Source: a virus. From it: a DNA stretch of 64,000 bases. Below are positions 1 through 64,000 of this stretch, piece after piece. Positions within the stretch are counted from its first letter, which is position 1, and each line of letters opens with the position of its first letter. Both the position numbers and the translations under genes were made by a program. The stretch lies in IMG/VR virus record IMGVR_UViG_3300045988_154277; one strand, 5' to 3'. Below the pieces are notes generated by a model. That model did not search any database. It saw only the letters and a list, made by a program, of their open reading frames with translations, and was not told the DNA's origin.

Positions 1-372
1 AGAAGAGATGTCCATCAAGATCCGTTGTACTTCTTCTAAATACTGCTGTACCAGATTAATCTGCGGTTCAGTATACAACCTGGGCGGTTGCTGCTGATGT
101 AAGATCGATGTGTTGTAGAAACACTGTTGCGCCTCTTTCTGTTTGGCGAATTTGTACTTCATCTGTTCAACGATCTTATTGACAGATTCTCTGGCAACCT
201 CTTCAGGAGATTGCGTATTAGGTGTCATGTTGATCTTGGATAAGATCATGTTGGTGATGTCCTGCCCATGAAGCGTCCATTCATTCGTTGCGAAATTAAT
301 GAACTCATAATCTTCCACAGCTAGGATAGCTGTGCGGACCATCATTTCGACGTTGATGTTGGTTGGAAACAT
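1..372 (-). CDS. hypothetical protein, partial (runs off window start)
   Basis: ATG at 372-370 preceded by AAGGAGGT (rc of 'acctcctt' at 380-387); open to position 1 in frame (MFPTNINVEMMVRTAILAVEDYEF...). Confidence 0.55.
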   Translation of the reverse strand, partial: MFPTNINVEMMVRTAILAVEDYEFINFATNEWTLHGQDITNMILSKINMTPNTQSPEEVARESVNKIVEQMKYKFAKQKEAQQCFYNTSILHQQQPPRLYTEPQINLVQQYLEEVQRILMDISS

Positions 373-467
373 ACTGTTACCTCCTTGTTTATTTTGTTTT
401 GGTTGGGTGTTGTACATTGTAAGAATAGGGCTAGCTGAGAGATACGAACGATTAGATTGCTGATACT

Positions 468-638
468 TTACGTCTCAACAACTAACCGATCACCTTGACG
501 AACGACGCGTTTGATCGGAACGCGTCTACCATCCTGTGAACGAAGGGCTAATTTGTCCACAGGAATACGTCCTTTCGCAACATCTCTCAAAATACGAGAT
601 AATGTGTGACCGGAGACCGTCATAGTCATGCCAGGCAT
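468..638 (-). CDS. small hypothetical protein (56 aa)
   Basis: ATG at 638-636 with GGAGGTG RBS; translation MPGMTMTVSGHTLSRILRDVAKGRIPVDKLALRSQDGRRVPIKRVVRQGDRLVVET; below the 60-aa cutoff of the ORF track. Confidence 0.45.
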   Translation of the reverse strand: MPGMTMTVSGHTLSRILRDVAKGRIPVDKLALRSQDGRRVPIKRVVRQGDRLVVET

Positions 639-765
639 AGTTCTCACCTCCTTCCTAAAGTTGCTGGACGAAGGTTTGTATTGAGGTGTTGTATGGTGAT
701 TACAACTCGTCCTATTGTAATCACCAGGATGTTATCAGGTGATCTCAGCTAGAACCTATTCTCAA

Positions 766-778
766 CTAGTTATATATG
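766..778 (-). promoter_or_regulatory. copy of recurrent promoter-like motif (sense: GCATATATAACTAG)
   Basis: matches the TATATAT(A/T)AC family found upstream of at least 9 minus-strand genes. Confidence 0.4.
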
Positions 779-795
779 CTTAAAAATACGTTCAA

Positions 796-827
796 CTACA
801 CTGGATAGTGCGCACTATCCAGTGTAG
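796..827. terminator. perfect 32-nt palindrome hairpin
   Basis: ctacactggatagtgcgcactatccagtgtag; T-rich flank on the minus strand. Confidence 0.5.
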
Positions 828-855
828 TTGCTATGTTTGTTGTCGATATATAAGT

Positions 856-890
856 GTATACTGGAGTAGATTACCTCTACTCCAGTATAC
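856..890 (-). terminator. hairpin terminator after gene 896-2149
   Basis: gtatactggagtag-attacc-ctactccagtatac, 14-bp perfect stem directly after the stop at 896. Confidence 0.55.
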
Positions 891-895
891 AACAT

Positions 896-2149
896 TTACG
901 CTCTCTTGAAGGTAAGCAAGATGAAGTACAGGATCACAGCTGTACGGATCGATACCTTAGTAGCATCTCTTTTGTACTTCGTGTGTTCGTGGACGAACTT
1001 GTCCATACTGTACTTGATCGTGATGATGTCAGGATCATCAACACGAGAAGACTTAAATGCATTTCGGATCATCTCCAAGATCTGCATATTACTCCTCATG
1101 TCGACTTTCTTCAACACACAATACCGATAACATTTCTGGATGATCTCGGTAACCAAGATCCGAAATCCAACGAAGTATTTCTGACCTTTGATCGTCACAA
1201 CTTTGTCTTCTTCGTGGTGTCGATACTGCAGTGTAGCCATATCAGAAAATGCGATCAAAGCTTCTTCCAACATAGGAGGAGTGATCGTCTTCGTCAAAGC
1301 ACAGACTGACTTGATATCCAGATAACTCAAGAACGAACTGGTGTTCGTTACAACACCACAGACATTGATGATGGTGTTATCCAAAGTAGCACGGAGGGCT
1401 TTTAACTCACGTTCTCCTTCTGCATTCAACTGAGTCGCATCAGAACTCTTGATAATCACACCTTTGGCTACATTCTCATAGTAGTCGTGAGATACATTCG
1501 AGATCTTGGATGCCAACCGAGTGTGTAGGTCAGAGATCACATAGAGTACATTGGAATCAGGAGAGAACGTATGAAGCGTGTGATTGTGGACACTTTTCTC
1601 TGCTAATATCGTCTCACAGTGATCGTAGATGATCGCTCTCCATGTAGGAGTCTCTGGTCTCTTGATGTCGTTCTTCGCCGACAGTCGATCGATCGTCGCT
1701 TGCATGACATCGTGGTTCACTCCTTTGGGGAAGAACGTTTGGACTTTCCCTGTGAAGAACTTGTAGTTCAACAGAGCTAAGATCCAGAACGCACCATCAT
1801 GTTGCATCTGAGGATTCAGGTTGCTCTTCAGATAGCAGTACACCAACCAGATACAGAGGATGTTGAAATCATTCCCTGTAACATGGAACGACTTATTCAC
1901 TGAAACACAATCGTGGATCGCCCTGTTGAAATCAGGGCGATAGATGTTGAAGTTGTCGAACATGAACGCAGCATCCTTCGGTAAGAAGTATGCTCTGGAT
2001 ACAGCTAGCATGGGAGTATTGAACGCCGCAGGGTTCTGATCTCTCAGTTCGTACATCTGAACATATCGGATCAACGATCTCGTCTGAGCGATCGTCGGCT
2101 GGATGTCGAACTTATCCATGAAGAGCTGTTTAAGAGTAAGAGGTTGCAT
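896..2149 (-). CDS. hypothetical protein (417 aa) downstream of terminase
   Basis: long ORF; GAAGGAGT RBS; start ATG overlaps the terL stop by spacing (tcat at 2147-2153). Confidence 0.7.
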   Translation of the reverse strand: MQPLTLKQLFMDKFDIQPTIAQTRSLIRYVQMYELRDQNPAAFNTPMLAVSRAYFLPKDAAFMFDNFNIYRPDFNRAIHDCVSVNKSFHVTGNDFNILCIWLVYCYLKSNLNPQMQHDGAFWILALLNYKFFTGKVQTFFPKGVNHDVMQATIDRLSAKNDIKRPETPTWRAIIYDHCETILAEKSVHNHTLHTFSPDSNVLYVISDLHTRLASKISNVSHDYYENVAKGVIIKSSDATQLNAEGERELKALRATLDNTIINVCGVVTNTSSFLSYLDIKSVCALTKTITPPMLEEALIAFSDMATLQYRHHEEDKVVTIKGQKYFVGFRILVTEIIQKCYRYCVLKKVDMRSNMQILEMIRNAFKSSRVDDPDIITIKYSMDKFVHEHTKYKRDATKVSIRTAVILYFILLTFKRA

Positions 2150-2150
2150 A

Positions 2151-4244
2151 TCAGAAATACTCCTTCAGCTTGCGAAAATCGAATGGTGTGAACTGCTGTG
2201 CTTTCGAAGCTTGTTGTTTCACTTGGTCAGCACTGATCAGGTTATCATCGACCAACTTATCGTCTACCAAAGACTCTAAGTGTCGCAGTTCACGTTCATA
2301 CGATGTCTTCACCATAGCGTTGGAAGTGCCCAAGATCAATCCTTTTAACTCTCCGATCCTCTCACGGATCTTAAGCTGTCTACTCTTCGCTTCTGGATCC
2401 ACATGCTCTCCTTCCAGGTTCACTCCTTTCAGGACTTCTCCTTTGGGGATCCCATACAAGTGGTGGTTCTTACCATAAAGAGCGAAGAAACACGTTAACA
2501 ACCAAGCGATCACCATATCGTCATGGGATCCGATCGGATGGTCAACACGTCCATTCCTCACAGTAAGTGATTTGATTTCACTTGCCAAATCAGCATCAAA
2601 CAACCGGTTTGCCATGTACTGAAGACTGGTGATCAATACACGCCCATAGAGGATATTACGACTATCCTGACTGCTGGTGGTGTTGAACCCGAAGTGCTTA
2701 CGTTTGGTTCCATCTCCGATGTCGATCTGACTGATATCCAAGAACCCATCGCTTCCATCTTGGAAATAGGTATTATAGATCCGATAGAACGGGTTGATCC
2801 TCTTCTTGATCATCATGTCGATCAGAAGATCGATCATGAACGCTCCGTTCTTATTACGTTCTGGGATCAGGATACTGTTCGGTAGCATATCCATCAACTC
2901 TGCGATACACGATGCGACATTTACCAAGTTAGTAACGTTACACTTACACGTTGCTACCACAGAGAGATCCAATGGATCAGAGATCACCAATGTAGTATTA
3001 TCACGTCCTACGTTGTCCGAAGTATCCAACCCGATCAGATAGTTCCTCTTGCGATTTTCATCATTCATCAGGATAGAACGTTTAACATACCAACGCACGA
3101 TCAACCCACCGTGTGTGGTGAACTCCGTAGGTTCGCAGATCGATGCGTTGAGGCGATTCAACAACTCGATAGGAACGATCGACTGTCCAGTACCCAACTG
3201 CCATTCGTTGAGATAGTCGACAGCCACCGTAATAGCATCTTTCCCATCGGACATCTCTTCCAACCACGCATCATCCTCTCCTAACTGTTTATAGGAGTAT
3301 TCGAGATACATCATCGTCTTGCCGCCCATCCCTCTCATCCACTCTCGAACAGCAGCAACGTCTTTAAGGTCATAAACACACTCGTTAAACCGTGCACTGT
3401 TGGACTTCAGATGGAACGCATAAGCGCCTGCTGGGTCGTTGAGCATACCTGCCGTTGTAGTGAGGATGTTCGCAGAGGGGATCCCTCGTTCGAATGCCAT
3501 CTTCCTAGCGGTAGCACACGCACCTGTGGCAGATGGATACGACTTATGGTTGTTCACATAGTACGCCATCTCATCCCACCATTGTGAAGACGTGGTCTCA
3601 CCACGTCCCTGTCTTGCAGCACGACGCATATCCTGCTGAGCAACGAAGGATTTAACAGCATTCTTCAATCTACGATAAGTAACGTCTTCCTGGTTCTTGG
3701 TGTCGTTCTTATAATCGACAAGGTACTCAGGAAGACTGTTACGGATCTCCTTGATACGTTTAATGTTCTCAGAACGAAGACTATCGTCCTTCGCGAAGAT
3801 CCCGATAGTGATGTTCTTAGCAGCTAAGAACTCCTCCCACGACAGGATACACACAACACCGATGGTCTTACCCTTCTGGCGAGGCATGGTTAAGAAGCTA
3901 TCGATGGAGTTCAAGAAACACCAGTTCAGAGCTAAGTTCGCTCTGGAGAACTGATAGTGGATCGGATCACCGCCAGGGGCAGGCACACGAATCACTTCTC
4001 TTAAGTAATACCAAGGGTTGACCTTACACTCATAAGCGATCCTCTGTCTTAGTTCTACAGAAGGATCCTTTAGATCGTAAGGGTCATATTTTTGGAGATC
4101 TGGTTGTGACAAGAACAAGAAGAACTTATTGTTCTTGATCCCCATATCCTTCAGGATACGATACATACGGAAACAAGAAGCATTCGTCGTGTTCGTATCC
4201 AAAATACCACTGTGAGTATTATAATCATCTAAGAATAGTAGCAT
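2151..4244 (-). CDS. terL: terminase large subunit (T4 gp17-like)
   Basis: Walker A segment MPRQKGKTIGVVCILSWEEF...PEYL parallels T4 gp17 SRQLGKTTVVAIFLAHF...PDFL; C-terminal nuclease-domain motif HPIGSHDDMVIAWL resembles gp17 EEGYHDDLVMSL. Confidence 0.9.
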   Translation of the reverse strand: MLLFLDDYNTHSGILDTNTTNASCFRMYRILKDMGIKNNKFFLFLSQPDLQKYDPYDLKDPSVELRQRIAYECKVNPWYYLREVIRVPAPGGDPIHYQFSRANLALNWCFLNSIDSFLTMPRQKGKTIGVVCILSWEEFLAAKNITIGIFAKDDSLRSENIKRIKEIRNSLPEYLVDYKNDTKNQEDVTYRRLKNAVKSFVAQQDMRRAARQGRGETTSSQWWDEMAYYVNNHKSYPSATGACATARKMAFERGIPSANILTTTAGMLNDPAGAYAFHLKSNSARFNECVYDLKDVAAVREWMRGMGGKTMMYLEYSYKQLGEDDAWLEEMSDGKDAITVAVDYLNEWQLGTGQSIVPIELLNRLNASICEPTEFTTHGGLIVRWYVKRSILMNDENRKRNYLIGLDTSDNVGRDNTTLVISDPLDLSVVATCKCNVTNLVNVASCIAELMDMLPNSILIPERNKNGAFMIDLLIDMMIKKRINPFYRIYNTYFQDGSDGFLDISQIDIGDGTKRKHFGFNTTSSQDSRNILYGRVLITSLQYMANRLFDADLASEIKSLTVRNGRVDHPIGSHDDMVIAWLLTCFFALYGKNHHLYGIPKGEVLKGVNLEGEHVDPEAKSRQLKIRERIGELKGLILGTSNAMVKTSYERELRHLESLVDDKLVDDNLISADQVKQQASKAQQFTPFDFRKLKEYF

Positions 4245-4303
4245 AGCAACTCCTTTGTGAATCTATCAAAAAGCATACCATGCTCCAATCTACAAAAGAA
4301 ATA

Positions 4304-4339
4304 GTATCTAGAGGATAGTATCGACTATCCTCTAGATAC
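4304..4339 (-). terminator. rho-independent terminator
   Basis: gtatctagaggatag-tatcg-actatcctctagatac, 15-bp perfect stem followed by a T-run on the minus strand. Confidence 0.6.
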
Positions 4340-4340
4340 A

Positions 4341-4934
4341 TCAATCTACTTTGAACGGTATGATATCACTCATATCCAATCCAGAAGCATTCGATCGCAG
4401 TTCTATCTTCACAGCGAATCCTTCTGACTTGCTAGGACTGAGTGTCATACGGACGAAGATATTGATCATCGTACCAGTGTTGTTGATCGGCTCCATCGAT
4501 ACGAAACATTTATGTCTATGTGTGGTATTCCACTCATTCATCGAGTCGTTGAAATAAACTCTCAATTCCTCGATACCGAACTGACCTCTATGCTTGAGTG
4601 ATTCGATCCTGTCTTTGTAGAACACCAATAGAGAACAGAGTTCTTCATCGATTACAGCATCAGGATGTTCTCGATTGTGTAAGATTGCGACACACTTATC
4701 CTGGAGATCTTTGATCTTGATCCTTGGGTCTCCGTAGTACACCTGTTCAAATACGATCTGTTGTAACTCAGCAACGCATTCAGAACACAGTAACTCTTCG
4801 TATAGACCAACTTGTTTCAAGGTGAGCTCTCTTGCAAAATACTGATTAAGGATGTCGATCATCTCTAATGTTCTGTTACAACAGCAACATCTGTGAGGCA
4901 CACCCTCTTCGAAATCATCTTCCTCTTCCATCAC
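4341..4934 (-). CDS. hypothetical protein with N-terminal Cys4 cluster (HRCCCCNR ... CSEC)
   Basis: 197-aa ORF directly upstream of terL; acidic N-terminus; no recognisable family. Confidence 0.6.
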   Translation of the reverse strand: MMEEEDDFEEGVPHRCCCCNRTLEMIDILNQYFARELTLKQVGLYEELLCSECVAELQQIVFEQVYYGDPRIKIKDLQDKCVAILHNREHPDAVIDEELCSLLVFYKDRIESLKHRGQFGIEELRVYFNDSMNEWNTTHRHKCFVSMEPINNTGTMINIFVRMTLSPSKSEGFAVKIELRSNASGLDMSDIIPFKVD

Positions 4935-5185
4935 GATGTCCTTATCTTGAAGGTATACGGACCTTGCTTTGCCAACACACTGTCACCCGGTACGGTGATG
5001 ATCACTGTAGTATATGGCTCAAAATGGTGTAGCTCTACGCTTGCGTTTTGCGTCACAGGCAACACATCTTTCACGCACTCTGATACGATCTGTAAGATCT
5101 CATTGATGCTACAGATTGCATGATGTTTTTCTTGATAGTTGATGTAGTCTGTGATCCGATCCTTCAATGGGTTATGGGTATCCAT
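4931..5185 (-). CDS. small hypothetical protein (84 aa)
   Basis: GAGGAG RBS; start/stop overlap with the downstream gene. Confidence 0.5.
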   Translation of the reverse strand: MDTHNPLKDRITDYINYQEKHHAICSINEILQIVSECVKDVLPVTQNASVELHHFEPYTTVIITVPGDSVLAKQGPYTFKIRTS

Positions 5186-5208
5186 GTTGTTGACTCCTCA
5201 GTAAAAAA

Positions 5209-5235
5209 GAAGGTGATACTTCATGTATCACCTTC
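5209..5235 (-). terminator. hairpin terminator
   Basis: gaaggtgatac-ttcat-gtatcaccttc between the genes at 5245 and 5185. Confidence 0.5.
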
Positions 5236-5244
5236 ATAAATTGA

Positions 5245-5793
5245 TCACCGACGTTTGTCGGAGACTTTGCGGCGAGGAGCCTCTTTCGCACCTCTGTGTT
5301 CTTTGATCCGAACGTTGTGTTCCTTGTCGTCCTCTTTGGACTGACGAGGCTTGTGCGCCTGTTTGGGCTTACTGTCGTGTTTCTTGACCGTTTCCCAATC
5401 ATCGTCCGATTCGTGTTCTTTGATGATATTCATGGTCTTTTCCACAAACGCATCGGACACCACATAGTTGAGATCGATCAGCTTCGTCTCTTTCATGATG
5501 GTGAGCTTCTTGCTGGATAGAGGAAGTTCATTGATGGTTGCACGGAGTACTTTGACCTGATCTTGCAAGAAGTCTTTCAGCTTGTCCTTGACGGGATGTT
5601 TCCTCCCAACGACCTCTTTGTAGTCCCTCAGGATGATCTGAAGAACCCACTTCTCCTGTCCAAGAAGTTTATCGTTCATAGCGGTCTGCACCTCTTCGTG
5701 CTTATTGCAAGCACGACCTTCACCGTACCGTTTGCTGGTACGGCGAGTGCACGATTCACCACAGATTACACAGGTAAACGTCTGAAATCCCAT
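5245..5793 (-). CDS. hypothetical protein; N-terminal zinc finger (CVICGESC...C..H) and basic C-terminal tail
   Basis: start refined to MGFQTF (ATG at 5793) with TTAAGGAGAAAACAAATG RBS; lysine/arginine-rich C-terminus. Confidence 0.6.
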   Translation of the reverse strand: MGFQTFTCVICGESCTRRTSKRYGEGRACNKHEEVQTAMNDKLLGQEKWVLQIILRDYKEVVGRKHPVKDKLKDFLQDQVKVLRATINELPLSSKKLTIMKETKLIDLNYVVSDAFVEKTMNIIKEHESDDDWETVKKHDSKPKQAHKPRQSKEDDKEHNVRIKEHRGAKEAPRRKVSDKRR

Positions 5794-5855
5794 TTGTTTT
5801 CTCCTTAAGTTAAGATGGGTGTTGTTACGTGTATAGGGTATACACATTGTAACAA

Positions 5856-5873
5856 GTTATATATACTTGAAAA
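5856..5873 (-). promoter_or_regulatory. promoter-like motif (sense: TTTCAAGTATATATAAC)
   Basis: recurrent motif about 65 nt upstream of the ATG of gene 5245-5793, directly after a terminator. Confidence 0.5.
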
Positions 5874-5879
5874 TAGGTC

Positions 5880-5909
5880 GACCTACAGGGTGATATCACC
5901 CTGTAGGTC
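5880..5909 (-). terminator. rho-independent terminator
   Basis: gacctacagggtga-ta-tcaccctgtaggtc perfect palindrome after the stop at 5919. Confidence 0.6.
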
Positions 5910-5918
5910 TTATAACGA

Positions 5919-6746
5919 TTACTGAGAGATCTTCTTGAATCCAATCGTGAATGCGATGTCATCCGTGGCTTTGCCGAGGATCTTACCAAGTTCATACACC
6001 TGGTTGTAAAGTACGATACGATCTCCGACCTTAACGGTCTTCATCGTAAGTACGATATCTTCCAGAGCCATACGGATACAACGATAAATCATCCAGCCTT
6101 TCAGGACTTCTGTGATCGGTACTTCATAATCATCAGAACCCACAGAAGGAGCGATATTCACACTCTTGCTGAGGAACCGGATCCAGTCGATATTGACGAA
6201 CCAGTTCATCATCGTCCCATACGGCGTACGATCGAAGAGACGATAATTCGGCACAAGATCCAGTCCTTCGAACAGATCATCGTACGAAGAGAACTCCATC
6301 TCTGGGAATGCTTTGATATCGGTGTAGATGATACCGAAGTTGATATCACCAACGGATACCTTCATGTGAAGTTTGTTCGCTGGATAGATAACTTTCCAAG
6401 GTTCCTCTGCTCTGATAAACACTTCTCTGAGGATATTGAGAACGATATCTCTGCAGATCTTGGGGATCAGATACTGCTGAGGTTCTTGCCAAACCTTGAG
6501 TGTGTTCTCCAACAGATAACGTTTCGAGATCGATTGAAGTGTGGTGTCCTCAAGATAGTACACGTTGTTGGTTACACCTTCCAAAATCTGTTCTCTCACT
6601 TGGAGTTCTGCCAAGATCATAGAACGGATGTCTGCGTAGTTCTTGTTGATGAACTCCTTCAGTTCCTGGTAAGCTGCAACTACTTCATCCGATACAGTGT
6701 CGCAAGTGCAGGTGGTGCACGGTGTCGTGCAAGTACAAGTTGTCAT
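5919..6746 (-). CDS. hypothetical protein with N-terminal Cys/Thr repeat (MTTCTCTTPCTTCTCD)
   Basis: 275-aa ORF; the N-terminus is a near-repeat of (T)C-T units at both DNA and protein level. Confidence 0.65.
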   Translation of the reverse strand: MTTCTCTTPCTTCTCDTVSDEVVAAYQELKEFINKNYADIRSMILAELQVREQILEGVTNNVYYLEDTTLQSISKRYLLENTLKVWQEPQQYLIPKICRDIVLNILREVFIRAEEPWKVIYPANKLHMKVSVGDINFGIIYTDIKAFPEMEFSSYDDLFEGLDLVPNYRLFDRTPYGTMMNWFVNIDWIRFLSKSVNIAPSVGSDDYEVPITEVLKGWMIYRCIRMALEDIVLTMKTVKVGDRIVLYNQVYELGKILGKATDDIAFTIGFKKISQ

Positions 6747-6774
6747 AGGTTGTCTCCTTAAGTGAATGTGTATA

Positions 6775-7137
6775 TCATTTTGACTCTAAGGAGAGATCTA
6801 CGTAACAGAAGGAGCAGATAAGCACTTCGTCTGACTCATCCAACATGGTGTCGTTCGTAAGTGGGATTTCAACGTTGGTGACGTATCCATCTTCATCTCT
6901 ATCCGACTCCAGGACCGAGAGTTCGTCATATCGATAAGACCGTACTGGATGGGATGTATCAATGTTCTTGATTACGATCTCGTCTCCTGTGGATCCCAAA
7001 CAGAATCGATACAACTTGACGTAGTTGATCCCTGTCATCTCATCGGTATAAAGGTGGATGAGATAGGGTTTTCCTTGGATCAACAGTTCTCCTGTAGCGT
7101 TGACCTTCAGGATCGTGGTGTGTAAAAAGCGATGCAT
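6775..7137 (-). CDS. hypothetical protein (120 aa)
   Basis: ORF with RBS; acidic patches. Confidence 0.55.
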   Translation of the reverse strand: MHRFLHTTILKVNATGELLIQGKPYLIHLYTDEMTGINYVKLYRFCLGSTGDEIVIKNIDTSHPVRSYRYDELSVLESDRDEDGYVTNVEIPLTNDTMLDESDEVLICSFCYVDLSLESK

Positions 7138-7231
7138 TATGATTCCTCCCTGTTGGTATGTGAACGTGTGTAAGATAGTGAGAACATCTCAACATCTACG
7201 TTACTGTAATGTAACGTAGATGTTGAACATA

Positions 7232-7696
7232 TTAATTGGCTCTGGATTCAGCACCTTTCGATGTGAATATGACATCCGAGTAAGGATCGTAGAATACTTG
7301 ACGTTGATCAAGATGGAACAGTAATCTGTTCAGGTAATATGCAAAGTCCACGTCTTTACCAACCTCCATATACCCGTACACAATAACCTTAGTGATACGA
7401 TCGGCGAACTCAACAGAGATACCAGTATCAGTTAATACTTTCACCAACTGAGCTCTGTAATCCTCTGACTGACTCACTCCCCGTCTATGGATCAGAAGAG
7501 AAGCGATGATCGTACGATACGCCTCTACACCAGCAACGGTGTGCTCGTAACTTGGATACTTGCAAATATCACGGATCGTATCAGCCGTTCTTACAGCCTG
7601 ACGTTCCAGTTCATCTTGGAACACTACGGTTCCGGTACGACATCCCGCCAGAATGAGCATCACACATCCAACGAAAAATAAAACAAGTTTATGCAT
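7232..7696 (-). CDS. putative lipoprotein (signal peptide with lipobox L-A-G-C)
   Basis: start refined to MHKLVLFFVGCVMLILAGC with TAGGAGGTCTTATG RBS; hydrophobic h-region followed by Cys. Confidence 0.6.
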   Translation of the reverse strand: MHKLVLFFVGCVMLILAGCRTGTVVFQDELERQAVRTADTIRDICKYPSYEHTVAGVEAYRTIIASLLIHRRGVSQSEDYRAQLVKVLTDTGISVEFADRITKVIVYGYMEVGKDVDFAYYLNRLLFHLDQRQVFYDPYSDVIFTSKGAESRAN

Positions 7697-7725
7697 AAGA
7701 CCTCCTATTAGGTTACCCATAGGGT

Positions 7726-7747
7726 GGTTGAGTTGTTACGCTCAACC
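7726..7747 (-). terminator. hairpin
   Basis: ggttgag-ttgttacg-ctcaacc after the stop at 7758. Confidence 0.45.
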
Positions 7748-7757
7748 CCCTGATAGG

Positions 7758-8675
7758 TTACTTGTGTGACATATATACAGGATTGATATTGTCCATACCT
7801 TCCTGTTTCATATAGTTGACATAGTTATCGACTTTGTCACGAACCCAGTGATCCAATAATTCACACTGGTTATCCAGAGTACGACAGTCCTTCTTCCAAG
7901 GCATATCGACCACCAACCAATGACCACCGTAATAGTAATCATCGTTCATTTGGATCCCGTATAGAACGGCGATAGTGTTCATATCAGGATGTTCAAACAG
8001 ATTCTGGTGAATGATCTTGACTTTGCTATCCGGACAATCCGGAACGTACTGGTTGTTGATGTAGTGTTTTCCAACATTCCAACCAACATCCCCAAGATAG
8101 GCTTTGGTAGCATCTCGTAGATCGTTGTAAATGTACTCGACATCCTGTTCATCCAATGAGTTCCCATCCGTGATATAACACGGCACAGGTCTTGCCAGGA
8201 TGTATTTCGCCAGTCCAATCCGCGATGTGGCTTCTCCAAATTGTTTGGTATACCAATCTTGTAATTCGGACATTGGTTCACCTTCATCAGGAAAGATCGC
8301 GCTGTATTTCCGTATCCAATCTCTGATCTTATCAATCAATGCTTGGTTCTGCATCACTGTAGAAAAGCTGTCTTGGATAGATGTGTTAGATACACGGAAC
8401 GTCTTGTACTTGTTGTCCTTATACTTGAACTGATAGACGGCGTAGTTACCAGTCTTATCGTTATAAGTATCCAATGTGGATATACGAACATCAGAGTCGT
8501 TTGTAACGACTTGATCTAACGTTCTGAACAGTCCACATTTGTAATTGGAAGCTGCAACATCAGAAGCGGTTCTTCCACAGTAATCACTTAAGAAGATCGC
8601 AGCGCAGTTCTTGACAACATCGGGTGCATCTTCACGCACCCGGAATTGTAAACGCATCGCTCGTTTCACTGACAT
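7758..8675 (-). CDS. hypothetical protein (about 305 aa)
   Basis: start refined to MSVKRAMRL with AGAGGAGGG RBS; no recognisable family. Confidence 0.65.
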   Translation of the reverse strand: MSVKRAMRLQFRVREDAPDVVKNCAAIFLSDYCGRTASDVAASNYKCGLFRTLDQVVTNDSDVRISTLDTYNDKTGNYAVYQFKYKDNKYKTFRVSNTSIQDSFSTVMQNQALIDKIRDWIRKYSAIFPDEGEPMSELQDWYTKQFGEATSRIGLAKYILARPVPCYITDGNSLDEQDVEYIYNDLRDATKAYLGDVGWNVGKHYINNQYVPDCPDSKVKIIHQNLFEHPDMNTIAVLYGIQMNDDYYYGGHWLVVDMPWKKDCRTLDNQCELLDHWVRDKVDNYVNYMKQEGMDNINPVYMSHK

Positions 8676-8872
8676 ACACAATACCCTCCTCTGTTGATCC
8701 CGAAGGATGCTAAATCACATTTGCGTAAACTCACAGTATGGTCTCCGATACTTACCTTGATGTGAGTGGATCGTTCTTCTACGAACTTCCCGTAGATCAG
8801 CTCTCCATTCTGTAACTGAACTCTGACCGTCTTACCAGGCCAACAACAATGATGTTTTGGTTGTCTCTTCAT
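8666..8872 (-). CDS. small hypothetical protein (68 aa)
   Basis: ATGA start/stop overlap with the upstream small gene (translational coupling); MKRQPKHHCCWPGKTVRVQLQNGELIYGKFV... Confidence 0.4.
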   Translation of the reverse strand: MKRQPKHHCCWPGKTVRVQLQNGELIYGKFVEERSTHIKVSIGDHTVSLRKCDLASFGINRGGYCVCQ

Positions 8873-9021
8873 AAGTTGCTTTCTTTTATAATAACTTTGA
8901 TGTTCCAAGCATGCCCACTCTGTTTCAAAGATAGGACGATTTGAGCAGCTTGATCCGGATCTTTGGCTACGCGGATGCAATGCCCATGTTTGGTCTCATA
9001 CTGAATGACTGCTTCTGACAT
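8869..9021 (-). CDS. small hypothetical protein (50 aa)
   Basis: GGAGGAA RBS plus ATG at 9021; MSEAVIQYETKHGHCIRVAKDPDQAAQIVLSLKQSGHAWNIKVIIKESNL. Confidence 0.45.
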   Translation of the reverse strand: MSEAVIQYETKHGHCIRVAKDPDQAAQIVLSLKQSGHAWNIKVIIKESNL

Positions 9022-9068
9022 AGTTTCCTCCTGTGCTTTAAGTTTATGATGTAGAACTATAACAAAAA

Positions 9069-9104
9069 TATCAACAGAGGAGGCACCAACCTCCTCTGTT
9101 GATA
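9069..9104 (-). terminator. hairpin terminator downstream of the tRNA cluster
   Basis: atcaacagaggagg-cacca-acctcctctgttgat. Confidence 0.55.
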
Positions 9105-9117
9105 TAGATATAATAAA

Positions 9118-9197
9118 TGGTCCGTGTGGAGGGATTCGAACCCCCGACAACTCCTGCTCCCAAAGCAGGCGCGCTAACCAGACTACGCTACACACGG
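9118..9197 (-). tRNA. tRNA-Pro (anticodon UGG), CCA encoded
   Basis: manual cloverleaf: acceptor CCGTGTG/CACACGG; anticodon arm CCTGC-TTTGGGA-GCAGG; T-arm GGGGG-TTCGAAT-CCCTC; 3' ACCA. Confidence 0.8.
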
Positions 9198-9206
9198 ATA
9201 TTGAAT

Positions 9207-9395
9207 TCATCGATTACCGTAACCAGCAGGAAGCTCACCAAGATCGTATCCTAGATCTAGATGACTCGCCTCTTCTTTTATTTTCTTATTCCGGATAGCT
9301 TCGGAGATGATCGCTTCTCGTTCTGCTTTTGCTTTCTTAAGGAAGTCTGCTGTGATCGCACACATACCTACATCCAATTCATCATCGAGGTCCAT
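9207..9395 (-). CDS. small acidic hypothetical protein between two tRNAs (62 aa)
   Basis: internal start MDLDDELDV with CAGGAGACAAC RBS; the ORF-track start would overlap tRNA-Gln. Confidence 0.4.
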   Translation of the reverse strand: MDLDDELDVGMCAITADFLKKAKAEREAIISEAIRNKKIKEEASHLDLGYDLGELPAGYGNR

Positions 9396-9419
9396 CAGTT
9401 GTCTCCTGTATTCAAAGAT

Positions 9420-9490
9420 TAGTCCCACCAGGATTCGAACCTAGACTAAAAGATCCAAACTCTTCTGTGCTACCATTACACCATGAGACT
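9420..9490 (-). tRNA. tRNA-Gln (anticodon UUG)
   Basis: acceptor AGTCTCA/TGGGACT (one G-U pair); D-arm GGTG..CAC(C); anticodon arm GAAGA-GTTTGGA-TCTTT; T-arm CTAGG-TTCGAAT-CCTGG; an alternative fold would give Pro. Confidence 0.65.
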
Positions 9491-9506
9491 ACGAAGTTGT
9501 ATAGGG

Positions 9507-9639
9507 TGAATGTGGTAGGACTCGAACCTACACCAGTTTTCACTGACTTGTCATTCTCTGAGCTTGAGGTATATATCTCAGGATTCTCCAAGCGACCGAG
9601 GGACCAGCTCGGGACTCTAACCAGTTGAGTTACACATTC
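9507..9639 (-). tRNA. tRNA-like gene with a 62-nt insertion (canonical acceptor, D, anticodon arm with GGU [Thr?] and T arm)
   Basis: 5' GAATGTG..D-arm..CCGAG-CTGGTCC-CTCGG, then 62 extra nt, then GTAGG-TTCGAGT-CCTAC-CACATTC-A; the insert carries a GTATATAT promoter-like motif in the opposite orientation. Confidence 0.4.
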
Positions 9640-9640
9640 A

Positions 9641-10139
9641 TGGTGGAGGTGGCGGGTTATTCTCCCGCGTCTTACCTTACTTCAGATCAGTTTCGTTCAC
9701 AAGCTTAGTTTCGCTTATATTAGTCACACAGTCGATGTACGAAACTTGAGGAATCTCAGAGTGCTACTCTGTATCATTCTAACTGTACTGTGTCAAGTCA
9801 CTTCATGTGGGCGCTACTCCACTTCATGGATGCTCCCAGTAGTGTACCATCCTGGGCTACATCGACAACCAATCTGTGCGCATATTCTAACGATTCACGA
9901 TTGGTGAACCTCATTAGAACCCGAACCAAAGAAACGAGAGCGAATCATCGAGTCTTTGAAATTGCACTACTAGTCTCGTTATCGGAGTCCGAGACGTTCG
10001 TGGCCATCACGCAGCAGCGAGAAGGGCTTCTTCAGTGTTGTTGACACTTATTGTTTTGATCAGCTTTTATACAGGCCAACTGATCAACCTGTGCTTGCAA
10101 CTTAATCTTCCACAAAGCAATCGAAATAAAATCACCCCC
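9641..10139 (-). ncRNA. ssrA: tmRNA (ssrA-like), about 499 nt
   Basis: 5' GGGGGTGATTTTATTTCGATTGC versus E. coli GGGGCUGAUUCUGGAUUCGACGG; 3' GACGCGGGAGAATAACCCGCCACCTCCACCA versus E. coli GACGCGGGUUCAACUCCCGCCAGCUCCACCA; tag frame ...NNTEEALLAAA then TGA, starting about 90-95 nt from the 5' end. Confidence 0.75.
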
Positions 10140-10156
10140 GTGAAAAGAGGAACTGT

Positions 10157-10177
10157 GATCGGTGATGGGCACCGATC
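10157..10177 (-). terminator. hairpin immediately upstream of the tmRNA 5' end
   Basis: gatcggtg-atggg-caccgatc followed by a T-rich run on the minus strand. Confidence 0.45.
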
Positions 10178-10506
10178 TTCACCCGGACTTCGTCAACAGG
10201 TTGGGGCAGTTCCAAGCTCCCATCGAGGTGATATAGACACCTCTTACAACAGCGAACATAACTCACAAAGATCACCACTCCTCAGAGTGTTACGAGGAAT
10301 CGGGATTTACCGGGATCCGGACGATGTATTCAACTATCTGATCTTGAGAGAGGAATCAAACTCTTGATCAACTCATGGACTAACCCTGCATCTACAGTGC
10401 TCCGTTAGATCCATCATCGTTTACTTTGCATCGATTACCCTGTCACTCGCATCCTGTGTGTCCACTGGAGTATACATTAGGTAGACTCAGTAGATTATTA
10501 CTGAGA

Positions 10507-10833
10507 TTACACGAACGACCAAGCTGTCGTGAAGAACGAAATGTCATGTCTTGGATCATCGATCGATACGAACAACACTCCATCCGAACCGAGACTGATC
10601 AGACGAATCGGAACCTGGTTGATGATCGCTGTTTGGATATCATGAAAGTTGTTCGGATAAGTCATCTCAGCTTTTGAATCTTGTTTGTTGTAGATTGTAA
10701 GATTCAACCGATGGAGATCTTTGTTGGTGTCCTGAAGGGTCATTTCCAACAGGATTGCTTGTTCTTTTTCACGTGTGATCGCACTTGTAGTGCACTGCTT
10801 GATGTGTCCATCCATCAATGGTTCATGTTCCAT
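10507..10833 (-). CDS. hypothetical protein (108 aa)
   Basis: ORF downstream of a promoter motif. Confidence 0.55.
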   Translation of the reverse strand: MEHEPLMDGHIKQCTTSAITREKEQAILLEMTLQDTNKDLHRLNLTIYNKQDSKAEMTYPNNFHDIQTAIINQVPIRLISLGSDGVLFVSIDDPRHDISFFTTAWSFV

Positions 10834-10902
10834 ATATTACCTACCTTTCAATTAGGGTTGTGTTATGTTAAGTGTGATGCATCCATACACCACTATCACT
10901 TC

Positions 10903-10920
10903 GTAATATATAGCCAAAAC
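10903..10920 (-). promoter_or_regulatory. promoter-like motif (sense: TTTTGGCTATATATTACG)
   Basis: recurrent motif about 70 nt upstream of gene 10507-10833. Confidence 0.5.
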
Positions 10921-11010
10921 ATCATTGAAAAAAAGGTGGAGGAGTTGAACCTCCCTGTCGGATAGTGCAGTCCGACCCATCACCGGATGGTTATACACTC
11001 TCGTGTTCGT

Positions 11011-11412
11011 CTAACTCGAGGGAGTATCGTTGGTGTTCCAAGATCCTTCACGTATCTTGAAGTTCGTGATCAGATCGCCGTATGGGAGATTCAAGGACTT
11101 CCTGATGACGATAGTTGCCCGATCAGAATCTCCTATACAGATACCACCATGGATCGTGCTATACGCACGTGATGATGGAAACTCTCTGTATAGGAATATG
11201 CGACCTGAGTTAAAGTTACATTTCTGTAACAACTCTTTCGCACACTTTTCAGAACAACGGATGTGTGCCGTATCGATGTTCCTAAAGAACTCTCTTAATC
11301 CGCTGATATCAGTATCAAGTGCATCGAATATATCGTTGCGCCACCCGATCATCATACCATCCAGTACGGTATGCGCCTCCAATACCAAGTCGATTCCCTT
11401 CTGAAAGCTCAT
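11011..11412 (-). CDS. hypothetical protein (about 133 aa)
   Basis: start refined to MSFQKG with AAAAGGAGGTTTAATTATG RBS. Confidence 0.6.
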   Translation of the reverse strand: MSFQKGIDLVLEAHTVLDGMMIGWRNDIFDALDTDISGLREFFRNIDTAHIRCSEKCAKELLQKCNFNSGRIFLYREFPSSRAYSTIHGGICIGDSDRATIVIRKSLNLPYGDLITNFKIREGSWNTNDTPSS

Positions 11413-11429
11413 AATTAAACCTCCTTTTC

Positions 11430-12407
11430 TCACACAGGTGTTACCTTGGATACTTTGTATTCTGAACCATGCAACAGAACGTCAATGGTCTCTTTCACTC
11501 CCTCCTGATACAACACAAACCTCGGGAAGTCGTCCAAGTATACTCTTGTATTTTCGAAGAGTTTCTCTTCTAATGTCGTATTGAGATATCGAACCACTCC
11601 TCTCTTTTGTCCGTGGGTTTCCAACTGATTGACCATTGTCATCAGATCTGTTGGTACCTGTTTCATCCTCAAGATACCAAGGAGGGCTGCCCAGTATTCC
11701 TTCAGATAACACTGAAGGTGCTCAGGGATATCAGTAAGAGGATCCTTATACGATTCATCTTGTGCGATATCCTTCAGGGTGATGAGTTGAGGCTCGTCTC
11801 GATATGTTCCATTGACCTTGCAGCAACGGTAAGTATCGATGCGTGCTTCTCTCAGGATATCCAGAGACAACTGCTGCTTCTTCCTCCAGTCATCTTTGAT
11901 CTCTTGAGTCGGTGCTTCGGAACGATCTTCCATATAGAAGACATTCGTAACTCCCGCTTGTTTGAGAAGTTTCGCACAGCTGTGACATGGCGGTAACGTG
12001 ATGAACGCATAGCATCCGTCAGTACGCATACCACTGAACGCTGCGAAACAGATCGCGTTGGCTTCTGCATGGACTACATAATCCATCTTCACTTCACGAT
12101 CCGCATAGCGTTCCGGAGTATCCGCAACATCACGACAGAACCCATTGAACCCAGTTGACAGGATCTGTTTGTTGGTGGGCGATACCAACACACAACCAAC
12201 TTTCGTCTTGTCTTTGGATTTGGAAGCCACGACAGTGGCGATATCCATGAAGTACTTGATCCAAGAATCCGTCATAGGAGCTGGATAGTTCTCCAAGATA
12301 TCACGAATGCCAGGTTTCCAATGTTGCAGTGAGATATCCGGCATAGCACCGAAACCAGTATAGGACTTCCCGTTTTCGAAATACAACATGTTGTATAGAT
12401 CGACCAT
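11430..12407 (-). CDS. dCMP deaminase (cytidine/deoxycytidylate deaminase zinc-binding domain) with N- and C-terminal extensions
   Basis: H-A-E ... PCxxC zinc motifs: VVHAEANAICFAA ... TLPPCHSCAKLLKQAGV; GGAGGAA RBS. Confidence 0.8.
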   Translation of the reverse strand: MVDLYNMLYFENGKSYTGFGAMPDISLQHWKPGIRDILENYPAPMTDSWIKYFMDIATVVASKSKDKTKVGCVLVSPTNKQILSTGFNGFCRDVADTPERYADREVKMDYVVHAEANAICFAAFSGMRTDGCYAFITLPPCHSCAKLLKQAGVTNVFYMEDRSEAPTQEIKDDWRKKQQLSLDILREARIDTYRCCKVNGTYRDEPQLITLKDIAQDESYKDPLTDIPEHLQCYLKEYWAALLGILRMKQVPTDLMTMVNQLETHGQKRGVVRYLNTTLEEKLFENTRVYLDDFPRFVLYQEGVKETIDVLLHGSEYKVSKVTPV

Positions 12408-12467
12408 GATAGTTCCTCCGTAAATAGTGAGCAGGGAGAGTATACAGTCTCTCCCTGCTCAGATGTA

Positions 12468-13571
12468 TTAGTTCTTGGATTCCATCACTCCGAGCGGGTC
12501 GACTTCCGCTTCTTTGAGGATGGTATCGAGTGTCTCCTTGGGAAGATCGTTGGCTTTGTCGACGTAGACTGCGGCATCCGTCTTGAATCCGGTCACTTCG
12601 ATTTCGACGTTTTCACGGAACTCATCCGATACCGCTCTGTACACGACAGAGGAGACCACAGTCAGATCACCGGTCTGGATATCCAGTTTGCCGGTGCAGA
12701 AGATGGTCAGCTTGACATCCTCTGTGAAGTACTTGCCCCAGAAATTAAGCACATCTTCACCAGAGCGCGGCTGCTTATCAAGTGACTGGAGGAGACCTTT
12801 CGCTGTAGTCTCGATCATGAACGCAACCGTGCGCTCACTTGCGTTCTTGCTGATCCCGTACACGAACTGATTGTGTTTGTCGTCATTCACTTTCAGAGTG
12901 AACAACGAGCAGAAATCAGGTTCCTTATTGGCTTCTTTCTGTTTGTCAATGATCCGAATATGGAGATCTGTGATCTTTGCACGTTCCACGATCTTGTCAC
13001 CATTCCAATCGTGGTAGTATTCCGGAGCGTGATTCAAGAGATTGAGTTTCTCCTTGATCGGCAACCACTCAGTCGTCAGAGTCTGCGTTCCGAAGTCTTT
13101 GGTCTCTTTCTTCTTGGCAGCAGTATGCTCCGTATACTGGATCAGTCGCAGGAACTTGGCAGCATCCTCATTCACGATATCTTTCCCATCTTTGAAATGA
13201 CGAGTGATCGTGAGAGCTTCTTTGTTGAATGTATAAGAAATCTCAAGGTCTGAAAGTATCAGTTCGTCCTTGGTGATATCCGTAGTGAATGTAACCGGGA
13301 TTTCTCTCTTGTTCGTTCCATTCTGCTGCTTCAGGAGTTTGATAGCAGTATCCAGTGTTCCTTTACACAGTTGATGATAGTATTCATACACTCTGAGCGG
13401 GATACCGCTTACCACAACCGTGGTAAGGACCTGAGTGATCTCCTTCTTGAATGCAGCGAAATCACAGGGTTTCCCAAGAGCAACAAAGTTATACGAGCTG
13501 AGAGAGCTCTGCTTCTTCTCCTTTTTGGGATTGGTGTTGACGGGATGGTACTTGCTTTTCTTCTTAGGCAT
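12468..13571 (-). CDS. hypothetical protein (367 aa)
   Basis: long ORF with lysine-rich N-terminus. Confidence 0.65.
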   Translation of the reverse strand: MPKKKSKYHPVNTNPKKEKKQSSLSSYNFVALGKPCDFAAFKKEITQVLTTVVVSGIPLRVYEYYHQLCKGTLDTAIKLLKQQNGTNKREIPVTFTTDITKDELILSDLEISYTFNKEALTITRHFKDGKDIVNEDAAKFLRLIQYTEHTAAKKKETKDFGTQTLTTEWLPIKEKLNLLNHAPEYYHDWNGDKIVERAKITDLHIRIIDKQKEANKEPDFCSLFTLKVNDDKHNQFVYGISKNASERTVAFMIETTAKGLLQSLDKQPRSGEDVLNFWGKYFTEDVKLTIFCTGKLDIQTGDLTVVSSVVYRAVSDEFRENVEIEVTGFKTDAAVYVDKANDLPKETLDTILKEAEVDPLGVMESKN

Positions 13572-13780
13572 AGTGATTCCTTTCTTTTGGTATTTTCATA
13601 CGCCTTACAGCTGAAACTAAACGTTGTTTTACATTGGGTGGGATAGGCTCCTCTGCTCTGGTGAGCAGAGGGCCTCCTAAACGATCAAGCGTTGCGTAAC
13701 AACGCTTGCAAACATGGACTTCTAGAATGGGATATTCCTTCAGTTCTCTGTTTTGATCACAACAGGAACATGCTCCAGAC
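13564..13780 (-). CDS. small zinc-ribbon protein (72 aa)
   Basis: start refined to MSGACSCCDQ..C..C with AAGGAGGA RBS containing the upstream gene's stop. Confidence 0.55.
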
Positions 13781-13781
13781 A

Positions 13782-14486
13782 TTAGTCCTCCTTGAGTTTG
13801 AAGTACGAGATGCAACGATCGACGAAATGATTGTACTGTTGTGTGAACGTTCTGTTAAAGATATAGATGCAATCGATTCCCGTTGTTTTGTCGAAATACG
13901 GGATGACCGGATAGTGCATCCAATCAGCAGTAACGAATGATGCAACAACCTGACGGTTCTCACATTTATCAACGTCGAGCAATCTCTGATGCCTCAACTT
14001 GTTGTGAAGAAGAGTCAGCGAAACCTTCTTGTCGAACCAATAGCGACTGAACACATAGTCCTCAGGTTGACAAAAACTGTAGCTGACGTAGACACGTCCG
14101 TCTGCCTTCTTCTGTGCACCGAAGTATCCGACCACTCGCAGCTGTTCCCAGTTGGCAACTTGAGTGCACAACTTGTTGTACCGCAGCATGTTGGAAGCGA
14201 ATCCTTTGTAGTTCGATATGAAGATACCGGCTTTGATCGGGTGGATTATAACGCCTTTGGACGGTTCGATAGGAATACACGCGAGTTTCTCGATGCCGAA
14301 ACCGTTCGCGGTCATGACATCCAACAGGCCTGTCGTCATATCGAACTTGGTCTGGGTGTTCTCCATACGACCAAACGTTCTGCATATCCGGACCGATAAC
14401 GGAATACCATCCTTAACCATCCTGCGGGCATGCTCACGGCATACTTCTTGATAGTCCCAATTGACAAATTCGATTGTGTTGTCCAT
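13782..14486 (-). CDS. hypothetical protein (234 aa)
   Basis: ORF; no family recognised. Confidence 0.6.
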   Translation of the reverse strand: MDNTIEFVNWDYQEVCREHARRMVKDGIPLSVRICRTFGRMENTQTKFDMTTGLLDVMTANGFGIEKLACIPIEPSKGVIIHPIKAGIFISNYKGFASNMLRYNKLCTQVANWEQLRVVGYFGAQKKADGRVYVSYSFCQPEDYVFSRYWFDKKVSLTLLHNKLRHQRLLDVDKCENRQVVASFVTADWMHYPVIPYFDKTTGIDCIYIFNRTFTQQYNHFVDRCISYFKLKED

Positions 14487-14586
14487 GATTGATTCCTCTC
14501 AGTGGTGTTGTTATAGTGTTCTCCAGTTCCAGAATCGAACTGAAAAGGAGGAAGGCAACCAACCTTCCTCCTGACCATCCTGGAGA

Positions 14587-15330
14587 TTAGAAGCACTTAT
14601 AGTACTCATTGAACTGCATCTTGGGATGCAACTCATACCGGTCTACATAATCCGGTTCAGCAAGTGTCCCAGGAACTCCGTTCGGACGTTCATACCGGAA
14701 CCGATAGATCGTCCGCCGATACGCATCGACGACATCGAGCGTATCACCCATTTTTACACCTCTGGAGATCATCAGATCCGTCCAAATCGCCAGGAGAGCA
14801 TCTCCTGCTTTGCATGCGATGTAAGCCTCACGGAGAGTCATGTTCGTACCAGGGACTTGCTCCTGGAAGAACTTGACCGGATCCAGCTTGATCTCACACT
14901 TATCTTCCGTGACCTCTTTCACAAGATCCAGATAAGGTTCACTATCAGCCTTACCTTCGATCTGCTGATAAGGAAGATAACTTCCCATGATCTTCCCTTT
15001 GATGATCGAACCAACTTCCAGTCCATTCATCGAGATAACCAGAGAGTTCTCTTTGGGGATGTTGCAGAACTTCTTCAACATGGAGAGGAATATACGGTAG
15101 TTGAGTCTGGCGTACAACGGACTCGTATAGGGGACAGTATACTTGGTTTTCAGTTCAGTGATCAGATCGATCAAGCTGATGTAATCGTGGGATGAGATGG
15201 TGACATTCCCATCTTTGTCCAGTCCGTTAAACAGAGCTCGTGTGATGTTCTGTGTGTTGTAAACACACAGACTCAGCTGTCCAACTTGGTTACGGATGTT
15301 GTCGGTTTCACGTTTGATTGTGTTTTCCAT
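14587..15330 (-). CDS. hypothetical protein (247 aa) with a roughly 230-nt structured leader
   Basis: AAAGGATCAGAAGATG RBS; promoter motif 235 nt upstream. Confidence 0.6.
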   Translation of the reverse strand: MENTIKRETDNIRNQVGQLSLCVYNTQNITRALFNGLDKDGNVTISSHDYISLIDLITELKTKYTVPYTSPLYARLNYRIFLSMLKKFCNIPKENSLVISMNGLEVGSIIKGKIMGSYLPYQQIEGKADSEPYLDLVKEVTEDKCEIKLDPVKFFQEQVPGTNMTLREAYIACKAGDALLAIWTDLMISRGVKMGDTLDVVDAYRRTIYRFRYERPNGVPGTLAEPDYVDRYELHPKMQFNEYYKCF

Positions 15331-15467
15331 CTTCTGATCCTTTCGATTTGTTGAGATGGTTGAACATTGAGATCAGTTATCCTTTCGATATACCGATCTA
15401 TGACGATGTGTTCTATCTTAGCGTTACCCGAGGTGAACCACGTGGAGGTTTAGAACATCTCACCTCT

Positions 15468-15510
15468 GATGGGAAGGACTCTAGGAGGTAGGTATTAAAT
15501 CCTTCCCATC
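15468..15510 (-). promoter_or_regulatory. large hairpin in the 5' leader of gene 14587-15330
   Basis: gatgggaagga-(21-nt loop containing TAGGAGGTAGG)-tccttcccatc. Confidence 0.3.
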
Positions 15511-15561
15511 AGGTACCATATCACAACACCCAAAGACTCTTGGTACCGATATTACTCCAAA

Positions 15562-15580
15562 GGTAATATATACTTGAAAC
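15562..15580 (-). promoter_or_regulatory. promoter-like motif (sense: GTTTCAAGTATATATTACC)
   Basis: recurrent motif. Confidence 0.5.
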
Positions 15581-15930
15581 TACTTTGAGTTATGCCTGAT
15601 AATGCTTGTTATGACGTCCATGACCACAGGGCGTATATCTGAAGTATCGTTGATTGTGGATCTGATCTTACGCATATCATCCATACATCCACAGAACTTC
15701 TTGAATCTTGCTCTCTTTGTAACAATACTGGGACTATCCTTCGGATACTCATACACACCATCTGGTGATACGAAGCATCCTTGCAATTGATTTTTGTCTT
15801 TATCCCAGTATAGGGCCAATCCGAGCGGGTGCAATACTTGATCATTGATCGCGGTGATAATACCTAGTTCAGACATCAGTTTAGCATCCAAGACGTACGG
15901 TCTATCAGCAGTTGTTTCTGAATCACTCAT
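15580..15930 (-). CDS. hypothetical protein (116 aa)
   Basis: ORF. Confidence 0.55.
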   Translation of the reverse strand: MSDSETTADRPYVLDAKLMSELGIITAINDQVLHPLGLALYWDKDKNQLQGCFVSPDGVYEYPKDSPSIVTKRARFKKFCGCMDDMRKIRSTINDTSDIRPVVMDVITSIIRHNSK

Positions 15931-15943
15931 TGGTCTTTGATTC

Positions 15944-16987
15944 CTAAAGTTTAAGATCTGATTGGATCATGTTCGCAAGATAACGGATCTGTGGATGTGC
16001 ATCAGATGCTGTTCTCAGTTTGAGGAAATGATCCCATGCTTCTTTAGTTCCTGTCACACAGAACTCACTCTTCAGAGATTGGGGTAGTACAGAACGAGCT
16101 TCCTGAGGAGACAACTTGCGTTCGATCATTTCATTGTACACACGTTCACACGCCTCCATGTGTTGTAACCACAGCCGCATGGTGTGGAAAGTAGCCATCA
16201 ACTCAGAAACTCCCTTAAAGGAAACTCCGTTCATGCAAATCAAAGATACATCACCTTTCTCTTCGACACATCCTCCCTTTTTCAAGAGGTTGTATAGGAA
16301 CTGCTCATCACTGTCGTCTTCCGTAGGAGACCAAAGAAACGGGATCGGAAGACAAAAGGTCACACCCTTTTTATTGTAGTTACAATAGCGGGTAGACTCC
16401 ACTGTGAACGACATGTTGTATCGATGACGTGTCCACTCTGCCATCACACCACGGTCTGTGACCACATGGTAGGTTTGGTATTGCATATCTTCGCTGATAC
16501 GCAACATTCCATCTTTGGGTTCCAAAGGTGTGTCTTCTTTGATCAAAGATTCAAAGATCGGTGGGAACAATTCTGCAAGGAAATGTTTCACATACCGGAA
16601 GACATACCAATAGGGCAATGGTGAAGATAACCAATCAAGATAAGCTCTGAAGTTACCAGTGATCGTGTACCATTCACTTTTATCATCCGACGTATGACTC
16701 AAGAACACATGTGGTTGAAGATACTCAGAAAGAACTTCAAAGTCTGTCTTAGTGAAAGAAGAACGTTTGATATCCAGAGTGATCCTGGCATGTTCCAACA
16801 CACTCCAATGACCACGCTGTACGATCCCTTTGATAAATCTGATGTAACTATCATCCGTGATCTTGTCTTCAGAACGATACGCGATCCTTCCACATCGCTC
16901 TATCTTTTTCATCAGAGCGATGTTTAACGGTATATCCTGATTGTTCGTAATATCAACACTGGTAACGCTCGGTGCTACTAATTCCAT
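15944..16987 (-). CDS. thyX: flavin-dependent thymidylate synthase ThyX
   Basis: ThyX signature RHR-x7-S (EWTRHRYNMSFTVES) and HWSVLEH (compare HGSVLEH); AGGAGAGTCC RBS. Confidence 0.85.
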   Translation of the reverse strand: MELVAPSVTSVDITNNQDIPLNIALMKKIERCGRIAYRSEDKITDDSYIRFIKGIVQRGHWSVLEHARITLDIKRSSFTKTDFEVLSEYLQPHVFLSHTSDDKSEWYTITGNFRAYLDWLSSPLPYWYVFRYVKHFLAELFPPIFESLIKEDTPLEPKDGMLRISEDMQYQTYHVVTDRGVMAEWTRHRYNMSFTVESTRYCNYNKKGVTFCLPIPFLWSPTEDDSDEQFLYNLLKKGGCVEEKGDVSLICMNGVSFKGVSELMATFHTMRLWLQHMEACERVYNEMIERKLSPQEARSVLPQSLKSEFCVTGTKEAWDHFLKLRTASDAHPQIRYLANMIQSDLKL

Positions 16988-17039
16988 AATGGACTCTCCT
17001 TGTAGTTGGTAGTTGTGTAGGATGTGGATTCGACATAGA

Positions 17040-18600
17040 AAGATACTCTACTCTGGGAAGGATAACTTCCCAGAGTAGAGAGCCACAGAAAGGTATAAAT
17101 GAAAAGTCCTGGTTCCGTTTAGTAATGGAGTGACCGTATAGGCAGGCCCGAAAAGAGGCTATGTGATACGGTCAGTATCAGATCTCATTCACACGGTTTC
17201 CTTACGCTGAGCTGATACGTTTCTGGTGAACTACTCCTTACGGAGCTTCCTCGTATTACCGAGTACATCGACTTACGTCGATGGCCTGTTCCAGGCATTT
17301 ACGTGTGTTATTATCCCACCACATGTACGGATGGATATTGACTATAGATACAGGACCTTTGTACAATCCACTCGATTGTGCTCTTCCTAAGTGCAAGATG
17401 TTCAACGCAGCATTGATGTCTCGGTCTATCTCAAGACCACAATGTTCACATGTGAATGTTCTTACTTTTAGGGAGAGCTTCTCAGTGTGTTTTTCACCAC
17501 AGTACGCACAGGTCTGTGAAGTAAACATCGGATTCACAGGAACAAGATGATTTACCTTGTACTCTAGCATACTGATGAACTTACCAAGTTGTTGATTCCG
17601 TATCTCACGATTACGTCCAGTTGCTTTGGATTCAGACATCCTCTTAACCTTTAAGTCCTCTACGTACACTGTATCGTAACGACTGGACAGATCTTTAGAG
17701 ATCTTGTGAAGTTGGTCATTCGTTTTACGACTCTTCACTCTATACAGCTGTTTGATGACTTTAGTGAGATGTCTGTATCTATTTGATCTACGTTTGTGGT
17801 TGGTGTCCCTCCTTGCTTTTAGTTTATCTATTTGTTTATCATACCACTTCTGATGATTCGGTCCTCTGATCACTTGTTGATCAGATGTTGTTACCAAGTT
17901 AGCCGTTCCAAGATCGATACCCACATCAGTTGGCTGTCTAACTTTTACAGGGTTGTAATCTGTAGTGATGCTGACATACCAGTGATCTGAATAACAGATG
18001 GATATCATTTTAATAGCACCTTGGATAGGTCTATGTAGCACAATTGGTATTTCACCATATGCTTTGGTGATTAGCTTACGACCTCTAATCGAATATCCAT
18101 TTTGTGGATATGTGATGTTGAAGAAATTAGAACAACTTCTAAAACTAGGCGGATGGATCACTACCTTTTTGAAGAACGACTGGTATGAGTTATGTACTCT
18201 AATAGGTACTTGTTGTAACACTTGTGAGTGTATCTCGTACAACGTAGGATCCTGTCTCTTCAGTTCAACCAATTTAGAGTTGAGTCGATATTGGTTCAGA
18301 TACGATTTGTTGTTCGTATACTCAGTTTGTTCTGCTTGGATGAACTGGTTGTATATCCAGTTCAATCTGCAAGAGTGGTTCCATAGTTTCTTAACTTGCT
18401 GGTTAGAAGGTCGTATGCGAAACTTATAAGTTCGCATGTAATTACTCCAACCTTTGGTTGTTGATGTAGTTATGTAACGTATCTATGGATACGTTACATG
18501 CTGTTACTAGAAAATAAGACGGTTGATCTTAAGATACGTGATCCGTAGTCTACATCTCTCCAATATGTAGAATCTAGAGCATTAAGATCCTTGCTATAGC
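17040..18600 (-). mobile_element. IS200/IS605-family (IS1341-like, TnpB-only) insertion sequence
   Basis: tnpB ORF flanked by subterminal hairpins (left end 18474-18497 gtaacgtatc-tatg-gatacgttac; 18551-18575; right-end side 17046-17080) and about 200 nt of ORF-free structured sequence 3' of tnpB (candidate omega/reRNA). Confidence 0.6.
17256..18437 (-). CDS. tnpB: TnpB (OrfB) RuvC-like RNA-guided nuclease
   Basis: N-terminus MRTYKFRIRPSNQQ; RuvC-I VGIDLGTANLVTTSD; RuvC-II YVEDL; zinc finger CAYCG...CEHCG; RuvC-III DRDINAALNI. Confidence 0.85.
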   Translation of the reverse strand: MRTYKFRIRPSNQQVKKLWNHSCRLNWIYNQFIQAEQTEYTNNKSYLNQYRLNSKLVELKRQDPTLYEIHSQVLQQVPIRVHNSYQSFFKKVVIHPPSFRSCSNFFNITYPQNGYSIRGRKLITKAYGEIPIVLHRPIQGAIKMISICYSDHWYVSITTDYNPVKVRQPTDVGIDLGTANLVTTSDQQVIRGPNHQKWYDKQIDKLKARRDTNHKRRSNRYRHLTKVIKQLYRVKSRKTNDQLHKISKDLSSRYDTVYVEDLKVKRMSESKATGRNREIRNQQLGKFISMLEYKVNHLVPVNPMFTSQTCAYCGEKHTEKLSLKVRTFTCEHCGLEIDRDINAALNILHLGRAQSSGLYKGPVSIVNIHPYMWWDNNTRKCLEQAIDVSRCTR

Positions 18601-18604
18601 AGGC

Positions 18605-19138
18605 TTAATTTGCCTTAACTTTGTCAATGACACGATTCAACTGATCTTCACTCGCCACGATGAACACATTCATCTGGATCGGTGCGTAAATCACCTTACC
18701 TTCACGAACAGCTTCAGACAACCACATCTCTCTGATGGGATTAGAATCTGTTGGCATCTGTTTTGGTTGTGGAACAATTTCAGGAACGATCGGTTCCGGT
18801 TTTACTTCCACTTTAGGTTCCTCTGTAACAACAGGTGTGGTAGTGATCGTTGGCTGTACAACAGATGTTGTTGGTTTTGCAACAGACTTGGCTGTACGAA
18901 CAAGTGACGTCTTCACTGAGTGAGGGATTTCACGTCCTTCACGAATGCTCTGCTCGATGATACCGATCTGAGTCCGCATCATTTCATCTTTGTATTTTTT
19001 CGTGTCTTTCCCTCTGCAAATGTCATTGCAGTACTTCTTGTCTCTATCAGCGTACTCGAAGGTTGCATTGCACGTGGCACAACGCTTAGGGTGAGCGTAA
19101 TAGAGGGCTTTCTTCTGTTTGAGAGTGAGTTCCGACAT
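18605..19138 (-). CDS. hypothetical protein with C4 zinc finger and Pro/Val/Thr-rich linker
   Basis: 177-aa ORF; CATCN...CNDIC. Confidence 0.6.
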   Translation of the reverse strand: MSELTLKQKKALYYAHPKRCATCNATFEYADRDKKYCNDICRGKDTKKYKDEMMRTQIGIIEQSIREGREIPHSVKTSLVRTAKSVAKPTTSVVQPTITTTPVVTEEPKVEVKPEPIVPEIVPQPKQMPTDSNPIREMWLSEAVREGKVIYAPIQMNVFIVASEDQLNRVIDKVKAN

Positions 19139-19253
19139 AATGTAAAATCCTTTCGTTTTGGGTTGGTTTCATAAGATATTATCATCCGCAGTAATTTTTT
19201 ACAGAGAATATATCTAGGTAAGTAGGGAGAACCTACTTACCTAGATAACACGG

Positions 19254-20114
19254 TTAACAAACAGATCTGAACAGATACATCATTTCAACTCTATCTCCAG
19301 AGGAACTAGGCGACATAATCTCCGTACAGATCCCCGGATCTTTCAATCCGATCGTGCTGAACATACGCTGAACTTCTTCTTGGATCGACGACGCATCACA
19401 TGCGTCATCTACAACAACATGTATCGCGTTGGCGATTAGATCAACCATCGGTTTGTGGTCTTTTCCGTTCTTGCGAATGTACCCACTTAGATCCTGACCT
19501 TCAAGCGCCGCATATATCGGGAGCATCGAAGTGTATCGTTTCGCTTGGTTGAAAATATCAAACAAGGGATAGAAACACATACTCGGAGCTTTGATGACGG
19601 TTGTGTAGTCAATAATCCCTCTATCATAACTACAACGAGCGACCTCGATCACTATGTCTCGATAGGTCAGGATTGCCGTTCCTGTATCATATCCTCCATC
19701 CAAGCGCTCTGTGCGATCGTGCAACCGAACATACAGATGATTCGATATTTGTTCATATTGAGCCAACATCGATTGCTGTTGCTGAACCAAGCAAGGATCG
19801 TTGATGGACATGTTGTTGAACTTGTGAACCAGTCCAAACAAGTATCCGATGAACGCTTGCATACGGACATATCCATCAGTCGAGTCAAGAGTTGGGAGGT
19901 ACTTCTTTACAGTCTCTGTGAATATCGAACCGTTCGCCAGAGCGAGTATGCATTTACGGAACAAGTCCGGGTATGCAACATCTTCATGTGTGAACAGTTC
20001 CAAACCGAACGGCTGTAGGAACATCCCTTTGTCGTTGAATTCGACAATCATCTCGGTATCATCGAAGTTGTTATACAACGATGTTGGTACGATGAAGCTT
20101 TGTGTTGTAACCAC
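19254..20114 (-). CDS. hypothetical protein (286 aa)
   Basis: ORF. Confidence 0.6.
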   Translation of the reverse strand: MVTTQSFIVPTSLYNNFDDTEMIVEFNDKGMFLQPFGLELFTHEDVAYPDLFRKCILALANGSIFTETVKKYLPTLDSTDGYVRMQAFIGYLFGLVHKFNNMSINDPCLVQQQQSMLAQYEQISNHLYVRLHDRTERLDGGYDTGTAILTYRDIVIEVARCSYDRGIIDYTTVIKAPSMCFYPLFDIFNQAKRYTSMLPIYAALEGQDLSGYIRKNGKDHKPMVDLIANAIHVVVDDACDASSIQEEVQRMFSTIGLKDPGICTEIMSPSSSGDRVEMMYLFRSVC

Positions 20115-20131
20115 TGTAACAGTCTCCTTTC

Positions 20132-20581
20132 TTAGACGACGAGGAAGTCGACTTTGTGGGCGACATGTGTTCTTCCACCTAGCGTGTTGATATCGCTATG
20201 TAGTTTCAGAGGGATGATCTTACCCTCGTAGTGAGAGAACTTCTCTTTCACAGCTTCGTTCCACTGAGGAGAAGTATCTGAAAGTTGAGTAAGCTTATTT
20301 GCGAAGTCAGAGAATGTCATCTCCATCGGAGTGCGTGTACTGCTGCTAAACAGAGACTCTATCCATCCCCTAACGAACTTCAGAAAAGCTTTCTCAAATG
20401 GATCCGTGTGAGAGGTTCCTATCGTACTTTTACATACAGATATGTCCATGCGGACATCGTGTGTTTCGATCATGCCACCCGCACGATTCGTTCTATACAG
20501 ATCGATCTCGATAGCTGGTCCACCATCCACAGCGAACACATCATGTTTGATCCAATCTTTGTAATCAACACATTCTTCCAT
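20132..20581 (-). CDS. hypothetical protein (149 aa)
   Basis: ORF. Confidence 0.55.
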   Translation of the reverse strand: MEECVDYKDWIKHDVFAVDGGPAIEIDLYRTNRAGGMIETHDVRMDISVCKSTIGTSHTDPFEKAFLKFVRGWIESLFSSSTRTPMEMTFSDFANKLTQLSDTSPQWNEAVKEKFSHYEGKIIPLKLHSDINTLGGRTHVAHKVDFLVV

Positions 20582-20584
20582 CGT

Positions 20585-21184
20585 TCACCTCCCTGTGGAT
20601 CCGAATCCTCCAGAACCTCTATCGGAATCTGTATCCAACGATTCAAACTCTTCTTTGTCGACAGAGATCAAATGAGTGATCGGTTGATAGAGGAACACCA
20701 ACTGGGCGATACGATCTCCACGTTTGATCTGATAAGGTTCTTGTTTCGTATTGAACATGATCACACAGATCTCTCCTTTGTACGACTGATCGATCGTACC
20801 AGGGCTGTTCAGAACGAAAAGACCTTGTTTCAGAGCAAGTCCTGATCTGGATCTCACATCTGCCAGCATGTGATACTGAACGATATCTAGTCCCATAGAA
20901 CGATCGACCTTGGGATGCATACAGATGTGTACCCCAGTATGCACAAGTGTTACACTCATCGGAGCAAGGGTGATATCCTCTTTACTTCGCAGATCATATC
21001 CAGCATCATCATCGTGAGCTTTCGATGGGATGAGATCCTCACAACCTTCATCCATTAAAAGGTGTACATTCTGGGAGATGTGATATGAACACTGTGGCTC
21101 ATTCCAATTGACTGTTATGAGATTGTCGGCTTCCGATGGATATGTCATCTCATTAAAATTTGGCTGTTTGGGTTCTTCAGACAT
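20585..21184 (-). CDS. dut: dUTPase with about 60-aa N-terminal extension
   Basis: motifs AGYDL, GTIDQSYKGEI, RIAQLV typical of trimeric dUTPase. Confidence 0.85.
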   Translation of the reverse strand: MSEEPKQPNFNEMTYPSEADNLITVNWNEPQCSYHISQNVHLLMDEGCEDLIPSKAHDDDAGYDLRSKEDITLAPMSVTLVHTGVHICMHPKVDRSMGLDIVQYHMLADVRSRSGLALKQGLFVLNSPGTIDQSYKGEICVIMFNTKQEPYQIKRGDRIAQLVFLYQPITHLISVDKEEFESLDTDSDRGSGGFGSTGR

Positions 21185-21208
21185 AGTAACTCTCCTGTAA
21201 ATATAGAT

Positions 21209-21236
21209 GTAAGGGTGGAGTATACTCCACCCTTAC
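21209..21236 (-). terminator. hairpin terminator
   Basis: gtaagggtggagta-tactccacccttac. Confidence 0.55.
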
Positions 21237-21249
21237 AGAGGTTTATCGG

Positions 21250-21840
21250 TTAGAAATAATCGTCAGATGCAGCAGCTCCACCATTGGAACCACCGTTGTT
21301 ACGAGCTCCACCACTGGAGCCTCCACCATTCTGTTCTCTCCGTTTGTTGGTAAGAACCATCTGGAGAGGAACGGTCGTGTTCAACCAGTTGCGCAGATCA
21401 TCGATACCGTAGAACGACGCATCCGCTTCGCTGATGTTGTCAGACCCGAAGGACACACCATAAGCTCCACGGATCGGAGCATCGTAACGATTGCCTTTCC
21501 AGTTCACGATGATGTGGTAAACCAGTTTCTCATCCTTTTGAAGTTCGATACCCCATTCCGGAACTTGTTTCTTCTGTTCGTTGTCCCAGCGGGAGAAGAT
21601 GATGGGATCTTTGGTACCGGGGGATTTGGAGATCAACGAGTTGATGTGATCCCACAAGATCCGTTGACGGATCGGGTTGAGCGTCTGACTCCAGAACGCT
21701 TTCCACTCTCCCGTCTTGTTGACTCCGATCCGAAGGGAACCACCGAACACGCTGAACGAGATTTCTTCCGTTCCCGTTGCGCATTTGAACTTACGATCCG
21801 CATAACGCAGATCACCGAGACCATACGGTACGTTAGCCAT
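21250..21840 (-). CDS. possible single-stranded DNA-binding protein (Gly-rich tail ending SDDYF)
   Basis: C-terminus NGGGSSGGARNNGGSNGGAAASDDYF resembles the SSB Gly-rich linker plus acidic tip (DDDIPF); the fold is not verified. Confidence 0.35.
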   Translation of the reverse strand: MANVPYGLGDLRYADRKFKCATGTEEISFSVFGGSLRIGVNKTGEWKAFWSQTLNPIRQRILWDHINSLISKSPGTKDPIIFSRWDNEQKKQVPEWGIELQKDEKLVYHIIVNWKGNRYDAPIRGAYGVSFGSDNISEADASFYGIDDLRNWLNTTVPLQMVLTNKRREQNGGGSSGGARNNGGSNGGAAASDDYF

Positions 21841-21870
21841 ACTTGTAACTCCTATGTGTTGTGATGGGTG

Positions 21871-22749
21871 TTATTTACTTGTGATTTGGAAAGGAACCCT
21901 TACTCCGATCTCATGTAACCGTTCTTTGGTCCACTGTGGAGTATGGATATTCCAATGTTCGTGGGTGGCTACTTCGATCAACTTCTTCTTGACACCTGGG
22001 GAGATCGAGGATTTAATATCCACACTATCTCCCAACACAGCGTGTGTGTAAATGTTGAAGGGAAGGACATCCGTACCGAACACCTTATGGTTCAAGTCCT
22101 CTGGTTTTAAAACATGACCAGTGAAACTTTGAACCAACCGATAGTGTGATGTTGACTTACAGATGTGATAATCCAAAGGATGACTGGTCACATGAGTGAT
22201 CCTGTGGTTGTTCTTGATGTATCCCAACTCGATATCCAGAAGCTTATGTGGGAACTCACCATTCAAGATCGGGATCTCGATCAGGGTGATGTTCCTCACT
22301 TTGGTTACCGAACGTTTGGGCGTCATCGACGAGATCAACAACTGTTCTGCTGTTGTCAACACACGTTTCCCAGGTGTTGGTACACGGTACGACGTCGACG
22401 GGATCGTCTTCTGATAATCACAGAAGTAAGCGATCAACGTCGGGTTTAAGATACTCTTGTTCGCATCGAACATCTCCACGATATCATTCAGTAACATGGA
22501 GATCTCCGCTTTGGTGCGATTCAACAACGACATGGAAGGACGATCGGTCTCCTTACCCAGTCGTTTTTCTGCTCGAACCATCTCCGAGATCTTCTCTGTC
22601 TGTGCACAGTTACGGATGATGGTTGCGACATTGAACATCACGATCTCCGCAGGACTGTCTCGCCTTATGATCTCATCGATCAACGAGTTGTACATGGGAG
22701 TCGTCCCATACGAGTATTTTGAATTCTCGAGATCAATTGGCTGTATCAT
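21871..22749 (-). CDS. hypothetical protein (292 aa)
   Basis: ORF overlapping the gp47-like gene start. Confidence 0.6.
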   Translation of the reverse strand: MIQPIDLENSKYSYGTTPMYNSLIDEIIRRDSPAEIVMFNVATIIRNCAQTEKISEMVRAEKRLGKETDRPSMSLLNRTKAEISMLLNDIVEMFDANKSILNPTLIAYFCDYQKTIPSTSYRVPTPGKRVLTTAEQLLISSMTPKRSVTKVRNITLIEIPILNGEFPHKLLDIELGYIKNNHRITHVTSHPLDYHICKSTSHYRLVQSFTGHVLKPEDLNHKVFGTDVLPFNIYTHAVLGDSVDIKSSISPGVKKKLIEVATHEHWNIHTPQWTKERLHEIGVRVPFQITSK

Positions 22750-23872
22750 CGAGGATCTCCTTGATTTCTTGTTCTGTCAACGGTGTATCCGTTCCTTTCA
22801 GACTCTCTGCTATCATAGAGGGTAAATTGTCCTCTGTGATCACAGGTAGTTCATCTAGTACTTGAACCAGTTCTTCCGTATTAACATCTTGAGTGACGGT
22901 TGACTTCTTGGTCACAACAACATTGTGGAAGTTGTCTTTCACATAGGCTGCGACGAAGTCACTGTTCCCTGCGATCCTTAAGAAGATCTTAAGATCAGGG
23001 TCTTTCCTTTGTTCACGGATCTTATCAACAACAGACCCGATCCTTATCAGTGCATCCTCAACATTGAACGTGGTGTCCAAGTCTACGGTTACGAACGGGA
23101 TCGCATCTTCGTTGATAACAAATGTATACTGTATCTTGTGAGTAGTTGGAGTATAGGTGAGGAGGAAGTATCCTTTATCCTCTTCTTCTCCGTGTTGTAG
23201 TCTCTCAAAACTTCCCCCATTGAACACTTTCTTGTACACATTGGGTATATGCACATGTCCATTCAAGATCGCACCTTGGATATAAGGTTCAATCCTGTTG
23301 TAGATCAGTGTGTTGTGTGGTAACTGAGTCAATCCCTTCGGTAGGAGATGTTCCCAGTACCCATGGGAGAATAAGAAGTCTACTTTCTTCAACTTGTGTG
23401 CTTCGATTACATCGATCACCGCTTGTGTGACATCCTGATAAGGTTGATCATCCGGACAATACACAACCGAGATTTTCAGATCTTCGAACAGTTCCAATTC
23501 GATGTTGTCGATCACTCGAACCAAGGGTTTGTTGTGTAACATCAGAGGGTTCCTGTAGTTCTTCGTCAGAAACAGCCTGTTCTGGTAACGGTCGTGAGAG
23601 AACGTACCTCTCACGACCCTGATGTAAAACTGATAACGCTCGGCGTATTGAATCAACTCATCTACGATCAATGCGGCATATATGCCATCGTCACTGTTCA
23701 AGTTGCACAGTCTGTCAAAGAAATCACCTACGATCGCTAGGATCTGTATCTCTTCTAATTTGGGATATACATACTTCACAAGATGTTCGTGTACCATGTG
23801 TGGTGGTACATTGGGTCGACCGATATGGAGATCAGTCAATTCCAATATCTTAACATCAGAGTGGTTCGACAT
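22733..23872 (-). CDS. Mre11/SbcD-like recombination nuclease (T4 gp47-like)
   Basis: phosphoesterase motifs LTDLHIG, GDFFDR, SHDRY, GH..H; N-terminal alignment to T4 gp47 MKILNLGDWHLG..GDIFD. Confidence 0.8.
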   Translation of the reverse strand: MSNHSDVKILELTDLHIGRPNVPPHMVHEHLVKYVYPKLEEIQILAIVGDFFDRLCNLNSDDGIYAALIVDELIQYAERYQFYIRVVRGTFSHDRYQNRLFLTKNYRNPLMLHNKPLVRVIDNIELELFEDLKISVVYCPDDQPYQDVTQAVIDVIEAHKLKKVDFLFSHGYWEHLLPKGLTQLPHNTLIYNRIEPYIQGAILNGHVHIPNVYKKVFNGGSFERLQHGEEEDKGYFLLTYTPTTHKIQYTFVINEDAIPFVTVDLDTTFNVEDALIRIGSVVDKIREQRKDPDLKIFLRIAGNSDFVAAYVKDNFHNVVVTKKSTVTQDVNTEELVQVLDELPVITEDNLPSMIAESLKGTDTPLTEQEIKEILDDTAN

Positions 23873-24497
23873 CTACATCCTCTATATTCGTGCGTATCTG
23901 TTCTGTATGGGATGTAGCACCATCCGTTGTGTTAGAAATAACACGGTTCGGATCTCGAATCGCACCTTGACGTTTCAATGTGTTCGTCATCCGTTCGGCT
24001 TGATGACGAGCTTCATTGAGCTGACTCTCTGGGTTCGCCATACGGATCGCGCGTTCAAAGTACGAACCCCACATGATCTTCTTCCTGTCGAACTCATCAG
24101 GAAGTTTACACGCGTTGGCGAATGCCGTAGCGATATCACTTCCTTCTTTCACAACATTCACAGGATTGATCCTGTTGAACATCGGAGGGATCTCTAGAAC
24201 GATCTCGTTGGTATCATCCTCTTTGATCCTTACAGGGTCGAAGTTGGAGAACCGGTTCATCCACTCGATACAGAGTTCGTTGAATCGTTCATCTCCGATC
24301 TCATCTCTTCCTGTTAAACGGAAGATCGGTTCGTACTGACGGAACTCTGAAAGATAGATCGTGTTACGGGCTAACTTCGCTTCCCGTAATACCTCGAATG
24401 CTTTCTGAGCTTCTTCATCATCTTCATTCATCCGCTCCACTCGGATGTGTAAGTCTTCATCCGGTACAGATACGAATGGCTGGTTATCAATATCCAT
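23856..24497 (-). CDS. hypothetical protein (213 aa)
   Basis: ORF. Confidence 0.6.
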   Translation of the reverse strand: MDIDNQPFVSVPDEDLHIRVERMNEDDEEAQKAFEVLREAKLARNTIYLSEFRQYEPIFRLTGRDEIGDERFNELCIEWMNRFSNFDPVRIKEDDTNEIVLEIPPMFNRINPVNVVKEGSDIATAFANACKLPDEFDRKKIMWGSYFERAIRMANPESQLNEARHQAERMTNTLKRQGAIRDPNRVISNTTDGATSHTEQIRTNIEDVDVEPL

Positions 24498-24894
24498 GAG
24501 TATCGATCTCCTTTAAATCAGATTTCAACAGGATTTCACCATCTCTCACCACAACGTCATCCATATTGATCACGGGGACGTTCATCCCATCTGCGATGCG
24601 GATGATCAGAGTGTAAGTGTTCACACCTACCTGTTCGTAACTGACGTTCGCTTGCCAGTCTGCGTGGTAACGCTTCACAGCCGCATCCAAATAACGTTGT
24701 AATGCCTGTGGAAAGTCGGGCACATCTTGTGTGTATTGAGCCCTGATCTTTCGCATGGATACGAGAGTATCTTCGATCTGGCTGGAGGTCCAACCAGGGT
24801 TCCATATCGCAAACTTCAACAGGGATGCCATGATCTGGCTGTCATCCGTGATGATCGGTTGATTGATATTCAATGTAGGTAATGCGTAAGGCAT
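24487..24894 (-). CDS. hypothetical protein (135 aa)
   Basis: ORF. Confidence 0.55.
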   Translation of the reverse strand: MPYALPTLNINQPIITDDSQIMASLLKFAIWNPGWTSSQIEDTLVSMRKIRAQYTQDVPDFPQALQRYLDAAVKRYHADWQANVSYEQVGVNTYTLIIRIADGMNVPVINMDDVVVRDGEILLKSDLKEIDTHGY

Positions 24895-25013
24895 GATAAT
24901 AGTCTCCTTCTGTATCGGATGGTCAGTAGTTCACAGAATCTATATCGACTCCATCCTATGTCAAAAGATGTACAGTATACCAAGGATATTAACCCTTATA
25001 AAAGGATATCACC

Positions 25014-26060
25014 ATGAAGACTGATTTTCCATACAAGGCTCAACTGGAGAAGATCGGCGATCACTCCATCGAAGAACTGATGCACCTGCAGCTTGCACAG
25101 CAGATCGAATCGGATACCACTCAGCTGGATGAACTGGATGCTCATCTGGATGAAGTGACATATCTGTACGGACTGCGAGATGCGGTGCTCCTGAAAGGTG
25201 TCACACCTGCGATCTTCCAAGACTACCAGGAACACATGTGGTCGAAGTACGAGTTCGATCTGGAACCGTTCGTCAACGGCAGCAACGAACAACTGACCTA
25301 CTGCATGGAAGGACTGGGTTCGATCATCACCAGGATCCTGCTCAAGATCAAAGAGATCATCACAGCTGTGATGGAGTGGTTCTCTACAGAATCGATCTTC
25401 AAGACCTGGTTCAACAATATGTCGTTCTACAAACGTCAACTCAATATCCTCTACAGCGAGTATAATCCGAAACGTGACAGAGTAATAAGAGATGTCTATG
25501 GAAGACAGTTCATCTCTGGATACGACTACGGGACCTATACACGACTGTTGTCGGCGATGAGTGTGTTCATCACACACATCAAAAAGATCAATGTTCCTGC
25601 TGACATATCCAAATTTGGAGACACCGCATCTGTAGATGAGCTGAACGATAAGCTGTATCAGTGCGGTTATATACTTGACGAAACACACATCTATGCGACT
25701 GGAGCAATCACCTATCGTAGAGATACGATCCTGGCGATGGGATGGACCGTCAACTCTGTATTCAAGAAATACAACGATCTTCAGAATTACATCTTCAAAC
25801 ACGATCTTGATCTGGGTAAGCTGAAATACGCACTTACCCGTGCCACGATCCAGTGGTCACGGAATATCGATGATCTGCTGAAGAACAAAGTTCCGATGAC
25901 AGATGCTCAACTCCAGAATGCGCAGATGATGAAGATCAGCTGTGTACTCCTGAAACGACTGACACGATTGGTAATGCAGCAAAGCTCTGGCATGGCTGCA
26001 CAGTGGTGCCGGATGGTACGACTGATCGATGCAGCATTGCCTGCGAACACCAATTATTGA
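25014..26060 (+). CDS. hypothetical protein (348 aa), a rare plus-strand gene
   Basis: AAAGGA RBS; convergent terminator at 26074-26108; the antisense ORF 24996-25802 has junk composition. Confidence 0.65.
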   Translation: MKTDFPYKAQLEKIGDHSIEELMHLQLAQQIESDTTQLDELDAHLDEVTYLYGLRDAVLLKGVTPAIFQDYQEHMWSKYEFDLEPFVNGSNEQLTYCMEGLGSIITRILLKIKEIITAVMEWFSTESIFKTWFNNMSFYKRQLNILYSEYNPKRDRVIRDVYGRQFISGYDYGTYTRLLSAMSVFITHIKKINVPADISKFGDTASVDELNDKLYQCGYILDETHIYATGAITYRRDTILAMGWTVNSVFKKYNDLQNYIFKHDLDLGKLKYALTRATIQWSRNIDDLLKNKVPMTDAQLQNAQMMKISCVLLKRLTRLVMQQSSGMAAQWCRMVRLIDAALPANTNY

Positions 26061-26073
26061 ACAAAAGAAAAGG

Positions 26074-26108
26074 TTCCCTATACGGAGGATCAACCTCCGT
26101 ATAGGGAA
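26074..26108. terminator. bidirectional terminator between convergent genes
   Basis: ttccctatacggagg-atcaa-cctccgtatagggaa. Confidence 0.6.
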
Positions 26109-26115
26109 CACTTAT

Positions 26116-26778
26116 TTATCGACGTTTCTTACGACGTAACTGACCGATCTTGTTCGAAGGATCGGTGGGATCTCGCATCTCACCACCTTCACGCATCTGA
26201 TCTCTCAGATACTTCTCGACCCAATCACGGGTCGCTTCGATCGCATCAAGTTCATCGAAGGTAAGGTTCGGGTCCGTGGTCACCCACTCTTCCACCATGT
26301 AGTCGGGGATCTTCCCATCTGCATAGAAGTTCTTGTTGAGTGTCACTTTGCCGTTGTCGATCAGACGTCCGAAGACATCCTCTTGTGGAAGGTTCTCTTT
26401 GCAGAACCCATATCCGTAGATCCGATCTTGCTCGAACAGTTCCCGGATGGGTTGATACATCAATATCGGCAGCTGCATCGATACTGGTGTATTATACAGT
26501 TGCTCTTCGCTGGTGATCGCTTGGATCTGGAGAGGGTTCGATACAGCAAGAGAAGTCTGCTGGACCATCATGTTCGTATCAACCAGTTGCGTCTGAACCA
26601 ACGTCATCAGGTTGTTGAACCGATCTGCCAGGGGATCTCCTGCCTGTCCGAAGATCACTCCGTTCTGGTTCCCATACTGGTGGTTGAGATAACTCAGTAC
26701 ATCCGAAGTTGCACTGGTTCCCAACAGAGAACCCAAAGACGGGGTGATCAACGCTTCTGCTAGTGGTGCGATATACAT
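26116..26778 (-). CDS. hypothetical protein (220 aa) coupled to the ACP gene
   Basis: GAGGTGA RBS overlapping the ACP stop; basic C-terminus RRKKRR. Confidence 0.6.
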   Translation of the reverse strand: MYIAPLAEALITPSLGSLLGTSATSDVLSYLNHQYGNQNGVIFGQAGDPLADRFNNLMTLVQTQLVDTNMMVQQTSLAVSNPLQIQAITSEEQLYNTPVSMQLPILMYQPIRELFEQDRIYGYGFCKENLPQEDVFGRLIDNGKVTLNKNFYADGKIPDYMVEEWVTTDPNLTFDELDAIEATRDWVEKYLRDQMREGGEMRDPTDPSNKIGQLRRKKRR

Positions 26779-26786
26779 AAGTCACC

Positions 26787-27086
26787 TCACTTGGAGGCTT
26801 CTTCTGCATCACTTCCAGACGCGGACACCTCTTCTGATTCTGCGGGATTGAGAACACGATCCATCAGATCCACGACATCCTTCACGGTGACACACTTCTC
26901 AGCATCTTCATCCGTGATGTTGACATTGTACTCTTCTTCGAAGGACATCAGAACTTCGACTTTGTCGAGGCTGTCCATCGTCAGATCTTCCAAGGTCATA
27001 TCCTCGGTGATCGGATCATCTTGATCGTAAGCCACCTGTTCTGAGATGACTTCGATTACTTTCTGTTTGACTTCTTCACGAGTCAT
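26787..27086 (-). CDS. acyl carrier protein homolog with acidic C-terminal extension
   Basis: aligns along its length to E. coli AcpP: LEDLTMDSLDKVEVLMSFEEEY versus [22 protein letters not shown] (the DSL serine is the phosphopantetheine site); EDAEKCVTVKDVVDLM versus EEAEKITTVQAAIDYI. Confidence 0.75.
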   Translation of the reverse strand: MTREEVKQKVIEVISEQVAYDQDDPITEDMTLEDLTMDSLDKVEVLMSFEEEYNVNITDEDAEKCVTVKDVVDLMDRVLNPAESEEVSASGSDAEEASK

Positions 27087-27095
27087 TCCATTCTC

Positions 27096-27365
27096 CTATG
27101 CAGGTTGTTCAGCTTCGTCGAACTGTCTGGGATCGTTGATATAACAGTTCAAGGCGATCGCTGCTTCTTTCGTGATCATGACATCACTTGTGATCCCGAT
27201 GTCATCTCCCGCCAACAGTACATTAGCAGGGTGCATGTTCATTAATGCAGGTATCATTTGCAACTCTTTGATGGATACTCCATTCATCGCTACTACCCGT
27301 GCCTTATACACGGGGCTAGACTGTCCTTTCGTCATATGTACACGTGCACTTGTACAGTTAGACAT
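27096..27365 (-). CDS. hypothetical protein (about 89 aa from Met57; the ORF-track N-terminal extension to 27533 is doubtful)
   Basis: stop TAG sits inside the ACP RBS (tight coupling); TGGAGACGGTATG RBS for Met57; the upstream 200 nt is GC/purine-rich and looks like structured RNA. Confidence 0.4.
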   Translation of the reverse strand: MSNCTSARVHMTKGQSSPVYKARVVAMNGVSIKELQMIPALMNMHPANVLLAGDDIGITSDVMITKEAAIALNCYINDPRQFDEAEQPA

Positions 27366-28124
27366 ACCGTCTCCAGTCGTTGAAGCGGATCTATCAAGTT
27401 GAACTCCTTCAGTACCCGTTAAGTACCTCAACCGTGGTCTATCGGGCTCGCTAGACGCTACTCTAGCACCTTCTCTCTTCGTGGAGATGTGCGCTTCGCA
27501 CCCTACTACCTTACCCCTCACCCGGCAGGCCATTCACTTGATATATTTAGATCTGAGCTGCTGATAGCACCATTTTGCTGATCATACACATCGACTGTAA
27601 CCATCTATGTTCAACATATAGCAAATCAAGGTTGTTACACCAAAATTACAGTCGTATGCATCATCAACCATCGATAGAGAACCGGAGTGTGGTCAAGATA
27701 GAGCAACACGTATCGAATGTGCGCTACAACACCAGCCACGCGATGTATCTCCAGCTTTTATTTCATCTCATCGACATCCCAAGACGTTGTTTCTGTCTCA
27801 CGACACCTCAGTGAGGTCTCTTGGGCTTTAGGACGTCCCAGCTATTTACGGTAATTCACGCACACAGTTTCCTGTATACGGGCCAATGATCGGTTAGATC
27901 ATAAGCATCTCCATCATAGTCACTTACATTCCAAGTACTAGCGTGTGATTCAAGTACTCCGGTTCGCTTAAGGAACCTGCCCATACTCTTCGTATGGAAA
28001 TCGATTATATCTCAACCCTCAGCTTGATCTGTTAGGGCAACCTTCGTTTACGTCTACCATTACACACGTTGTAGACCTACGTGGTCTTTCACCACTAATC
28101 TGTGAACACATCCTGATAATAGTT

Positions 28125-28209
28125 TGGTAGGCGATAAGGGACTCGAACCCTTACGTCTTACGACACTGGATCCTAAATCCAGAGCGTCTACCAATTCCGC
28201 CAATCGCCC
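28125..28209 (-). tRNA. tRNA-Leu (anticodon UAG), class II, CCA encoded
   Basis: acceptor GGGCGAT/ATCGCCT; anticodon arm CTGGA-TTTAGGA-TCCAG; long variable arm; T-arm AAGGG-TTCGAGT-CCCTT; ACCA. Confidence 0.8.
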
Positions 28210-28212
28210 AAA

Positions 28213-28287
28213 TGGAGCCCCGTGCAGGAATTGAACCCGCCTCCCAACCTTACAAGGGTTGACTTGAGCCACTCAAGCTAACGGGGC
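28213..28287 (-). tRNA. tRNA-Thr (anticodon UGU), CCA encoded
   Basis: acceptor GCCCCGT/ACGGGGC; anticodon arm CAACC-CTTGTAA-GGTTG; T-arm GCGGG-TTCAATT-CCTGC; TCCA. Confidence 0.7.
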
Positions 28288-28982
28288 ATTATCAAGACTT
28301 CGTTACTGGTTACACATTATGACCATCCCTTAGCACGTATATTTGTACGCTTTTATTTCAGCATAGGACATCTCGATGTTTCTTTCTATCTTTCGATCAC
28401 ATTCACGCCCGCCTTTTGAGCCACGTTGTAGTACATCGAGCTTTAGTTGCTTCCAGTTATTAGAAGGTTTACGCACCACATCCTTTCAGATATAGTGTTC
28501 TGTGCTAACCCCTTGATAATCAAGATGTTAGACAAAATTTGGGGCCGCGGATATTTCGGGAGATACTCCTATCGTCACATCTCCATACTCGCGTTTGAAC
28601 TTTGTTGCAAATAATGTAAATATGGCACCTAGTCGAAGGGACGGATTCCTGCCAACACCTATGTTCGTTACAAGACGCTACTCTTATAACCGCGCCATTA
28701 CGCGCAGTACTACTTTCGTAGTTCTTAGGTCAGACTAGATCTCAAACTTGACTATCGTCAAGCCCACTACCGTTTCCATCACCATATCGCTTGTGATGTA
28801 CTCCCGGAGATTAACCCGGGATAGTCGTTGCACCGTATCTCTCCGTTAAGGAGAGGCTTGGCCAGGGTTAGCATATACCTCACGATACTTAGCGTTCCCT
28901 GTTTTCAGTAGTGTCTGCTACGGGGTATCACTATCCCGTAGTCCTTGTAGTTTGACAGCTTACTTTGTCAATAAGTTGTCAA

Positions 28983-30134
28983 TTACGTTAAGAGACAGGT
29001 CAATCCCCTTACATAGTCCATGCCATATTTTCTGCACTCTTCTTTGCACTCTTCGATCAGAACATGCAACAGGTTGTAGATGTCCTCATCGAACTTTGCC
29101 AATGCAGCGTTGTGTTTCGCTACCGCTTGCGGTATCGTCAATCCCATCCGTTTGGTCATCAGATTGATCAATTCCAATTTCCAACAGACCACACCGATCA
29201 GGTATGGAAGATGGAGTTCATCCGCTTCATGTGGTTCGGTGATCGGTACGATCACACCTCGGAACGAACAATGGAGTCGTGCACCCATAACCAACTTACG
29301 GATATAACCGATCTTACTGATCAGTTTCACCTTGGAGATCAGAGTGCTGTATTCCACGATCGACCGTTGGATCTCCCACATCCGTTGATCCACGAACTTG
29401 GGACCAACTGTTCCATAGTTGAATACGTAGATCAGAGCGGACAACTCTGCTTTCGCATCCAAGATCGCTTCCACGGTATCATCACTGTATTGCATGGTAC
29501 CGGAGGTTGTGATCAGATGGAGAGCTTGGTTCAACACCGGAATATGTCGAATGAAGATCCTGTTGCGATAGCGCTGGATATATTCGGCGATCCCTTCTGA
29601 CCTAGCTCTTGCGGATGGTTGTTTTAACGGCGCATAATCGTTGAGGAAGAACCTTACGATGTCGTCGAAGTTATTGTAGAAATACTCAAACCCCTGACCG
29701 AGCAGTCCTTTCAACGGTTGCGGTAACTCAACATCGACATTGAGTAAGGACTCCAATATCGATACGGATTTGCACTTACCGAGCCACTTATCCAACACTC
29801 GATAGACTGCAGGATGGATGACACTTGGTGCAAAAGGAGGCAACTCCAACCAAGCACGGAACTTCACCTTATCGGCGAAGTAAGTACGAACAGGTGTATG
29901 ACACCTGCTACACACAGTGCCTTCATAGAAGTTACCTTCGAGATGTCCACACTCACAAGATGCGACGAAGTTCAGTTCCTTGACACCGTCCTGGAATAGG
30001 TTCTGGATCTGTTCTCTCATCTGACTCTTGGATGTGAACTGCTGATCACAAGGGATGACTTTCGCATCCGGATCCTCCCAGAACATCTTCTCGTAGTCTG
30101 TCGGGATCAACCGTACAAGTTTCCGTGTTGCCAC
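28983..30134 (-). CDS. multisubunit RNA polymerase beta' subunit, N-terminal fragment (split gene)
   Basis: zinc finger CECGH..C.RCHTPV like E. coli beta' [42 protein letters not shown] like [32 protein letters not shown] like [31 protein letters not shown]..ELHLP like GKRVDYSGRSVITVGP..RLHQCGLP; ends before NADFDGD; GTG start with AAGGAG RBS. Confidence 0.75.
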   Translation of the reverse strand: [383 protein letters not shown]

Positions 30135-30231
30135 CTTGTACTCCTTGTTATTGGGTTCCTGTGAAAAATAGAAGAGGATAGCCTGGATCTATCCTCCCCT
30201 ATAAGGTTACTGCTGTTTACTCTGATCGAGA

Positions 30232-31815
30232 TCAGAGGCAGTAGATGCTCTGCTGATTGGCGTACGGATACTGACCAACCATGACACGGTTCATCTGGGA
30301 GAACCCAGTGAAGTCGTTCGCCTGAGAAGTCATCAGAGGCGCAACGCTGTAGGTCGAGCTGGACGGAGTATCGTAGTTGAGCTTGACGCCCGCCTGATTC
30401 AGGATGGTCGCGATCGCGATCGCGAGTTTGCTGTCGAGGACCACGGTCGTGGTGGTGTAGAGATTCTCAACACCATCGGAGAAGATCCCCTTGACTTCGT
30501 TGATGTGTCCTTCCGGAAGGTTGGACTGACGCAGCAGAGGACGGATCTTGCTGAGGGCGTTCTGCATCTTCGGAGCCAGACGGAGGTAGTCCACCCAACG
30601 GGTGTCCTTGCCGATGCCGTTCTCCTGGTACACACCGGTGAAGTTCCGGCACATCCAGACAGCGACGTCACGTCCGAGGATCTCCGGACCGAACCCACCG
30701 TAGATGCCGTTGCCGAGGAACATCTGCAGAGACGCCACGAACTCAGCACGCTTGTCCTGATAGATCATGGCATCGATGCCGACCGGACGCGCACGTCCTT
30801 CGGTGATGTCGACCGCGAGGAACGGTTTGATCAGCGACTCGTTCACGAAGCGATGGAACTCGTCCACGCTGGTGATGTTGTAGGGCTGCTGAGTCTTCGG
30901 ATCCGTGTACAGGTTGCCGAGGTTCGGCTGATCCTTCTGAGCGAAGGAGGCGTACGGACGGCTCCACAGGGACTGCATGATGAACGCATCGGTCGCCACG
31001 GAGAGCGCCAGGGCCATCAGGTTCTGGTTCGGGATCTTGCAGATCACGTCGGTGATCACGGCAACCGGGATGAACTTACCCGCACCGGTATCTTCAGGAG
31101 AGAGGATACGGGTGTAGCCGGTGATCGCCATGAACGGCTGCTGATCGATTTCTGGCTGACCGAACCGGTTCGTGGTGCCGGTGGGCACGTCGATGCAGAG
31201 CAGGATGCCGATATCGTTCCGAGCCGGAACCGCATGCGGGCTGTTCTTGGAGGTCCAGTCATCGACCGCTTCTTTGCGGGTGATCACGGAGAACCGTTCG
31301 TTGCGGAGGGACTCGACGTTCAGGACGCTGCCACGAACGCAGGAGTTGATCGAGTTCATGATGAACGCGGCCATGTTGTCCGCCTTGGCATAGTCTTCTT
31401 TGCGAACCACGATGGACTGCAGAAGCTTCGCATCGCCGCGCATGTTCTTCAGCATGTTCGCGAAGTCACGGGACTGTTCGGAGATGCTGTTGCTGTCGAC
31501 AGCGCCATAGGTTTCAGCGAAGATCAGGTTGATCGCGAACTTCGACTGTTCGTCGATGAACGCACGCCCTTCCGCACGGGTCGTCGCGATCGGATAGGAA
31601 CTGATCGTGGACTTGAAGTCGACCAATTTCTTGTCGATCTTCTGGATGTAGAACTGACCTTCTTCGGACAGTCCGGTTGCCGATGCGGTTCCTTTCAGGA
31701 ACTCGCTCAGGCGGATGGCGTTCGGGATGGTGGTCTTCGGAGCGGCGTTGTCCATCGGCGAAGATCCGTTCATGTTGGTGTTGTTGGCTGTGGAGCCAGC
31801 GGTTTTCTGTGCCAT
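30232..31815 (-). CDS. abundantly expressed early protein with anomalously high GC; putative chimallin (phage-nucleus shell) or major virion protein
   Basis: AAGGAGGAATTACTATG RBS; promoter motif upstream; about 58% GC against 42% background; adjacent to the beta'-N gene, as chimallin is said to be in phiKZ (recollection, not checked); no sequence-level confirmation. Confidence 0.45.
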   Translation of the reverse strand: MAQKTAGSTANNTNMNGSSPMDNAAPKTTIPNAIRLSEFLKGTASATGLSEEGQFYIQKIDKKLVDFKSTISSYPIATTRAEGRAFIDEQSKFAINLIFAETYGAVDSNSISEQSRDFANMLKNMRGDAKLLQSIVVRKEDYAKADNMAAFIMNSINSCVRGSVLNVESLRNERFSVITRKEAVDDWTSKNSPHAVPARNDIGILLCIDVPTGTTNRFGQPEIDQQPFMAITGYTRILSPEDTGAGKFIPVAVITDVICKIPNQNLMALALSVATDAFIMQSLWSRPYASFAQKDQPNLGNLYTDPKTQQPYNITSVDEFHRFVNESLIKPFLAVDITEGRARPVGIDAMIYQDKRAEFVASLQMFLGNGIYGGFGPEILGRDVAVWMCRNFTGVYQENGIGKDTRWVDYLRLAPKMQNALSKIRPLLRQSNLPEGHINEVKGIFSDGVENLYTTTTVVLDSKLAIAIATILNQAGVKLNYDTPSSSTYSVAPLMTSQANDFTGFSQMNRVMVGQYPYANQQSIYCL

Positions 31816-31898
31816 AGTAATTCCTCCTTATGGCTGTTCTTGGGTTGTTAATGTTTTGTGCACAAATCATCACACGACCCACTCGTACGATGATTCTA

Positions 31899-31917
31899 TT
31901 TAGTTATATATAGGTGA
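31899..31917 (-). promoter_or_regulatory. promoter-like motif (sense: CACCTATATATAACTAAA)
   Basis: recurrent motif about 88 nt upstream of the ATG at 31815. Confidence 0.5.
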
Positions 31918-31924
31918 GACTCTG

Positions 31925-33106
31925 TTGAAGAAAATCCTACCCAGAGCATGCTATGTCAAACAGAAAAGGAATCTTCTCATGTTCAACATCATTTTGAAAT
32001 ATGCATCCGGACAGGCACAGACGATCAGCGAGTGGATGAGATACGTGAACACAGTCGAACTGAGAACCAGTATCTATAAAACTCGATTTTTAATGGGACC
32101 TTTTGTTTACAGTCCATTCGTCAATCTGTGCAAACAGATCTTACACGATGTAGCAGTGACTGATCTATTAAAAAATAGAAGTGATTACGCGAGGTATCAA
32201 CAGATCTACTATCTAATCGGATCTTACCGAGGGATGTTCGATCCTGTATACAACGTGAAATCATCTGGAGGTCTCTTCACCAAAGGTTCTACAGCTGATT
32301 ACGTTCTCAACGTGATGAGAACTTCTCCGATGCAATCTTTGCCATTGGATCGTTCTTGGGATCACTGGAAAGAACTGCAACCGACCAGGATCATCTACCA
32401 CGACTCTATGGAGTTGGTGACCGATCTCGGATCATTCAGTGTTGAGTTCAAGAAACATCCAGCATCTTGGATGACCTGTTCAATCGATCTGATCCTGCTG
32501 ATCTTCAAATATCTGAAGTTCGTGGAATACGGTAACAACACCGGAGATGATACCGATATCGAAACCTATCTTCAACGTTACGTAATCCCAGGATGGTTCG
32601 ATGATCTTCGCAACATCTGGCTGTTCAACGTATTGAACGCGATGATGTTCGATCAGTTCCGTAGGGAAGACGTTTACACAGATGGGACGATCGCTCCTTT
32701 ATCTGGATTACTCGGGGTTGCTCCTGATATCCACAGGATCCAAGCAGAAGCTCAACAGAAAACTCTGTTGTTCGGTGAAGTATTGGTAACCGAATGGTTC
32801 GGTCATACCAAGCCATTGCTCGCATGGATCCGTGAGATTCACGATGATCTCAGTGTACCAGATCTCAGGCAATATGCACATCTGAAGTTCCTGGAAGAGT
32901 TCCCGTATGTTGCATTCGTCATACGACTGAACAACATGATCCGTTCCAGGGAAAGTGCGAAGGTGAATCGAGAGCTCTATCAGCTCCTGAAACGCTACGA
33001 TGATAGTAATATCTATGCGAACCTTCCTCAACAGCAACTGAGAGACAAAATGTCGTATGAAGTAGGACATCTTCTGTCAGAGACGAAAGAATACCAATCC
33101 TACTAA
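31925..33106 (+). CDS. hypothetical protein (up to 393 aa; true start may be the ATG at 31979)
   Basis: long plus-strand ORF with protein-like composition; the ORF-track start is TTG. Confidence 0.55.
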   Translation: MKKILPRACYVKQKRNLLMFNIILKYASGQAQTISEWMRYVNTVELRTSIYKTRFLMGPFVYSPFVNLCKQILHDVAVTDLLKNRSDYARYQQIYYLIGSYRGMFDPVYNVKSSGGLFTKGSTADYVLNVMRTSPMQSLPLDRSWDHWKELQPTRIIYHDSMELVTDLGSFSVEFKKHPASWMTCSIDLILLIFKYLKFVEYGNNTGDDTDIETYLQRYVIPGWFDDLRNIWLFNVLNAMMFDQFRREDVYTDGTIAPLSGLLGVAPDIHRIQAEAQQKTLLFGEVLVTEWFGHTKPLLAWIREIHDDLSVPDLRQYAHLKFLEEFPYVAFVIRLNNMIRSRESAKVNRELYQLLKRYDDSNIYANLPQQQLRDKMSYEVGHLLSETKEYQSY

Positions 33107-33202
33107 AAGACAGTATGTGCTCTATGCCATCAGGACAGTGACCCTTGCGAGTCAACCATTCTGACAGTATAAGATATATACGTCAGTAAAAATATATTGA
33201 TA

Positions 33203-33233
33203 CATAGAGAAGGACTCACCATCCTTCTCTATG
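33203..33233. terminator. bidirectional hairpin between convergent genes
   Basis: catagagaagga-ctcacc-atccttctctatg. Confidence 0.55.
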
Positions 33234-33247
33234 TATCGTTATACTGG

Positions 33248-34888
33248 TTAGAAGATCCCAACCTTAGGTCCTGTCCCAATCGCGTTCATAAGGGTAGCAA
33301 CATTGCCTCCTCCATTGTTGCTGGCGATAGCACCAGCTAACGCTGCGATATCTTGACCTCCACTGGAGACCTCTCTATTTGATCTCGCAGAGTCGATATC
33401 CGACACCGTATCACCCGTCGGTGCATTGTTCGCCGGAGTATACTCCAAAGACAATACCAGATCGCATTGACAGGTATGAACATACTCACTACCGTGACGA
33501 CCTACTTCTAAGAAAGTGTAGGATACTCCAGAACAGATCCCTGTTTTGGTGGTATACATCGAAGTAGCACTGACGGTAGCACCTTGTTCTCCATTAGCGA
33601 TATTGTCTCCATCGTAATGGTAATAGACACAGTATCCTGGTTTAAATGTGAATGGTACTGCAGCAGCCCATTGTGTTGTTACGATCACTCTACGATAAGC
33701 GTTCAAGAGTTCACGAAGCTTATACGGGTTGCTATCATCGAACCGGAACATCGGTTGATAAGCGTTGTACGTCATACCGAGATCCGACTCACCTGCCGAG
33801 AACATATTGGTATTCAACTCACTGACCGATACCTTACCAAGTCCCGTAGCACCTGACTCACCGATCGTAGTTGCACTGTCAATGATCCTGGTAGCATCTT
33901 GGATGATCATAGAGGTACCGTCCATCTCGGACCCACTATCTTGGAGATCTTGCTCCTTAGCGAATCCGTTCAAGATGATGTGTGTGATCGTATCCGCCAT
34001 CGCGTGGTTGACATCGTTACCAGTGTAGTTGTTGCCCACATAGTAAAGATGTGCTGACTCAGGAGTGGTTGGTTTGGTCTCGCACTCAGGGAACACGTAG
34101 AGTGTTTCGTCAGTATAGTAGAACCCTAATCCCTTGTTGTACACTCCATAGTAGGACTGTAAGAACACCATCGCCTGATCGAACGACAAGCTCGGTGGGA
34201 TGTAGAAGTTTTCATAGGTTTTAGTGTTGTCCGGCTGAACGATCGCTGTCTTCTTGATCTCACACAACTTACAGATCAACAAGATCGCATCTTTTATCGT
34301 CACTTGTCTGGCGATGAAGTTCAACTTGATCTTACGGAGATTGTAAGAGGATTGGTCGATCAACTGGAACTCAGCATCAGGGATCATCGCTCCTTGTTGT
34401 TCTTGAGTCATCTGACCCTGTGTATCCGGAACAAGAGCTTCTTTGGAGTACTTCTTACGAATATCGGATTTATCCTTGAAGATCACAAGATACTCTTTGA
34501 TGATTGTGGGAGCAGTCTCACGTTTCATCGTGTTCTTATTCGTCGGTATGAACTTCAGAGAACATTTCAACCCTCTTGAGTTGTCATACATCTGAAGATA
34601 CTGCGCTGGCATCAATGACACCACCAATGAGATCTCATCGGTATAACTACTGTTGAAGTTCTGTTCGATCGTAAGCTTCACAACTTCAAACGGTGTTACC
34701 TCAAATCGTTCGTTGTTCGTTCTATTATCACCAAAGAACAGACATTCGATCGTGTACGATCCGAAGGTAGGACGTTCTGTGATGTTGATCGAAGAAGTGT
34801 TCGGTGTATCCGGAGACGATGCTTCGTTAAGGATCAGATCCACGTTGGCTTTCATCGTATCCGATACTGGCATGATGTATTGAGACAT
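33248..34888 (-). CDS. hypothetical protein (546 aa), possibly structural
   Basis: long ORF; Ser/Thr/Gly-rich segments. Confidence 0.65.
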   Translation of the reverse strand: MSQYIMPVSDTMKANVDLILNEASSPDTPNTSSINITERPTFGSYTIECLFFGDNRTNNERFEVTPFEVVKLTIEQNFNSSYTDEISLVVSLMPAQYLQMYDNSRGLKCSLKFIPTNKNTMKRETAPTIIKEYLVIFKDKSDIRKKYSKEALVPDTQGQMTQEQQGAMIPDAEFQLIDQSSYNLRKIKLNFIARQVTIKDAILLICKLCEIKKTAIVQPDNTKTYENFYIPPSLSFDQAMVFLQSYYGVYNKGLGFYYTDETLYVFPECETKPTTPESAHLYYVGNNYTGNDVNHAMADTITHIILNGFAKEQDLQDSGSEMDGTSMIIQDATRIIDSATTIGESGATGLGKVSVSELNTNMFSAGESDLGMTYNAYQPMFRFDDSNPYKLRELLNAYRRVIVTTQWAAAVPFTFKPGYCVYYHYDGDNIANGEQGATVSATSMYTTKTGICSGVSYTFLEVGRHGSEYVHTCQCDLVLSLEYTPANNAPTGDTVSDIDSARSNREVSSGGQDIAALAGAIASNNGGGNVATLMNAIGTGPKVGIF

Positions 34889-34896
34889 AGGTCACC

Positions 34897-35436
34897 TCAC
34901 TTCATCATCTTCAAGAGATCCAACAAGGAGTTGGATTTTGGTGTTTCGATACCGTGATTCAACGCGTAGTCGCGTTTCAGCTCTTCATAAGCAGTCTTGA
35001 GTTTCCCGCATGTGCCTCTCATCGTTTCGATGTACTGTTTCAACTCTGAACTCCTGGAGATATAGGAGAACATCTCTTGTTCATACCCCTCCATGATCGC
35101 CCAGACCTTCGGCATATCCTCGATGTTCTGGAACTTGAAAGGAACATTATTCACATCCATATCCACGATCATAGCTGGTGGACAGGAGCTAATACACATA
35201 TTCAATTCAGCAGCCACATAGATCGGTTGTGGGATGAAATCATCTCTCATCACAGGTTCTCCTGTGATCTCCTGATACTCCTCATCGGTCACCATACGTC
35301 CATTGACGACAGCGTAACCGGAGTTACGATGTTGTTTGAAATAGTTCGGAAGCGTTGGTTGGTAATACTCTGGTATGTATACTCGGAAGACTTCATCGTT
35401 CATCCTGTCCGAGAATAGTTTTGTGTTCTGAGACAT
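34897..35436 (-). CDS. hypothetical protein (about 179 aa)
   Basis: start refined to MSQNTKLF with ACGGAGGTTCTTATG RBS. Confidence 0.6.
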   Translation of the reverse strand: MSQNTKLFSDRMNDEVFRVYIPEYYQPTLPNYFKQHRNSGYAVVNGRMVTDEEYQEITGEPVMRDDFIPQPIYVAAELNMCISSCPPAMIVDMDVNNVPFKFQNIEDMPKVWAIMEGYEQEMFSYISRSSELKQYIETMRGTCGKLKTAYEELKRDYALNHGIETPKSNSLLDLLKMMK

Positions 35437-35509
35437 AAGAACCTCCGTAGATTTAGCATAGGGTGGTACTAGCAGGGTGAAGAAATACACCCTGCTAGTA
35501 CAGTGATCT

Positions 35510-37195
35510 TTACCAGGCATCTGCCGTTTCAAACGGATTGTAACCCAGTCGTTGAGCTAATGCTCGTTCGTCAGGAGGAAGACCTTCGTAAGACTCACCA
35601 CAATCTCCGTTGATTTCAGGAGGCTTGCCGTAATCGTCTTGCGCACGTCCACCATCATCGGGGATACAGTACCGATCACAATCTTCCAGACCATCCGTCC
35701 AAGGAGGTCCCGGATGATGTGGTGGAACAGGCATCGGAGGTCCTGGTTTGTGACAAGGACAACATCCCGATCCACCCGGAGGTGGTCCAGGAGGAGGCAT
35801 CGGAGGTTTCCGATCACAATCACAGCAGTACACACAAGTACTGCAGTCCATATCACAAGCATCGTTGGTGGGTTCTTCCACGATGATACCGCCCGATCCT
35901 GTTTCCAAGATCCCTTGGAGTTTCTTCAGAAGGAACACCAAGATCGGTATGAAGTAGAACCTCGCCAGTCGTTTACAGGTGAGGATCTTATCCACTAACT
36001 CCAGAAGTACTTTCGGTCTCACTTTCCCTTCCGACAGATACAGAAGGATCTGCATCTGGATCGTTCTCGTCTCAGCATCGTATTCTGTTGGGATGTTGAA
36101 CGGAGGATAGTTGTGTCTTCCATTCGGATGCAAACGAATATAACAGCGATTCGTCAGAGCGTTGATCCCAGCTGTTCTGTAATGAACACCCTTCAGGATG
36201 CGATAACATTTGTCGACAACGACTTCTTCAGGTACGGTATCTGGATCCAAAAGTCTTGCCCAGAAGGATCTGGACCACCACTCTGGTGATGGAACCAACT
36301 GGGTTGGGTATGCTCTGAAGTATTTATAATCGAACACTCTTGTGATGAACTCCACGATGTAAGGATCGTAGAGACAAGGGTTCTCAATGAATGTACGGTA
36401 GATATATTTCTCGTAGAACTCACTCACGTAATACTTGGAGAGTTTGGTGATGGCGTCTTTGACTTGACCCAAGGTCTCCGTCTCATCAGAGGTGAGAAGA
36501 GCTCCTTCTCCAGAGATATAACGTTGAAGATTGAAGTAACGTTCTTCAGTTACACGATCGTTCAACGTATCCAGTTGTTCTTTGGAGAGATAATCTACCA
36601 AGATAAACTTGATCTCATGGCCGGTGAGATCCTTGATCGACAGACGAGTTGGTGGGTCTGTTATCTTGTACAGACCATACACGCCTTTCTGTACTTCATA
36701 GATGAACAGGTCACCCGTCCAAGGTACGAAGAAAGGATAGAGTACCGCTTCTCCCGTGACTTGGGATTTCACCTTGCTTCCGTCATAGGAGAATGCAAGG
36801 CTGTCTTTCAACTTCATCTGGAAGTTGTTGATCTTCAGATACGCAACGTGTACATTATCCTGTTGAAAAGAAAGATCGTTGAAGAATGATCTCGCTGTTG
36901 CATCATTGTTCAGATTGTGATAGAACGTCACAGTGATGGACATTCCGGCACTGTATGCGAGGAGTGCTGTATCCAACGTCGTCTTCGCTGTAGTAGCTAC
37001 GGTGTTGTCAGCAGCATCCGTTGCTTGCACATATGGTTCAGATGCCAACGCCTGGGATGGTGTTGGGTTGACCACTGCGGACGAATCCACTTCTGGTTTC
37101 TCGGAAGGAGGAACCACGAAGCAACTGGTCTCACAGTTGGGTCTATTAGGGTTCTTTGGCTTACGAAGCGTGCCATTCGCTTTTGACATAGGCAT
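35510..37195 (-). CDS. hypothetical large protein with C-terminal Cys-knot and Pro-rich region
   Basis: CDMDCSTCVYCCDCDRKPPMPPPGPPPGGSGCCPCHKPGPPMPVPPHHPGPP; AAAGGAGAAATAACGT RBS. Confidence 0.65.
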   Translation of the reverse strand: MPMSKANGTLRKPKNPNRPNCETSCFVVPPSEKPEVDSSAVVNPTPSQALASEPYVQATDAADNTVATTAKTTLDTALLAYSAGMSITVTFYHNLNNDATARSFFNDLSFQQDNVHVAYLKINNFQMKLKDSLAFSYDGSKVKSQVTGEAVLYPFFVPWTGDLFIYEVQKGVYGLYKITDPPTRLSIKDLTGHEIKFILVDYLSKEQLDTLNDRVTEERYFNLQRYISGEGALLTSDETETLGQVKDAITKLSKYYVSEFYEKYIYRTFIENPCLYDPYIVEFITRVFDYKYFRAYPTQLVPSPEWWSRSFWARLLDPDTVPEEVVVDKCYRILKGVHYRTAGINALTNRCYIRLHPNGRHNYPPFNIPTEYDAETRTIQMQILLYLSEGKVRPKVLLELVDKILTCKRLARFYFIPILVFLLKKLQGILETGSGGIIVEEPTNDACDMDCSTCVYCCDCDRKPPMPPPGPPPGGSGCCPCHKPGPPMPVPPHHPGPPWTDGLEDCDRYCIPDDGGRAQDDYGKPPEINGDCGESYEGLPPDERALAQRLGYNPFETADAW

Positions 37196-37198
37196 ACG

Positions 37199-38671
37199 TT
37201 ATTTCTCCTTTTGAATGGCTGTCTCCGCAACGATCACACAATCCCATACGAAGTGCCAAGGGTTACGTCCTTCTTTAATCAGAGGTGTCTTGCAGAGAAC
37301 CAACCGATAGATCCTGTTCGCACCCATCGTGTTCGGGAACTTCAAGTATCGTCCGTCGAATTCCAGTTTCTTAGGATCTACTTGAACATCGTCTGCGAAT
37401 ACAGCCAAGTTGTAAGGAGCGTCCGGATAGAGACACTCTTTCGGATGTTCTCTGTAGTAATCGACAACCACTTTCTTCAGAGCATGTGGTTCCAGATCTT
37501 CATAAAGATCCACTGTCGTGTATCGACACGGACAACACTCACACTTACAACGATCTTGACACGATGTACACGCTGTGTTATCCAGAGTGAAGACTCCGAT
37601 CAAGAACGGTTCTGCATGTTCGAAGGTGTGTCGACTGTAACTCGGTAAGGACCAATTGTCGTACCAAGGTAAACGGACAGGAAGCCGATACAAGAACTTC
37701 GAATTCTGATAAGCACCGTCAAATGACTCATACGGGTGTTTCAGATACCGAATCAAACGACCATACGCATCACTCTTCTCAACATGGACCAGTTCCTCTG
37801 GGATCAGAGTGTTGTGCAATACGATCGGATACTTCAGATAGAGCATATTCACCCTACCGAATTGAAGAGTTACATTGAAACTCAATGTGATCGCATCCGC
37901 TGAAGTACCAACTCCTTCTACCGTCGGTTCATCTGCATTGTAATCGATCGTAGCCAATACTTCATACAACTCCCTATGAACCACCATCTCGTGATGTTTC
38001 CCAGGGTTATACTCGTTGGTGATCAACCGCATCTTCCCCTGAGAACATTTGGTGATCCACTCCATCCCTTTACCCTTCTCAACACCAGACATCCGTCCAA
38101 GAACATAGAGTTCATTCAACAGAGGGATGGGAAACTTATAATCGTAAGTGAAGTTGTTCACAGTCAACAACTCACCACGTACGTAGGTACTCATCATGTT
38201 CGTCACAGCATCGAATGCGACCACTCGATCTGTGAAAGTCAACGCACACTCCATCTCTAAGAGACAAGGTTGTTCTCTCTCGATGATGTGTACATTCGTA
38301 GTGGGATCCAAGAACAGAGGTTTTGTGATCAACGCATCTCTTCTGTGGATCGCAGGATCCATGTGCTGACCAGGTGAGGTCACACTCCATTTCAATCCGA
38401 GCGGATTCGAATTGAATTTGATATTCACTGTCATCCCTGGTTCATTCAGGATGGCATGTCTTGATTGGATATCTCTCCATGATTTGGAAGGACCTGTGTA
38501 ACTGCTATTAATGTACACATGGTTCTTCATGTACTCCAGAAGTCCGAGATCCTGAAGGATCTTACGTGACATCTGATCCGCAAGAGGCTTCCAAACGTGG
38601 ATGATATTTTCAGACAACGTTGAGGAAGATATCAGCATAATACCCTCTTGATAAGTTAAACTTTTAAGCAT
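37199..38671 (-). CDS. hypothetical large protein with internal Cys-knot (CTSCQDRCKCECCPCRY)
   Basis: 490-aa ORF; Cys pattern similar to the adjacent gene. Confidence 0.65.
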   Translation of the reverse strand: MLKSLTYQEGIMLISSSTLSENIIHVWKPLADQMSRKILQDLGLLEYMKNHVYINSSYTGPSKSWRDIQSRHAILNEPGMTVNIKFNSNPLGLKWSVTSPGQHMDPAIHRRDALITKPLFLDPTTNVHIIEREQPCLLEMECALTFTDRVVAFDAVTNMMSTYVRGELLTVNNFTYDYKFPIPLLNELYVLGRMSGVEKGKGMEWITKCSQGKMRLITNEYNPGKHHEMVVHRELYEVLATIDYNADEPTVEGVGTSADAITLSFNVTLQFGRVNMLYLKYPIVLHNTLIPEELVHVEKSDAYGRLIRYLKHPYESFDGAYQNSKFLYRLPVRLPWYDNWSLPSYSRHTFEHAEPFLIGVFTLDNTACTSCQDRCKCECCPCRYTTVDLYEDLEPHALKKVVVDYYREHPKECLYPDAPYNLAVFADDVQVDPKKLEFDGRYLKFPNTMGANRIYRLVLCKTPLIKEGRNPWHFVWDCVIVAETAIQKEK

Positions 38672-38740
38672 AGCATGACCCCTGATAGGTAGGCTAGCCT
38701 ACCTATCAGGGGTATGGTGTATGCTTGTAAAGAGTACCGT

Positions 38741-39313
38741 TTACTGGGGCTTTTCGACGGTTTCCTGAGGTTCTTCTTTGGGAGCTTCAACAGCTTCCTT
38801 CTGTTCCACAGGAGCATCCGGTGTCCGTTGAGACAACATCTTGTCGACTTCATCCGGTTCCAGGATGACGTTGTACTGTTTCGGATTGATGAGCTTCCCG
38901 TCTTCTCCGGTGGAGCGATCGAAACTGTAGTACTTGTTCGGAAGAACAGCTTCGATCTGGAGTCCGTTGTACTGAGCGAATCCAAACACATCTCCGAAGG
39001 CTTTGCACTGGAGATACTTGTTCCAGTAGATAAAGTTGATGATCTTCAGATCCGAAGACGCAGTGTCTTCCTTATAGTTGATCTGGTAGACCGCTTCCAG
39101 AGGACGCTGAGAGAACAAAGTACCACCGAAGTCATCCATGACTTTACGGACACACAGTTCGAACGGGTTCTTGTCAGAACCATCCTGGATCTTCACCCAA
39201 AGGTTAACCGAGGCGATGGTTGCGGCGACGAGACGGTTGAGATGAAGGTCTTTGTCGATGAATACGGCGGGAAGAGGCTTCCCGTTCTTGACCAGTTGTA
39301 ATGCGACTGACAT
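38741..39313 (-). CDS. hypothetical protein (about 190 aa)
   Basis: start refined to MSVALQLV with TAGGAGT RBS; acidic Glu/Pro/Lys-rich C-terminus. Confidence 0.6.
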   Translation of the reverse strand: MSVALQLVKNGKPLPAVFIDKDLHLNRLVAATIASVNLWVKIQDGSDKNPFELCVRKVMDDFGGTLFSQRPLEAVYQINYKEDTASSDLKIINFIYWNKYLQCKAFGDVFGFAQYNGLQIEAVLPNKYYSFDRSTGEDGKLINPKQYNVILEPDEVDKMLSQRTPDAPVEQKEAVEAPKEEPQETVEKPQ

Positions 39314-39419
39314 AGGAACTCCTATTGTTAAGTTGATGATGCGTAAACAAAAAAGAGAACTCTTGAGCTCAAGAGTTCTCCCATACACATGGTACCAGTA
39401 CTATGTTTGTTACAGATAC

Positions 39420-39896
39420 TCAATCTTCATCCGGATCTGAAGTATCGAGTGTTCTGTTGTTGAGGTCGGTTAGCACGATATCGACCGTATTCGTTTTGGT
39501 TGGATGATTGAACTCGAACGCTAACGTTTTCAAAGGCATACCGAGTACCCTGCAGCAGAACTCCATAAGCCTCTTGAACGTGATATGTCCTCGTCTCATC
39601 ATCTTGAGCATATTGCTCCTCTGTGTGGATGCTTGTTGCGGATGCTGACCGAGAACTTTAATCGCATACATCTTGTATCTCTCTTGGAAATACGGTTCTG
39701 TGATGCGACTGTCCTGACACAACTTGACCGCAACCTGATCCAACGGATAGGTGCTGTAGAAGATCGGGTCATTCTCCGTAAAGATCAGCTCCCCTTGTTC
39801 TTTCAGAGCTTCCAACTCGTCGATCTCCTGTCTCCGTGCATACTTGTTTACAAACATGTCCCGGATCCTCGAGTTCGCTTGATCCGGCTTTTCCAT
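39420..39896 (-). CDS. hypothetical protein (158 aa)
   Basis: ORF. Confidence 0.55.
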   Translation of the reverse strand: MEKPDQANSRIRDMFVNKYARRQEIDELEALKEQGELIFTENDPIFYSTYPLDQVAVKLCQDSRITEPYFQERYKMYAIKVLGQHPQQASTQRSNMLKMMRRGHITFKRLMEFCCRVLGMPLKTLAFEFNHPTKTNTVDIVLTDLNNRTLDTSDPDED

Positions 39897-39900
39897 GTCG

Positions 39901-40662
39901 TCACCTCCTTGTTCGATGTTGACTGATATGTGTGTTGATGATCGTCTGGTGAAGGAGTAACATGCTACCCAGCATCTTGTTAGCTTGCGACTTCACCTTC
40001 GGATCTTGTTCGATCTTCTTGGTGACGACAGCCAGATAGATACTGGCTACATACCGCACACTGTCCAAGGCGTACTCCAGATACTTCTTACCTACATATC
40101 GTTCATCTTTCGCCGTTGTTGAGATGATCAACTGTAGTTTACGAAGTAGATCCAACGGATCATACAACATGATAGACATACGAGCGTAACGATCGCTGCT
40201 TAATGCAAATGATTGGATCACACTGATCAACGTTGAACTCCGGTTGGGATGAAGTGGATACCACTTCGTCTCCATCAACGCGAACAGTGGCATCATCAAC
40301 ATCAAGTTGATCCCACACTCGTGCTTCTCAATACGTAATATATACGTGAGAATCTGATAGACTAACGGGGGAGCTGGCATCTCCCCCAAGATCAGAGCGT
40401 CCACCAGTTGCCTGGTGGAACGTTCTTCCAAGAACCGCATACGAACACATCCGATCCGGAACAACTGTCCTGCCATGAACAGCTCCTCAGGAGAGGCACC
40501 ACCTCCCTTGTTGTAAGGATCTCGAACGATACAAGATACTTTCGCAAGGTACTTGAAGAATGGTTCTAACTCTACGAGAGGAGGATCATCCTTATTTGTA
40601 GTATCGATCAACCAGGCTTGGAACCTGGCGATCTCAGATGTGTCGAGATCACATCGTTTCAC
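39901..40662 (-). CDS. hypothetical protein (253 aa)
   Basis: ORF; start overlaps the stop of the topoisomerase ORF. Confidence 0.55.
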   Translation of the reverse strand: MKRCDLDTSEIARFQAWLIDTTNKDDPPLVELEPFFKYLAKVSCIVRDPYNKGGGASPEELFMAGQLFRIGCVRMRFLEERSTRQLVDALILGEMPAPPLVYQILTYILRIEKHECGINLMLMMPLFALMETKWYPLHPNRSSTLISVIQSFALSSDRYARMSIMLYDPLDLLRKLQLIISTTAKDERYVGKKYLEYALDSVRYVASIYLAVVTKKIEQDPKVKSQANKMLGSMLLLHQTIINTHISQHRTRR

Positions 40663-43600
40663 AGGACCTCCTGTTCTGGTATTTGGTTCAAGATACTCTT
40701 CACATCACCAAGAACCAACGCTTTACGAGGTGCGGTATCCACGCCCATCATGTCGTAGATACGATTCACATCCCCGATACTCGTGATCGTGGTGAATGTG
40801 CGTGTTGCAGGATCCAAACAGGTGTACTTCAACTGAGGACCACTGCATTCACCGAGACCTTTCAGACGGTGAACAGGATAGTGTTCGTCGAGTTTCTGGA
40901 GGATCCGATAGAGCTGCATGAACGTCATGGGTGCTCGTTCCATCTCCGTTGTTGTTTTGGTTGTCACCAGGAGATCGAACAACTCCCAATGAACCATCTC
41001 CAACTCAGGAAGGATGTAAGAACGGATCTCTTGAACCAAGTTCTGCATCGGAACACTGATCTCGATCCCTGCTACCGACAACAAGAGTGTCTTCGCTCCA
41101 GGATGATACGAACAATCATCCAGTTTCAGGATGTTCTTCACCATCTTGGTATCCAACTTGTACAAACTCAGATAGTCCACACAGTGAACCAACTGTTCCA
41201 GTACCATCGGATCGATCACCAACTTGTTCGCAGAACGGGTGATGATCCCACCGATCCTCTTGGTCAGGTAGATGAAATCCCGATACTGTTCTCCTTTCAG
41301 TTGACACAGATTCTTGGTCATCTGAGAGTAGAGTTCCAGATTGAAGAACTTCTCATAGATCTTGACACGGGCATCGTTCAGGGCTTTCTGGTCTCTCAAG
41401 AAGAGAGCTTTATCCCGACTTTCCATCACGTAGAGCGGAGGATTCGCCATGAACACACGTCCGCTTGCCAGGATCAAAGGATTGATCTTCAACAATGCAG
41501 TGATCACAAGGTCGTTGATGTGATAACCGTCAGGGTCAGCATCTGCCAGGATCCCGATCCTTGCGAACCGCAATCTGCTCAGATCTTGATCTCTCGGTCC
41601 AACCCCCAGGATCTTCACAAGATCTTGGTAGACTTTGTTCGCTCTAAGATCCTCCACATTAGCAGTGTGTGCATTGATCGGTTTGCCTTTCAACTTGAGT
41701 ACTGCTTGGAAGTGTTTGAACCTCTCCTGAACCACGAAGTCTCCTGCGCTGTTACCCTCAGTGATGAACAGTTCCGTGATGGTCGGATCCGTCACACGTG
41801 CAGGCACATAACAACCTTCATTGTTCATGTCGTAAGCAAGGTTCTTCGAGTTGGAACTCAAGTTCATACTCTTATTGCTGAACTGAGCGAACTTCTTCAC
41901 AAGATCATCGTGGATGATGTTGAACATCTGTTCCCACACCCCATCCTGGATCGTATCGAAGTATGCATTCAGCATCTGACCGTAGATCTTCTCGAAATCG
42001 AGATCCTTGAATCCATGCTTCGTCTGACCTTCGTATGTTGCTCCTTTGTAAAACGCTCTGATATATCCGTAGAACGGAATATTGTAGAAGCGTTCGAAGA
42101 ATGTCATGATCTCATCATCGTCCTGATCGAGATATGGAGTCAATCGTTCTCTGATCTTCTCAAAGAAGACACTGAGATGTGAAGACTCTTTATCTTTGAT
42201 CTGTGTATCATTCACAGTGGCGATATAACCATTCTGACGATCACAGTTCTTGACCAGATGAACACTGATGTCACAGGCAAGCAACTTTGGGGATGTCACC
42301 TCTTGTTTCACCTCGAGATTCCAGAGAGGTTGCTCTGTGATATTGAATTTACCACGAACGTAATCTTCAGCTGAGATCATCATAGGTGTTTCGTAGATCA
42401 ATGTACCATGCTGTTTCTGGAAGTAATTCCACATGTCTTCATATGGTTTCTTGAACCAACTGTCAGGAAGAAGTTTATCTACCTGATAGATGTGGAACTT
42501 GGTATTGGTCTTGAATGCTCCGATGTAATCCACCAACTCGAATAGACGTTGTACTCCTTCCGTTGGGAAGAATGTATGAGTGTATCTCAAGATCGTGTCA
42601 TCTGGTTGATGTACTACGATAGTACCAACGGTCTCGCGAATACTATCAATTGGCTTCATCACTTCAGACTTCACCACGTTTCCTCGGTTGAGAGTCAACC
42701 CAGCGAAACCATCCAGTCTCTTTGTGATGGCCACAAACCGTTCTGAGATGGCGTTACTTGAAACAGCACCGACACCGAACTGTCCGATACTGTATTTATA
42801 AGCAGCACTATCTGCTTTGCCAGTTGAAAACGGTATCGTGAAAACATTCCGTAACTTCTCACAAGGGATACCTCTGCCGTGATCCAGTACAGCAATCTGG
42901 TAGGTAGTATCTCCCTTGAACAATATCACGTTGATGTGATAGATCCGATTTGGGTCGATGCTCTCGTCAACCGAGTTATCGATATACTCTTTTACGCACT
43001 GTATGTTAGCGTTTAGATTCGTCTTACCCATGAGCATACCCGCATTTCTACGGGTATGCTCCATGAAGGTGAATTCTCTAATGTCACTCGATGTGTAACT
43101 GTCCGTCATTTGTGATTCCTCCATAGTCGTACATGATAGCGATTGTACGTCGTTTTTAACTCGGTCAATATCTGGTAAATTCTCTATACCAAACATAACC
43201 ATAAGCTCATCTGTGGTGTACTTGTGTGTTGCGATTTTTGCACGTAGATCTTGTAGTTCTTCCTTGGTAAGAGGAGTTCTATTGTTTCTATCTGCAGCAT
43301 CATGTGCAGCTTTTAATGTCTTTGCACTCTCTCCCTTTCGGTACGGTACTTCATCTGTAGTGATGCATCGATAAATCATAGCTTCCGATTTATGCATCTT
43401 AGCGCTTAGTGTATTATACGTCCATCCGAGTTTATACATATCTCTTATGTAATAAACCTCGTCTTTGGAAAGAACATCACGTATTTTAACAGTCTTCCTA
43501 GTGCCCCGGACGTTCCTTACAGGATCACCCGGATCTAACGGATAAGTGATCCCATCCAATGCATTCGAAATGGTGTGTCGATCTACATTAAAGTACTCTG

Positions 43601-44264
43601 CTAGTTTCCAAATCTTCCACTTCTCCTTCCCATACAGTCGACGGATCTCTTTTACTTGATCACGATTTAACTTGCTATGATTTGAATTATAGTGTTTATC
43701 ACGATAACGATCAATATCAATAGCTTTATCAGATGTTGTCCGATAGTACGTCTCATTTACAGCAGTTGATATCAACGAACCCTGTACATTGAATTCTTCT
43801 GCAAGATCTTTAATGTGTTCTCCGGACAACACACGAATTTTAAGTTCAGTAACTTGATCGTTTGTTAACTTCGCCTGTGGGTGGGCTTCACCAGACAGCA
43901 TCAGACCCATACGGACAGCGTGATGTTTGTTCTCACTAGATGATACCCATTCCAGATTGGACACATCGTTGTTTTGAGGATTTCCATCAATGTGATTTAC
44001 TTCTCTAAGATTGGCAGGATTTGGAAGAAAAGTCCATGCAACCAAGCGATGTGGGCTTGTTAGGTGACGTGACCCATCTCGTTTCACAAACACACATTTC
44101 AAACGATTATGTTTGTCTGTAAAGTATTTGAGATCCGGTATAACAAACCCTCGTTTTTTAACATACTCAGGAGAATTAGCACCTGGTTTAATACGAACAT
44201 GACCGGTTGTACTAGCTTCATAAATTCCTTCATACCCTTTTACATCTTTCCAGTATTCATTCAT
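40659..44264 (-). CDS. in-frame fusion ORF: N-terminal HNH homing endonuclease (about 385 aa, nt about 43110-44264) plus GyrB-like DNA topoisomerase II ATPase/Toprim subunit (T4 gp39/gp60-like, about 815 aa, nt 40659-43109)
   Basis: HNH part: NUMOD4-like MNEYWKDVKGYEGIYEASTTGHVR, HNH_3 motif HIDGNPQNNDVSNLEW, NUMOD1-like helix-turn-helix repeats. Topo part: SDIREFTFMEHTRRNAGMLMG (T4 gp39 SDIEHIKKRSGMYIG), IDNSVDE, GHKL motif LDHGRGIP, Toprim KGLGE. Internal GGAGGAATCACAAATG RBS before Met405; no stop codon between the two parts. Confidence 0.75.
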   Translation of the reverse strand: MNEYWKDVKGYEGIYEASTTGHVRIKPGANSPEYVKKRGFVIPDLKYFTDKHNRLKCVFVKRDGSRHLTSPHRLVAWTFLPNPANLREVNHIDGNPQNNDVSNLEWVSSSENKHHAVRMGLMLSGEAHPQAKLTNDQVTELKIRVLSGEHIKDLAEEFNVQGSLISTAVNETYYRTTSDKAIDIDRYRDKHYNSNHSKLNRDQVKEIRRLYGKEKWKIWKLAEYFNVDRHTISNALDGITYPLDPGDPVRNVRGTRKTVKIRDVLSKDEVYYIRDMYKLGWTYNTLSAKMHKSEAMIYRCITTDEVPYRKGESAKTLKAAHDAADRNNRTPLTKEELQDLRAKIATHKYTTDELMVMFGIENLPDIDRVKNDVQSLSCTTMEESQMTDSYTSSDIREFTFMEHTRRNAGMLMGKTNLNANIQCVKEYIDNSVDESIDPNRIYHINVILFKGDTTYQIAVLDHGRGIPCEKLRNVFTIPFSTGKADSAAYKYSIGQFGVGAVSSNAISERFVAITKRLDGFAGLTLNRGNVVKSEVMKPIDSIRETVGTIVVHQPDDTILRYTHTFFPTEGVQRLFELVDYIGAFKTNTKFHIYQVDKLLPDSWFKKPYEDMWNYFQKQHGTLIYETPMMISAEDYVRGKFNITEQPLWNLEVKQEVTSPKLLACDISVHLVKNCDRQNGYIATVNDTQIKDKESSHLSVFFEKIRERLTPYLDQDDDEIMTFFERFYNIPFYGYIRAFYKGATYEGQTKHGFKDLDFEKIYGQMLNAYFDTIQDGVWEQMFNIIHDDLVKKFAQFSNKSMNLSSNSKNLAYDMNNEGCYVPARVTDPTITELFITEGNSAGDFVVQERFKHFQAVLKLKGKPINAHTANVEDLRANKVYQDLVKILGVGPRDQDLSRLRFARIGILADADPDGYHINDLVITALLKINPLILASGRVFMANPPLYVMESRDKALFLRDQKALNDARVKIYEKFFNLELYSQMTKNLCQLKGEQYRDFIYLTKRIGGIITRSANKLVIDPMVLEQLVHCVDYLSLYKLDTKMVKNILKLDDCSYHPGAKTLLLSVAGIEISVPMQNLVQEIRSYILPELEMVHWELFDLLVTTKTTTEMERAPMTFMQLYRILQKLDEHYPVHRLKGLGECSGPQLKYTCLDPATRTFTTITSIGDVNRIYDMMGVDTAPRKALVLGDVKSILNQIPEQEVL

Positions 44265-44294
44265 AATAACAACTCCAGTTAATAGTGTTTTCTT

Positions 44295-44314
44295 AGAGTT
44301 ATATATACGTGAAG
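44295..44314 (-). promoter_or_regulatory. promoter-like motif (sense: CTTCACGTATATATAACTCT)
   Basis: recurrent motif about 40 nt upstream of the MNEYW start. Confidence 0.5.
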
Positions 44315-44372
44315 TTACCACGAAACAAAAAGAGAAGGTATGGTGGATTTTGTATCCACCATACCTTGTGTG

Positions 44373-45398
44373 TTAGAACGTTCTACTTCCGTATTCGATC
44401 ACATTCCATTTCTTCATAAGTTCTCTCAACGAGTACTTATTCGATGCGATATCCTCCCTTAACAGCATCAGTTCTTCTTTCGTGAATGGGACTCTATTAC
44501 GAGTCAATTGACTATTATGTTCTTCGATCAATTTGCGAACAGAATCACCATTCGAAAATGGAACCTCATCCGTAAATAACGCACGTTGCAACACACTGTA
44601 GTTACCAATATCAACCCAATGTATGATGCTTGATATACGTGCACCTCTACGATACGCATCCCGTATCTTAATAACTGTATCTTCAGACACAAGCTTAGTT
44701 AACGGGATGTGTGCGTTAGGAGATTTCAAGAATCGAATCGGTGTATCCGGTGTGATATCGTACGTTATACCACCAAGAAGATGTGACACTGTAGGAGCAT
44801 TCACATTCATTAGAGTAGATATAGCCGTTACACTATACCCGTGATCGAAGTAAAGAGATCTGATTCTACGTACATCTTCGTTTGTGAAAATGGAGCTTTG
44901 GTGATCTACTCCTGATTGTTTCACATGCAGTTTGGTACCCTCTTTACCCTCAAAACATGCACGCTGTTTCAATATGATCCCATTCACACCACTCAGACCG
45001 ATATTGAACTCTTCAGCAAGAGACTTCATCGATTCTCCTTTATGATAGCGTAAATAGATCTCGATGTCTTTAGAGCGACTGACCATTGTCATACCAGAAT
45101 CAGAAGGATCGTTAGACCAACTGAGATTGGATAACTGACAATTACTGTGATCGTAATCCTTATATCGGACATACAAACCATCACTACCAACAAAGTGACG
45201 TAGCACCAATCTCGATACGGGAGCGGTCTTCCATTCACCTTTGTCATTAACCATGTTCACAAACATGGACAAGCAGTTGTGATTCTTATGCTGCGGTAAA
45301 ATGCGATCTCCCTTTTTACGATGTCTCCTAACACGTCCGAGATTAGACACCTCGTACTTCGAGAATCCTTCTATAGACACCCAACGTTCTTCTTCCAT
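44373..45398 (-). CDS. HNH-family homing endonuclease paralog (341 aa), catalytic motif possibly degenerate
   Basis: WVSIEGFSKYEVSNLGRVRR (NUMOD4-like); helix-turn-helix repeats; C-terminus paralogous to the HNH part of the downstream fusion (..TDEVPF..G.S...L...H.......R.P.TKEEL..LR..IA..KY...EL). Confidence 0.7.
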   Translation of the reverse strand: MEEERWVSIEGFSKYEVSNLGRVRRHRKKGDRILPQHKNHNCLSMFVNMVNDKGEWKTAPVSRLVLRHFVGSDGLYVRYKDYDHSNCQLSNLSWSNDPSDSGMTMVSRSKDIEIYLRYHKGESMKSLAEEFNIGLSGVNGIILKQRACFEGKEGTKLHVKQSGVDHQSSIFTNEDVRRIRSLYFDHGYSVTAISTLMNVNAPTVSHLLGGITYDITPDTPIRFLKSPNAHIPLTKLVSEDTVIKIRDAYRRGARISSIIHWVDIGNYSVLQRALFTDEVPFSNGDSVRKLIEEHNSQLTRNRVPFTKEELMLLREDIASNKYSLRELMKKWNVIEYGSRTF

Positions 45399-45441
45399 GA
45401 TACTATCCTCCTAAGTTAAGTTCTATTCACGTATCATTACA

Positions 45442-45460
45442 GAGTAATATATACTTCAAA
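45442..45460 (-). promoter_or_regulatory. promoter-like motif (sense: TTTGAAGTATATATTACTC)
   Basis: recurrent motif about 45 nt upstream of the ATG at 45398. Confidence 0.5.
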
Positions 45461-45483
45461 TAGGCTTCATTTACAGTAAGACG

Positions 45484-45518
45484 GACCTATCTGGTTGGTT
45501 ATCCCAACCAGATAGGTC
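45484..45518. terminator. 15-bp perfect hairpin in a divergent intergenic region
   Basis: gacctatctggttgg-ttatc-ccaaccagataggtc. Confidence 0.45.
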
Positions 45519-45741
45519 ACATACAGGAGAGAGTGTGAACGACTAGGAACATCAACCCAAGAACCATTCCTAAAGCTCCCTAAACCAAAAGAAAGGATGG
45601 TGTATCGCTACACCTGTTTCTAGGTCGTTTCACATAGGATGTGCACCGTAGAGCAGAACCCCCTGAAACACAGGGATATGCTATGACAGATCCCTGCTGT
45701 AGCAAGGACAAATTACGGTGAAATCAACTAGGAGATTTAAT

Positions 45742-46197
45742 ATGGCTGAAGAAGTACAATCGTCTCCGATCGATATGTTGTTCCAGGAGTTCAATCAAGC
45801 AACCCGTGAAACGGATCAGATCCGTGATCAGATCATACAACAACTTGTGAACTCGGTGCCATCGATCAATTATGACAAAGACAGCGCACGCGACATCGAA
45901 GTGAAGATGGGTGTGATCAAAACACTTGATGATATCCTGAAGTCGAAGGAGTCATCTAAAGCGAACAAGATCACAACCTATTTGAAACGGAAGGATACTG
46001 AGAATACCGAGAACTATCAGGAAGCTGTTCTGGCAGTGCTTAGTAACTTGGATCCCGAACAGTTTCGCAAAGGTTCTGTTGCCCTTCAGAATAACGTGGA
46101 TGATCAACTTGAACATCAGTTCGAAGCGTCAGGACAATCACCGATCAAACCAGGTGAAACTGAGATCGACACTCCGATGTCAGTGGAAGAAGCATAA
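45742..46197 (+). CDS. hypothetical acidic protein (151 aa), plus strand
   Basis: TAGGAGATTTAATATG RBS; terminator follows. Confidence 0.6.
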   Translation: MAEEVQSSPIDMLFQEFNQATRETDQIRDQIIQQLVNSVPSINYDKDSARDIEVKMGVIKTLDDILKSKESSKANKITTYLKRKDTENTENYQEAVLAVLSNLDPEQFRKGSVALQNNVDDQLEHQFEASGQSPIKPGETEIDTPMSVEEA

Positions 46198-46205
46198 GTA
46201 AGTTA

Positions 46206-46240
46206 ACATCAGGATGGGATGTTACTCCCATCCTGATGTT
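46206..46240. terminator. bidirectional hairpin between convergent genes
   Basis: acatcaggatggga-tgttact-cccatcctgatgtt. Confidence 0.55.
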
Positions 46241-46251
46241 ATTTCGTATGC

Positions 46252-46938
46252 TTAGCCGCGATTCTGCAACTTGGCTTGGATCCAATTGCAGAACTTGTCG
46301 TTCTTCAGGGCAAGCCGGATCGCACGGATGCTGAGACCGAACGGTTTGCGTTCCGTCTTGTGGCGGATCATCGCGTAGAAGACAGCGAAGAATGCCGAGA
46401 TACGAGACTTCTTCTGCAGGTCGGTGATCTTGTGGATCCCGGCGAGAGCCAGGTTCCGATGGATCAGACCGTTCTTCTCCTTTAGGAAGAAATCATAGAA
46501 CCGGTTGAACACTGCATAGCTGTCCGAAGCGAGGACGTATTCAGCGATGGTGTAGAACGATTCCACGAAGCGAGCACGTGTGGACTCAGACGGGTTCTTC
46601 GTCTGGACGAGGTCCTGATACTTCTTCAGGAGAGCATCCAGTTTGGCAACCTTGGCATCCGGAGTCTTGTTGTTCACAGGAGCAACCGTCTTCTGCTGAA
46701 CGGTTGTATTCACAACCGTAGCTGGGGTTTCAGCAACAGCAGCTTTGGGAACTTCTTCCTGTTTGACGACCGTCTCTTCTTTCACCTCTTCCACAGGTTT
46801 CTGTTCTTCCTGCTTCTGGGGTTCTTCCGCAGCGACGTCTTTCTTCTCTTCCAGGACCTCTTCGGTCTTCGGTTCCTGAGCTTTGTTCAGCACATCCATT
46901 GGGCTGACTTGAGGATTGTAACGATTTTTGTTCGACAT
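46252..46938 (-). CDS. hypothetical protein with low-complexity E/K/P/V-rich N-terminus (228 aa)
   Basis: ORF. Confidence 0.6.
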   Translation of the reverse strand: MSNKNRYNPQVSPMDVLNKAQEPKTEEVLEEKKDVAAEEPQKQEEQKPVEEVKEETVVKQEEVPKAAVAETPATVVNTTVQQKTVAPVNNKTPDAKVAKLDALLKKYQDLVQTKNPSESTRARFVESFYTIAEYVLASDSYAVFNRFYDFFLKEKNGLIHRNLALAGIHKITDLQKKSRISAFFAVFYAMIRHKTERKPFGLSIRAIRLALKNDKFCNWIQAKLQNRG

Positions 46939-46953
46939 GATGTTTCCTTATGG

Positions 46954-48606
46954 TTAGTTCAAAACGAACTTGTTGAGATCATCGATCTGATAAGTTGAGA
47001 TCTTCGTACCATGCATGCTCTTCAGAGCATCCGTGGTGAAGGTCGATGTGATATCCACTGCATCCAATGCAAGATGCTTCGCATTCTTCTTCGCATAGAT
47101 GTCGCCCATGCACATGTAACAGAGTCCATGTTGGGCTTGACAATACATCGGAGAACGCACCAAACATGTCTTACCGACGAACTTCTCCATGTTCTGTTCT
47201 GTAAGAAGAACCCAGTTCGAACCATCTTGGATATAGGAACCAAGATAACGTCCGATCTTGTACTTCGAGAAATCCACAGTAAGTCCACGTGTGGTGTGAC
47301 AGTCCTGTTCTGATACGGTAAGGTCCTGAAGAACACGGGTGATGCCTTTGGTTAGTGCACCGCCGAGTTTCGTCTGGTCACCACGGTTGAACGAACCTTT
47401 ACGGGTCTCGTTCGCCATAGCAGGCATCGTCTCTGCGGTCATCCCTTCGGACAGAGAGTTCGGAATAAACACGAAGTTCCCAGTTGTCTTGGAGAACTCT
47501 TCCACACCACCGACCGTCAGATACATCTTCTTACGGGAGATGTTGAAGGGTTTGTCACCGAGCGGCCCATAGAATCGCATCACTTCATCATCTTTGAGAT
47601 AGTTCTTATCCATCGCGATCAAGGTATTCTCGATCTCCATGATGACGTTCGGATCGTTCAACTTATCCTTGTACTTCTCCATCAACTCTTGTTTCACTTT
47701 CCTCACATTCGGATCTGTGGTAAGTGATTTACGAGTATAAGTCGGTACACAGAGTTCAGTGAAGTGTCCGATGAAGTAGAGATCGTTCACATATTGCTTA
47801 TATGCGGATACCGGGATAGAACCGTCCAACATACCTTTGGCAACGATCGTATCGATATAACCGAGATCAAATACGGAGTTCTGATAAGAGATCTTGTCTT
47901 GGAATGGATGAACCAGAAGAAGGTAGTTCAATAAGAACCGACCTACGGTGGTAATCATCTCTTCCTTGCAGTTGATGATCTCACCGGGATTCAGTTGGAA
48001 CGTATCGATCTCACCGAATGCTCTCTGGATCCCGTTGTCCAGGTAGTTCAATGTGAACGAATATGTCTCCTGATCGATATCCGAGACATACACCAGACAG
48101 GACTGACTGCTACCCACAACGGATGCCAAGAACACATCTCCTTCTTGCAAAACACATTTCTGGAAGTGTGTTGCGTTGTAATTCGCAGAGGTGTAGTAAT
48201 CGAAGAGCTCTTGGTTCGTCTTGTTGTAGAGGTCTTTGCTGAACTGATCTGCTTCTTCTTTCTTCTCTGGAGAGAGAGCAAGGTAGTTCCTATACTGGAA
48301 CAGAAGATGGAAAAGACTATCGTTGAACGGATACACCAGTGCGATTTGTCGCATCGCGATCTGTTTCAAAACTTCATCGTCTGTGATATCTTGCTCTTGC
48401 AGAGGAATATACACCGCATCTTCCGGAGGTGTCTTCAATGTAACACGAACAGAATGACGTTCCGGTGTGATCGCTTCGCTCTCATACAGAGGGAAAACAG
48501 GACGTCCACCAACCTGTGTCATGATGTCGATCAAAAATGCACGTTCTAACAGACGTCTCTGGTACTTGATCAAAAACTCTTTCTTATGGATCGGAAGTTC
48601 CATCAC
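46954..48606 (-). CDS. multisubunit RNA polymerase beta' subunit, C-terminal fragment (trigger-loop region) with phage-specific N-terminal domain
   Basis: [31 protein letters not shown] like E. coli beta' [82 protein letters not shown] like [58 protein letters not shown]. Confidence 0.8.
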   Translation of the reverse strand: [550 protein letters not shown]

Positions 48607-49634
48607 TTAGTCCCTCCCAATAATGCTGTCCAAGGAACCTGACGATACAAGTCCCACATGAACCGATAGGTCTGCTCTGAAGCGATCCCTTGATACCGTT
48701 CCAGCTCCTTCTTCATCTTGGCTTCTGGAAGTTCGTCCAGGATCAGAGAGATTACGATCATCACAGCGACTTCATTCGCCAACTCAACCAACTGGTTTAT
48801 CTTCTTCAGATGTTCCCAATGCTCGATGTGATGATCATCTTTCAAATGATGTTGTTGAAGGAACCCAGGTTCTCCGATCTTCTCCTTCTCTTCATGGGAC
48901 AGTGAGTTCCATTTAGCGAAAAGAAGAACGGTATCCGGATGGAGCTTCTCTTTATCATACTGTTTGACAAGACGCATCAGTTTCGTTTTGTTCAACAGTC
49001 CTGTAAATCGATCCAAGATGTAGTTGACATATGCGGTAACCTTCTGTTCCCGTTCGGTCATTACCATCAAGAATTGTTTCACCATCGCAAGCTCATCCTC
49101 TTGGATCGGGATGGGATTCGGATCAGTGTTCATCTCCATCCTCAACTGGATGTTGACGAGATGCGATACCAGAGCATCCGTGCTGTACCAGTATTCGGTA
49201 CCACGATTGATGTACTCCCAAGCGATATCCGTTGGGAAGAGATCGTTGAAGTAAGCCGCGATCTCAAAAAGATAATCCTCAGGAAGATCGATGTTCTCGA
49301 TCATCGCATTGTACTCGGACAACTGTTGTTCATCGAAACTCTTCAGTACTCGATAGTAGTTGTCGAAGTCAAATTTGTGTGCGAGATAGAACATCGTTTC
49401 CAAATCGATAGAGGATTCCAACAACTCTTCTACTGAGAAGTTGGAGTGGATGCCGATCTCTTCCAGGAGATCGAGAACCAGAGTGATCGCTGTATTAAGA
49501 AGATACTGAGGAGTGATCTCCTCAACGTTCTCAACTTCAGCGATGTACCTCTGTTCTTCAAAATAATCGTTGATCCCAGGTGACACGGCACGGCACCTGA
49601 AGATCAACTGTTCAATATAAGGATCGGGTTGCAT
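48603..49634 (-). CDS. hypothetical protein (343 aa), translationally coupled (ATGA overlap) to beta'-C
   Basis: ORF; no beta-subunit motifs seen; possibly a phage-specific RNAP-associated subunit (inference). Confidence 0.6.
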   Translation of the reverse strand: MQPDPYIEQLIFRCRAVSPGINDYFEEQRYIAEVENVEEITPQYLLNTAITLVLDLLEEIGIHSNFSVEELLESSIDLETMFYLAHKFDFDNYYRVLKSFDEQQLSEYNAMIENIDLPEDYLFEIAAYFNDLFPTDIAWEYINRGTEYWYSTDALVSHLVNIQLRMEMNTDPNPIPIQEDELAMVKQFLMVMTEREQKVTAYVNYILDRFTGLLNKTKLMRLVKQYDKEKLHPDTVLLFAKWNSLSHEEKEKIGEPGFLQQHHLKDDHHIEHWEHLKKINQLVELANEVAVMIVISLILDELPEAKMKKELERYQGIASEQTYRFMWDLYRQVPWTALLGGTK

Positions 49635-49664
49635 CGTTGTCTCCTATTTTGGCATAGGATGTGC

Positions 49665-50147
49665 CTACCGTGTAGACTTATGGTGATCATCAGCACTCTT
49701 CTGTGCGTAGTAATCGCAGATGCGATTCGCATTAGACCTGTAGTCTTTGCGAAAGGTATGGGCTTTTACCCACTCTGCTTTTACGTTGTGTACTTGCATG
49801 AGATCGTAAAGTCGTTTGACTAGATCGAGATTCGCAACAGGAGTACCACCTTTGGTAATCCAGTTGTTTCGTTTCCAACCATAGATCCACCCGTTGATCG
49901 TGTTGACGACCAACTTGCTATCTGCGATCACTTTCACATTACAAGGCTCGGTCAACTCTTCCAAACCGTGGATCACTCCTGTCAACTCCATCCTGGAGAT
50001 CGTTGTATCTTGATCACTGGATGTCACCAGTTTCCAATGTGGCCAGTACACCAATAGAGAAGTCCAGCCACCGGCATTCAACTTCCCTTTCCAAGAACCA
50101 TCCGTGAATAGTTCTACTGTTTTCAATTTCGGATCATGTTTTCGCAT
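49665..50147 (-). CDS. rnhA: ribonuclease H (RNase HI-like)
   Basis: TDGS, MELTGVIHGLE (compare MELMAAIVALE), C-terminal D..H; start refined to MRKHD with AAGAGGTGAATCT RBS. Confidence 0.75.
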   Translation of the reverse strand: MRKHDPKLKTVELFTDGSWKGKLNAGGWTSLLVYWPHWKLVTSSDQDTTISRMELTGVIHGLEELTEPCNVKVIADSKLVVNTINGWIYGWKRNNWITKGGTPVANLDLVKRLYDLMQVHNVKAEWVKAHTFRKDYRSNANRICDYYAQKSADDHHKSTR

Positions 50148-50233
50148 AGATTCACCTCTTACGTTCACAGCATGTTGTAGACAGAAAAGATACTACTCTA
50201 CCAGGGACTACACCCTGGTAGAGTAGTGGATAC

Positions 50234-52090
50234 TTACATCTGTCGGAACTGTGATTCCGTCACGATCTGGATCCCGTAGCGTCTGGCTTTCACCAGTTTC
50301 GTACTTTCATCCTCTTGTTCTTCATCCGGAACAACGAGTAATGAGAGATCTTTTGTGACAGCAGGTACTGGTTGATAACCTTTGGATCTGGCATAAGCTT
50401 CCAACTCAGATCTTGGGGCACTCATTTTACCTGTGAAACAGATCGTCATGTCGAAGTTCTGACCAACACTGTTGAGATTGGTGCAGAGCATCAGACAGAG
50501 AGCCAGATTCTGAACATTCTCAGAATAGGACAACCATCTCACAAGGGACAATCCTGTTTCACCAAACGATTGAAACTTCTCTAAAGCGTGTTCCGTTGAA
50601 AGCGTTGTAAGATCTTCGATCGAACAAACGGTCAACAGCATCGCTGCGTTAGCTTTGCTGATCCTCGGGATCCCTAACGCTGACAGCAGCATCGCAGGTG
50701 TTGCTGTCCGAAGAGCGTTCTGGATCGAAGCATACAACTTTGTCGCTACCTTAGGTGATACGTCCGCGTAAGAACATAGTCCTTCCAAGGAGATAGACAG
50801 AAGTTGATGCAACTGCAACACCTTGTTGGATACCAGGTTCATAAGTACTACCTTCCCGAAACCATCCAGCTTCAGCTCCTTCGCTGCTTTGCGAAGGATC
50901 GCCAATGCAACACCAGGACAATCAGGGTTGGTGCAAACCAACTCTACATCTTCCTGATGAGTCGGATGTCCACACGATGGGCAGGTATGTGGTATCATCA
51001 GTTCACCTTGGTTACGGACATGATCTTCCACACAGATGTGAGGAACAACATCACCCGCTCGTTCCACCTTGACGATATCTCCGAGTCTGAAATCATTCTT
51101 GATCACATACGCCAGGTTGAACAACGATGCTTGCTGTATCGTGACATTCCCGATCTTCACAGGATCGATGATGCCTTTCGGAGTGATACTCCGCATCCCA
51201 ACATTCCACTCGATCCCACGTAAGGTAGAAGTCTGAGACTCATTGGCGAACTTGAACGCCATCATCCCTCTTGGATGGTGTTGTGTTGCACCAAGTTCTT
51301 GAATCTTGGATATATCACCAAGTTTGATCACCATCCCATCCGTCGGATAGTTTAGTTCTTCCACATCCAAGACAAGTTTATCCCACTCTTCTGGATCCTC
51401 CAACATATTCAACGTCATGATCGTTGAATAGAAGGTGTAATCCACGAATGTCAGGATCTTCTTGCCTTTCAGATCAGGAAGTGGTTCTTTGGATGCCAGG
51501 ATGCCCGCAACCGTATTCCTCTGTGTATTATATTTTTCACCATTCTGTTTCAGGATCTTACCAGAGAGGAAGTACTCTTCGAAGTCCTCATCTGTGATGA
51601 TGATCTCACCATAGAACGGTGTGTTCAGAAGAAGCAACTGTATTGCTTTGTTAGGATGTCTCATCGCCTGTAACAAAACAGTTGAAGTTGTCTTTACTTC
51701 GATCAGAGGCAACTTGCTAGTGATATCCTCTCCGACATGTCCATCTCCTCTGGTGCTCAGTTGCCAACCACGAGTTGTGTAGACCAGTTTACCTGCGATC
51801 CCATCATACTTCGGTTGCACTACGAACGTGCTGTCTTCTCGTCCAACACTCTTGCACCACTTGACGATCTCTTCGTGCGTGTAGCGTTTGTCCAGAGAGA
51901 GCATCGGTGGATTGTGGATCACAGAGCCTTTCTCTCCTCCGATATAGGTGAGTCTTGGATCATCAGGATCCAAGACACGAAGTTGTTCGATCAACTTATC
52001 ATACTCCTGATCGGAGATGATGGGTTGGTGATCGGTCCAATATTTCACATTGGCTTCATCGATCTTCTTCCGTAAAGTGTCAATGTCCAT
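50234..52090 (-). CDS. ligA: NAD-dependent DNA ligase (LigA-like)
   Basis: adenylation KxDG motif VVQPKYDGIAG; Zn-finger CPSCGHP...CTNPDCP; N-terminal NAD-binding-like region; AAGGAG RBS. Confidence 0.85.
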   Translation of the reverse strand: MDIDTLRKKIDEANVKYWTDHQPIISDQEYDKLIEQLRVLDPDDPRLTYIGGEKGSVIHNPPMLSLDKRYTHEEIVKWCKSVGREDSTFVVQPKYDGIAGKLVYTTRGWQLSTRGDGHVGEDITSKLPLIEVKTTSTVLLQAMRHPNKAIQLLLLNTPFYGEIIITDEDFEEYFLSGKILKQNGEKYNTQRNTVAGILASKEPLPDLKGKKILTFVDYTFYSTIMTLNMLEDPEEWDKLVLDVEELNYPTDGMVIKLGDISKIQELGATQHHPRGMMAFKFANESQTSTLRGIEWNVGMRSITPKGIIDPVKIGNVTIQQASLFNLAYVIKNDFRLGDIVKVERAGDVVPHICVEDHVRNQGELMIPHTCPSCGHPTHQEDVELVCTNPDCPGVALAILRKAAKELKLDGFGKVVLMNLVSNKVLQLHQLLSISLEGLCSYADVSPKVATKLYASIQNALRTATPAMLLSALGIPRISKANAAMLLTVCSIEDLTTLSTEHALEKFQSFGETGLSLVRWLSYSENVQNLALCLMLCTNLNSVGQNFDMTICFTGKMSAPRSELEAYARSKGYQPVPAVTKDLSLLVVPDEEQEDESTKLVKARRYGIQIVTESQFRQM

Positions 52091-52142
52091 AGAGAACTCC
52101 TTCTAGTTGTATATTTTACGTAGTATGCTCAATTTTCCTCAA

Positions 52143-52162
52143 GTTGTAATATATACGTAAAG
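52143..52162 (-). promoter_or_regulatory. promoter-like motif (sense: TTTACGTATATATTACAAC)
   Basis: recurrent motif about 55 nt upstream of the ligase ATG. Confidence 0.5.
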
Positions 52163-52208
52163 CATAGTTGAGTATACTGGTAAGTGGATACCAGTATACT
52201 CAGGAAGA

Positions 52209-53516
52209 TTATTTCATTCTAGAGATCATCGTTTTAATCTGTGCTTTAGCCCAATTCAGTTCACCCAATGTCGGTACGTATTTCTTTTCATTGCCGTAAG
52301 CACGACGTTCTTCCTGATCATCGTTACTTCGATTTTTATCAAACTGTTTATAGTTTTGACCATCCGACAGATGAGTGCATTCATGTACGATCGTGACTAG
52401 CATCAAGCGAGCTGCACGTTCAATTCCATCAGGTGAAATATCTCTTAAGAGATATCTAGCATTGATCCAAAGGTCTCTTGCACCGATAGATCCATAACTT
52501 GCATGACACCAACCAATGATTGTATTGTTATCATCAGTAGGCCAGGTATTCGGCTCCTTCGTCGTCACAATAATGTTATCAACACGAACAGAATCTCCTA
52601 TGATCTGTTCAATGTGACGATGAAAACCTGGATCGATCGTTGTGGTATAATGTAACGTAAACCCTGAGTTATCGTAGATCTTTCCGATCCTGATCATGAT
52701 CCCAGGTAACGGTTCCAAGATGTTGGATATCGATACCGTAATGTATCCTAATGTCTTAATACACTCCAACACAACATTCTTCAAATCAGATACTGTTCTA
52801 GGAGAGGTATCCGGTATCATCAAAAAGTCGTATGTTGTAGCTGATGAAACATTTACAAGTTGTGCTGTTCCACGAATCAACTTGGAAGTTAATGAAACTA
52901 CATCAGTCACAGTTTCAGCCTTATCGATCAGATACCGTACTTCACTTACGTTCTCAGAAAGGGCGATCGCCTGAACTTCTAAGAAGTTCAGATAATCAAC
53001 GATCCTTCTACAAACAGAACAACATTTCGACTTCATGATCCGAATCGATCGATCTCGTTCCAATACCAACTCGTGCCAGATCTGGAACCAACCACTGATA
53101 TCACGACTGATCTTCTGTCCATTATCCTGAGTTACTTGAATCGGTAACTTCTCACGGAAGCCTTTTAGATGTTCAAAGATCTCTTCCACATTGTAAGGTA
53201 TGAAGATCTCTTTATCCTCAAACGAAGAAACTCGATAATGTGTTGATGTGATCGAATGAATAAACGTACTACGTCGGTTCGAGACCAACCCGAAGATAGT
53301 TGCTTTCAGATATTTGACGAACGTGATGAATTTGTGTAAGAGATCTAACACTTTCTGTTTTAACCAACTGAGGAACTTTTGAAATCCATCAGAGAGTTCT
53401 GTCAAAAGACTTTCTTGTCCGTAGTCCAATTGATCTTGAAAAACCTGTGCTTGTACAATTACATCGTTGGCTGCAAAAACAAGATCTTGTGCTGACTGTT
53501 CAAAAGGGGTAAGCAT
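52209..53516 (-). CDS. hypothetical protein with HExxH motif (TIVHECTHL), possible metallopeptidase-like
   Basis: start refined to MLTPFEQ with TAAGGAGAACTATG RBS. Confidence 0.5.
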   Translation of the reverse strand: MLTPFEQSAQDLVFAANDVIVQAQVFQDQLDYGQESLLTELSDGFQKFLSWLKQKVLDLLHKFITFVKYLKATIFGLVSNRRSTFIHSITSTHYRVSSFEDKEIFIPYNVEEIFEHLKGFREKLPIQVTQDNGQKISRDISGWFQIWHELVLERDRSIRIMKSKCCSVCRRIVDYLNFLEVQAIALSENVSEVRYLIDKAETVTDVVSLTSKLIRGTAQLVNVSSATTYDFLMIPDTSPRTVSDLKNVVLECIKTLGYITVSISNILEPLPGIMIRIGKIYDNSGFTLHYTTTIDPGFHRHIEQIIGDSVRVDNIIVTTKEPNTWPTDDNNTIIGWCHASYGSIGARDLWINARYLLRDISPDGIERAARLMLVTIVHECTHLSDGQNYKQFDKNRSNDDQEERRAYGNEKKYVPTLGELNWAKAQIKTMISRMK

Positions 53517-53524
53517 AGTTCTCC

Positions 53525-54031
53525 TTATCGTTGTTTTGTGATGAGATATCGGATCCATGCAATCTGATCATCTCTTAGTTGCCACTTCGGAACCACTGTC
53601 TCAATGTTATCATCAATCTCAATGATATCTGATTCAGTTTCATGAAACACGACTCGATGTGCTGGATGGTTTGTGATGTATGAGAAAACAACATCCATAT
53701 TGCGTTGTACAGGTATCACATTCACGTACTTTGTTGGGTTAGACTTTGGTTCAATAACCATAAAACTCTTGTAACGACAAATCACATCGAACTGATCAAT
53801 CATGAGGTCTGATGATTTACATCGATAAGAGAATCGATCACCTGGAACGCTACCAAGTGACTCGTGATAGTTGATGATAAGCGTATCTTGATCGATAACC
53901 ACCGTATCAATGATATCACAGCATGTCCCATAAAAACACAGATCATGTGGAAATGATAGTTCCATACACACCTCCTTATGCAAAAAAAGAAACACTAGTG
54001 AGTAACTACTCACTAGTGTATGATGTTTCAC
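53525..54031 (-). CDS. hypothetical protein (168 aa)
   Basis: ORF. Confidence 0.55.
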   Translation of the reverse strand: MKHHTLVSSYSLVFLFLHKEVCMELSFPHDLCFYGTCCDIIDTVVIDQDTLIINYHESLGSVPGDRFSYRCKSSDLMIDQFDVICRYKSFMVIEPKSNPTKYVNVIPVQRNMDVVFSYITNHPAHRVVFHETESDIIEIDDNIETVVPKWQLRDDQIAWIRYLITKQR

Positions 54032-54110
54032 TCGCGTTTCTTAGATTTACGATCGCGTATTTTTCTTACATTCGGCGATGATCCAATCAAACATCTCAAC
54101 CTCCTTTCTA

Positions 54111-54656
54111 TTACAGTTTCCATCTCCCTTTTCCCATAACAGATTGCACGATCGACCTGTGCAGTTTAGAATTATCAGGAAGATGCATTCCGATCTCGTA
54201 CGGGATCGTGATACTGAACGCAGTATCGTCATGTATCCCATGTTCCGGACCATGAGACGGGATGGACACTCCCGTTACACGATAACAGTAGTTTGAATCG
54301 TCATACGTTATATCGGATGCTGTTGTGTGGAACATCAGATACTTCGGTTCCAGAGAGGGTATTTGTTCGAGACAGTTCCTCAAGACCTCTGTATCCACAA
54401 GAACATAGTGACCGAAACCATCATGGAAGCACCTGAAATCAATTAAGATCTGAGCTGCTTGCAGGCAGTAATACGTGTACTTCCGGTAGATCGTATCGAA
54501 GAAATCATCATTGTGTTTCAGACCCAACGCACGTGTGATCTTCTGGTTTTGCCATCCGTAAGCATCCACATATGCGATCTGGTTCATTTTCTCAACCAGA
54601 CGTTTCAGTTCTTGGATCTTATCCGAATCAGCATTCGTGTTAGAACAAGTGCTCAT
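54111..54656 (-). CDS. hypothetical protein (about 181 aa)
   Basis: start refined to MSTCSNT with GGAAGGGAGTGG RBS. Confidence 0.55.
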   Translation of the reverse strand: MSTCSNTNADSDKIQELKRLVEKMNQIAYVDAYGWQNQKITRALGLKHNDDFFDTIYRKYTYYCLQAAQILIDFRCFHDGFGHYVLVDTEVLRNCLEQIPSLEPKYLMFHTTASDITYDDSNYCYRVTGVSIPSHGPEHGIHDDTAFSITIPYEIGMHLPDNSKLHRSIVQSVMGKGRWKL

Positions 54657-54927
54657 CGTAACCACTCCCTTCCAAGTCATCATTTAGACTTAATTCACCT
54701 TCGATGTAGTCGTTGTCGATCCCTTCGTCCAACTCCACATACTCAGGCTGCAGGTTATCATCCTCCCTGATGATCTCAGGGGTATCATCTGACGATGCGC
54801 TGATCTCCACCATCTGATCCGGTACTTGTTCACTAGAACAAGTAGGACAGAACATGTAGTCAACGACATCGTCGAACTCCTCTGTGTCATACCAGCGATG
54901 ACACTTACAACATTTGAAATAGCTCAT
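54640..54927 (-). CDS. zinc-ribbon protein with long acidic C-terminal tail (95 aa), paralog of 60500-60751
   Basis: MSYFKCCKCHRWYDTEEFDD...CPTCSS followed by a D/E-rich tail; AAAGGAAAG RBS. Confidence 0.6.
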   Translation of the reverse strand: MSYFKCCKCHRWYDTEEFDDVVDYMFCPTCSSEQVPDQMVEISASSDDTPEIIREDDNLQPEYVELDEGIDNDYIEGELSLNDDLEGSGYDEHLF

Positions 54928-55714
54928 GTATCTTTCCTTTCGGGATCCAAGTCATCCCTTTTGTTAAGTACGTCATACCGGTAATATTCGCATCTACGAA
55001 CCATTTGTGGCTGATGTCGATACTGGATGATGATCGTTTACCATCCGCTCTTTTGAATACGATCTTGAGTCGATCCATCCGGTCATCCCACTTAAGAGAG
55101 TAGTGTTTGCGTGTCTCATCATCGAGCGACTGCATGATGATATCACAGCAGTCGCTCTCAGAGTAGTGTGATGTACTGTTTTGATAATACCAGATGTAGA
55201 AGAAGCGTTGGAGATCCTCCTCCAACGCACCATAGTGTTTGGTCCACTCTCCAGTCGTATCACGACTGGGTTGACTATGTCCCAACTCACACAACTTCTT
55301 GAAATGATGCGATATATGCTCCAAATAGTTGTCGTATCTATCAAGATGTAAATACTGATTCACATCTTCGATCTGAACACGATGCCCGACAACGCTGTTG
55401 TCTTTCGTGTAGAGTTCACAATAAACGAAACGATGATCTCGTTCATACTTACGTGACTCTTTATACGGTTGGATGAAACACTTGCAGGTACCACTCACAG
55501 GATCCCAATCGACGCTGGTTATGATATCGTACTTCGGGTTGTCATCTTGGAACGCATCTACGATGATGGATAGGAAAGTGTGATGTAAACACACTTCCAT
55601 TTCCATCTCATCTTTACACTCCGGAAGTGGACTGCCTTCACATGCAATGCATGCTTTGACAACCACATCTTTCAAAGCTTGTAACGTTTTGACGATCTTC
55701 TGTTCTCTTGTCAT
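54905..55714 (-). CDS. hypothetical protein (269 aa), possible distant member of the downstream paralog family
   Basis: HRFVYCELYTKDNSVVGHRVQIEDV and KWDDRMDRLKIVFKRADGKR echo the family motifs. Confidence 0.55.
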   Translation of the reverse strand: MTREQKIVKTLQALKDVVVKACIACEGSPLPECKDEMEMEVCLHHTFLSIIVDAFQDDNPKYDIITSVDWDPVSGTCKCFIQPYKESRKYERDHRFVYCELYTKDNSVVGHRVQIEDVNQYLHLDRYDNYLEHISHHFKKLCELGHSQPSRDTTGEWTKHYGALEEDLQRFFYIWYYQNSTSHYSESDCCDIIMQSLDDETRKHYSLKWDDRMDRLKIVFKRADGKRSSSSIDISHKWFVDANITGMTYLTKGMTWIPKGKIHELFQML

Positions 55715-55789
55715 AGTTTACTCCTTCGTGCATAATGTTAAGTTTGACGTATAGAGCGGGATGATACTATCCCGCTCTATACACAGTAA

Positions 55790-56488
55790 TCATCGATTGA
55801 TATTGATCAACGTGTACCAATGCTTTTTGATCTTGATCGGTACTTCGTGCAACACTCCATAGAACGAGAGTGTGAGATGTCTCTGCTTGGGATACCGTGC
55901 CAAATAACACTGCATCGTCTGACACACCTCAAGGTGCTCTTTCAGATACTTGATGAATGCAGGATATCCATCCACAAGTCCGATACACTCCATATGACTG
56001 TAGATATCCTGGAACTCTTCGTTGAGTTCACGAACAGTTAAGTTCGTATCCCCGCAGATCGCTTCTTGTATGTGTGCATTCAACTGATTGATTTGCTTGT
56101 CCAAAATACCGATCGGAAAGAATCGGCAGATGGACTCGATCTGCAAACGATATCCTACAATCAAACCACGACTCATCGATCTATAAGATCCAACGAAGAT
56201 CTGTCCATACACGAACTGATCAAAATCACGATCCGCATCGACAGGTCTGAGGTAGAACGTATAGGTGTTCCTCCAGGTATCCCATTTCCCATCATATTCG
56301 ATATTGATGGTTGGGAATTTAGTCTCCAGCTGATGTATCACGTTCATCAATGAACTACGGAGCTGCCCTTCTATGCTACGAGTATCAACACCCGTTAACG
56401 GACAATACATCAAAATATTGATATGAGCACTTATGGTGTTCCGTATGGTGCCCACGATCAATGATTCTTTCAATGTTACTTGTTCCAT
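55790..56488 (-). CDS. hypothetical protein (232 aa), possible distant family member
   Basis: FVYGQIFVGSYRSMSRGLIVGYRLQIESICRFFP resembles the H-x-[FY]-[VL]-Y-G core. Confidence 0.55.
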   Translation of the reverse strand: MEQVTLKESLIVGTIRNTISAHINILMYCPLTGVDTRSIEGQLRSSLMNVIHQLETKFPTINIEYDGKWDTWRNTYTFYLRPVDADRDFDQFVYGQIFVGSYRSMSRGLIVGYRLQIESICRFFPIGILDKQINQLNAHIQEAICGDTNLTVRELNEEFQDIYSHMECIGLVDGYPAFIKYLKEHLEVCQTMQCYLARYPKQRHLTLSFYGVLHEVPIKIKKHWYTLININR

Positions 56489-56501
56489 TTTGATATTCCT
56501 T

Positions 56502-57029
56502 TCACTGTAACTGTTTAATGCAATCTGTTAGAGCTGCTTCCAACCGCGGGTTGTGATAACGCTCACCAAGTTGCAAGACGGAGTTGATCTCTTCCTGTGA
56601 CAAAACACGCATGAACTTCGTATCTGCTTTGAGACACTGGTGTTCATCGAAATAATGAGATAACCATGCGATTTCGTGTACATTATCTGTACGAAAATCC
56701 GATGGATCGAGGATCTCTACATCGACTCCAAAATCAGACGGATCAGAACCATCACACCCGAAGATGTGATAATACGAGCCATCGATACGTGCGTAATAAT
56801 GATTGTACGTACCACGCAATACCTCCTTCCGTAATGTATGGTACGGGGTTCCTTCTAACATCATCCCTACACCAACGATGTGACTATCGTAATGGTGAAA
56901 TGCTGTACAAAGGATCTGAGCGAACCGAAAGCACTGTCCGTTCGCATAGATGAGTTCATGCCATAGTCCGACACTCGGTTGTTCCTTCGGATGGAACAAC
57001 TCGATGAAATCTATCACCTCCTGATGCAT
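56502..57029 (-). CDS. hypothetical protein (175 aa)
   Basis: ORF. Confidence 0.55.
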   Translation of the reverse strand: MHQEVIDFIELFHPKEQPSVGLWHELIYANGQCFRFAQILCTAFHHYDSHIVGVGMMLEGTPYHTLRKEVLRGTYNHYYARIDGSYYHIFGCDGSDPSDFGVDVEILDPSDFRTDNVHEIAWLSHYFDEHQCLKADTKFMRVLSQEEINSVLQLGERYHNPRLEAALTDCIKQLQ

Positions 57030-57036
57030 ATTCCAT

Positions 57037-57423
57037 TCACTCCTCTGGATAGATCCAACTCAAGTTGATACCCTGTCCTCGATATAAGACCTGTTTGGTC
57101 GGATAACGACCTCCGAGTAACTCTATGATCATCATTGCAGTATCCGGAAGTCCAGCATACCGGAACTTCACGTATTGACACCATTTATCACTGTGACGTG
57201 AAGTATAGATCTGCTGGAACGTCAAAAGACGTTCCGGATGTTGAATATTGAGTTCACTTACATAATGCTCAAGAGCATCATTCACTTTTGAATGAGTGGT
57301 CCTCTCAATAAACTCCATCTCGGTCTCATACTCAAACGGTTTAAACGAGTCAACCAAATGGCGTCTCAGATCAGTAAGGTTGATCTGATCTTTCAGTTGT
57401 TGTGATATCGTAAGTTCTTCCAT
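57037..57423 (-). CDS. hypothetical protein (128 aa)
   Basis: ORF. Confidence 0.55.
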   Translation of the reverse strand: MEELTISQQLKDQINLTDLRRHLVDSFKPFEYETEMEFIERTTHSKVNDALEHYVSELNIQHPERLLTFQQIYTSRHSDKWCQYVKFRYAGLPDTAMMIIELLGGRYPTKQVLYRGQGINLSWIYPEE

Positions 57424-57438
57424 GATGAAGTCTCCTTG

Positions 57439-58137
57439 TTATTCAAACGTGTCTAAAAGTGAATCATTTAACGCGATATGACGAACCAGGATCGCGTTAC
57501 CTTTGTAATAGAATCCGATGACCAAATTACCCTGCTCGTACCAAAACTTGATGTTGCGATATCCTGTATATCCCAACATCTTCTTCAATGATTGACAGAA
57601 TGCACGTTTGCTCAGATCAGGATCTCGCCACTTGGAAATATTCCAAAGTTCTTCGATACATGGTTTCAGCAATTCTAAATAGTTCGGTACAATCGAATAT
57701 GCTACCTTGAACGCGATCAAGATCTGATCGATGAGTTTTCTCGCTGTGGACTGTGCGTTCTGATACTGCGTATCAGAGAACCGATCAGGGATCGGCAAGC
57801 ACTCCACATTGACAGCTCTGATCAACCACAGGTTGTCATCCTGACAAGTCATTTCTATTTGACCGCACAAATACTGATGTGTTGGACGAACCGTGTCGGT
57901 GAGTGTAAACCTGATACAACAAGTACGGTTCTCTTCTCGTTTGGATTCGTCACCGTTGTCGCACAATCGCTTCAGTTCTGGATAGACAAAACGAAGTACA
58001 TAGCGCACGTCCCACAGTGCATGGTGGATAACGCGTGTGGGATATGGATACTTTTTCCCTAGCAGTCCACCAAGTGTTTTTAACACGGTCTCCTGGAGTT
58101 GATACAAATTCTGATTTTGTGTTGTTATCTGAGTCAT
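57439..58137 (-). CDS. paralog family member A (232 aa)
   Basis: shared motifs HxYLxGxIEM...WLIxAVxVxCxPIP...KWxxPxL...Y..YxxIxFxxExxxLxIxFYYKxxxIL. Confidence 0.65.
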   Translation of the reverse strand: MTQITTQNQNLYQLQETVLKTLGGLLGKKYPYPTRVIHHALWDVRYVLRFVYPELKRLCDNGDESKREENRTCCIRFTLTDTVRPTHQYLCGQIEMTCQDDNLWLIRAVNVECLPIPDRFSDTQYQNAQSTARKLIDQILIAFKVAYSIVPNYLELLKPCIEELWNISKWRDPDLSKRAFCQSLKKMLGYTGYRNIKFWYEQGNLVIGFYYKGNAILVRHIALNDSLLDTFE

Positions 58138-58208
58138 GATGGTCCTCTTTGTTAATGACTCGTACTTAGGGGTAGTAAAATAACTACCCCTAAGTACTTA
58201 TGTTGTTA

Positions 58209-58952
58209 TTAGAAATGCGGGTTCAGTGAGATAACAGTCTGATGTTCTTTCTGTCCACGATGGTGGTACTCGATGAACAACTTGTTCTTTTCAGAGCGGA
58301 AGTAGATCGTACGATATCCATCGTAGTCCAGAAGAGACTTGATCCTCTTGGCGAACTGACAGATTGTGATATCGGGATTCGTCCATTTGCAGTGATCCCA
58401 AATTCTGTCGATACGTTCGTCCAGCTTGTTTTCAACAGGTTTCAGATAATGCTGAAGATCGTGATCTGATCGATCCTTTCTAATCTTCTGAAGACCCGAC
58501 TGGATATCTTCGATGTACCGTCGAGCGAACATCCGATCACTGCGGAATTCGTCTGCATCAATACGACGACTTATCACAGGTGCAATCTGTATATTTACAC
58601 CGTGGATCAAGAAGGATCCCTCCTGATGAGTGGTCATAATCGATCCGTAGACGAAGTGTTTGCAATCATCGTGGTACCGATCCAACCGAAACATGAATTT
58701 ACTGTGACTGTATCGTTCCCCGTGTTGACCCTTCGGTGACAGCCACTTCGTATCGATGTGATCCATGAAGAGTTCCAATTCAGGAAGTGAGAGTTTACCT
58801 CGTAGGTTGTGGTGAAGTTCATGAAGGAGTCTGTTGATCACTTTCTCGGGTTGTGTGTAGGAACGACCAAGCAACGATTGGGTTGCTTCCAGTGATGCGA
58901 TCTGGATCTGTTTCAGATCGCTTGCGTAAGGATCGTGTGTTTGTGCCATGGG
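58209..58952 (-). CDS. paralog family member B (about 247 aa)
   Basis: start refined to MAQTHDPY with ACGGAGGAAGAACCCCATG; family motifs HFVYGSIMT..FLIHGVNIQIAPV..KWTNPDI..YRTIYFRSEKNKLFIEYHHRG. Confidence 0.65.
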   Translation of the reverse strand, partial: PMAQTHDPYASDLKQIQIASLEATQSLLGRSYTQPEKVINRLLHELHHNLRGKLSLPELELFMDHIDTKWLSPKGQHGERYSHSKFMFRLDRYHDDCKHFVYGSIMTTHQEGSFLIHGVNIQIAPVISRRIDADEFRSDRMFARRYIEDIQSGLQKIRKDRSDHDLQHYLKPVENKLDERIDRIWDHCKWTNPDITICQFAKRIKSLLDYDGYRTIYFRSEKNKLFIEYHHRGQKEHQTVISLNPHF

Positions 58953-59030
58953 GTTCTTCCTCCGTATGGTTATTGGGTTATGTTTTGTATTAGGAGGGAA
59001 CACGATATCCCTCCTAATGCACTGCTTCGT

Positions 59031-59714
59031 TTACAGTATCTCGTCAAATGCAGAATACAAGACGAGATGTTTTGTGGTCATGAGTTCGTCTTTGTAATAG
59101 AAGTTGATCAACATCTCACATCCACGACCTTCCTTGAACTGAACGGTACGACAACGTTCATAGTCAAGAAGAGCTGGTAATGTACGACGGACGAATGTCG
59201 TCCGATCCAACTCAGGATGTTGCCACTTCATGATACACCAGATGTTGAAGATGGTTGCTCCTAAAAACTCCATCTTATCACAAATGCATTGAGATGTTCC
59301 ACGGATCCCACGCTGGATCTGTCCGATCGTAAGTTTCACATCATGGATGTCTTCACAGAGCGTATCATTCGATCTGTAGTCGCCTGGGATCCGTCTACAT
59401 GTCACTGCGACAGCGTGGATCAACCAAGATCCGTTGAAGAGTTCCATATCAACTCTGATGTAAAGATAATGATTACAGTTGCGATGGTGACGATCCATCC
59501 GGAGGATGATCGTGTAAGAAGTGGTATCTTCTGGATCTAACTCTTGTGGATCCCTAAATACTTCCAATCCTCTGTCGATATACTTCGTAGTTGCTGATGC
59601 GATCGTTTGACCGATCGTCGTTACGGGATCCAGATGGTACGTCCCGATCAACTTCTGGAATGATTTCAACAGATCAGCTTGGATCCGTCTTAAGATTTCT
59701 TCCGATGTTAACAT
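59031..59714 (-). CDS. paralog family member C (about 227 aa)
   Basis: HYLYIRVDMELFNGSWLIHAVAVTCRRIP..KWQHPEL..VQFKEGRGCEMLINFYYKDEL. Confidence 0.65.
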   Translation of the reverse strand: MLTSEEILRRIQADLLKSFQKLIGTYHLDPVTTIGQTIASATTKYIDRGLEVFRDPQELDPEDTTSYTIILRMDRHHRNCNHYLYIRVDMELFNGSWLIHAVAVTCRRIPGDYRSNDTLCEDIHDVKLTIGQIQRGIRGTSQCICDKMEFLGATIFNIWCIMKWQHPELDRTTFVRRTLPALLDYERCRTVQFKEGRGCEMLINFYYKDELMTTKHLVLYSAFDEIL

Positions 59715-59780
59715 AATGATATTTCCTTTCATGTTGCCTACTTGGTAAGGGTATCGATACCCTTACCAAGTAGGATGTTG

Positions 59781-60500
59781 TTACAATAGATCCTCGAGTG
59801 ATTCACTCAGATGGATCTTGTGGGCAAGGATCAGTTCTCTCTTATAGTAGAACTCTACGATCAACTCACCATCTTTTCCTTCTTTGAATTGAACCTTCGT
59901 ATAACGTTCGTATTCCAAGTAGGACGTTAATCCAGAACTGATGAATGTCTTAAGTGGCATCCACGGTTCGTGCCATTTGGTGAAGGACCAGATGTGTAAG
60001 ATCTTGGAGTCTAAAAACTCCAAAGTACGTGTAATCGTACCATCGTAGTCCAATGTATTCACGAACCCTCTTGCGGATCGGATCATCAGATGGAGCTTAT
60101 CGAATGCACGTCTTGCATCTGAGATACTCCTGGCAAGTTCATCACTGGTTCTATATACATCCGGAACCGGTTTGCATTTCACAGTAACGGAGTGGATCAA
60201 CCACTTATGATCAGCACAGTGTTCCATCTCCACTTTACCGTAAAGATAGTGGGCACTGCTACAACGACCGTGACCGATCCTCACCAAGAACGCATACATA
60301 GTACCCTGTTCCGTGTGTCTCGGTAACAGGTTCTTGCCATCATAGATGTAAAGTCCGTAACCCGAGTACTGCTCATATATAGAACCGAGCACATGTGTGA
60401 TCCGCAGTAACGGATCATCAGAACTGGTTCCAAGGAACCCACGAAGTTCCTTCAGTAAAGTTGTTTGGATACCCCTAAGGAACTGTTCTTCTTGTGTCAT
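59781..60500 (-). CDS. paralog family member D (239 aa)
   Basis: HYLYGKVEMEHCADHKWLIHSVTVKCKPVP..KWHEPWM..VQFKEGKDGELIVEFYYKREL; TAATG overlap with the upstream zinc-ribbon gene. Confidence 0.65.
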   Translation of the reverse strand: MTQEEQFLRGIQTTLLKELRGFLGTSSDDPLLRITHVLGSIYEQYSGYGLYIYDGKNLLPRHTEQGTMYAFLVRIGHGRCSSAHYLYGKVEMEHCADHKWLIHSVTVKCKPVPDVYRTSDELARSISDARRAFDKLHLMIRSARGFVNTLDYDGTITRTLEFLDSKILHIWSFTKWHEPWMPLKTFISSGLTSYLEYERYTKVQFKEGKDGELIVEFYYKRELILAHKIHLSESLEDLL

Positions 60501-60751
60501 TATAACTCCTCCTCGAACTCTTCGTTCGGTACATCGATGTCATCGTAAGATGCATCGAGATAGTTGTCTCCATCGTCGTAGAGATCATCCTCTTCCTCGT
60601 ACAGCTCTTCCATCTCATCTGTGTCATCCTCTACACTGAACATGTTCCCTCTGTACAGGCAGTCGGGACAGCAGTCCTCTGCAGCTTCAGACTCATCAGT
60701 GTAGTCGGATGGTTCATACATGTCACCACAATACTTGCAACGGTACATCAT
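60500..60751 (-). CDS. zinc-ribbon protein with acidic C-terminal tail (83 aa), paralog of 54640-54927
   Basis: MMYRCKYCGDMYEPSDYTD...CCPDCLY followed by an E/D-rich tail (EEEDDLYDDGDNYLDASYDDIDVPNEEFEEEL). Confidence 0.6.
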   Translation of the reverse strand: MMYRCKYCGDMYEPSDYTDESEAAEDCCPDCLYRGNMFSVEDDTDEMEELYEEEDDLYDDGDNYLDASYDDIDVPNEEFEEEL

Positions 60752-60770
60752 ACTGTTCCTCCTTGTAAGA

Positions 60771-61265
60771 TTACCATTCTGGTTGTTTACTTGCTAATAC
60801 CTCTACGTTCGAAGAACGAACGTAGTACTTGCCTTGGCGTTGACGGATGGACAGCGTCATCTTGTAACGTAATTTGGACTCCACCTCAAACGAGTTGGAC
60901 TCTCGCCCTTTGGCCATCACCTCCGGTGCGTAATCGATCCATTTTCTCTCACATGCGATGTACACGATACACGCACCTGTCCATGACGTGGCTGTTGTAG
61001 TCGTATCTTGGATCGAGATCGATACTTTCGGAGTAGTATCACGAGATTTATCATCATGATACTTAGGATCTTTCACCATCTCGTTGATCCAACTGTATAA
61101 CCATTGTAAAATCTGATCCAGAGATGTGTTTTCAATGGTAACGTCAGGATACAGAGATGGTAGGTCTCTGCTTCTTTGTACGACATGGTTGATCCGTTCG
61201 TGAAGTTCAGACCGAACATGTCGTGTATAGCGATACCGCTCTTGTTCTAGTTTCTTAGTGATCAT
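60771..61265 (-). CDS. hypothetical protein (164 aa)
   Basis: ORF. Confidence 0.55.
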   Translation of the reverse strand: MITKKLEQERYRYTRHVRSELHERINHVVQRSRDLPSLYPDVTIENTSLDQILQWLYSWINEMVKDPKYHDDKSRDTTPKVSISIQDTTTTATSWTGACIVYIACERKWIDYAPEVMAKGRESNSFEVESKLRYKMTLSIRQRQGKYYVRSSNVEVLASKQPEW

Positions 61266-61456
61266 ACTTCATCCTCCTTCTTGAAGAACGTATAGTGAAC
61301 ACCATAGACGATGTACGTTCCGATATAAGTACCGACCAGTTGATAGTAGATCCGACACACATCAGAACGTTGTTCTGCTACACCATACGTGATCACGATA
61401 TCGACATAGACCTCTTGTCGATCAACGGTAACAGGGTCTAATACTTCGAACTTCAT
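61262..61456 (-). CDS. small hypothetical protein (64 aa), ATGA-coupled
   Basis: start/stop overlap with the downstream gene. Confidence 0.45.
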   Translation of the reverse strand: MKFEVLDPVTVDRQEVYVDIVITYGVAEQRSDVCRIYYQLVGTYIGTYIVYGVHYTFFKKEDEV

Positions 61457-61614
61457 ATCGGGTAGTTTCTCTTTTTATACGGATGGTGTTGACCGTGGTG
61501 TTCAACACATCTTAGATTTTGATGATTTTAACATGAAGTCATCTAGAGTGTGATACACCCCTGATATAACAAGGATGTTGTTGCTCTAGATGGTTAAATA
61601 TAAGGTTCTGTGCT

Positions 61615-62226
61615 CTACTGATCACAGGTGTTCTTAGAGAGGGTAAGATCCTCCTGTTGGATCTGTCGATAAATATACCGTAAGATGCGATAACATGCCT
61701 CACCGCGTTCGGTCAGATGGGATGACTGGATGGTACCTACATGATCGGTGATCCCAGCAGCATGTAAGAACTGCAAGATCAGTTCACAACCATCCAAAAG
61801 ATCGAGGTACAAGATACCGGTATGATCACATCGATGGTAACTATGAGAGCTGATATGAACCGTAACAGCATGGTTCGGATCACAGAACCTGATCCATAGA
61901 TGTCTGTTGTGCAGTCGTCGGATGATCATGTATAGAAGTTCATCGGTACCATTACCATAATAACATCCACACATCCCGAACGACTTATGAACGTATCGGA
62001 TCACATCGACATAGTGGTAGATGTCCATATCACCATGTCGTACGGGATCATAGATCGACAAGATGTCACGAACGATGTTCTTGGGCAGTATCACCCTGCC
62101 CTCTCGCATCGCAGACAAGAACGAAGGGAACCTATGTTCCGTATCCAGAAGAACAGACTCCGGTACAGGAACCTCAGCATACTCATAAAGAGGAAGTATC
62201 TCTTGGTTGTAAAGATCGTTAGACAT
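61615..62226 (-). CDS. hypothetical protein (203 aa)
   Basis: ORF. Confidence 0.55.
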   Translation of the reverse strand: MSNDLYNQEILPLYEYAEVPVPESVLLDTEHRFPSFLSAMREGRVILPKNIVRDILSIYDPVRHGDMDIYHYVDVIRYVHKSFGMCGCYYGNGTDELLYMIIRRLHNRHLWIRFCDPNHAVTVHISSHSYHRCDHTGILYLDLLDGCELILQFLHAAGITDHVGTIQSSHLTERGEACYRILRYIYRQIQQEDLTLSKNTCDQ

Positions 62227-62240
62227 AAACGGTTATCTCC

Positions 62241-62849
62241 TTATCGGTTGTGATGCCAATGTTTCACATGTTGTGGTAGATCTTGTTCTTTGGTATAGAT
62301 TTTGCTTAAGTAGCTATATTTGTAAATAGCGTTCTTAAAGTGTTCGATCGACATCTGATCTCGTTCTAGTATCATCCTGTTGCACTCAGCACTGCGGTAT
62401 TCGACCAATCCAGGAAGATATACTCCGATCGTATTACACCAGTGACATTCTAACACTTCTCCTATGGTGATAAAGCTTTTACATACACTACCATCCACCC
62501 ATAAGGCGAGATGGTAGTGTTGATGTGTACTATCGTTGCGTTCTCTTACCCATACGTAAGAAGGATGAGTGAACGCTATCCCTCGTAGGAATAATTCCAT
62601 CGTATTGCAGAAACAAGTGTTATCATTCACAGCCTCCTGGTAAAAGAATTGAGGGAACCTTATAGTGAAGGTTCCAAATAGAGTTGATTTCCTCCTATCT
62701 AGAATACGCTCTGTCAATCGTATTCCGTATTCAAGGATATTGAGATAATGCCCCATCTCATCTGTAGTTCGTACTGGAGATTGGTAAAGAGGCAGTTGAT
62801 CTCCGTTATAAGGGTAATAAGGAATTACCCATTTCTTGTATCGGTACAT
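62241..62849 (-). CDS. hypothetical protein (202 aa)
   Basis: ORF. Confidence 0.55.
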   Translation of the reverse strand: MYRYKKWVIPYYPYNGDQLPLYQSPVRTTDEMGHYLNILEYGIRLTERILDRRKSTLFGTFTIRFPQFFYQEAVNDNTCFCNTMELFLRGIAFTHPSYVWVRERNDSTHQHYHLALWVDGSVCKSFITIGEVLECHWCNTIGVYLPGLVEYRSAECNRMILERDQMSIEHFKNAIYKYSYLSKIYTKEQDLPQHVKHWHHNR

Positions 62850-63295
62850 ATCGTACAGCTCCTTTCATTAATGTTGGTTCTCTATGTTGTGATGCACCCT
62901 TCGTCAGGCTCAGGGACATCGATGACTACGTTCGCTAGGTGTCTTGGAGGACACTACGCTCTCTTCGTTGCTCTTTTATACGCTTATGATGTGCATATAG
63001 AGAGACTGTGATATGGAACTAACGTTGTTCCTTCACTGGTGATCTACTAACGTAGATCTAAGACGTTACGGTGTTGTGTCTCTCTATATGCTTCTGTTGT
63101 TAGATCTTCATTGTACTTATCGATGAATGAAGTACGGATTATGAATGGTATCTTAACTGTAGCTACATATGGTTGGGTTATATAGTTACTACCATAATAC
63201 CTGGTTAAGATTTGAGGGTAAGTTGAGGGTAAAATAACGATGGGATAAATCGTCATATGACTATTATATTTACTCTACTAGATCCCATCTATCAA

Positions 63296-63316
63296 CAAGT
63301 AATATATACGTGAAAT
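63296..63316 (-). promoter_or_regulatory. promoter-like motif (sense: TTTCACGTATATATTACTTG)
   Basis: recurrent motif after a terminator; precedes a 450-nt region with few ORFs. Confidence 0.5.
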
Positions 63317-63347
63317 AGACTTCAGTTACACTAAAAGAGTAAAAGAA

Positions 63348-63370
63348 GAAGACTAGGGTGACTAGTCTTC
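63348..63370 (-). terminator. hairpin terminator
   Basis: gaagactag-ggtg-actagtcttc after the stop at 63381. Confidence 0.5.
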
Positions 63371-63380
63371 ACTATCTAAG

Positions 63381-63599
63381 TTAGAGAAGATCTTGGATCT
63401 TCTCTACTAAGATCGCATCGATCAGAAGTTGAGGGATGCTTTTGGTATAGACGAGGATGTAATCACCATCTCTTATCAGATCGTAACCCTCATGCTTATA
63501 TTGGTTGTAGGATGCGATAGCCATCTTCTGATCCATGGTACGTGCTTGACGTTTCAGGATAGCAAGATGAATCGTATTACCCATGGATAGGATCTTCAT
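63381..63599 (-). CDS. small hypothetical protein (about 72 aa)
   Basis: start refined to MKILSMGNT with TAGGAGATACTACCATG RBS. Confidence 0.5.
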   Translation of the reverse strand: MKILSMGNTIHLAILKRQARTMDQKMAIASYNQYKHEGYDLIRDGDYILVYTKSIPQLLIDAILVEKIQDLL

Positions 63600-63660
63600 G
63601 GTAGTATCTCCTATATAAGAAAAAGAGAAGGTGGTGTAGTACCACCTTCTCGGTTCGATG

Positions 63661-64000
63661 TTAGAAGAGATTGGAGACCGTATCGGAAGCGGTCTCAGCA
63701 GCACCATCTCCGCAGAAGATCTTCTTCACACCGTAGACGATGGCTGCACCAGCAGCCATACCAACGATGACTCCCATCCCGTAGGATGCTCCGATGGTGA
63801 AGGCACTCCCAGCTTCACGAGCCAGGGTGGAACCATGCCGGTCACGTTCAGCGGGCTTGTTGGGATCGGGATGATCTTCCTGTTCCTCTTTGGGAGTGTC
63901 CTTCTTGGGTTCTTCTTTCGGAACATCCTGCTTGGGGTTGGGATCCACTTTCTTGGACTCCTGTTTGGTGTCCTTGGGATCGACCTTCGGTTCCGTCTTG
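63661..64000 (-). CDS. membrane protein, partial (C-terminal glycine-zipper transmembrane segment; charged KEEPKK repeats), runs off window end
   Basis: GASYGMGVIVGMAAGAAIVYGV transmembrane-like segment; frame open to the window edge. Confidence 0.5.
   Translation of the reverse strand, partial: KTEPKVDPKDTKQESKKVDPNPKQDVPKEEPKKDTPKEEQEDHPDPNKPAERDRHGSTLAREAGSAFTIGASYGMGVIVGMAAGAAIVYGVKKIFCGDGAAETASDTVSNLF

What the first reader, a model, noticed from the sequence alone, without database searches (positions are those of the whole stretch)
27340..28982. About 1.6 kb with no credible ORFs: tRNA-Leu/tRNA-Thr flanked by GC- and purine-rich structured sequence and an rRNA-like stretch
In a gene-dense phage this gap stands out. 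Beyond the two tRNAs (28125-28287) there are many short perfect hairpins (for example CCCGGAGATTAACCCGGG, CTACGGGATAGTGATACCCCGTAG). There is a GC-rich block at 27340-27540 that the ORF track mistranslates as the N-terminus of ORF 27096-27533. A segment on the minus strand (AGCTGGGACGTCC...GGTGTCGTGAGACAG, about 27790-27850) echoes the conserved 23S rRNA stretch GAGCUGGGUUUAGAACGUCGUGAGACAG. Candidates are a large ncRNA, a degenerate intron, decayed tRNA genes, or a mimic of rRNA.
Basis: seen in the sequence. Interest (0 to 1): 0.6.

Follow-up and report, generated by a model that had tools for sequence, protein, structure and literature searches.

The report
Three introns, one carrying tRNAs
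The 1.6-kb "empty" stretch is three self-splicing group I introns and two tiny exons that interrupt an essential jumbo-phage RNA polymerase gene at its catalytic site, and one of the introns carries two intact tRNA genes inside a loop of its ribozyme, an arrangement I found no report of in phages.

Summary
Window 27366-28982 has no credible ORF, holds tRNA-Thr and tRNA-Leu, and is full of hairpins.

It is not intergenic. On the minus strand it is the interior of one gene, the orthologue of phiKZ gp55 (the N-terminal beta-prime part of the phage's non-virion RNA polymerase, nvRNAP). The layout is:
- exon 1: 30134-28991
- intron 1: 28990-28656
- exon 2: 28655-28535 (121 nt)
- intron 2: 28534-27923
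- exon 3: 27922-27904 (19 nt, encoding DYDGDA)
- intron 3: 27903-27288
- exon 4: 27287-27096

Joining the exons gives a 491-aa ORF without stops. It aligns without gaps across all three junctions to uninterrupted homologues. Relatives supply an empty-site allele for each intron.

All three introns show the group I core, a U before the 5' splice site and a terminal G.

The two tRNAs lie exactly in the terminal loop of helix P6 of intron 2. In seven close relatives this loop, or a P5 hairpin loop in one of them, carries different tRNA sets, and once an HNH endonuclease. In a 99%-identical phage, intron 3 sits at another site.

The "rRNA-like" stretch and the "GC-rich block" are peripheral domains of intron 3.

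Introns in jumbo-phage RNAP genes are known. tRNA cargo in a phage group I intron appears to be new. Splicing and tRNA maturation are inferred, not shown.

The parts
28991..30134 (-). Exon 1 of the gp55-like nvRNAP beta-prime-N gene (1144 nt). It ends ...ACC TGT CTC T|.
   Evidence: PHROG 2987 'RNA polymerase beta subunit', E 1.1e-58, covering only profile positions 8-372 of 478. L005 and L016 read straight through this point as ...TCLFGRNP.
28656..28990 (-). Intron 1, group I, 335 nt, with no ORF. It starts UAACGUAA and ends ...AUAGGUG.
   Evidence: Rfam Intron_gpI matches 28707-28982 over the full model at 49.7 bits (gathering score 50), E 5.6e-11. There is a U at -1 and a terminal G. The core is 90-97% identical in L006, L015 and L018, where a PF13392 HNH ORF sits in the first hairpin loop. 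The site is empty in L005 and L016.
28535..28655 (-). Exon 2 (121 nt), encoding (F)GRNPSLRLGAIFTLFATKFKREYGDVTIGVSPEISAAPN(F).
   Evidence: tblastn with the uninterrupted Phabio and FLC4-4C proteins hits 28653-28537. Alignment to P0009, P0017 and P0018 is gapless.
27923..28534 (-). Intron 2, group I (IA2-like, with P7.1/P7.2 hairpins), 612 nt, carrying two tRNA genes in the P6 terminal loop.
   Evidence: Rfam Intron_gpI matches over the full model at 20.7 bits, E 0.006, with a 167-nt insertion in the P6 loop. Helices P3, P4, P6, P7, P8 and P9 occur in canonical order, with complementary but different strands in L006, L010, FishSpeaker and AerS_266. blastn links it to the FishSpeaker and AerS_266 introns in the same gene; the FishSpeaker intron scores 72.5 bits in Rfam. 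P1 is UUU|UGU paired with ACAGAA, and it covaries in L011. The intron ends in G. The site is empty in L006.
28288..28298 (-). 5' strand of P6 in intron 2 (GUCUUGAUAAU). It abuts the first base of tRNA-Thr.
   Evidence: It forms 11 base pairs with 28110-28120.
28213..28287 (-). tRNA-Thr(UGU) with encoded CCA, inside the P6 loop of intron 2.
   Evidence: ARAGORN and Rfam at 43.9 bits. In relatives it is replaced by a different tRNA-Thr(UGU), or by a long-variable-arm tRNA(UGU).
28125..28209 (-). tRNA-Leu(UAG) with encoded CCA, inside the P6 loop of intron 2, 3 nt after tRNA-Thr.
   Evidence: ARAGORN and Rfam at 56.4 bits. It is absent from L005, L016, L015 and L018 and present in L011 and L017. 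Across the three alleles there are 5 compensatory pairs and 100% pairing.
28110..28120 (-). 3' strand of P6 in intron 2 (AUUAUCAGGAU), 5 nt after the CCA of tRNA-Leu.
27904..27922 (-). Exon 3, a 19-nt micro-exon (TGACTATGATGGAGATGCT). It encodes the catalytic Asp triad (F)DYDGDA.
   Evidence: Six-frame translation. It is contiguous with exon 4 in L015 and L018, and with exon 2 in L006. Uninterrupted P0017 reads APNFDFDGDAMH.
27288..27903 (-). Intron 3, group I, 616 nt, with large P5 and P6 extensions. It starts UAUGAUCUAACC and ends ...GGGUAGUAGCG.
   Evidence: There is no Rfam hit. On the alignment of four copies, the hand-mapped helices P1, P2, P3, P4, P5a, P5b, P6, P7 (pseudoknotted with P3), P8 and P9 give 97.3% paired cells and 9 pairs with compensatory change, against 0-3 in the slid controls. 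There is a U at -1 (GCU paired with GGC) and a terminal G. The site is empty in L015 and L018, where a 98.8%-identical copy sits at GRNPS|LRLG instead.
27400..27535 (-). Insert of 136 nt in the terminal loop of P6 of intron 3.
   Evidence: RNAalifold on four copies predicts a closing stem plus three hairpins, with 5 covarying pairs. No tRNA or other Rfam match was found.
27793..27843 (-). P4/P5/P5a/P5b region of intron 3.
   Evidence: P4 is GCUGG paired with UCAGC. P5a is CCCAAGA paired with UCUUGGG. P5b is GUC-GUGA-GAC. The 12-mer was checked.
27096..27287 (-). Exon 4 (192 nt including the stop codon), encoding MNGVSIKELQMIPALMNMHPANVLL...EAEQPA*.
   Evidence: The GGAG...ATG at 27365 lies inside intron 3 (P3'/P8) and is conserved as RNA in copies at another site.

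Best explanation
The gap is the interior of a single minus-strand gene, the orthologue of phiKZ gp55. That protein is the N-terminal beta-prime part of the non-virion RNA polymerase (nvRNAP) of phiKZ-like jumbo phages.

Shown:
- The gene is interrupted by three group I introns clustered around the catalytic NADFDGD region, leaving exons of 121 nt and 19 nt between them.
- Joining the four exons gives an uninterrupted 491-aa ORF.
- Intron 2 carries tRNA-Thr(UGU) and tRNA-Leu(UAG) as cargo in the terminal loop of its P6 helix. This is a peripheral position where group I introns usually carry homing-endonuclease ORFs.
- The introns are mobile. Relatives carry HNH endonuclease ORFs in loops of introns 1 and 2. 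The tRNA cassette in P6 is swapped, lost or expanded between near-identical phages. Intron 3 occupies two alternative sites that both end in GCU.

Inferred:
- The pre-mRNA is transcribed through the whole stretch.
- Each ribozyme folds and uses exogenous guanosine to cut after the U that forms a U.G wobble in P1. It then ligates the exons after its terminal G.
- After or during splicing, host RNase P and 3' processing enzymes release the two tRNAs, which already carry CCA.
For: 1. Gene identity and exon map.
- Exon 1 matches a phage RNAP family but lacks the last ~100 profile positions.
- The missing residues are found in-frame in three further pieces.
- The spliced CDS is 1476 nt and 491 aa with no internal stop. 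Its last 105-114 aa, which span all three junctions, align with 0 gaps to the uninterrupted homologues P0009, P0017 and P0018 (E 1e-35 to 2e-39).
- The spliced protein matches phiKZ gp55 (PDB 7OGP_A) at E 1.3e-36 across residues 33-456.

2. Empty-site alleles.
- The intron 1 site is uninterrupted in L005 and L016.
- The intron 2 site is uninterrupted in L006.
- The intron 3 site is uninterrupted in L015 and L018 (...GGCGACGCCATGAATGGC...).

3. Ribozyme identity.
- Intron 1: Rfam Intron_gpI at 49.7 bits, E 5.6e-11.
- Intron 2: full-model Rfam alignment with E 0.006, canonical helix order with compensatory differences in five homologues, and homology to the FishSpeaker intron in the same gene, which scores 72.5 bits.
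- Intron 3: 97.3% pairing and 9 compensatory pairs, including three pair types at one P3 position and two in P7.
- All three have U(-1) and a terminal G.
- The three introns share core motifs at equivalent positions.

4. tRNA cargo.
- The 167-nt P6-loop insertion equals tRNA-Thr-CCA, UUU, tRNA-Leu-CCA and AACUA, closed by an 11-bp stem.
- tRNA-Leu alleles keep the cloverleaf through 5 compensatory pairs and keep the anticodon.
- Three unrelated tRNA bodies at this locus all keep the anticodon UGU.

5. Transcription. No terminator-like site lies on the minus strand inside the stretch.
Against: - No RNA data were available. Splicing, its efficiency and tRNA maturation are inferred.
- Intron 1 scores 0.3 bits below Rfam's gathering score, intron 2 scores only 20.7 bits, and intron 3 has no Rfam hit. 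For introns 2 and 3 the assignment rests on my own helix mapping, with few independent sequences (3-5).
- P1 of intron 1 is uncertain. My best pairing, UGUCUCU with GCAGACA, has a C.C mismatch, encloses two hairpins and abuts P3.
- P1 of intron 3 pairs only three exon bases.
- Window codon usage gives no clear demand for these tRNAs: CUA is 5% of Leu codons and ACA is 27% of Thr codons.
- RNase P cleavage of the tRNAs before splicing would cut the pre-mRNA. How the two processes are ordered is unknown.
Confidence: 0.9

Rival explanations
1. Bipartite or trans-splicing variant. RNase P and 3' processing excise the tRNAs from the nascent transcript faster than intron 2 folds. The pre-mRNA is then cut in the P6 loop, and the two halves are held together by the 11-bp P6 stem and the P3/P7 pairings and spliced in trans. 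Alternatively the cut is a regulatory switch that trades polymerase mRNA for tRNAs.
For: The tRNAs sit with 0 nt and 5 nt of spacer inside a long, stable P6 stem. Both have encoded CCA, as expected for fully processed tRNAs. From established knowledge, group I introns broken in peripheral loops do trans-splice in some organelles.
Against: Nothing in the sequence requires it. Everything lies on one strand within 612 nt, and no promoter-like or terminator-like site separates the halves. This is a variant of the main explanation rather than an alternative identity.
Confidence: 0.15
2. The tRNAs are passengers without translational function. They could be pseudo-tRNAs, leftovers of endonuclease-driven cassette insertion, or tRNA-shaped scaffolds that merely stabilise P6.
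For: Cargo turnover is high. It includes a truncated tRNA half in L011 and L017 and a T-arm-like remnant in L010. Window codon usage shows no special need for CUA. Intron 3 carries a non-tRNA structured domain at the same position.
Against: Both window tRNAs score well above the Rfam gathering score. tRNA-Leu alleles show 5 compensatory pairs with the anticodon unchanged. Three different tRNA bodies all keep UGU. Both carry CCA.
Confidence: 0.12
3. The RNAP gene is dead. The stretch would then be an intergenic tRNA islet flanked by decaying gene fragments and intron relics, and the polymerase function is supplied elsewhere.
For: Exon 1 ends in an in-frame TAA six bases into intron 1. The downstream piece has a GGAG-ATG that could start an 89-aa ORF.
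Against: The four exons join into an intact ORF with the catalytic DYDGD. They are conserved without gaps against uninterrupted homologues. The same exon set is kept in eight relatives of 79-99% identity, although their intron content differs. The GGAG-ATG region is conserved as intron RNA at a different site.
Confidence: 0.03
4. A free-standing large structured ncRNA next to tRNAs (GOLLD- or ROOL-like), or an rRNA mimic.
For: The stretch has many conserved hairpins, lies close to tRNAs, and contains a 12-nt identity to a universal 23S segment.
Against: No Rfam family other than tRNA and Intron_gpI matches convincingly, even at E up to 10. The 12-mer is a GNRA hairpin shared with related introns.
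Confidence: 0.02

Closest known systems
Group I intron with HNH endonuclease gp210 in the vRNAP beta-prime gene (gp211/209) of Pseudomonas phage PhiPA3 (PMC11620839)
   Same: It is a group I intron in a multisubunit RNAP gene of a phiKZ-like jumbo phage, inserted at the conserved catalytic aspartates. Relatives of the window carry HNH ORFs (PF13392) in the equivalent introns.
   Different: The PhiPA3 case is one intron in the virion RNAP paralogue, and its cargo is an endonuclease. Here there are three introns in the non-virion RNAP gp55 orthologue, none of the window's introns has an ORF, and one carries tRNA genes.
Unannotated introns in the gp55 orthologues of Shewanella phage FishSpeaker, Aeromonas phage AerS_266 and Xanthomonas phage LucasX
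   Same: They are in the same gene. FishSpeaker and AerS_266 have the same intron family as intron 2, inserted at DFDG|D with a textbook P1 (CGACGGU paired with GCCGUCG). Rfam scores are 72.5 bits for FishSpeaker and 54.7 bits for LucasX.
   Different: They have one or two introns and no tRNA or other cargo, and P6 is a short hairpin. GenBank annotates the exons as separate proteins.
Multi-intron phage genes and IA2 introns of T4 (td, nrdB, sunY), Staphylococcus phage Twort orf142, and Jug or crAss-like gut phages (PMC12880540; T4 and Twort from my own knowledge)
   Same: Several self-splicing group I introns lie in one essential gene. They have P7.1/P7.2-type peripheral hairpins and carry cargo in terminal loops. 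Introns sit at active-site codons.
   Different: The cargo in those cases is a homing endonuclease or nothing. I know of no tRNA gene inside them, and four of my literature searches found none.
Intron-encoded tRNAs in fungal mitochondrial group I introns (Ophiostoma minus atp6-i1 with tRNA-Ile; cox1-1281 with tRNA-Arg; PMC7902536), and hexacoral ND5 group I introns that host whole genes (from my own knowledge)
   Same: Ordinary genes, including tRNAs, are nested in a group I intron of a protein-coding gene.
   Different: Those are organellar genomes, where every transcript is tRNA-punctuated. The reports are single annotations, without evidence of cassette turnover or of placement in a defined ribozyme loop. 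None is in bacteria or phages.
Homing endonucleases in phage tRNA gene clusters (T4 SegB; T5 HNH enzymes; from my own knowledge)
   Same: In L017 an HNH endonuclease lies between the intron-borne tRNAs, next to a truncated tRNA half. This is the pattern expected from endonuclease-driven cassette exchange.
   Different: Those clusters are free-standing, not inside a ribozyme.

Membership tests
Group I intron (Rfam RF00028) | Conserved core helices P3-P9 in the order P3, P4, P5, P4', P6, P7, P3', P8, P7', P9, with the P3/P7 pseudoknot | tested here: met
   Intron 1: full-length covariance-model alignment at 49.7 bits, E 5.6e-11, which is 0.3 bit under the curated cut-off. Intron 2: helices found in that order, and the homologues keep the pairing with different sequences; Rfam gives 20.7 bits, E 0.006. 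Intron 3: 67 pairs, 97.3% paired, 9 compensatory, with slid controls at 27-41% paired.
Group I intron (Rfam RF00028) | The 5' exon ends in U, which forms a U.G wobble with the internal guide sequence in P1 | tested here: inconclusive
   U(-1) is present at all three sites. Intron 2: UUU|UGU pairs with ACAGAA, with a G-C to A-U change in L011. Intron 3: GCU pairs with GGC in the window, L006 and L015, although the rest of P1 is remodelled. Intron 1: the partner G is only a proposal (GCAGACA) with one mismatch.
Group I intron (Rfam RF00028) | Terminal guanosine (omega-G) as the last intron nucleotide | tested here: met
   The introns end ...AUAGGUG|...AAUGUAAG| and ...GUAGUAGCG|. The placements are fixed by protein collinearity and by the empty-site alleles.
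Group I intron (Rfam RF00028) | Removal restores the host gene | tested here: met
   The result is a 491-aa ORF that aligns without gaps to uninterrupted homologues and to phiKZ gp55.
Group I intron (Rfam RF00028) | Guanosine-dependent self-splicing | not testable with these tools
   This needs in-vitro transcription with GTP, or RNA-seq.
tRNA (Rfam RF00005) | Cloverleaf with a 7-nt anticodon loop and a T-loop, scoring above the curated cut-off | tested here: met
   Scores are 56.4 and 43.9 bits against a cut-off of 29. ARAGORN calls Leu(UAG) and Thr(UGU). Leu alleles show 23 of 23 pairs kept and 5 compensatory.
tRNA (Rfam RF00005) | Processed and aminoacylated in vivo | not testable with these tools
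   There is only indirect support: encoded CCA and conserved anticodons.
phiKZ gp55-type nvRNAP beta-prime-N subunit | Sequence homology including the Zn-ribbon Cys motif and the NADFDGD catalytic loop | tested here: met
   PDB 7OGP_A (PHIKZ055) matches at E 1.3e-36. The protein contains CECGH...CSRC and NFDYDGD. PF00623 is found on the uninterrupted homologues.
Nucleus-forming jumbo phage (chimallivirus) | A chimallin gene, in known members immediately upstream of gp55 | tested here: inconclusive
   A 527-aa ORF lies at that position (30232-31815). It has no Pfam or PHROG hit and no BLASTP similarity to FishSpeaker chimallin (E 2.6). No structure comparison was done.
GOLLD, ROOL or other large ncRNAs; rRNA fragment | Match to the family covariance model | tested here: not met
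   No such hit at E up to 10 in three scans of the region.

The most novel reading that the evidence does not exclude
In this clade of gut jumbo phages, group I introns act as carriers of tRNA genes. A peripheral ribozyme loop works as a cassette site. That site is P6 in most relatives, a P5 hairpin loop in L006, and the region after P7 in L009. tRNA genes, sometimes with an HNH endonuclease, are inserted, exchanged and lost there, always keeping a UGU-anticodon tRNA. On this reading the tRNAs are expressed by being spliced out with the intron of an essential polymerase gene. They would spread with the intron by homing, and they would give the otherwise selfish intron a selectable benefit. A second novel element is that the same intron (98.8% identical) has moved between two sites 140 nt apart in one gene by changing only its P1 hairpin. 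Both sites end in GCU, which fits relocation by reverse splicing guided by a 3-nt guide sequence.
Probability: 0.35. Interest if true: 0.75.

Novelty: new variant of a known kind. Interest (0 to 1): 0.55.

Why it matters
1. Annotation. The catalytic subunit of the phage's own RNA polymerase is currently invisible here. Gene callers see a 383-aa fragment, a 1.6-kb gap and an 89-aa or 145-aa "hypothetical protein". GenBank records of FishSpeaker, AerS_266 and LucasX have the same problem.

2. Intron biology. A ribozyme loop that hosts ordinary tRNA genes extends the known cargo of phage group I introns beyond homing endonucleases. It sets up a concrete conflict or coupling between RNase P processing and self-splicing that can be tested in vitro. 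The 19-nt exon that encodes the whole Mg-binding Asp triad between two ribozymes is an extreme case of introns guarding an active site.

3. Intron mobility. Near-identical phages with the same intron at two sites, and with different tRNA cassettes in an otherwise 92-98%-identical intron, are natural before-and-after pairs for studying ectopic transposition and cassette exchange.

4. Phage tRNAs. If the cargo is functional, intron homing becomes a route by which tRNA genes move between co-infecting phages.

Tried and rejected
- Rfam at gathering thresholds found only tRNAs and a tmRNA in the window. The introns appeared only with E-value thresholds on short stretches. Intron 3 never appeared and had to be mapped by hand.
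- I first placed intron 3 two bases upstream (GATG|CT...TAG|CG). That gave a G before the splice site, which is abnormal for group I. Allowing the Ala codon to come from exon 3 (GCU) gives U(-1) and a terminal G in the window, L006 and L015 alike. My first exon 3 coordinates were also wrong by 10 nt and were corrected.
- I took the hairpin that Rfam calls P1 in intron 1 (CAACUUAU...AGUAAGCUG) as a candidate splice site. I rejected it because the exon would then contain the in-frame TAA, and because L005 reads through 20 nt upstream.
- The 89-aa ORF with a GGAG site (27096-27365) was rejected as a separate gene. Its first 26 codons are intron 3 RNA (P3', P8, P7', P9), which is conserved at another site in L006 and L015.
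- MAFFT could not align the 3' halves of the intron 2 family, so I listed the helices per sequence instead.
- A search of IMG/VR for the intron 3 J8/7 motif found only the two contigs already known.
- Codon usage in the window was uninformative about the need for the tRNAs.
- BLASTP of the upstream ORF against a chimallin was negative.
- Four literature searches for tRNA genes inside phage group I introns found nothing. They turned up only fungal mitochondrial cases.
Full report
**What is at the coordinates**

Window 27366-28982 has no ORF longer than 79 aa, and the short ones overlap on both strands. ARAGORN and Rfam find tRNA-Leu(UAG) at 28125-28209 and tRNA-Thr(UGU) at 28213-28287, both on the minus strand. 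At curated thresholds Rfam finds nothing else here.

**The flanks are one gene**

- The ORF upstream on the minus strand (28983-30134, 383 aa) matches the phage family "RNA polymerase beta subunit" (PHROG 2987, E 1.1e-58). It covers only profile positions 8-372 of 478.
- A permissive Rfam scan placed a group I intron directly after it (28707-28982, 49.7 bits against a cut-off of 50, E 5.6e-11). A second, weak full-model match at 27980-28501 spans both tRNAs.
- blastn showed that 28296-28471 resembles sequence just downstream of the orthologous gene in Shewanella phage FishSpeaker and Aeromonas phage AerS_266. In FishSpeaker the annotated protein ends ...YNSDFDG, and the next small ORF continues DQMYVM... 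This is an unannotated intron in the catalytic motif.
- Six-frame translation of the window found the missing residues in three pieces: GRNPSLRLGAIF...SAAPNF, DYDGDA, and MNGVSIKELQMIPALMNMHP....

**Exon map (minus strand)**

| Part | Coordinates | Length |
|---|---|---|
| Exon 1 | 30134-28991 | 1144 nt |
| Intron 1 | 28990-28656 | 335 nt |
| Exon 2 | 28655-28535 | 121 nt |
| Intron 2 | 28534-27923 | 612 nt |
| Exon 3 | 27922-27904 | 19 nt |
| Intron 3 | 27903-27288 | 616 nt |
| Exon 4 | 27287-27096 | 192 nt |

- The joined CDS is 1476 nt and 491 aa with a single terminal stop.
- The last 105-114 residues cross all three junctions. They align with zero gaps to three uninterrupted metagenomic homologues, P0009, P0017 and P0018 (48-57% identity, E 1e-35 to 2e-39).
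- The whole protein matches phiKZ gp55, the N-terminal beta-prime part of the non-virion RNA polymerase (PDB 7OGP_A), at E 1.3e-36 over residues 33-456.
- Exon 3, only 19 nt long, encodes the Mg-binding Asp triad.

**Empty-site alleles**

Eight relatives of 79-99% protein identity were recovered: L005, L006, L011 and L015-L018, plus the window itself.

- L005 and L016 read through the intron 1 site (...TCLFGRNP) and carry a different, HNH-containing intron a few bases downstream.
- L006 reads through the intron 2 site (APNFDYDG).
- L015 and L018 read through the intron 3 site (GGC GAC GCC ATG AAT GGC, i.e. GDAMNG).

These fix the junctions independently of any RNA model.

**Are they group I introns?**

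- All three have U before the 5' splice site and G as the last base.
- Intron 1 aligns over the full Rfam model.
- Intron 2 shows P3, P4, P4', P6, P6', P7, two extra hairpins (P7.1/P7.2-like, as in phage IA2 introns), P3', P8, P7' and P9, in that order.
  - The homologous introns of L006, L010, FishSpeaker and AerS_266 keep each helix with different sequences. For example, P7 is GAUUA/UAAUC, GAGUA/UACUC, GAUCA/UGAUC or GACUA/UAGUC.
  - Its P1 (UUU|UGU with ACAGAA) changes G-C to A-U in L011.
- Intron 3 has no Rfam hit, probably because of roughly 280-nt P5 and 136-nt P6 extensions.
  - Mapped by hand and counted on four copies, its 67 pairs are 97.3% paired, with 9 compensatory pairs. These include A-U, U-A and C-G at one P3 position and two changes in P7. 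The slid controls gave 0-3.
- I first misplaced intron 3 by two bases, which produced a G at -1. The correct placement (GCU|UAUGAUC...GUAGUAGCG|AUG) gives U(-1).G in the window, L006 and L015 alike.
- The weakest point is P1 of intron 1, which remains uncertain.

**The tRNAs are cargo in P6 of intron 2**

- The Rfam alignment puts a 167-nt insertion in the P6 terminal loop.
- The loop is closed by an 11-bp stem (GUCUUGAUAAU with AUUAUCAGGAU). It contains exactly tRNA-Thr-CCA, UUU, tRNA-Leu-CCA and AACUA.
- Between the same flanks, relatives carry different cargo:

| Locus | P6-loop cargo |
|---|---|
| Window | tRNA-Thr (type a) + tRNA-Leu |
| L005, L016 | tRNA-Thr (type a) only |
| L015, L018 | a different tRNA-Thr(UGU) (type b) |
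| L011 | truncated half of type b + a long-variable-arm tRNA(UGU) + tRNA-Leu |
| L017 | the L011 set plus an HNH endonuclease between the tRNAs (PHROG 1271, E 3.6e-23) |

- The surrounding intron stays 92-98% identical.
- In L006 the tRNA sits in a P5 hairpin loop.
- In L009 (60% identity) a tRNA(CAU) starts after the 5' strand of P7, and the contig ends there.
- L010 has only a T-arm-like remnant.
- More distant relatives have introns without tRNAs, or no introns.
- The three tRNA-Leu alleles keep all 23 pairs through 5 compensatory changes, with the anticodon unchanged. This argues that the tRNAs are under selection as tRNAs.

**Intron mobility**

- HNH ORFs (PF13392) lie in the first hairpin loop of intron 1 in L006, L015 and L017, and in the P1 loop of intron 2 in L011.
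- Intron 3 is at DGDA|M in the window, L005, L011, L016 and L017. It is at GRNPS|L in L006, L015 and L018.
- The L015 copy is 98.8% identical to the window's except for the first ~20 nt, which form the P1 hairpin. Both target sites end in GCU.

- CCCGGAGATTAACCCGGG is a peripheral hairpin of intron 1, between P7 and P3' (alignment).
- CTACGGG...CCCGTAG is a hairpin in the 5' region of intron 1.
- The "GC-rich block" is the P6 extension of intron 3 (27400-27535) plus its P7-P9 region. The extension folds into a conserved multi-hairpin domain with 5 covarying pairs.
- The "rRNA-like" stretch is P4, P5a and P5b of intron 3. GUC-GUGA-GAC is a GNRA hairpin followed by an A-rich strand, as in related introns. 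The match to 23S rRNA is not beyond chance once one mismatch is allowed.

**Mechanism**

Shown:
- the exon-intron architecture
- the ribozyme cores
- the placement of the tRNAs
- allelic variation among relatives

Inferred:
- read-through transcription; no minus-strand terminator-like site was found
- guanosine-initiated self-splicing
- release of the tRNAs by RNase P and 3' processing from the excised intron, or from the precursor

If tRNA processing comes first, intron 2 would have to work as two pieces held together by P6.

**Comparison with what is known**

- Group I introns at the catalytic aspartates of a jumbo-phage RNAP gene are known (PhiPA3 gp210, in the virion RNAP paralogue).
- Multi-intron genes are common in some gut phages.
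- tRNA genes inside group I introns have been annotated in fungal mitochondria.
- I found no report of tRNA genes inside a phage or bacterial group I intron. This is absence from the searched library only.

**Verdict**

The finding is real and is now explained. The region is a known kind of element in a new variant. It is ordinary as "introns in a phage polymerase gene". It is unusual in its tRNA cargo with cassette turnover, in the 19-nt catalytic micro-exon, and in the intron that occupies two sites.

Noticed in passing
window 9507-9639 (-): A tRNA-like gene scores 45.9 bits in Rfam. ARAGORN in intron mode folds it as 'tRNA-SeC(tca)', with an 8-bp acceptor stem, a long variable arm and a 38-nt insertion in the anticodon loop. 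It could be an opal-suppressor or Sec-like tRNA, which would bear on the genetic code this gut phage uses.
   Followed up: partly
window 9641-10139 (-) and 9118-9491 (-): The phage encodes a tmRNA (71.2 bits, E 1.1e-25) next to two different tRNA-Pro(UGG) genes.
   Followed up: no
window 30232-31815 (-): A 527-aa ORF has 57-61% GC in a window of about 47% GC. It lies directly upstream of the gp55 orthologue, where phiKZ-like phages encode chimallin. It has no Pfam or PHROG hit and no BLASTP similarity to FishSpeaker chimallin.
   Followed up: partly
L006 9147-9230; L011 3384-3467; L017 (P6 cargo positions 45-128): An 84-nt tRNA has anticodon UGU (Thr) but a long, class II-type variable arm. 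ARAGORN calls it only at a relaxed threshold, and Rfam gives about 47 bits. Class II architecture with a Thr anticodon raises the question of which amino acid it carries.
   Followed up: no
L001 (FishSpeaker) 3816-4200; L012 (AerS_266) 2325-3040; L003 (LucasX) 3598-4055: Published jumbo-phage genomes annotate the gp55 orthologue as a truncated RNAP protein plus a small hypothetical protein. The gaps between them are group I introns: 72.5 bits in FishSpeaker, two introns in AerS_266, and 54.7 bits in LucasX.
   Followed up: partly
L013 (Enterococcus phage phiEF17H) 1923-5127: The ribonucleotide reductase gene is annotated in several pieces. A segment between two of them is similar to the P4-P6 region of the window's intron 2, so introns of the same family probably split nrdE in Kochikohdavirus phages.
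   Followed up: no
window 26787-27086 (-): An acyl carrier protein gene (PF00550, E 5.9e-10; PHROG 5934) lies immediately downstream of the polymerase gene. It is conserved in that position in L006 and L011.
   Followed up: no
L015 (ENA UONW01000014, 279,059-bp contig): A human-gut metagenome contig is 99% identical in exon 1. This suggests the window comes from a roughly 280-kb jumbo phage of the human gut. More distant relatives come from other JGI metagenomes.
   Followed up: no

Follow-up and report, generated by a model that had tools for sequence, protein, structure and literature searches.

The minus strand of a 64,000-nucleotide stretch of viral DNA (IMG/VR record IMGVR_UViG_3300045988_154277, analysed over its whole length and here called the window) contains an open reading frame of 383 codons (28983..30134). 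It begins with GTG, ends in ...RGLTCLLT and stops upstream of the metal-binding motif of the multisubunit RNA polymerase (RNAP) beta' chain that it resembles. The question raised by this locus is where the catalytic segment is encoded. A preliminary description had taken the frame for an N-terminal fragment of a split gene, devoid of the active site, and had placed the missing segment either elsewhere in the genome or behind an intron.

Identity of the polymerase subunit

The 383-residue product is a distant homolog (at most 29% identity in tblastn searches involving 186 phage records) of the beta'-type subunits of phiKZ-like jumbo phages, which bears out the earlier reading of a beta'-type frame that stops before the active-site motif. 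Megablast of positions 26700-30200 against 50,697 phage records gave zero matches, so there is no close cultured relative. Pfam returned no matches for the 383-residue ORF, a 145-residue downstream ORF or the spliced product predicted below, and the family assignment is based on tblastn, on phmmer against the PDB and on homologs, two of which (P0009 and P0017) pass the PF00623 threshold. In the phmmer search, the spliced product matches the experimentally solved phiKZ subunit 7ogp_A, a fusion of PHIKZ055 and PHIKZ056.1, with an E-value of 1.3e-36 over residues 33-456, a range that spans all junctions. The spliced product contains 491 residues, versus 508 in the phiKZ chain. All invariant columns of the family (R384, N385, P386, N421, D423, D425, G426, D427, E436 and H447) are kept in it, and its zinc-binding cysteines C60, C75 and C78 are invariant. 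As is typical of gp55, the chain stops soon after the active-site double-psi barrel; beta'-C, with the bridge helix and the trigger loop, would be a separate polypeptide.

In phiKZ-type RNAPs, beta and beta' are each split into separate polypeptides, and the beta'-N subunit contains the DxDGD motif, which in phiKZ gp55 is 417-DFDGD-421 (PMC8287921). The idea of an N-terminal fragment lacking the active site therefore does not agree with the phiKZ enzyme, in which beta'-N itself contains the motif, as 7ogp_A does. These sequence comparisons relate the ORF, distantly, to phiKZ gp55, which is the beta'-N subunit in the non-virion RNAP; in phiKZ-type phages this enzyme transcribes middle and late genes (PMC4666361).

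Upstream of the ORF lies a 527-residue ORF (30232-31815), with which BLASTP, PHROGs and PDB sequence searches were all empty. Its AF2 model (pLDDT 81.7) matched only chimallins in a fold comparison, with E-values from 2e-17 to 4e-14. Going by this model, the upstream ORF encodes a chimallin of highly diverged sequence, suggesting that the phage forms a nucleus. The RNAP gene thus adjoins the nuclear-shell gene, as gp55 adjoins gp54 in phiKZ. Homologs of phiKZ gp68, gp71, gp73 and gp74 were not found in the 64-kb window; gp80 alone, the virion beta'-C subunit, was matched (46993-48207). With subunits split at the protein level, the gp80 homolog among them, and with the match to 7ogp_A, the earlier assignment to a phiKZ-like non-canonical RNAP is upheld.

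A gene model with four exons

Codons for DYDGD are located at 27907-27921 on the minus strand, 1.06 kb downstream of the ORF and in the required frame, within the 1.4 kb in which an exon for NADFDGD had been thought absent. They are the sole match to GAYTWYGAYGGNGAY in the 64-kb window, where 0.03 matches are expected by chance. Very probably, the ORF represents exon 1 of a four-exon beta'-N gene that three group I introns interrupt, with splicing predicted (Table 1). Of the two places earlier proposed for the catalytic segment, elsewhere in the genome can be dropped and the route through introns is favoured: the segment is encoded in cis, about 1 kb downstream, across the three introns.

Table 1. 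Features of the predicted beta'-N gene and of its tRNA cargo; a caret marks a splice site.
Feature	Position	Strand	Description
Exon 1	28991..30134	-	1144 nt; residues 1-381 and first base of codon 382; ORF with phiKZ-like beta' homology
Intron 1	28656..28990	-	335 nt, predicted group I, ORF-less; inserted in codons L^F-GRNP
Exon 2	28535..28655	-	121 nt; (F)GRNPSLRLGAIFTLFATKFKREYGDVTIGVSPEISAAPN(F); tblastn of uninterrupted homologs P0009 and P0017
Intron 2	27923..28534	-	612 nt, predicted group I, IA-like, extra hairpins between P7 and P3'; site AATTT^TGAC (APNF^D)
tRNA-Thr (UGU)	28213..28287	-	CCA encoded; P6 terminal loop of intron 2; ARAGORN, Rfam
tRNA-Leu (UAG)	28125..28209	-	CCA encoded; P6 loop of intron 2, 3 nt past tRNA-Thr; ARAGORN, Rfam
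Exon 3	27904..27922	-	19-nt micro-exon TGACTATGATGGAGATGCT; completes F and encodes DYDGDA
Intron 3	27288..27903	-	616 nt, group I-like, ORF-less; site GATGCT^ATGAAT (DGDA^M)
Exon 4	27096..27287	-	192 nt including stop; MNGVSIKELQMIPALMNMHPANVLLAGDDIGITSDVMITKEAAIALNCYINDPRQFDEAEQPA and stop; tblastn of P0009 and P0017; in frame with exons 1-3

Together, the exons (1144+121+19+192 nt) make up 492 codons in a single frame, which reads ...GRNPSLRLG...APNFDYDGDAMNG...; a peptide spanning APNFDYDGDAMNGVSIK is predicted in the spliced product. The exon 2 product aligns to phiKZ RNPTLQRGSTQQFFITKVK...APN, exon 3 holds the catalytic Mg-binding triad, and exon 4 takes up the 3' part of the 145-residue ORF (27096-27533), which would otherwise be an orphan and whose stop codon (27096-27098) is followed by an acyl-carrier-protein gene. 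Removal of the introns restores a continuous conserved frame, as seen in the alignment to uninterrupted homologs and 7ogp_A, and each intron ends in G at the sole boundary that restores the frame. In two of the three introns (2 and 3), the last exon nucleotide, U(-1), forms a U.G wobble pair at the 5' splice site in the minimum free energy (MFE) junction folds. The final two codons of the ORF (L-T) and its stop codon are noncoding intron sequence. Terminator-like or sigma-70-like sites were not found on the minus strand between the exons. Public gene calls give a 383-residue protein and an 89-residue gene within the 145-residue ORF; gene callers have thus split a probably essential gene into a "truncated" protein and an orphan.

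Relatives of the window (L numbers) provide both intron-bearing and intron-less alleles for each site. L004 and L008 have no intron 1 and read CLFGRNP, L006 and L009 have no introns at the sites of introns 2 and 3, APNFDYDG^DAMHG being continuous through both, and L005/P0009 is uninterrupted. L004, L008 and L010, on the other side, share the 19-nt exon 3 with the window. Among 49 homolog clusters, 15 are continuous through the active-site motif and about two-thirds break within the same two motifs, GRNPSL and APN-DxDGD, where there are at least seven insertion points and exons as short as 18-19 nt. Conservation is highest in these two motifs, where insertion of homing introns would be expected. 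As about two-thirds of the clusters look truncated, catalogues of jumbo-phage RNAP subunits that ignore introns will wrongly list enzymes as devoid of an active site. A metagenome scan with protein alignment gave L010 as the sole further close locus, and exact-pattern scans of viral contigs with the cores of introns 2 and 3 matched just two already known contigs.

These data make it extremely improbable that the split is one of proteins, with a mature 383-residue subunit that ends short of the active site, and a catalytic segment made as its own product from a gene elsewhere. The division of beta and beta' in phiKZ-type RNAPs, the gp80 homolog in the window and the public gene call would agree with such an arrangement, but the phiKZ enzyme is split after DxDGD, and the 108 residues that the ORF lacks follow in cis, in the right order and frame. 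Moreover, the 38- and 6-residue pieces lack start codons and would be unable to form separate subunits, the last codons and stop of the ORF belong to the 5' end of a group I intron, and continuous homolog clusters exist.

The four-exon gene also appears to be maintained. Compared with L004, exon 2 has 82% nucleotide identity with conserved amino acids, and exons 2-4 differ at 25 synonymous versus 6 non-synonymous codons, with 28 of the 39 nucleotide differences at third positions, a pattern that points to strong purifying selection on exons 2-4. A decaying pseudogene, in which insertions disrupted the gene, the downstream pieces are remnants and the phage relies on another RNAP, is hardly more probable than a split of proteins. 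It would fit with introns that contain no endonuclease ORFs, two of the three falling well short of the Rfam threshold, and with a highly variable region of tRNA cargo; against it stand the selection on exons 2-4, the retention of all invariant residues, compensatory substitutions in the intron stems and the presence of the same architecture in at least six related genomes. Loss of the enzyme should also be lethal, given its role in middle and late transcription in phiKZ-type phages (PMC4666361).

The probable introns and the tRNA cargo of intron 2

Intron 1 matches the Rfam model Intron_gpI (RF00028) over its full length (28707-28982, 49.7 bits, E=8e-11), 0.3 bits under the gathering score of 50, and the match begins one base past the stop codon of the ORF. 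L009 has a copy at the same site, 90% identical and with an HNH_3 ORF in it, and homologous copies in L009 and L010 score 38.8-43.7 bits. The boundary of exon 1, CTCT^TAACG, was set by the intron-less alleles of L004, L006 and L008 together with the U...G rule. The register of P1 is ambiguous and the MFE junction fold gives no unique P1; because of this, the junction encodes either LF or, if the alternative 5' boundary 2 nt further upstream is used, LV.

Intron 3 by itself gave chance-level Rfam matches, none of them to group I, but is 78% homologous to an intron that L006 and L009 have elsewhere in the gene (GRNPS^L). RNAalifold proposed an alternative long-range helix for this family; as the program cannot represent the P3/P7 pseudoknot, an explicit structure was used. 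In the resulting P1-P9 core (57 pairs, alignment A2), 95.5% of the cells are paired, versus 25-39% in slid controls. Compensatory changes are present in P2, the long-range P3 and P6, with P4, P7, P8 and P9 invariant; six sequences, of about three lineages, provided both this covariation and the structure itself. The guide sequence of the intron is retargeted between its two target sites by matching changes, P10 (read by hand) being AUGA:UCAU in intron 3 of the window and UGAG:CUCA in intron A of L006. A group II identity for the third intervening sequence (GUGCG at about 27855) was considered and rejected, as a hairpin resembling domain V is lacking, the phasing of the exons is inconsistent with it, and P3, P7, P8 and P9 are ordered as in group I, with covariation.

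Intron 2 matches Intron_gpI at 27980-28501 with 20.7 bits, far below the gathering score (E=0.006 in a search of 631 nt). The match is threaded through the full length of the model (positions 1-253), with an insert of 167 nt in the P6 loop, across the tRNA pair. P7 covaries with intron B of L006 (GAUUA/UAAUC in the window, GAGUA/UACUC in L006), and compensatory changes relative to L004 are present in the stems. The terminal loop that contains the tRNA genes is closed by a stem of 9-11 bp. Both tRNAs are oriented like the RNAP gene, and tRNA-Thr and tRNA-Leu score 43.9 and 56.4 bits in Rfam, where the gathering score is 29.

The cargo differs among relatives that are 97-100% identical. The tRNA-Thr (UGU) is also present in L008 and L019, L004 has a different tRNA-Thr sequence in its place, and an unusual tRNA with a long variable arm and a UGU anticodon occurs among the relatives. 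The tRNA-Leu is missing from L019 and L008 as a clean indel of about 90 nt (window 28118-28207); L019 otherwise has 98.3% nucleotide identity with the window and an identical exon 1 protein. Codon usage in 35 long ORFs gave no clear link to the two tRNAs.

A homing endonuclease ORF is absent from the three introns of the window, in which just chance frames over the tRNAs and the tail of intron 3 are found. In the same introns of L004, L008 and L009, HNH_3 genes score above the Pfam cutoff, and the cargo ORF of L010 is a weak match. The introns of the window look like endonuclease-less derivatives, which would have lost genes that the relatives keep. With the same type of intron retargeted to different sites, this intron hot spot stands out for its density and its rapid change.

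In the mechanism that we propose, a single pre-mRNA would be transcribed from 30134 to 27096 on the minus strand, and the three introns would excise themselves by guanosine-initiated, two-step transesterification, giving the joins CTCT^TTGG, AATTT^TGAC and GATGCT^ATGAAT. The spliced mRNA would then be translated into the 491-residue protein, with zinc-binding cysteines, RNP motif and catalytic DYDGD. We infer splicing in vivo, and likewise its order and efficiency. The terminal loop of P6 being peripheral, tRNA cargo there would leave the ribozyme core undisturbed. The tRNAs would be co-transcribed with the polymerase gene, cut from the intron RNA by host tRNA-processing enzymes and thus expressed; this processing could compete with splicing.

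An unlikely variant is that RNase P and 3' processing first free the tRNAs, cutting the P6 loop, after which a ribozyme in two pieces, kept in contact through P3-P7 and P6 pairing, acts in trans to ligate exon 2 to exon 3, or that tRNA release and splicing are mutually exclusive for each transcript. The td intron of T4 tolerates a break in a peripheral loop, which counts in favour of a two-piece intron 2. Trans-splicing group I introns have been reported from an algal mitochondrial rRNA gene (PMC3873408), and the co-oriented, CCA-encoding tRNAs in a terminal loop with a closing stem would suit such a variant. Cis-splicing ahead of tRNA processing is simpler and, since L019 and L008 have one tRNA fewer, the cargo appears dispensable for splicing; cis-splicing thus remains the preferred reading.

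More tentatively, and with somewhat more doubt than confidence, intron 2 may be more than a parasite and serve as a mobile vehicle for tRNA genes, carrying them in the peripheral loops of a homing intron and bringing about their expression. The tRNAs would be transcribed solely within the polymerase pre-mRNA, be matured from the excised intron or by cleavage producing a two-piece ribozyme, and pass from one co-infecting phage to another, either together with the intron or inside it. If this is true, a nucleus-forming phage must export these tRNAs from its nucleus for them to reach ribosomes. If the tRNAs are expressed, their supply is tied to that of the polymerase, and a selfish intron offers its host a benefit.

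Comparison with known systems

Self-splicing introns in conserved phage genes are found in td, nrdB and sunY of T4 and in orf142 of phage Twort, which contains three. In phage group I introns, terminal loops such as P6 tolerate extra sequence, and one gene may hold several introns. The cargo of the T4 and Twort introns is an endonuclease ORF, whereas that of the window consists of tRNA genes. We know of no phage exon as short as 19 nt, and literature searches for micro-exons between group I introns yielded no phage precedent. Exon 3 and its flanking introns offer a natural setting in which to investigate the folding and splicing of neighbouring group I ribozymes when the exon between them is minimal.

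Full-text literature searches for tRNA genes in phage or bacterial introns found no case. Organellar group I introns with tRNA genes are known from fungal mitochondria, where atp6-i1 of Ophiostoma minus contains a tRNA-Ile and cox1-1281 a tRNA-Arg (PMC7902536), and the giant ND5-717 introns of hexacorals are complex group I introns (PMC6545197). These cases are mitochondrial and, unlike in the window, neither the position of the tRNA in the ribozyme fold nor its polymorphism is described there.

Within phage polymerases, PhiPA3 gp210 is interrupted, at catalytically important and highly conserved RNAP codons, by a mobile group I intron that encodes an HNH nicking endonuclease (PMC11620839), and L004, L008 and L009 likewise carry HNH_3 genes. 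However, gp210 is a beta subunit of the virion enzyme with a single intron and no reported tRNA cargo, whereas the gene in the window is for beta'-N and its introns are without endonuclease. The HNH introns of chimallivirus RNAP genes are functional (PMC11620839); for the phiKZ introns, a long-read transcriptome study detected no spliced reads under its conditions (PMC10914365).

The closest parallel is phiKZ itself, whose beta'-N gene (gp55 / gp56 / gp56.1) belongs to the same family and follows the nuclear-shell gene, as in the window. Its group I intron is inserted at most 2 nt from the site of intron 2, directly before the D-x-DGD codons (AAT^GCT versus AATTT^TGAC in the window), and the annotated gp55 ORF likewise appears truncated. 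The introns of phiKZ and LucasX at neighbouring codons score 75.6 and 54.7 bits in Rfam, and the phiKZ and window introns are unrelated in sequence at the BLAST level. Where phiKZ has one intron with an HNH+NUMOD endonuclease gene and no tRNA, the window has three ORF-less introns, a 19-nt exon and two tRNAs. As phiKZ gp55 has a known intron at this place, the basic phenomenon was already known; what is unusual in the window is the catalytic micro-exon and the pair of tRNA genes, Thr and Leu, that intron 2 has in its P6 loop.

Assembly of the polymerase gene

The open reading frame lies exactly where the preliminary description placed it, at 28983..30134 on the minus strand, with a GTG start and a product of 383 aa. 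No match to this product was found in a Pfam search, while a tblastn search of 50,697 phage records gave 186 matching records, all at 29% identity or less. The matches are beta'-type RNA polymerase subunits from phiKZ-like jumbo phages, among them phiKZ gp55 and the subunits of PhiPA3, Burkholderia FLC6 and Bacillus AR9; at the DNA level, the locus resembles no phage record. Part of a metagenome scaffold (ENA ERZ28568400, 278,450 bp) is identical to the window, and on it gene callers report two products, a protein of 383 aa and, after it, an orphan of 89 aa. Protein searches recovered 49 homolog clusters, 15 of which (for instance P0009, P0017 and P0031) contain an uninterrupted N-x-D-[FY]-DGD motif; those uninterrupted homologs that were tested pass the Pfam RNA_pol_Rpb1_2 threshold. 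From the uninterrupted homologs, the sequence missing from the window gene could be predicted.

Downstream of the frame, the minus-strand translation contains three short in-frame coding pieces: GRNPSLRLGAIFTLFATKFKREYGDVTIGVSPEISAAPNF, ..SDYDGDA.. and the C-terminal part of a 145-aa ORF that has no other explanation. The 64-kb window contains a single D[YF]DGD pattern, at 27907-27921 (minus strand), with 0.03 occurrences expected by chance, so the earlier statement that no downstream exon encodes an NADFDGD-type motif is wrong. Junctions were fixed by DNA comparison with close relatives sharing or lacking each intervening sequence, namely the homologous loci L004 (97% amino acid identity), L008 (98%), L010 (97%), L006 and L009 (79%) and the uninterrupted L005.

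Features of the polymerase locus, its surroundings and related loci
Feature	Coordinates	Strand	Remarks
Exon 1	30134-28991	minus
Intron 1	28990-28656	minus	335 nt
Exon 2	28655-28535	minus
Intron 2	28534-27923	minus	612 nt
tRNA-Thr(UGU)	28213-28287	minus (same as ORF)	ARAGORN and Rfam
tRNA-Leu(UAG)	28125-28209	minus (same as ORF)	ARAGORN and Rfam
Exon 3	27922-27904	minus	19 nt, TGACTATGATGGAGATGCT
Intron 3	27903-27288	minus	616 nt
Exon 4	27287-27096	minus
Acyl carrier protein	26787-27086	minus	99 aa; PP-binding, E=6e-10
527-aa ORF	30232-31815	minus	directly upstream of polymerase gene
Conserved protein, function unassigned	33248-34888	minus	PHROG 3245, E=2e-31
Virion structural protein	35510-37195	minus	PHROG 3013, E=1e-49
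phiKZ gp80 homolog (virion RNAP beta'-C)	46993-48207	minus	31% identity, E=4e-56
Odd tRNA	L006 2495-2575; L009 8147-8227; L010 6640-6720		81 nt; Rfam 47.5 bits

The four exons sum to 1476 nt and form one frame of 491 aa, whose product aligns with PDB entry 7ogp chain A (E=1.3e-36) across all three junctions. That chain is labelled PHIKZ055 + PHIKZ056.1, so in phiKZ, too, the subunit that has been characterised is a fusion made by intron splicing. On the coding strand, the stretches between the exons have no terminator-like or sigma-70-like site. A true split of the subunit at the protein level is extremely improbable. All invariant columns of the family alignment are kept in the window product, and the same assembly scheme yields 488 aa in L004 and 487 aa in L006. 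Between the window and L004, exons 2-4 contain 25 synonymous against 6 non-synonymous codon differences, and third positions hold 28 of the 39 nucleotide changes. The small exons are therefore coding and under purifying selection rather than debris; that the gene is a pseudogene is very unlikely. The preliminary observation is partly confirmed, as the 383-aa ORF exists but the motif does lie downstream, and its interpretation is partly supported, because the alternative of an intron or splicing event was correct.

Most probably, all four exons would be carried on one pre-mRNA, from which three guanosine-initiated self-splicing events would excise the introns, and the resulting beta'-N subunit of 491 aa would have its active site intact. 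Host processing enzymes would free the tRNAs of intron 2 from the excised or precursor RNA, a release step that we infer.

Probable group I introns and the tRNA cargo of intron 2

The last base of every 5' exon is U and that of all three introns is G. Intron 1 has a full-length Rfam group I match (28707-28982, 49.7 bits with a gathering threshold of 50, E=8e-11), which starts at the base directly following the stop codon of the 383-aa ORF. L009 has a copy of this intron at the corresponding site, 90% identical, whose first hairpin loop contains an HNH_3 gene. The P1 register is ambiguous and the junction may encode LF or LV; LF is favoured, being identical to the closest intron-less alleles. 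Intron 2 gives a weaker, full-length group I threading with Rfam (20.7 bits) spanning both tRNAs, in which P2 to P9 are threaded and the P6 loop takes up an insert of 167 nt. Additional hairpins lie between P7 and P3', like in subgroup IA, and the last exon U forms a U.G pair in the unbiased fold. Its P7 is GAUUA/UAAUC, versus GAGUA/UACUC in the related intron B of L006, and differences from L004 are compensatory or confined to loops.

Intron 3 was not recognised in the Rfam search. Its sequence is 78% identical to that of an intron which L006 and L009 carry at another site (GRNPS|L), and the guide regions at the two sites differ as pairing with their different exons requires. A P1-P9 structure, with the P3/P7 pseudoknot, was written out in full and mapped onto a six-sequence alignment; paired cells amount to 95.5%, versus 25-39% in slid controls, for a structure derived from the same few sequences that tested it. 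Stems P2 and P6 show compensatory changes, as does the long-range P3, where A-U is exchanged for U-A over a distance of about 530 nt, and the fold of the 5' junction places a U.G at the splice site. Several lines of comparative evidence support intron 3 as a putative group I intron.

Both tRNA genes of intron 2 have CCA encoded and are located in the P6 terminal loop, closed by GUCUUGAUAAU/AUUAUCAGGAU. In a variant of the proposed pathway, which is unlikely, intron 2 would be cut by tRNA processing and splice as a two-piece intron. Every examined copy of this intron type contains at least one tRNA, and the make-up of the cargo varies strikingly. In L004, tRNA-Leu is accompanied by a tRNA-Thr of different sequence, and the P1 loop contains an HNH gene as well. 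L008 and L019 (the latter 98.3% identical to the window in DNA, with an identical exon-1 protein) are without tRNA-Leu, through a clean indel of about 90 nt. In L010 (6598-7534), the P6-loop cargo has grown to 937 nt, comprising a disrupted tRNA-Thr, an odd tRNA and an HNH-like ORF (weak HNH_3 match, 17.5 bits); the tRNA-Thr appears split by an insertion with the odd tRNA and the ORF, after which comes tRNA-Leu. The odd tRNA is also inside the related intron of L006 and L009, in a different peripheral hairpin; ARAGORN calls it in none of the three loci. Its anticodon is UGU (Thr), yet its variable arm is long, as in class II tRNAs (Leu/Ser/Tyr), and because of this ambiguous identity a recoding role is conceivable. 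Genes for tRNAs occur inside group I introns of fungal mitochondria (PMC7902536); our literature search returned these only and no phage case.

Gene neighbourhood

For the 527-aa ORF, sequence similarity to any named protein was not detected; G+C is raised around it (0.545 in 30001-32000 versus about 0.45 elsewhere in the window). Chimallin nuclear-shell proteins are the sole matches to its AlphaFold model, built from 23 homologs (pLDDT 81.7, pTM 0.83): the best nine have E 2e-17 to 4e-14, a TM of about 0.6 and 12-13% identity, and the next match has E >0.03. By this model, the protein is a very divergent chimallin. The order chimallin to beta'-N is common to the window and phiKZ gp54-gp55. 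A gp80 homolog is present, and homologs of gp68, gp71, gp73 and gp74 were not found in the window. By the model, gene order and gp80 homolog together, the window comes from a very divergent jumbo phage with phiKZ-type split polymerases, and the chimallin assignment makes it probably nucleus-forming. The acyl carrier protein gene follows the polymerase gene immediately, a position kept in L004, L006, L018 and L019.

The conserved and virion structural protein genes near the polymerase and chimallin genes make this a mixed early/structural neighbourhood. Further away, 9641-10139 (minus strand) matches the tmRNA model of Rfam (71.2 bits, gathering 47) and is not called by ARAGORN; it is a possible phage-encoded tmRNA beside a tRNA cluster. 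A 133-nt tRNA-model match (9507-9639, minus strand, 45.9 bits), adjoined by two tRNA-Pro(UGG) genes (9118-9197 and 9419-9491), is far longer than a normal tRNA and may therefore contain an insertion or intron.

Comparison with interrupted relatives

About 34 of the 49 homolog clusters are interrupted within one of two motifs, at seven or more distinct break points (CL|FG, GRNP|, GRNPS|, APN(F)|, NAD|, DYDG| and DGDA|). The annotated ends of phiKZ gp55 (...APN) and LucasX gp60 (...KAL) are followed by introns scoring 75.6 and 54.7 bits with Rfam, and the downstream exons start with ADFDGD and PNADFDGD, respectively. Introns around phiKZ gp56, gp72 and gp179 were predicted in 2002, and spliced reads were absent in one long-read study (PMC10914365). 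A cryo-EM paper places 417-DFDGD-421 within gp55 (PMC8287921), and the HNH intron of a PhiPA3 RNA polymerase gene was shown to act in phage-phage competition (PMC11620839). Given these recurrent interruptions and precedents, introns at this position are common, and the core of our finding is a known type of feature misread by annotation pipelines.

In phiKZ itself (NC_004629.1; L001 2947-4209, 5567-5785), RefSeq gp55 (420 aa) stops inside the intron, and the annotated start of PHIKZ056.1 lies 33 nt downstream of where the true second exon begins, at GCTGATTTTGAC (ADFDGD). The annotation of LucasX gp60 is truncated likewise.

The window gene is unusual in having three introns within 1.9 kb, which leave an exon of 19 nt whose coding content is exactly the metal-binding DYDGDA. 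An analogous 18-nt micro-exon, TTGGCAGAAACCCAAGCT (GRNPS), is present in L009 (7229-7246) between the HNH-bearing copy of intron 1 and an intron-3-type intron, and is a second motif-sized exon in the gene family. An intron-split gene is expected for this family; the unusual features, which can be tested directly, are the catalytic micro-exon and a polymorphic set of tRNAs carried in a ribozyme loop.

Follow-up and report, generated by a model that had tools for sequence, protein, structure and literature searches.

Homing endonucleases are known to neutralise their insertion into important genes by three routes, in that they reside within introns or inteins, split a gene into pieces that assemble with one another, or occupy an intergenic position. 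In mitochondrial group I introns, the endonuclease ORF is translated in one polypeptide with host-protein sequence. Among free-standing HNH endonucleases, homing is accompanied by co-conversion, the genes are found next to or within essential genes of phages, and frameshifts are common (PMC2988022; PMC10448857); one of these endonucleases, MobA of phage T4, targets the gene for the topoisomerase II large subunit (bioRxiv 10.1101/2022.08.31.505936).

Here we describe an endonuclease gene, HEG2, that is joined to a topoisomerase gene in the window, the whole stretch of 64,000 nucleotides of viral DNA that was analysed. The phages concerned belong to an uncultivated family of jumbo phages of 260-280 kb from the human gut and are known from metagenomes only. 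Like HEG2, I-HmuI of Bacillus phage SPO1 (PDB 1U3E) carries a NUMOD4-type beta domain at its N-terminus, then an HNH motif with the same catalytic His and Asn residues, and both proteins have an elongated modular DNA-binding tail. I-HmuI is a protein of 174 amino acids with Asp74, encoded with its own stop codon in a group I intron of the DNA polymerase gene, whereas HEG2 has 385 amino acids and four helix-turn-helix modules, stands free in a 5'UTR, and shares one uninterrupted reading frame with the host protein. Judged from sequence comparison, HEG2 is a real, mobile and partly decaying homing-endonuclease cassette, which combines the HNH motif, DNA-binding modules, presence/absence polymorphism and co-conversion by which HNH homing endonucleases are recognised.

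The fused open reading frame

In the ORF listing, a minus-strand ORF at 40659..44321 begins with GTG; from the ATG at 44264 it comprises 1201 codons (40659..44264) in which HEG2 and a topoisomerase II B-type subunit are continuous in frame. The encoded protein consists of a 385-amino-acid NUMOD4/HNH/helix-turn-helix endonuclease followed by an 816-amino-acid GyrB/ParE-like topoisomerase subunit. The GTG extension to 44321 lies upstream of a promoter-like motif, and it is unlikely that ribosomes use it.

The HEG2 coding part (43110..44264) specifies a NUMOD4-like N-terminus, an HNH_3 nuclease domain, four helix-turn-helix modules and a disordered tail. Pfam matches in these 385 residues were to NUMOD4 (aa 3-28), HNH_3 (88-113; 30.3 bits versus a cut-off of 24.8) and HTH, and HEG2 also matched PHROG HNH endonuclease families and I-HmuI (phmmer, E 1.7e-9). 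The HNH motif, EVNHIDGNPQNNDVSNLEWVSSSEN (aa 88-113; 43926..44003), keeps the catalytic His and Asn residues, His75, Asn87 and Asn96 of I-HmuI being H91, N103 and N112 of HEG2 (VNHIDGN..NLEW..EN), while Asp74 is Asn. In an AlphaFold model, residues 1-120 have pLDDT values of 83-93 and the HTH helices, in four helical modules, extend up to residue 357; the NUMOD/HTH DNA-binding architecture is common to a free-standing relative, P0124. By its pN/pS of 0.14-0.35, at saturated pS, HEG2 is under purifying selection, and by its GC3 of 0.32, versus 0.50-0.60 in the backbone, it is compositionally foreign to the phage. A Shine-Dalgarno sequence for HEG2, GGAG, is located at 44274-44277.

The remainder of the frame (40659..43109) encodes, from the native methionine, 816 amino acids with GHKL ATPase, Toprim and GyrB C-terminal domains. 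The Pfam domains HATPase_c (422-509 of the fusion), Toprim (831-939) and DNA_gyraseB_C (1128-1182) occur in that order, all above their cut-offs, and the protein matches PHROG 543, "DNA topoisomerase II large subunit" (E 7e-66). It is 27% identical to the gyrB-like genes of AR9, PBS1 and S6. Ten unfused orthologues of 807-818 amino acids start 12-13 residues before an invariant FTFMEH motif, and this start corresponds to the Met at 43109. On this domain content, the 816-residue protein is the B subunit of a type IIA topoisomerase (GyrB/ParE/T4 gp39+gp60), which we assume to be essential to the phage. Its ORF is uninterrupted, with HEG2 inserted upstream of codon 1; database entries for a "gyrase B" of 1201 amino acids are chimeras with a true subunit of 816.

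A sequence-only reading of this DNA had reported that no stop codon separates the HNH domain from the topoisomerase and that a ribosome-binding site precedes the topoisomerase Met, and both observations hold. The junction reads ACG ACT ATG GAG GAA TCA CAA ATG ACG GAC, and the internal Shine-Dalgarno, GGAGGA (43117..43122), lies 7 nt 5' of the topoisomerase ATG (43109-43107). Two further diverged lineages carry the fusion (L005/P0017 and L006/P0018, with endonuclease parts of about 80% and 58% amino acid identity), and all three retain the GGAG of the internal site despite differences in linker amino acids. The linker itself, 27 codons from the last HEG2 helix to the topoisomerase Met (43110..43190), has little sequence conservation, a fixed length and predicted disorder (pN/pS 0.4-0.7; pLDDT below 50 at residues 357-390), and its final codons are probably former 5'UTR. 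The TAG in the native sequence cATAGGAGG aligns with an ATG in the linker of the window and L005 or with AAG in L006. Loss of a HEG2 stop codon is plausible on this alignment but unproven, and we propose that the stop-less fusion dates far back in the HEG2 lineage and is inherited within it.

Distribution, transfer and decay of HEG2

A promoter-like motif, CACGTATATATAAC (44298..44311), is kept upstream of the topoisomerase in all alleles, and the window contains seven copies versus 0.42 expected, every one of them on the minus strand. As HEG2 lies between this motif and the topoisomerase start, the two are probably co-transcribed. Empty alleles have, between the motif and the topoisomerase ATG, a 36-nt leader whose 3' end is TAGGAGG. 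Across endonuclease-free haplotypes this leader shows 83-100% identity and no indels, compared with 67-79% identity in the coding sequence next to it. The window lacks this leader, HEG2 sitting in its place, and homology to the empty-site alleles ends at the left edge of the cassette, at 44283..44291.

Empty sites were found in L001, whose topoisomerase is 99% identical to that of the window, in the same-species L002-4, L058 and L059, and in the more distant L007, L056, L057 and L062, and in all of these the topoisomerase begins at the same Met. These alleles bear out the earlier suggestion that an endonuclease invaded the 5' edge of the topoisomerase gene. Presence and absence at one site are seen between the window and L001, L002 and L058, and again between L066 and L062; the P0017 cluster contains both 1203-residue and 816/817-residue forms.

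Between L008 and the window, identity is 98-100% from 44296 to about 42100, a tract covering HEG2 and about 1 kb of the topoisomerase 5' end, against a background of about 75-90%; on this comparison the cassette has recently moved between diverged backbones. The first 900-950 bp or so of the topoisomerase gene (42150..43109) form a haplotype block, a co-conversion tract, that travels with HEG2. For this block, identity is 98-100% to L008, whose background is about 80-85%, but only 59-82% to the sister strains L002, L055, L058 and L059, against which it stands out as foreign and which match at 97-100% elsewhere. In the second lineage, occupied L066 and empty L062 have flanks of 96-100% identity and a first 600 bp of topoisomerase of 58-84%, so that foreign 5' tracts of 600-900 bp are present in both lineages. 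L001 has the HEG2-linked 5' tract without HEG2. A mosaic 5' block distinguishes even L057 from L007, both of them endonuclease-free, and part of the 5' mosaicism may therefore come from recombination unrelated to HEG2.

About one third of occupied alleles are frameshifted early in HEG2. A run of A6 in codons 36-37 (44154..44159) occurs naturally as A5, A6 or A7, of which A5 and A7 shift the frame; A5 is found in L008, L060, L063 and L064, on two different backbones, and A7 in L009. In L010, G44000 is deleted immediately before the HNH motif and the catalytic His. Homopolymer assembly errors could in principle produce such alleles, but A5 recurs in at least eight contigs and the G44000 deletion is outside any homopolymer, and the three independent frameshifts are in assembled genomes from several samples. 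The frameshifted contigs, which are unable to make the full fusion, still assemble as full-length genomes. Because so many occupied alleles are broken early in HEG2, the fusion protein appears dispensable, and the internal start appears to supply the topoisomerase. The suggestion that the endonuclease is moving toward domestication is not upheld, given presence/absence in two lineages, recent transfer, foreign GC3 and the frequency of frameshifts.

Upstream of HEG2 lies paralog 1 (44373..45398), 341 amino acids with NUMOD4 and HTH modules, which has its own strong Shine-Dalgarno at 45406-45412 and promoter-like GAAGTATATATTAC at 45444-45457. An intrinsic-terminator-like hairpin with a 14-bp stem and T tract (44325..44367) ends its transcription unit. 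It aligns over its full length with the first 385 residues of the fusion (28% identity, E 2e-32), in agreement with the earlier recognition of two related HNH-type genes of which only the second has an intact canonical motif. All three allelic forms of paralog 1 carry Tyr in place of the catalytic His (VRYKD, IRYKD, VYYKD), and the Asn96 region is deleted; HNH_3 reaches the Pfam cut-off of 24.8 bits in none of the alleles, with no match in the window copy and 20.2 bits in the L055 allele. By these substitutions, paralog 1 is a nuclease-dead homolog of HNH homing endonucleases. The three alleles are 51-53% identical in amino acid sequence, with pN of 0.32-0.34 versus pS of 0.68-0.80. The gene is missing in L007, L056, L057, L062 and L065/66 and frameshifted in L059/L061; it occurs without the fused copy in many strains, and the second lineage has the fused copy without it. 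Of the description of these genes as tandem paralogs, relatedness and adjacency stand, while local duplication does not, given the low identity, the presence of either gene without the other, and their positions on opposite sides of the promoter.

Proposed homing into the topoisomerase leader and its alternatives

We consider HEG2 likely to be an "intronless", free-standing HNH cassette of the I-HmuI/Mob type, with the 5'UTR of the gene for the topoisomerase II B subunit as its homing site. The HEG2 ORF, with its own GGAG ribosome-binding site, would have taken the place of the leader in occupied alleles, and since HEG2 replaces the leader downstream of the promoter, it would be transcribed from the topoisomerase promoter. 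The stop-less ORF would continue through the disordered linker of about 27 codons, the end of which would be the former leader including its Shine-Dalgarno, into the topoisomerase. Initiation at the HEG2 ATG would then give an endonuclease-topoisomerase fusion of about 140 kDa, while initiation via the internal GGAGGA would give the normal 816-residue subunit, the form on which the phage would depend. During co-infection HEG2 would cut or nick endonuclease-free alleles at a presumed target site, and repair would copy the cassette with 0.2-1 kb of adjoining topoisomerase 5' coding sequence. Once established, HEG2 would decay through frameshifts. Paralog 1 would go back to an earlier and independent insertion, upstream of the promoter, of a related gene whose nuclease is now dead.

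Three other explanations of the locus seem very improbable. If the open junction were a sequencing or assembly artefact, the endonuclease would have its own stop codon; the window is a single assembly and homopolymer lengths differ elsewhere in the ORF, but no positive support for such an error was found. The same 1201-residue protein with an identical junction peptide is present in P0001-P0016, from different samples and assemblers, about 30 contigs assembled independently from gut metagenomes show the fusion, and no stop interrupts the frame in L005/L065/L066, L006 or P0285 either, sequences that have diverged at the majority of synonymous positions. Because the fusion recurs in independent contigs and in two diverged lineages, the open junction is, on these alignments, genuine, and neither an error at the junction nor, among the relatives searched, a copy ending in its own stop and separate from the topoisomerase was found. 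It is just as improbable that a self-splicing intein or group I/II intron resolves the fusion at the protein or RNA level, although I-HmuI-type HNH endonucleases are intron-encoded in SPO1-like phages and the database contains ThyX-fragment-to-HNH fusions typical of intron ORFs (P0070, P0117). An intein, which the sequence-only reading had already discounted, was rejected, as HEG2 opens the ORF with no N-extein or upstream exon, Pfam detects no Hint/intein domain, and the insert, by comparison with empty alleles, replaces untranslated leader and not coding sequence. A group I/II intron-encoded endonuclease was rejected on zero Rfam matches at E <= 1 on both strands of 42800-45700 and on the position in the 5'UTR. 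Scarcely more credible is an in-place tandem duplication whose second copy was joined to the topoisomerase by a small deletion and was never mobile. The two genes lie side by side on one strand and are alike in their whole architecture, but besides their 28% identity and independent occurrence, a terminator and a promoter lie between them, and the fused copy is 99% identical across backbones 15-20% apart, between which paralog 1 has a nucleotide identity of only 59%.

A less remote alternative, though still an unlikely one, is that the fusion is adaptive, either as a functional chimera, for example a topoisomerase-tethered nuclease with its own role such as competition in co-infection, or because HEG2 translation became the required "leader" controlling topoisomerase synthesis once the native 5'UTR was deleted, a form of translational "addiction" in which topoisomerase expression would come to rely in part on HEG2 being translated. 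Counting against simple homing, the frame is open and linker length exactly equal in three lineages at synonymous saturation, despite a near-neutral linker, for which the estimated chance is about 0.05-0.09; this hints that read-through may be under selection and not just tolerated. An adaptive role would also fit the lack of a stop-terminated copy among the relatives searched and the complete deletion by the cassette of an unusually conserved leader. In the window and L005, a predicted hairpin of 9 bp between the internal Shine-Dalgarno and topoisomerase codons 14-17 could tie independent initiation to upstream translation, but only in the window does the hairpin reach significance (z = -2.15), with L005 and L006 falling short. 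Against an adaptive role stand the presence/absence polymorphism of two lineages, full-length genomes with early frameshifts, conservation of the internal Shine-Dalgarno and a disordered linker, with no predicted integration of the two parts. If true, a selected stop-less design would be a previously undescribed integration of an endonuclease with a host gene without an intron or intein.

Comparison with known systems

Homing of a free-standing cassette into the leader, the reading we prefer, places HEG2 close to T4 MobA (genes 39/60), compared here at the level of the HNH motif. Both are free-standing HNH endonucleases targeting a phage type II topoisomerase gene; in both, cassette-derived sequence enters the host protein in frame, and each varies among related phages, with frequent pseudogenisation or loss (bioRxiv 10.1101/2022.08.31.505936; PMC2988022). 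MobA, however, lies mid-gene, splits the gene in two, and has an ORF in a different frame, ended by its own stop and accompanied by a 50-nt translational bypass, whereas HEG2 is upstream of the start codon of an unsplit gene, with its ORF fused to the topoisomerase N-terminus. A MobA-type cassette, with a split in the Toprim-coding region, CTE/NTE tails and a bypass, was rejected for this locus, as the topoisomerase ORF is intact and the insertion precedes codon 1. MobE in nrdA of Aeromonas phage Aeh1 is likewise a free-standing HNH endonuclease in a core replication-related gene, and sequence created by its insertion enters the host polypeptides (PMC3045599). That gene is fragmented and its new tails are needed for assembly, whereas nothing indicates a need for the part added by HEG2. 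The HEG islands of vibriophage ICP1 are also variable among near-identical phages, contain frameshifted alleles, adjoin essential genes and have endonuclease genes at the edges of exchanged DNA; they differ in belonging to the T5orf172 and HNH-AP2 families and in that no translational fusion to a neighbour is reported (Barth, Dunham & Seed 2023, PMC10448857).

Intron ORFs fused to an upstream exon, as in organelle introns and in P0070/P0117, resemble HEG2 in forming one polypeptide with host-protein sequence. In these the host exon comes first, the endonuclease second, and the intron restores the host protein, whereas in HEG2 the endonuclease comes first and the internal ribosome-binding site restores the host protein. 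With alleles that are empty, occupied, transferred or decaying in two lineages, the metagenomic population serves as a natural time series and offers a clean case in which to study homing, co-conversion and cassette decay in jumbo phages of the gut that are uncultivated. The HEG2-topoisomerase arrangement has persisted through saturating sequence divergence. It contrasts with all three known routes of neutralising an insertion, in that the endonuclease occupies a 5'UTR, is one ORF with the host protein, and leaves the native product preserved by an internal ribosome-binding site.

The fused reading frame

The locus is best explained if HEG2, the NUMOD4/HNH/HTH endonuclease part of the fused ORF, is a free-standing HNH homing-endonuclease cassette that sits in the 5'UTR of the topoisomerase gene, is mobile and in part decaying, and has a stop-less ORF that reads into that gene. 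The minus-strand ORF is uninterrupted from the ATG at 44264 to 40659 (1201 codons), and the ORF listing extends it upstream to a GTG at 44321. Pfam places NUMOD4 at aa 3–28, HNH_3 at aa 88–113 and HTH matches within residues 1–385, followed by HATPase_c, Toprim and DNA_gyraseB_C within the remaining 816 residues. In an alignment with I-HmuI (PDB 1U3E), His75, Asn87 and Asn96 are kept in the fused copy. The junction reads ACG ACT ATG GAG GAA TCA CAA ATG ACG GAC and is spanned by the peptide SCTTMEESQMTDSYTSSDIR; it lacks a stop codon, also between the internal SD GGAGGA (43122–43117, minus strand) and the topoisomerase ATG (43109–43107, minus strand). All unfused orthologues (807–818 aa) start 12–13 residues upstream of an invariant FTFMEH motif, which corresponds to the Met at 43109. 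The sequence-only reading described the feature accurately, since the ORF, domains, open junction, paralogy and HNH residues were all found. The topoisomerase gene is overlapped in antisense by a 514-aa ORF (40638–42182, plus strand), in all likelihood a shadow of the coding strand.

The fusion is not an artefact of sequencing or assembly at the junction, as it was found in many independent assemblies and in two diverged lineages. Many independent assemblies (P0001–P0009) encode the same 1201-aa protein or versions 1–19 substitutions away. The fusion of P0017/L005/L065/L066 (lineage 2) has 1203 aa, with 82% amino acid identity over the endonuclease core and 80% over the whole 385-aa part, and that of P0018/L006 has 1200 aa, with 60% and 58%, respectively. 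Neither a word-indexed search nor an exhaustive search of 1.84 billion representatives turned up another fused lineage or a close orthologue with its own stop, and a scan of IMG/VR with the endonuclease alignment gave nothing but distant relatives matching in the N-terminal domain. Among free-standing proteins with the full architecture, the nearest relative is P0124 (35% identity). The best word-indexed matches, P0033–P0040, were rejected as HEG2 orthologues: these are double NUMOD4-HNH proteins whose C-terminal half is not orthologous.

The window is part of an uncultivated phage. Related contigs of 260–281 kb originate from human gut metagenomes, the topoisomerase is approximately 27% identical to its AR9, PBS1 and S6 counterparts, and 46954–48606 carries a multisubunit RNA polymerase beta-like gene. 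Megablast of 40000–46000 against the 50,697 phage records of INPHARED gave no match; this phage group is not in INPHARED.

Alleles of the topoisomerase leader and their transfer

In a census of relatives, no endonuclease gene at all is present in L007, L056, L057 and L062; paralog 1, the HEG2-related gene at 44373–45398 (minus strand), is present alone in L001, L002–4, L055 and L058 and in frameshifted form in L059/L061; paralog 1 and the fusion occur together in the window, L008/L060, L063/L064, L009 and L010; and the fusion occurs without paralog 1 in L065/L066. L001, whose topoisomerase is 99% identical to that of the window, lacks HEG2, its locus consisting of paralog 1, 135 bp of spacer and a topoisomerase of 816 aa, and the P0017 cluster includes 1203-aa as well as 816/817-aa forms. 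Every empty allele carries a promoter-like motif, (C)GTATATATAAC, and then a leader with the end GAACATAYNNAAWMMAACCATNNTCTACATAGGAGG. Between occupied and empty alleles, homology ends at about 44291–44283, a few bases past the promoter motif, and restarts at the SD, which places HEG2 in the topoisomerase 5'UTR.

The motif CA[CA]GTATATAT[AT]AC occurs seven times in the window versus 0.42 expected, on the coding strand every time (5856–5869, 15563–15576, 31903–31916, 40335–40348, 44298–44311, 52146–52159 and 63299–63312, all minus), and is probably the promoter consensus of this phage. Because HEG2 lies in the 5'UTR behind this enriched motif, co-transcription with the topoisomerase is its likely mode of expression. 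A 36-nt core of the leader (GAACATAY..AACCAT..TCTACATAGGAGG; L001:1421–1456, with equivalents in L002, L007, L056 and L057) was not found in the window. It shows no indels and 83–100% identity between haplotypes, versus 67–79% for the next 400 coding nt, and this conservation beyond that of the adjoining coding sequence, without indels, suggests a regulatory role. The same core is the likely homing target of HEG2. In L055, a 417-aa TnpB/IS605-OrfB-type gene (2673–3926, plus strand), with Cas12f1-like TNB, OrfB_IS605 and HTH_OrfB_IS605 domains, lies in the same paralog 1–topoisomerase spacer and displaces the sequence next to the promoter, which makes this spacer a hot spot for mobile elements of unrelated kinds.

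HEG2 is foreign by composition, with a GC3 of 0.32 versus 0.50–0.60 for backbone genes. L008 and the window share 75–90% identity across the locus and only 59% in paralog 1, versus 98–100% from 44296 to about 42100, a stretch comprising HEG2 and about 1 kb at the 5' end of the topoisomerase gene. Over the initial ~900 bp of that gene, L002, L055, L058 and L059 match the window at 59–82%, versus 97–100% elsewhere, while in lineage 2 the occupied L066 and the empty L062 share 96–100% in both flanks and 58–84% in the first 600 bp. As read from these alignments, the transfer pattern is the one classically left by homing with co-conversion (PMC2988022) and by nuclease genes that mark the borders of genetic exchange (PMC10448857). 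Only part of the mosaicism here can be ascribed to HEG2, since L001 carries the window-type topoisomerase 5' tract without HEG2 (differing chiefly in the first ~180 bp) and the mosaic 5' block also differs between L057 and L007, both endonuclease-free. The first 600–900 bp of the topoisomerase gene, encoding the ATPase domain (~42150–43109 in the window), exist among the relatives in many haplotypes of ~60–75% mutual identity, shuffled among backbones that are 92–100% identical elsewhere, L057/L007 included. Tracts that end alike on the right in the window/L002 and window/L008 pairs had pointed to a cleavage site far off, near 42150. This was rejected: boundaries vary over 600–1000 bp in other pairs, so that no fixed cleavage site can be inferred.

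The upstream paralog

Paralog 1 (341 aa) matches the first 385 residues of the fused ORF over its full length (28% identity, E 2e-32). Pfam finds NUMOD4 and HTH in it and no match to HNH_3, and relative to I-HmuI it has Tyr for the catalytic His and lacks the Asn96 region; the claim that only the fused gene keeps the HNH motif was thus borne out. With a promoter-like copy of the motif at three mismatches (GAAGTATATATTAC, 45444–45457), a strong SD and a terminator (44367–44325), paralog 1 appears to be a separate transcription unit upstream of the topoisomerase promoter. It occurs in three allelic forms (51–53% amino acid identity) in otherwise near-identical phages, with Tyr for the catalytic His in all three and pN of 0.32–0.34 versus pS of 0.68–0.80, and it is absent in more distant relatives and lineage 2. 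Read as a duplication, the phrase "tandem paralogs" does not hold, since paralog 1 is a separate unit that lineage 2 lacks. Its own unit, allelic forms with Tyr and patchy presence indicate that a related gene inserted here independently and earlier and has since lost its nuclease chemistry. A frameshift splits the gene in L059 and L061 (~2866–3854); the other copies are unbroken and under purifying selection without the catalytic His, and the gene appears still constrained in most strains. Speculatively, it may act by binding DNA, or it could hitchhike by trans-homing, a route described for I-TevIII and MobE (PMC2790892). A relic of an older fusion in its C-terminus (Y[GT]SR, which aligns with the YTS motif at the topoisomerase N-terminus) was discounted as unsupported, since the likeness is limited to three residues and the serine codons belong to different classes.

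Decay, read-through and known systems

Between the three fusion lineages the HEG2 core has a saturated pS (0.76–0.87) and a pN of only 0.11–0.30, and the nuclease has therefore been kept by selection over a long time. The window-type population carries three independent frameshifts, all early in the HEG2 ORF: A6 to A5 at 44154–44159 in L008, L060, L063 and L064 (two different backbones), A6 to A7 in the same run in L009, and deletion of G44000, one codon upstream of the catalytic His, in L010. By contig counts, roughly a third of occupied alleles are frameshifted, and the proposal that this mobile cassette is moving toward domestication is not supported. The presence of A5 on two genomic backgrounds implies either that the mutation recurred or that the endonuclease was transferred when already broken. 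In natural populations the A run varies in length (A5, A6, A7); programmed recoding by slippage is unlikely, as the runs are not long enough for it and the difference between alleles lies in the DNA itself. In frameshifted alleles translation from the endonuclease ATG ends after 54 or 88 codons, so that their topoisomerase must come from the internal start, which argues that the conserved internal SD yields the functional topoisomerase, of 816 aa, and that the phage can do without the full fusion.

The 27-codon linker evolves almost neutrally (pN/pS 0.4–0.7, 30–52% amino acid identity), and in all three lineages it has the same length and is stop-free. In a simple mutation simulation the joint chance of its staying open was 0.05–0.09, which is suggestive, not decisive, of selected read-through; that read-through is itself functional we consider improbable. 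In the L001 topoisomerase frame, the TAG of the native cATAGGAGG aligns with a linker ATG (window, L005) or AAG (L006), which would fit the lost stop codon proposed earlier. No stop-terminated HEG2 orthologue was found in the IMG/VR scan, the word-indexed search, the 1.84 billion representatives or the census of relatives. An AlphaFold model of residues 1–785 (overall pTM 0.35; local confidence alone used) gave pLDDT 83–93 for the nuclease domain and moderate confidence for four HTH modules. Because residues 357–390 have pLDDT below 50 and no secondary structure, the HEG2 and topoisomerase parts look, in this model, like beads on a string. The internal SD context CUAUGGAGG (43114–43125) can pair over 9 bp with CCUUCAUGG (43061–43071, topoisomerase codons 14–17); the pairing is predicted in L005 too, versus only ~5 bp in empty alleles, and relative to shuffles it is nominally significant in the window only (z = -2.15), L005 and L006 being not significant. 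A hairpin sequestering the HEG2 SD was no better than shuffled sequence (z = +0.57).

Searches of open-access text yielded no described phage case of a free-standing endonuclease ORF fused N-terminally to its host gene, with an internal RBS that preserves the native product. HEG2 shares sequence and catalytic motif with I-HmuI-like HNH endonucleases and has the features of that group, its activity being predicted; I-HmuI differs in being intron-encoded and shorter, with its own stop. The database proteins P0070 and P0117 have a ThyX C-terminal fragment and then NUMOD4-HNH-NUMOD, the host-exon-first order typical of intron ORFs. Like HEG2, they join endonuclease and host sequence in one polypeptide, although intron ORFs fused to upstream exons have the opposite gene order and require splicing. 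The closest biological analogue is the T4 MobA cassette in the topoisomerase II large-subunit gene, which likewise involves a free-standing HNH endonuclease, a topoisomerase II target, frequent decay and cassette-derived in-frame sequence added onto the host protein, but which splits the gene and has its own stop and a bypass element.
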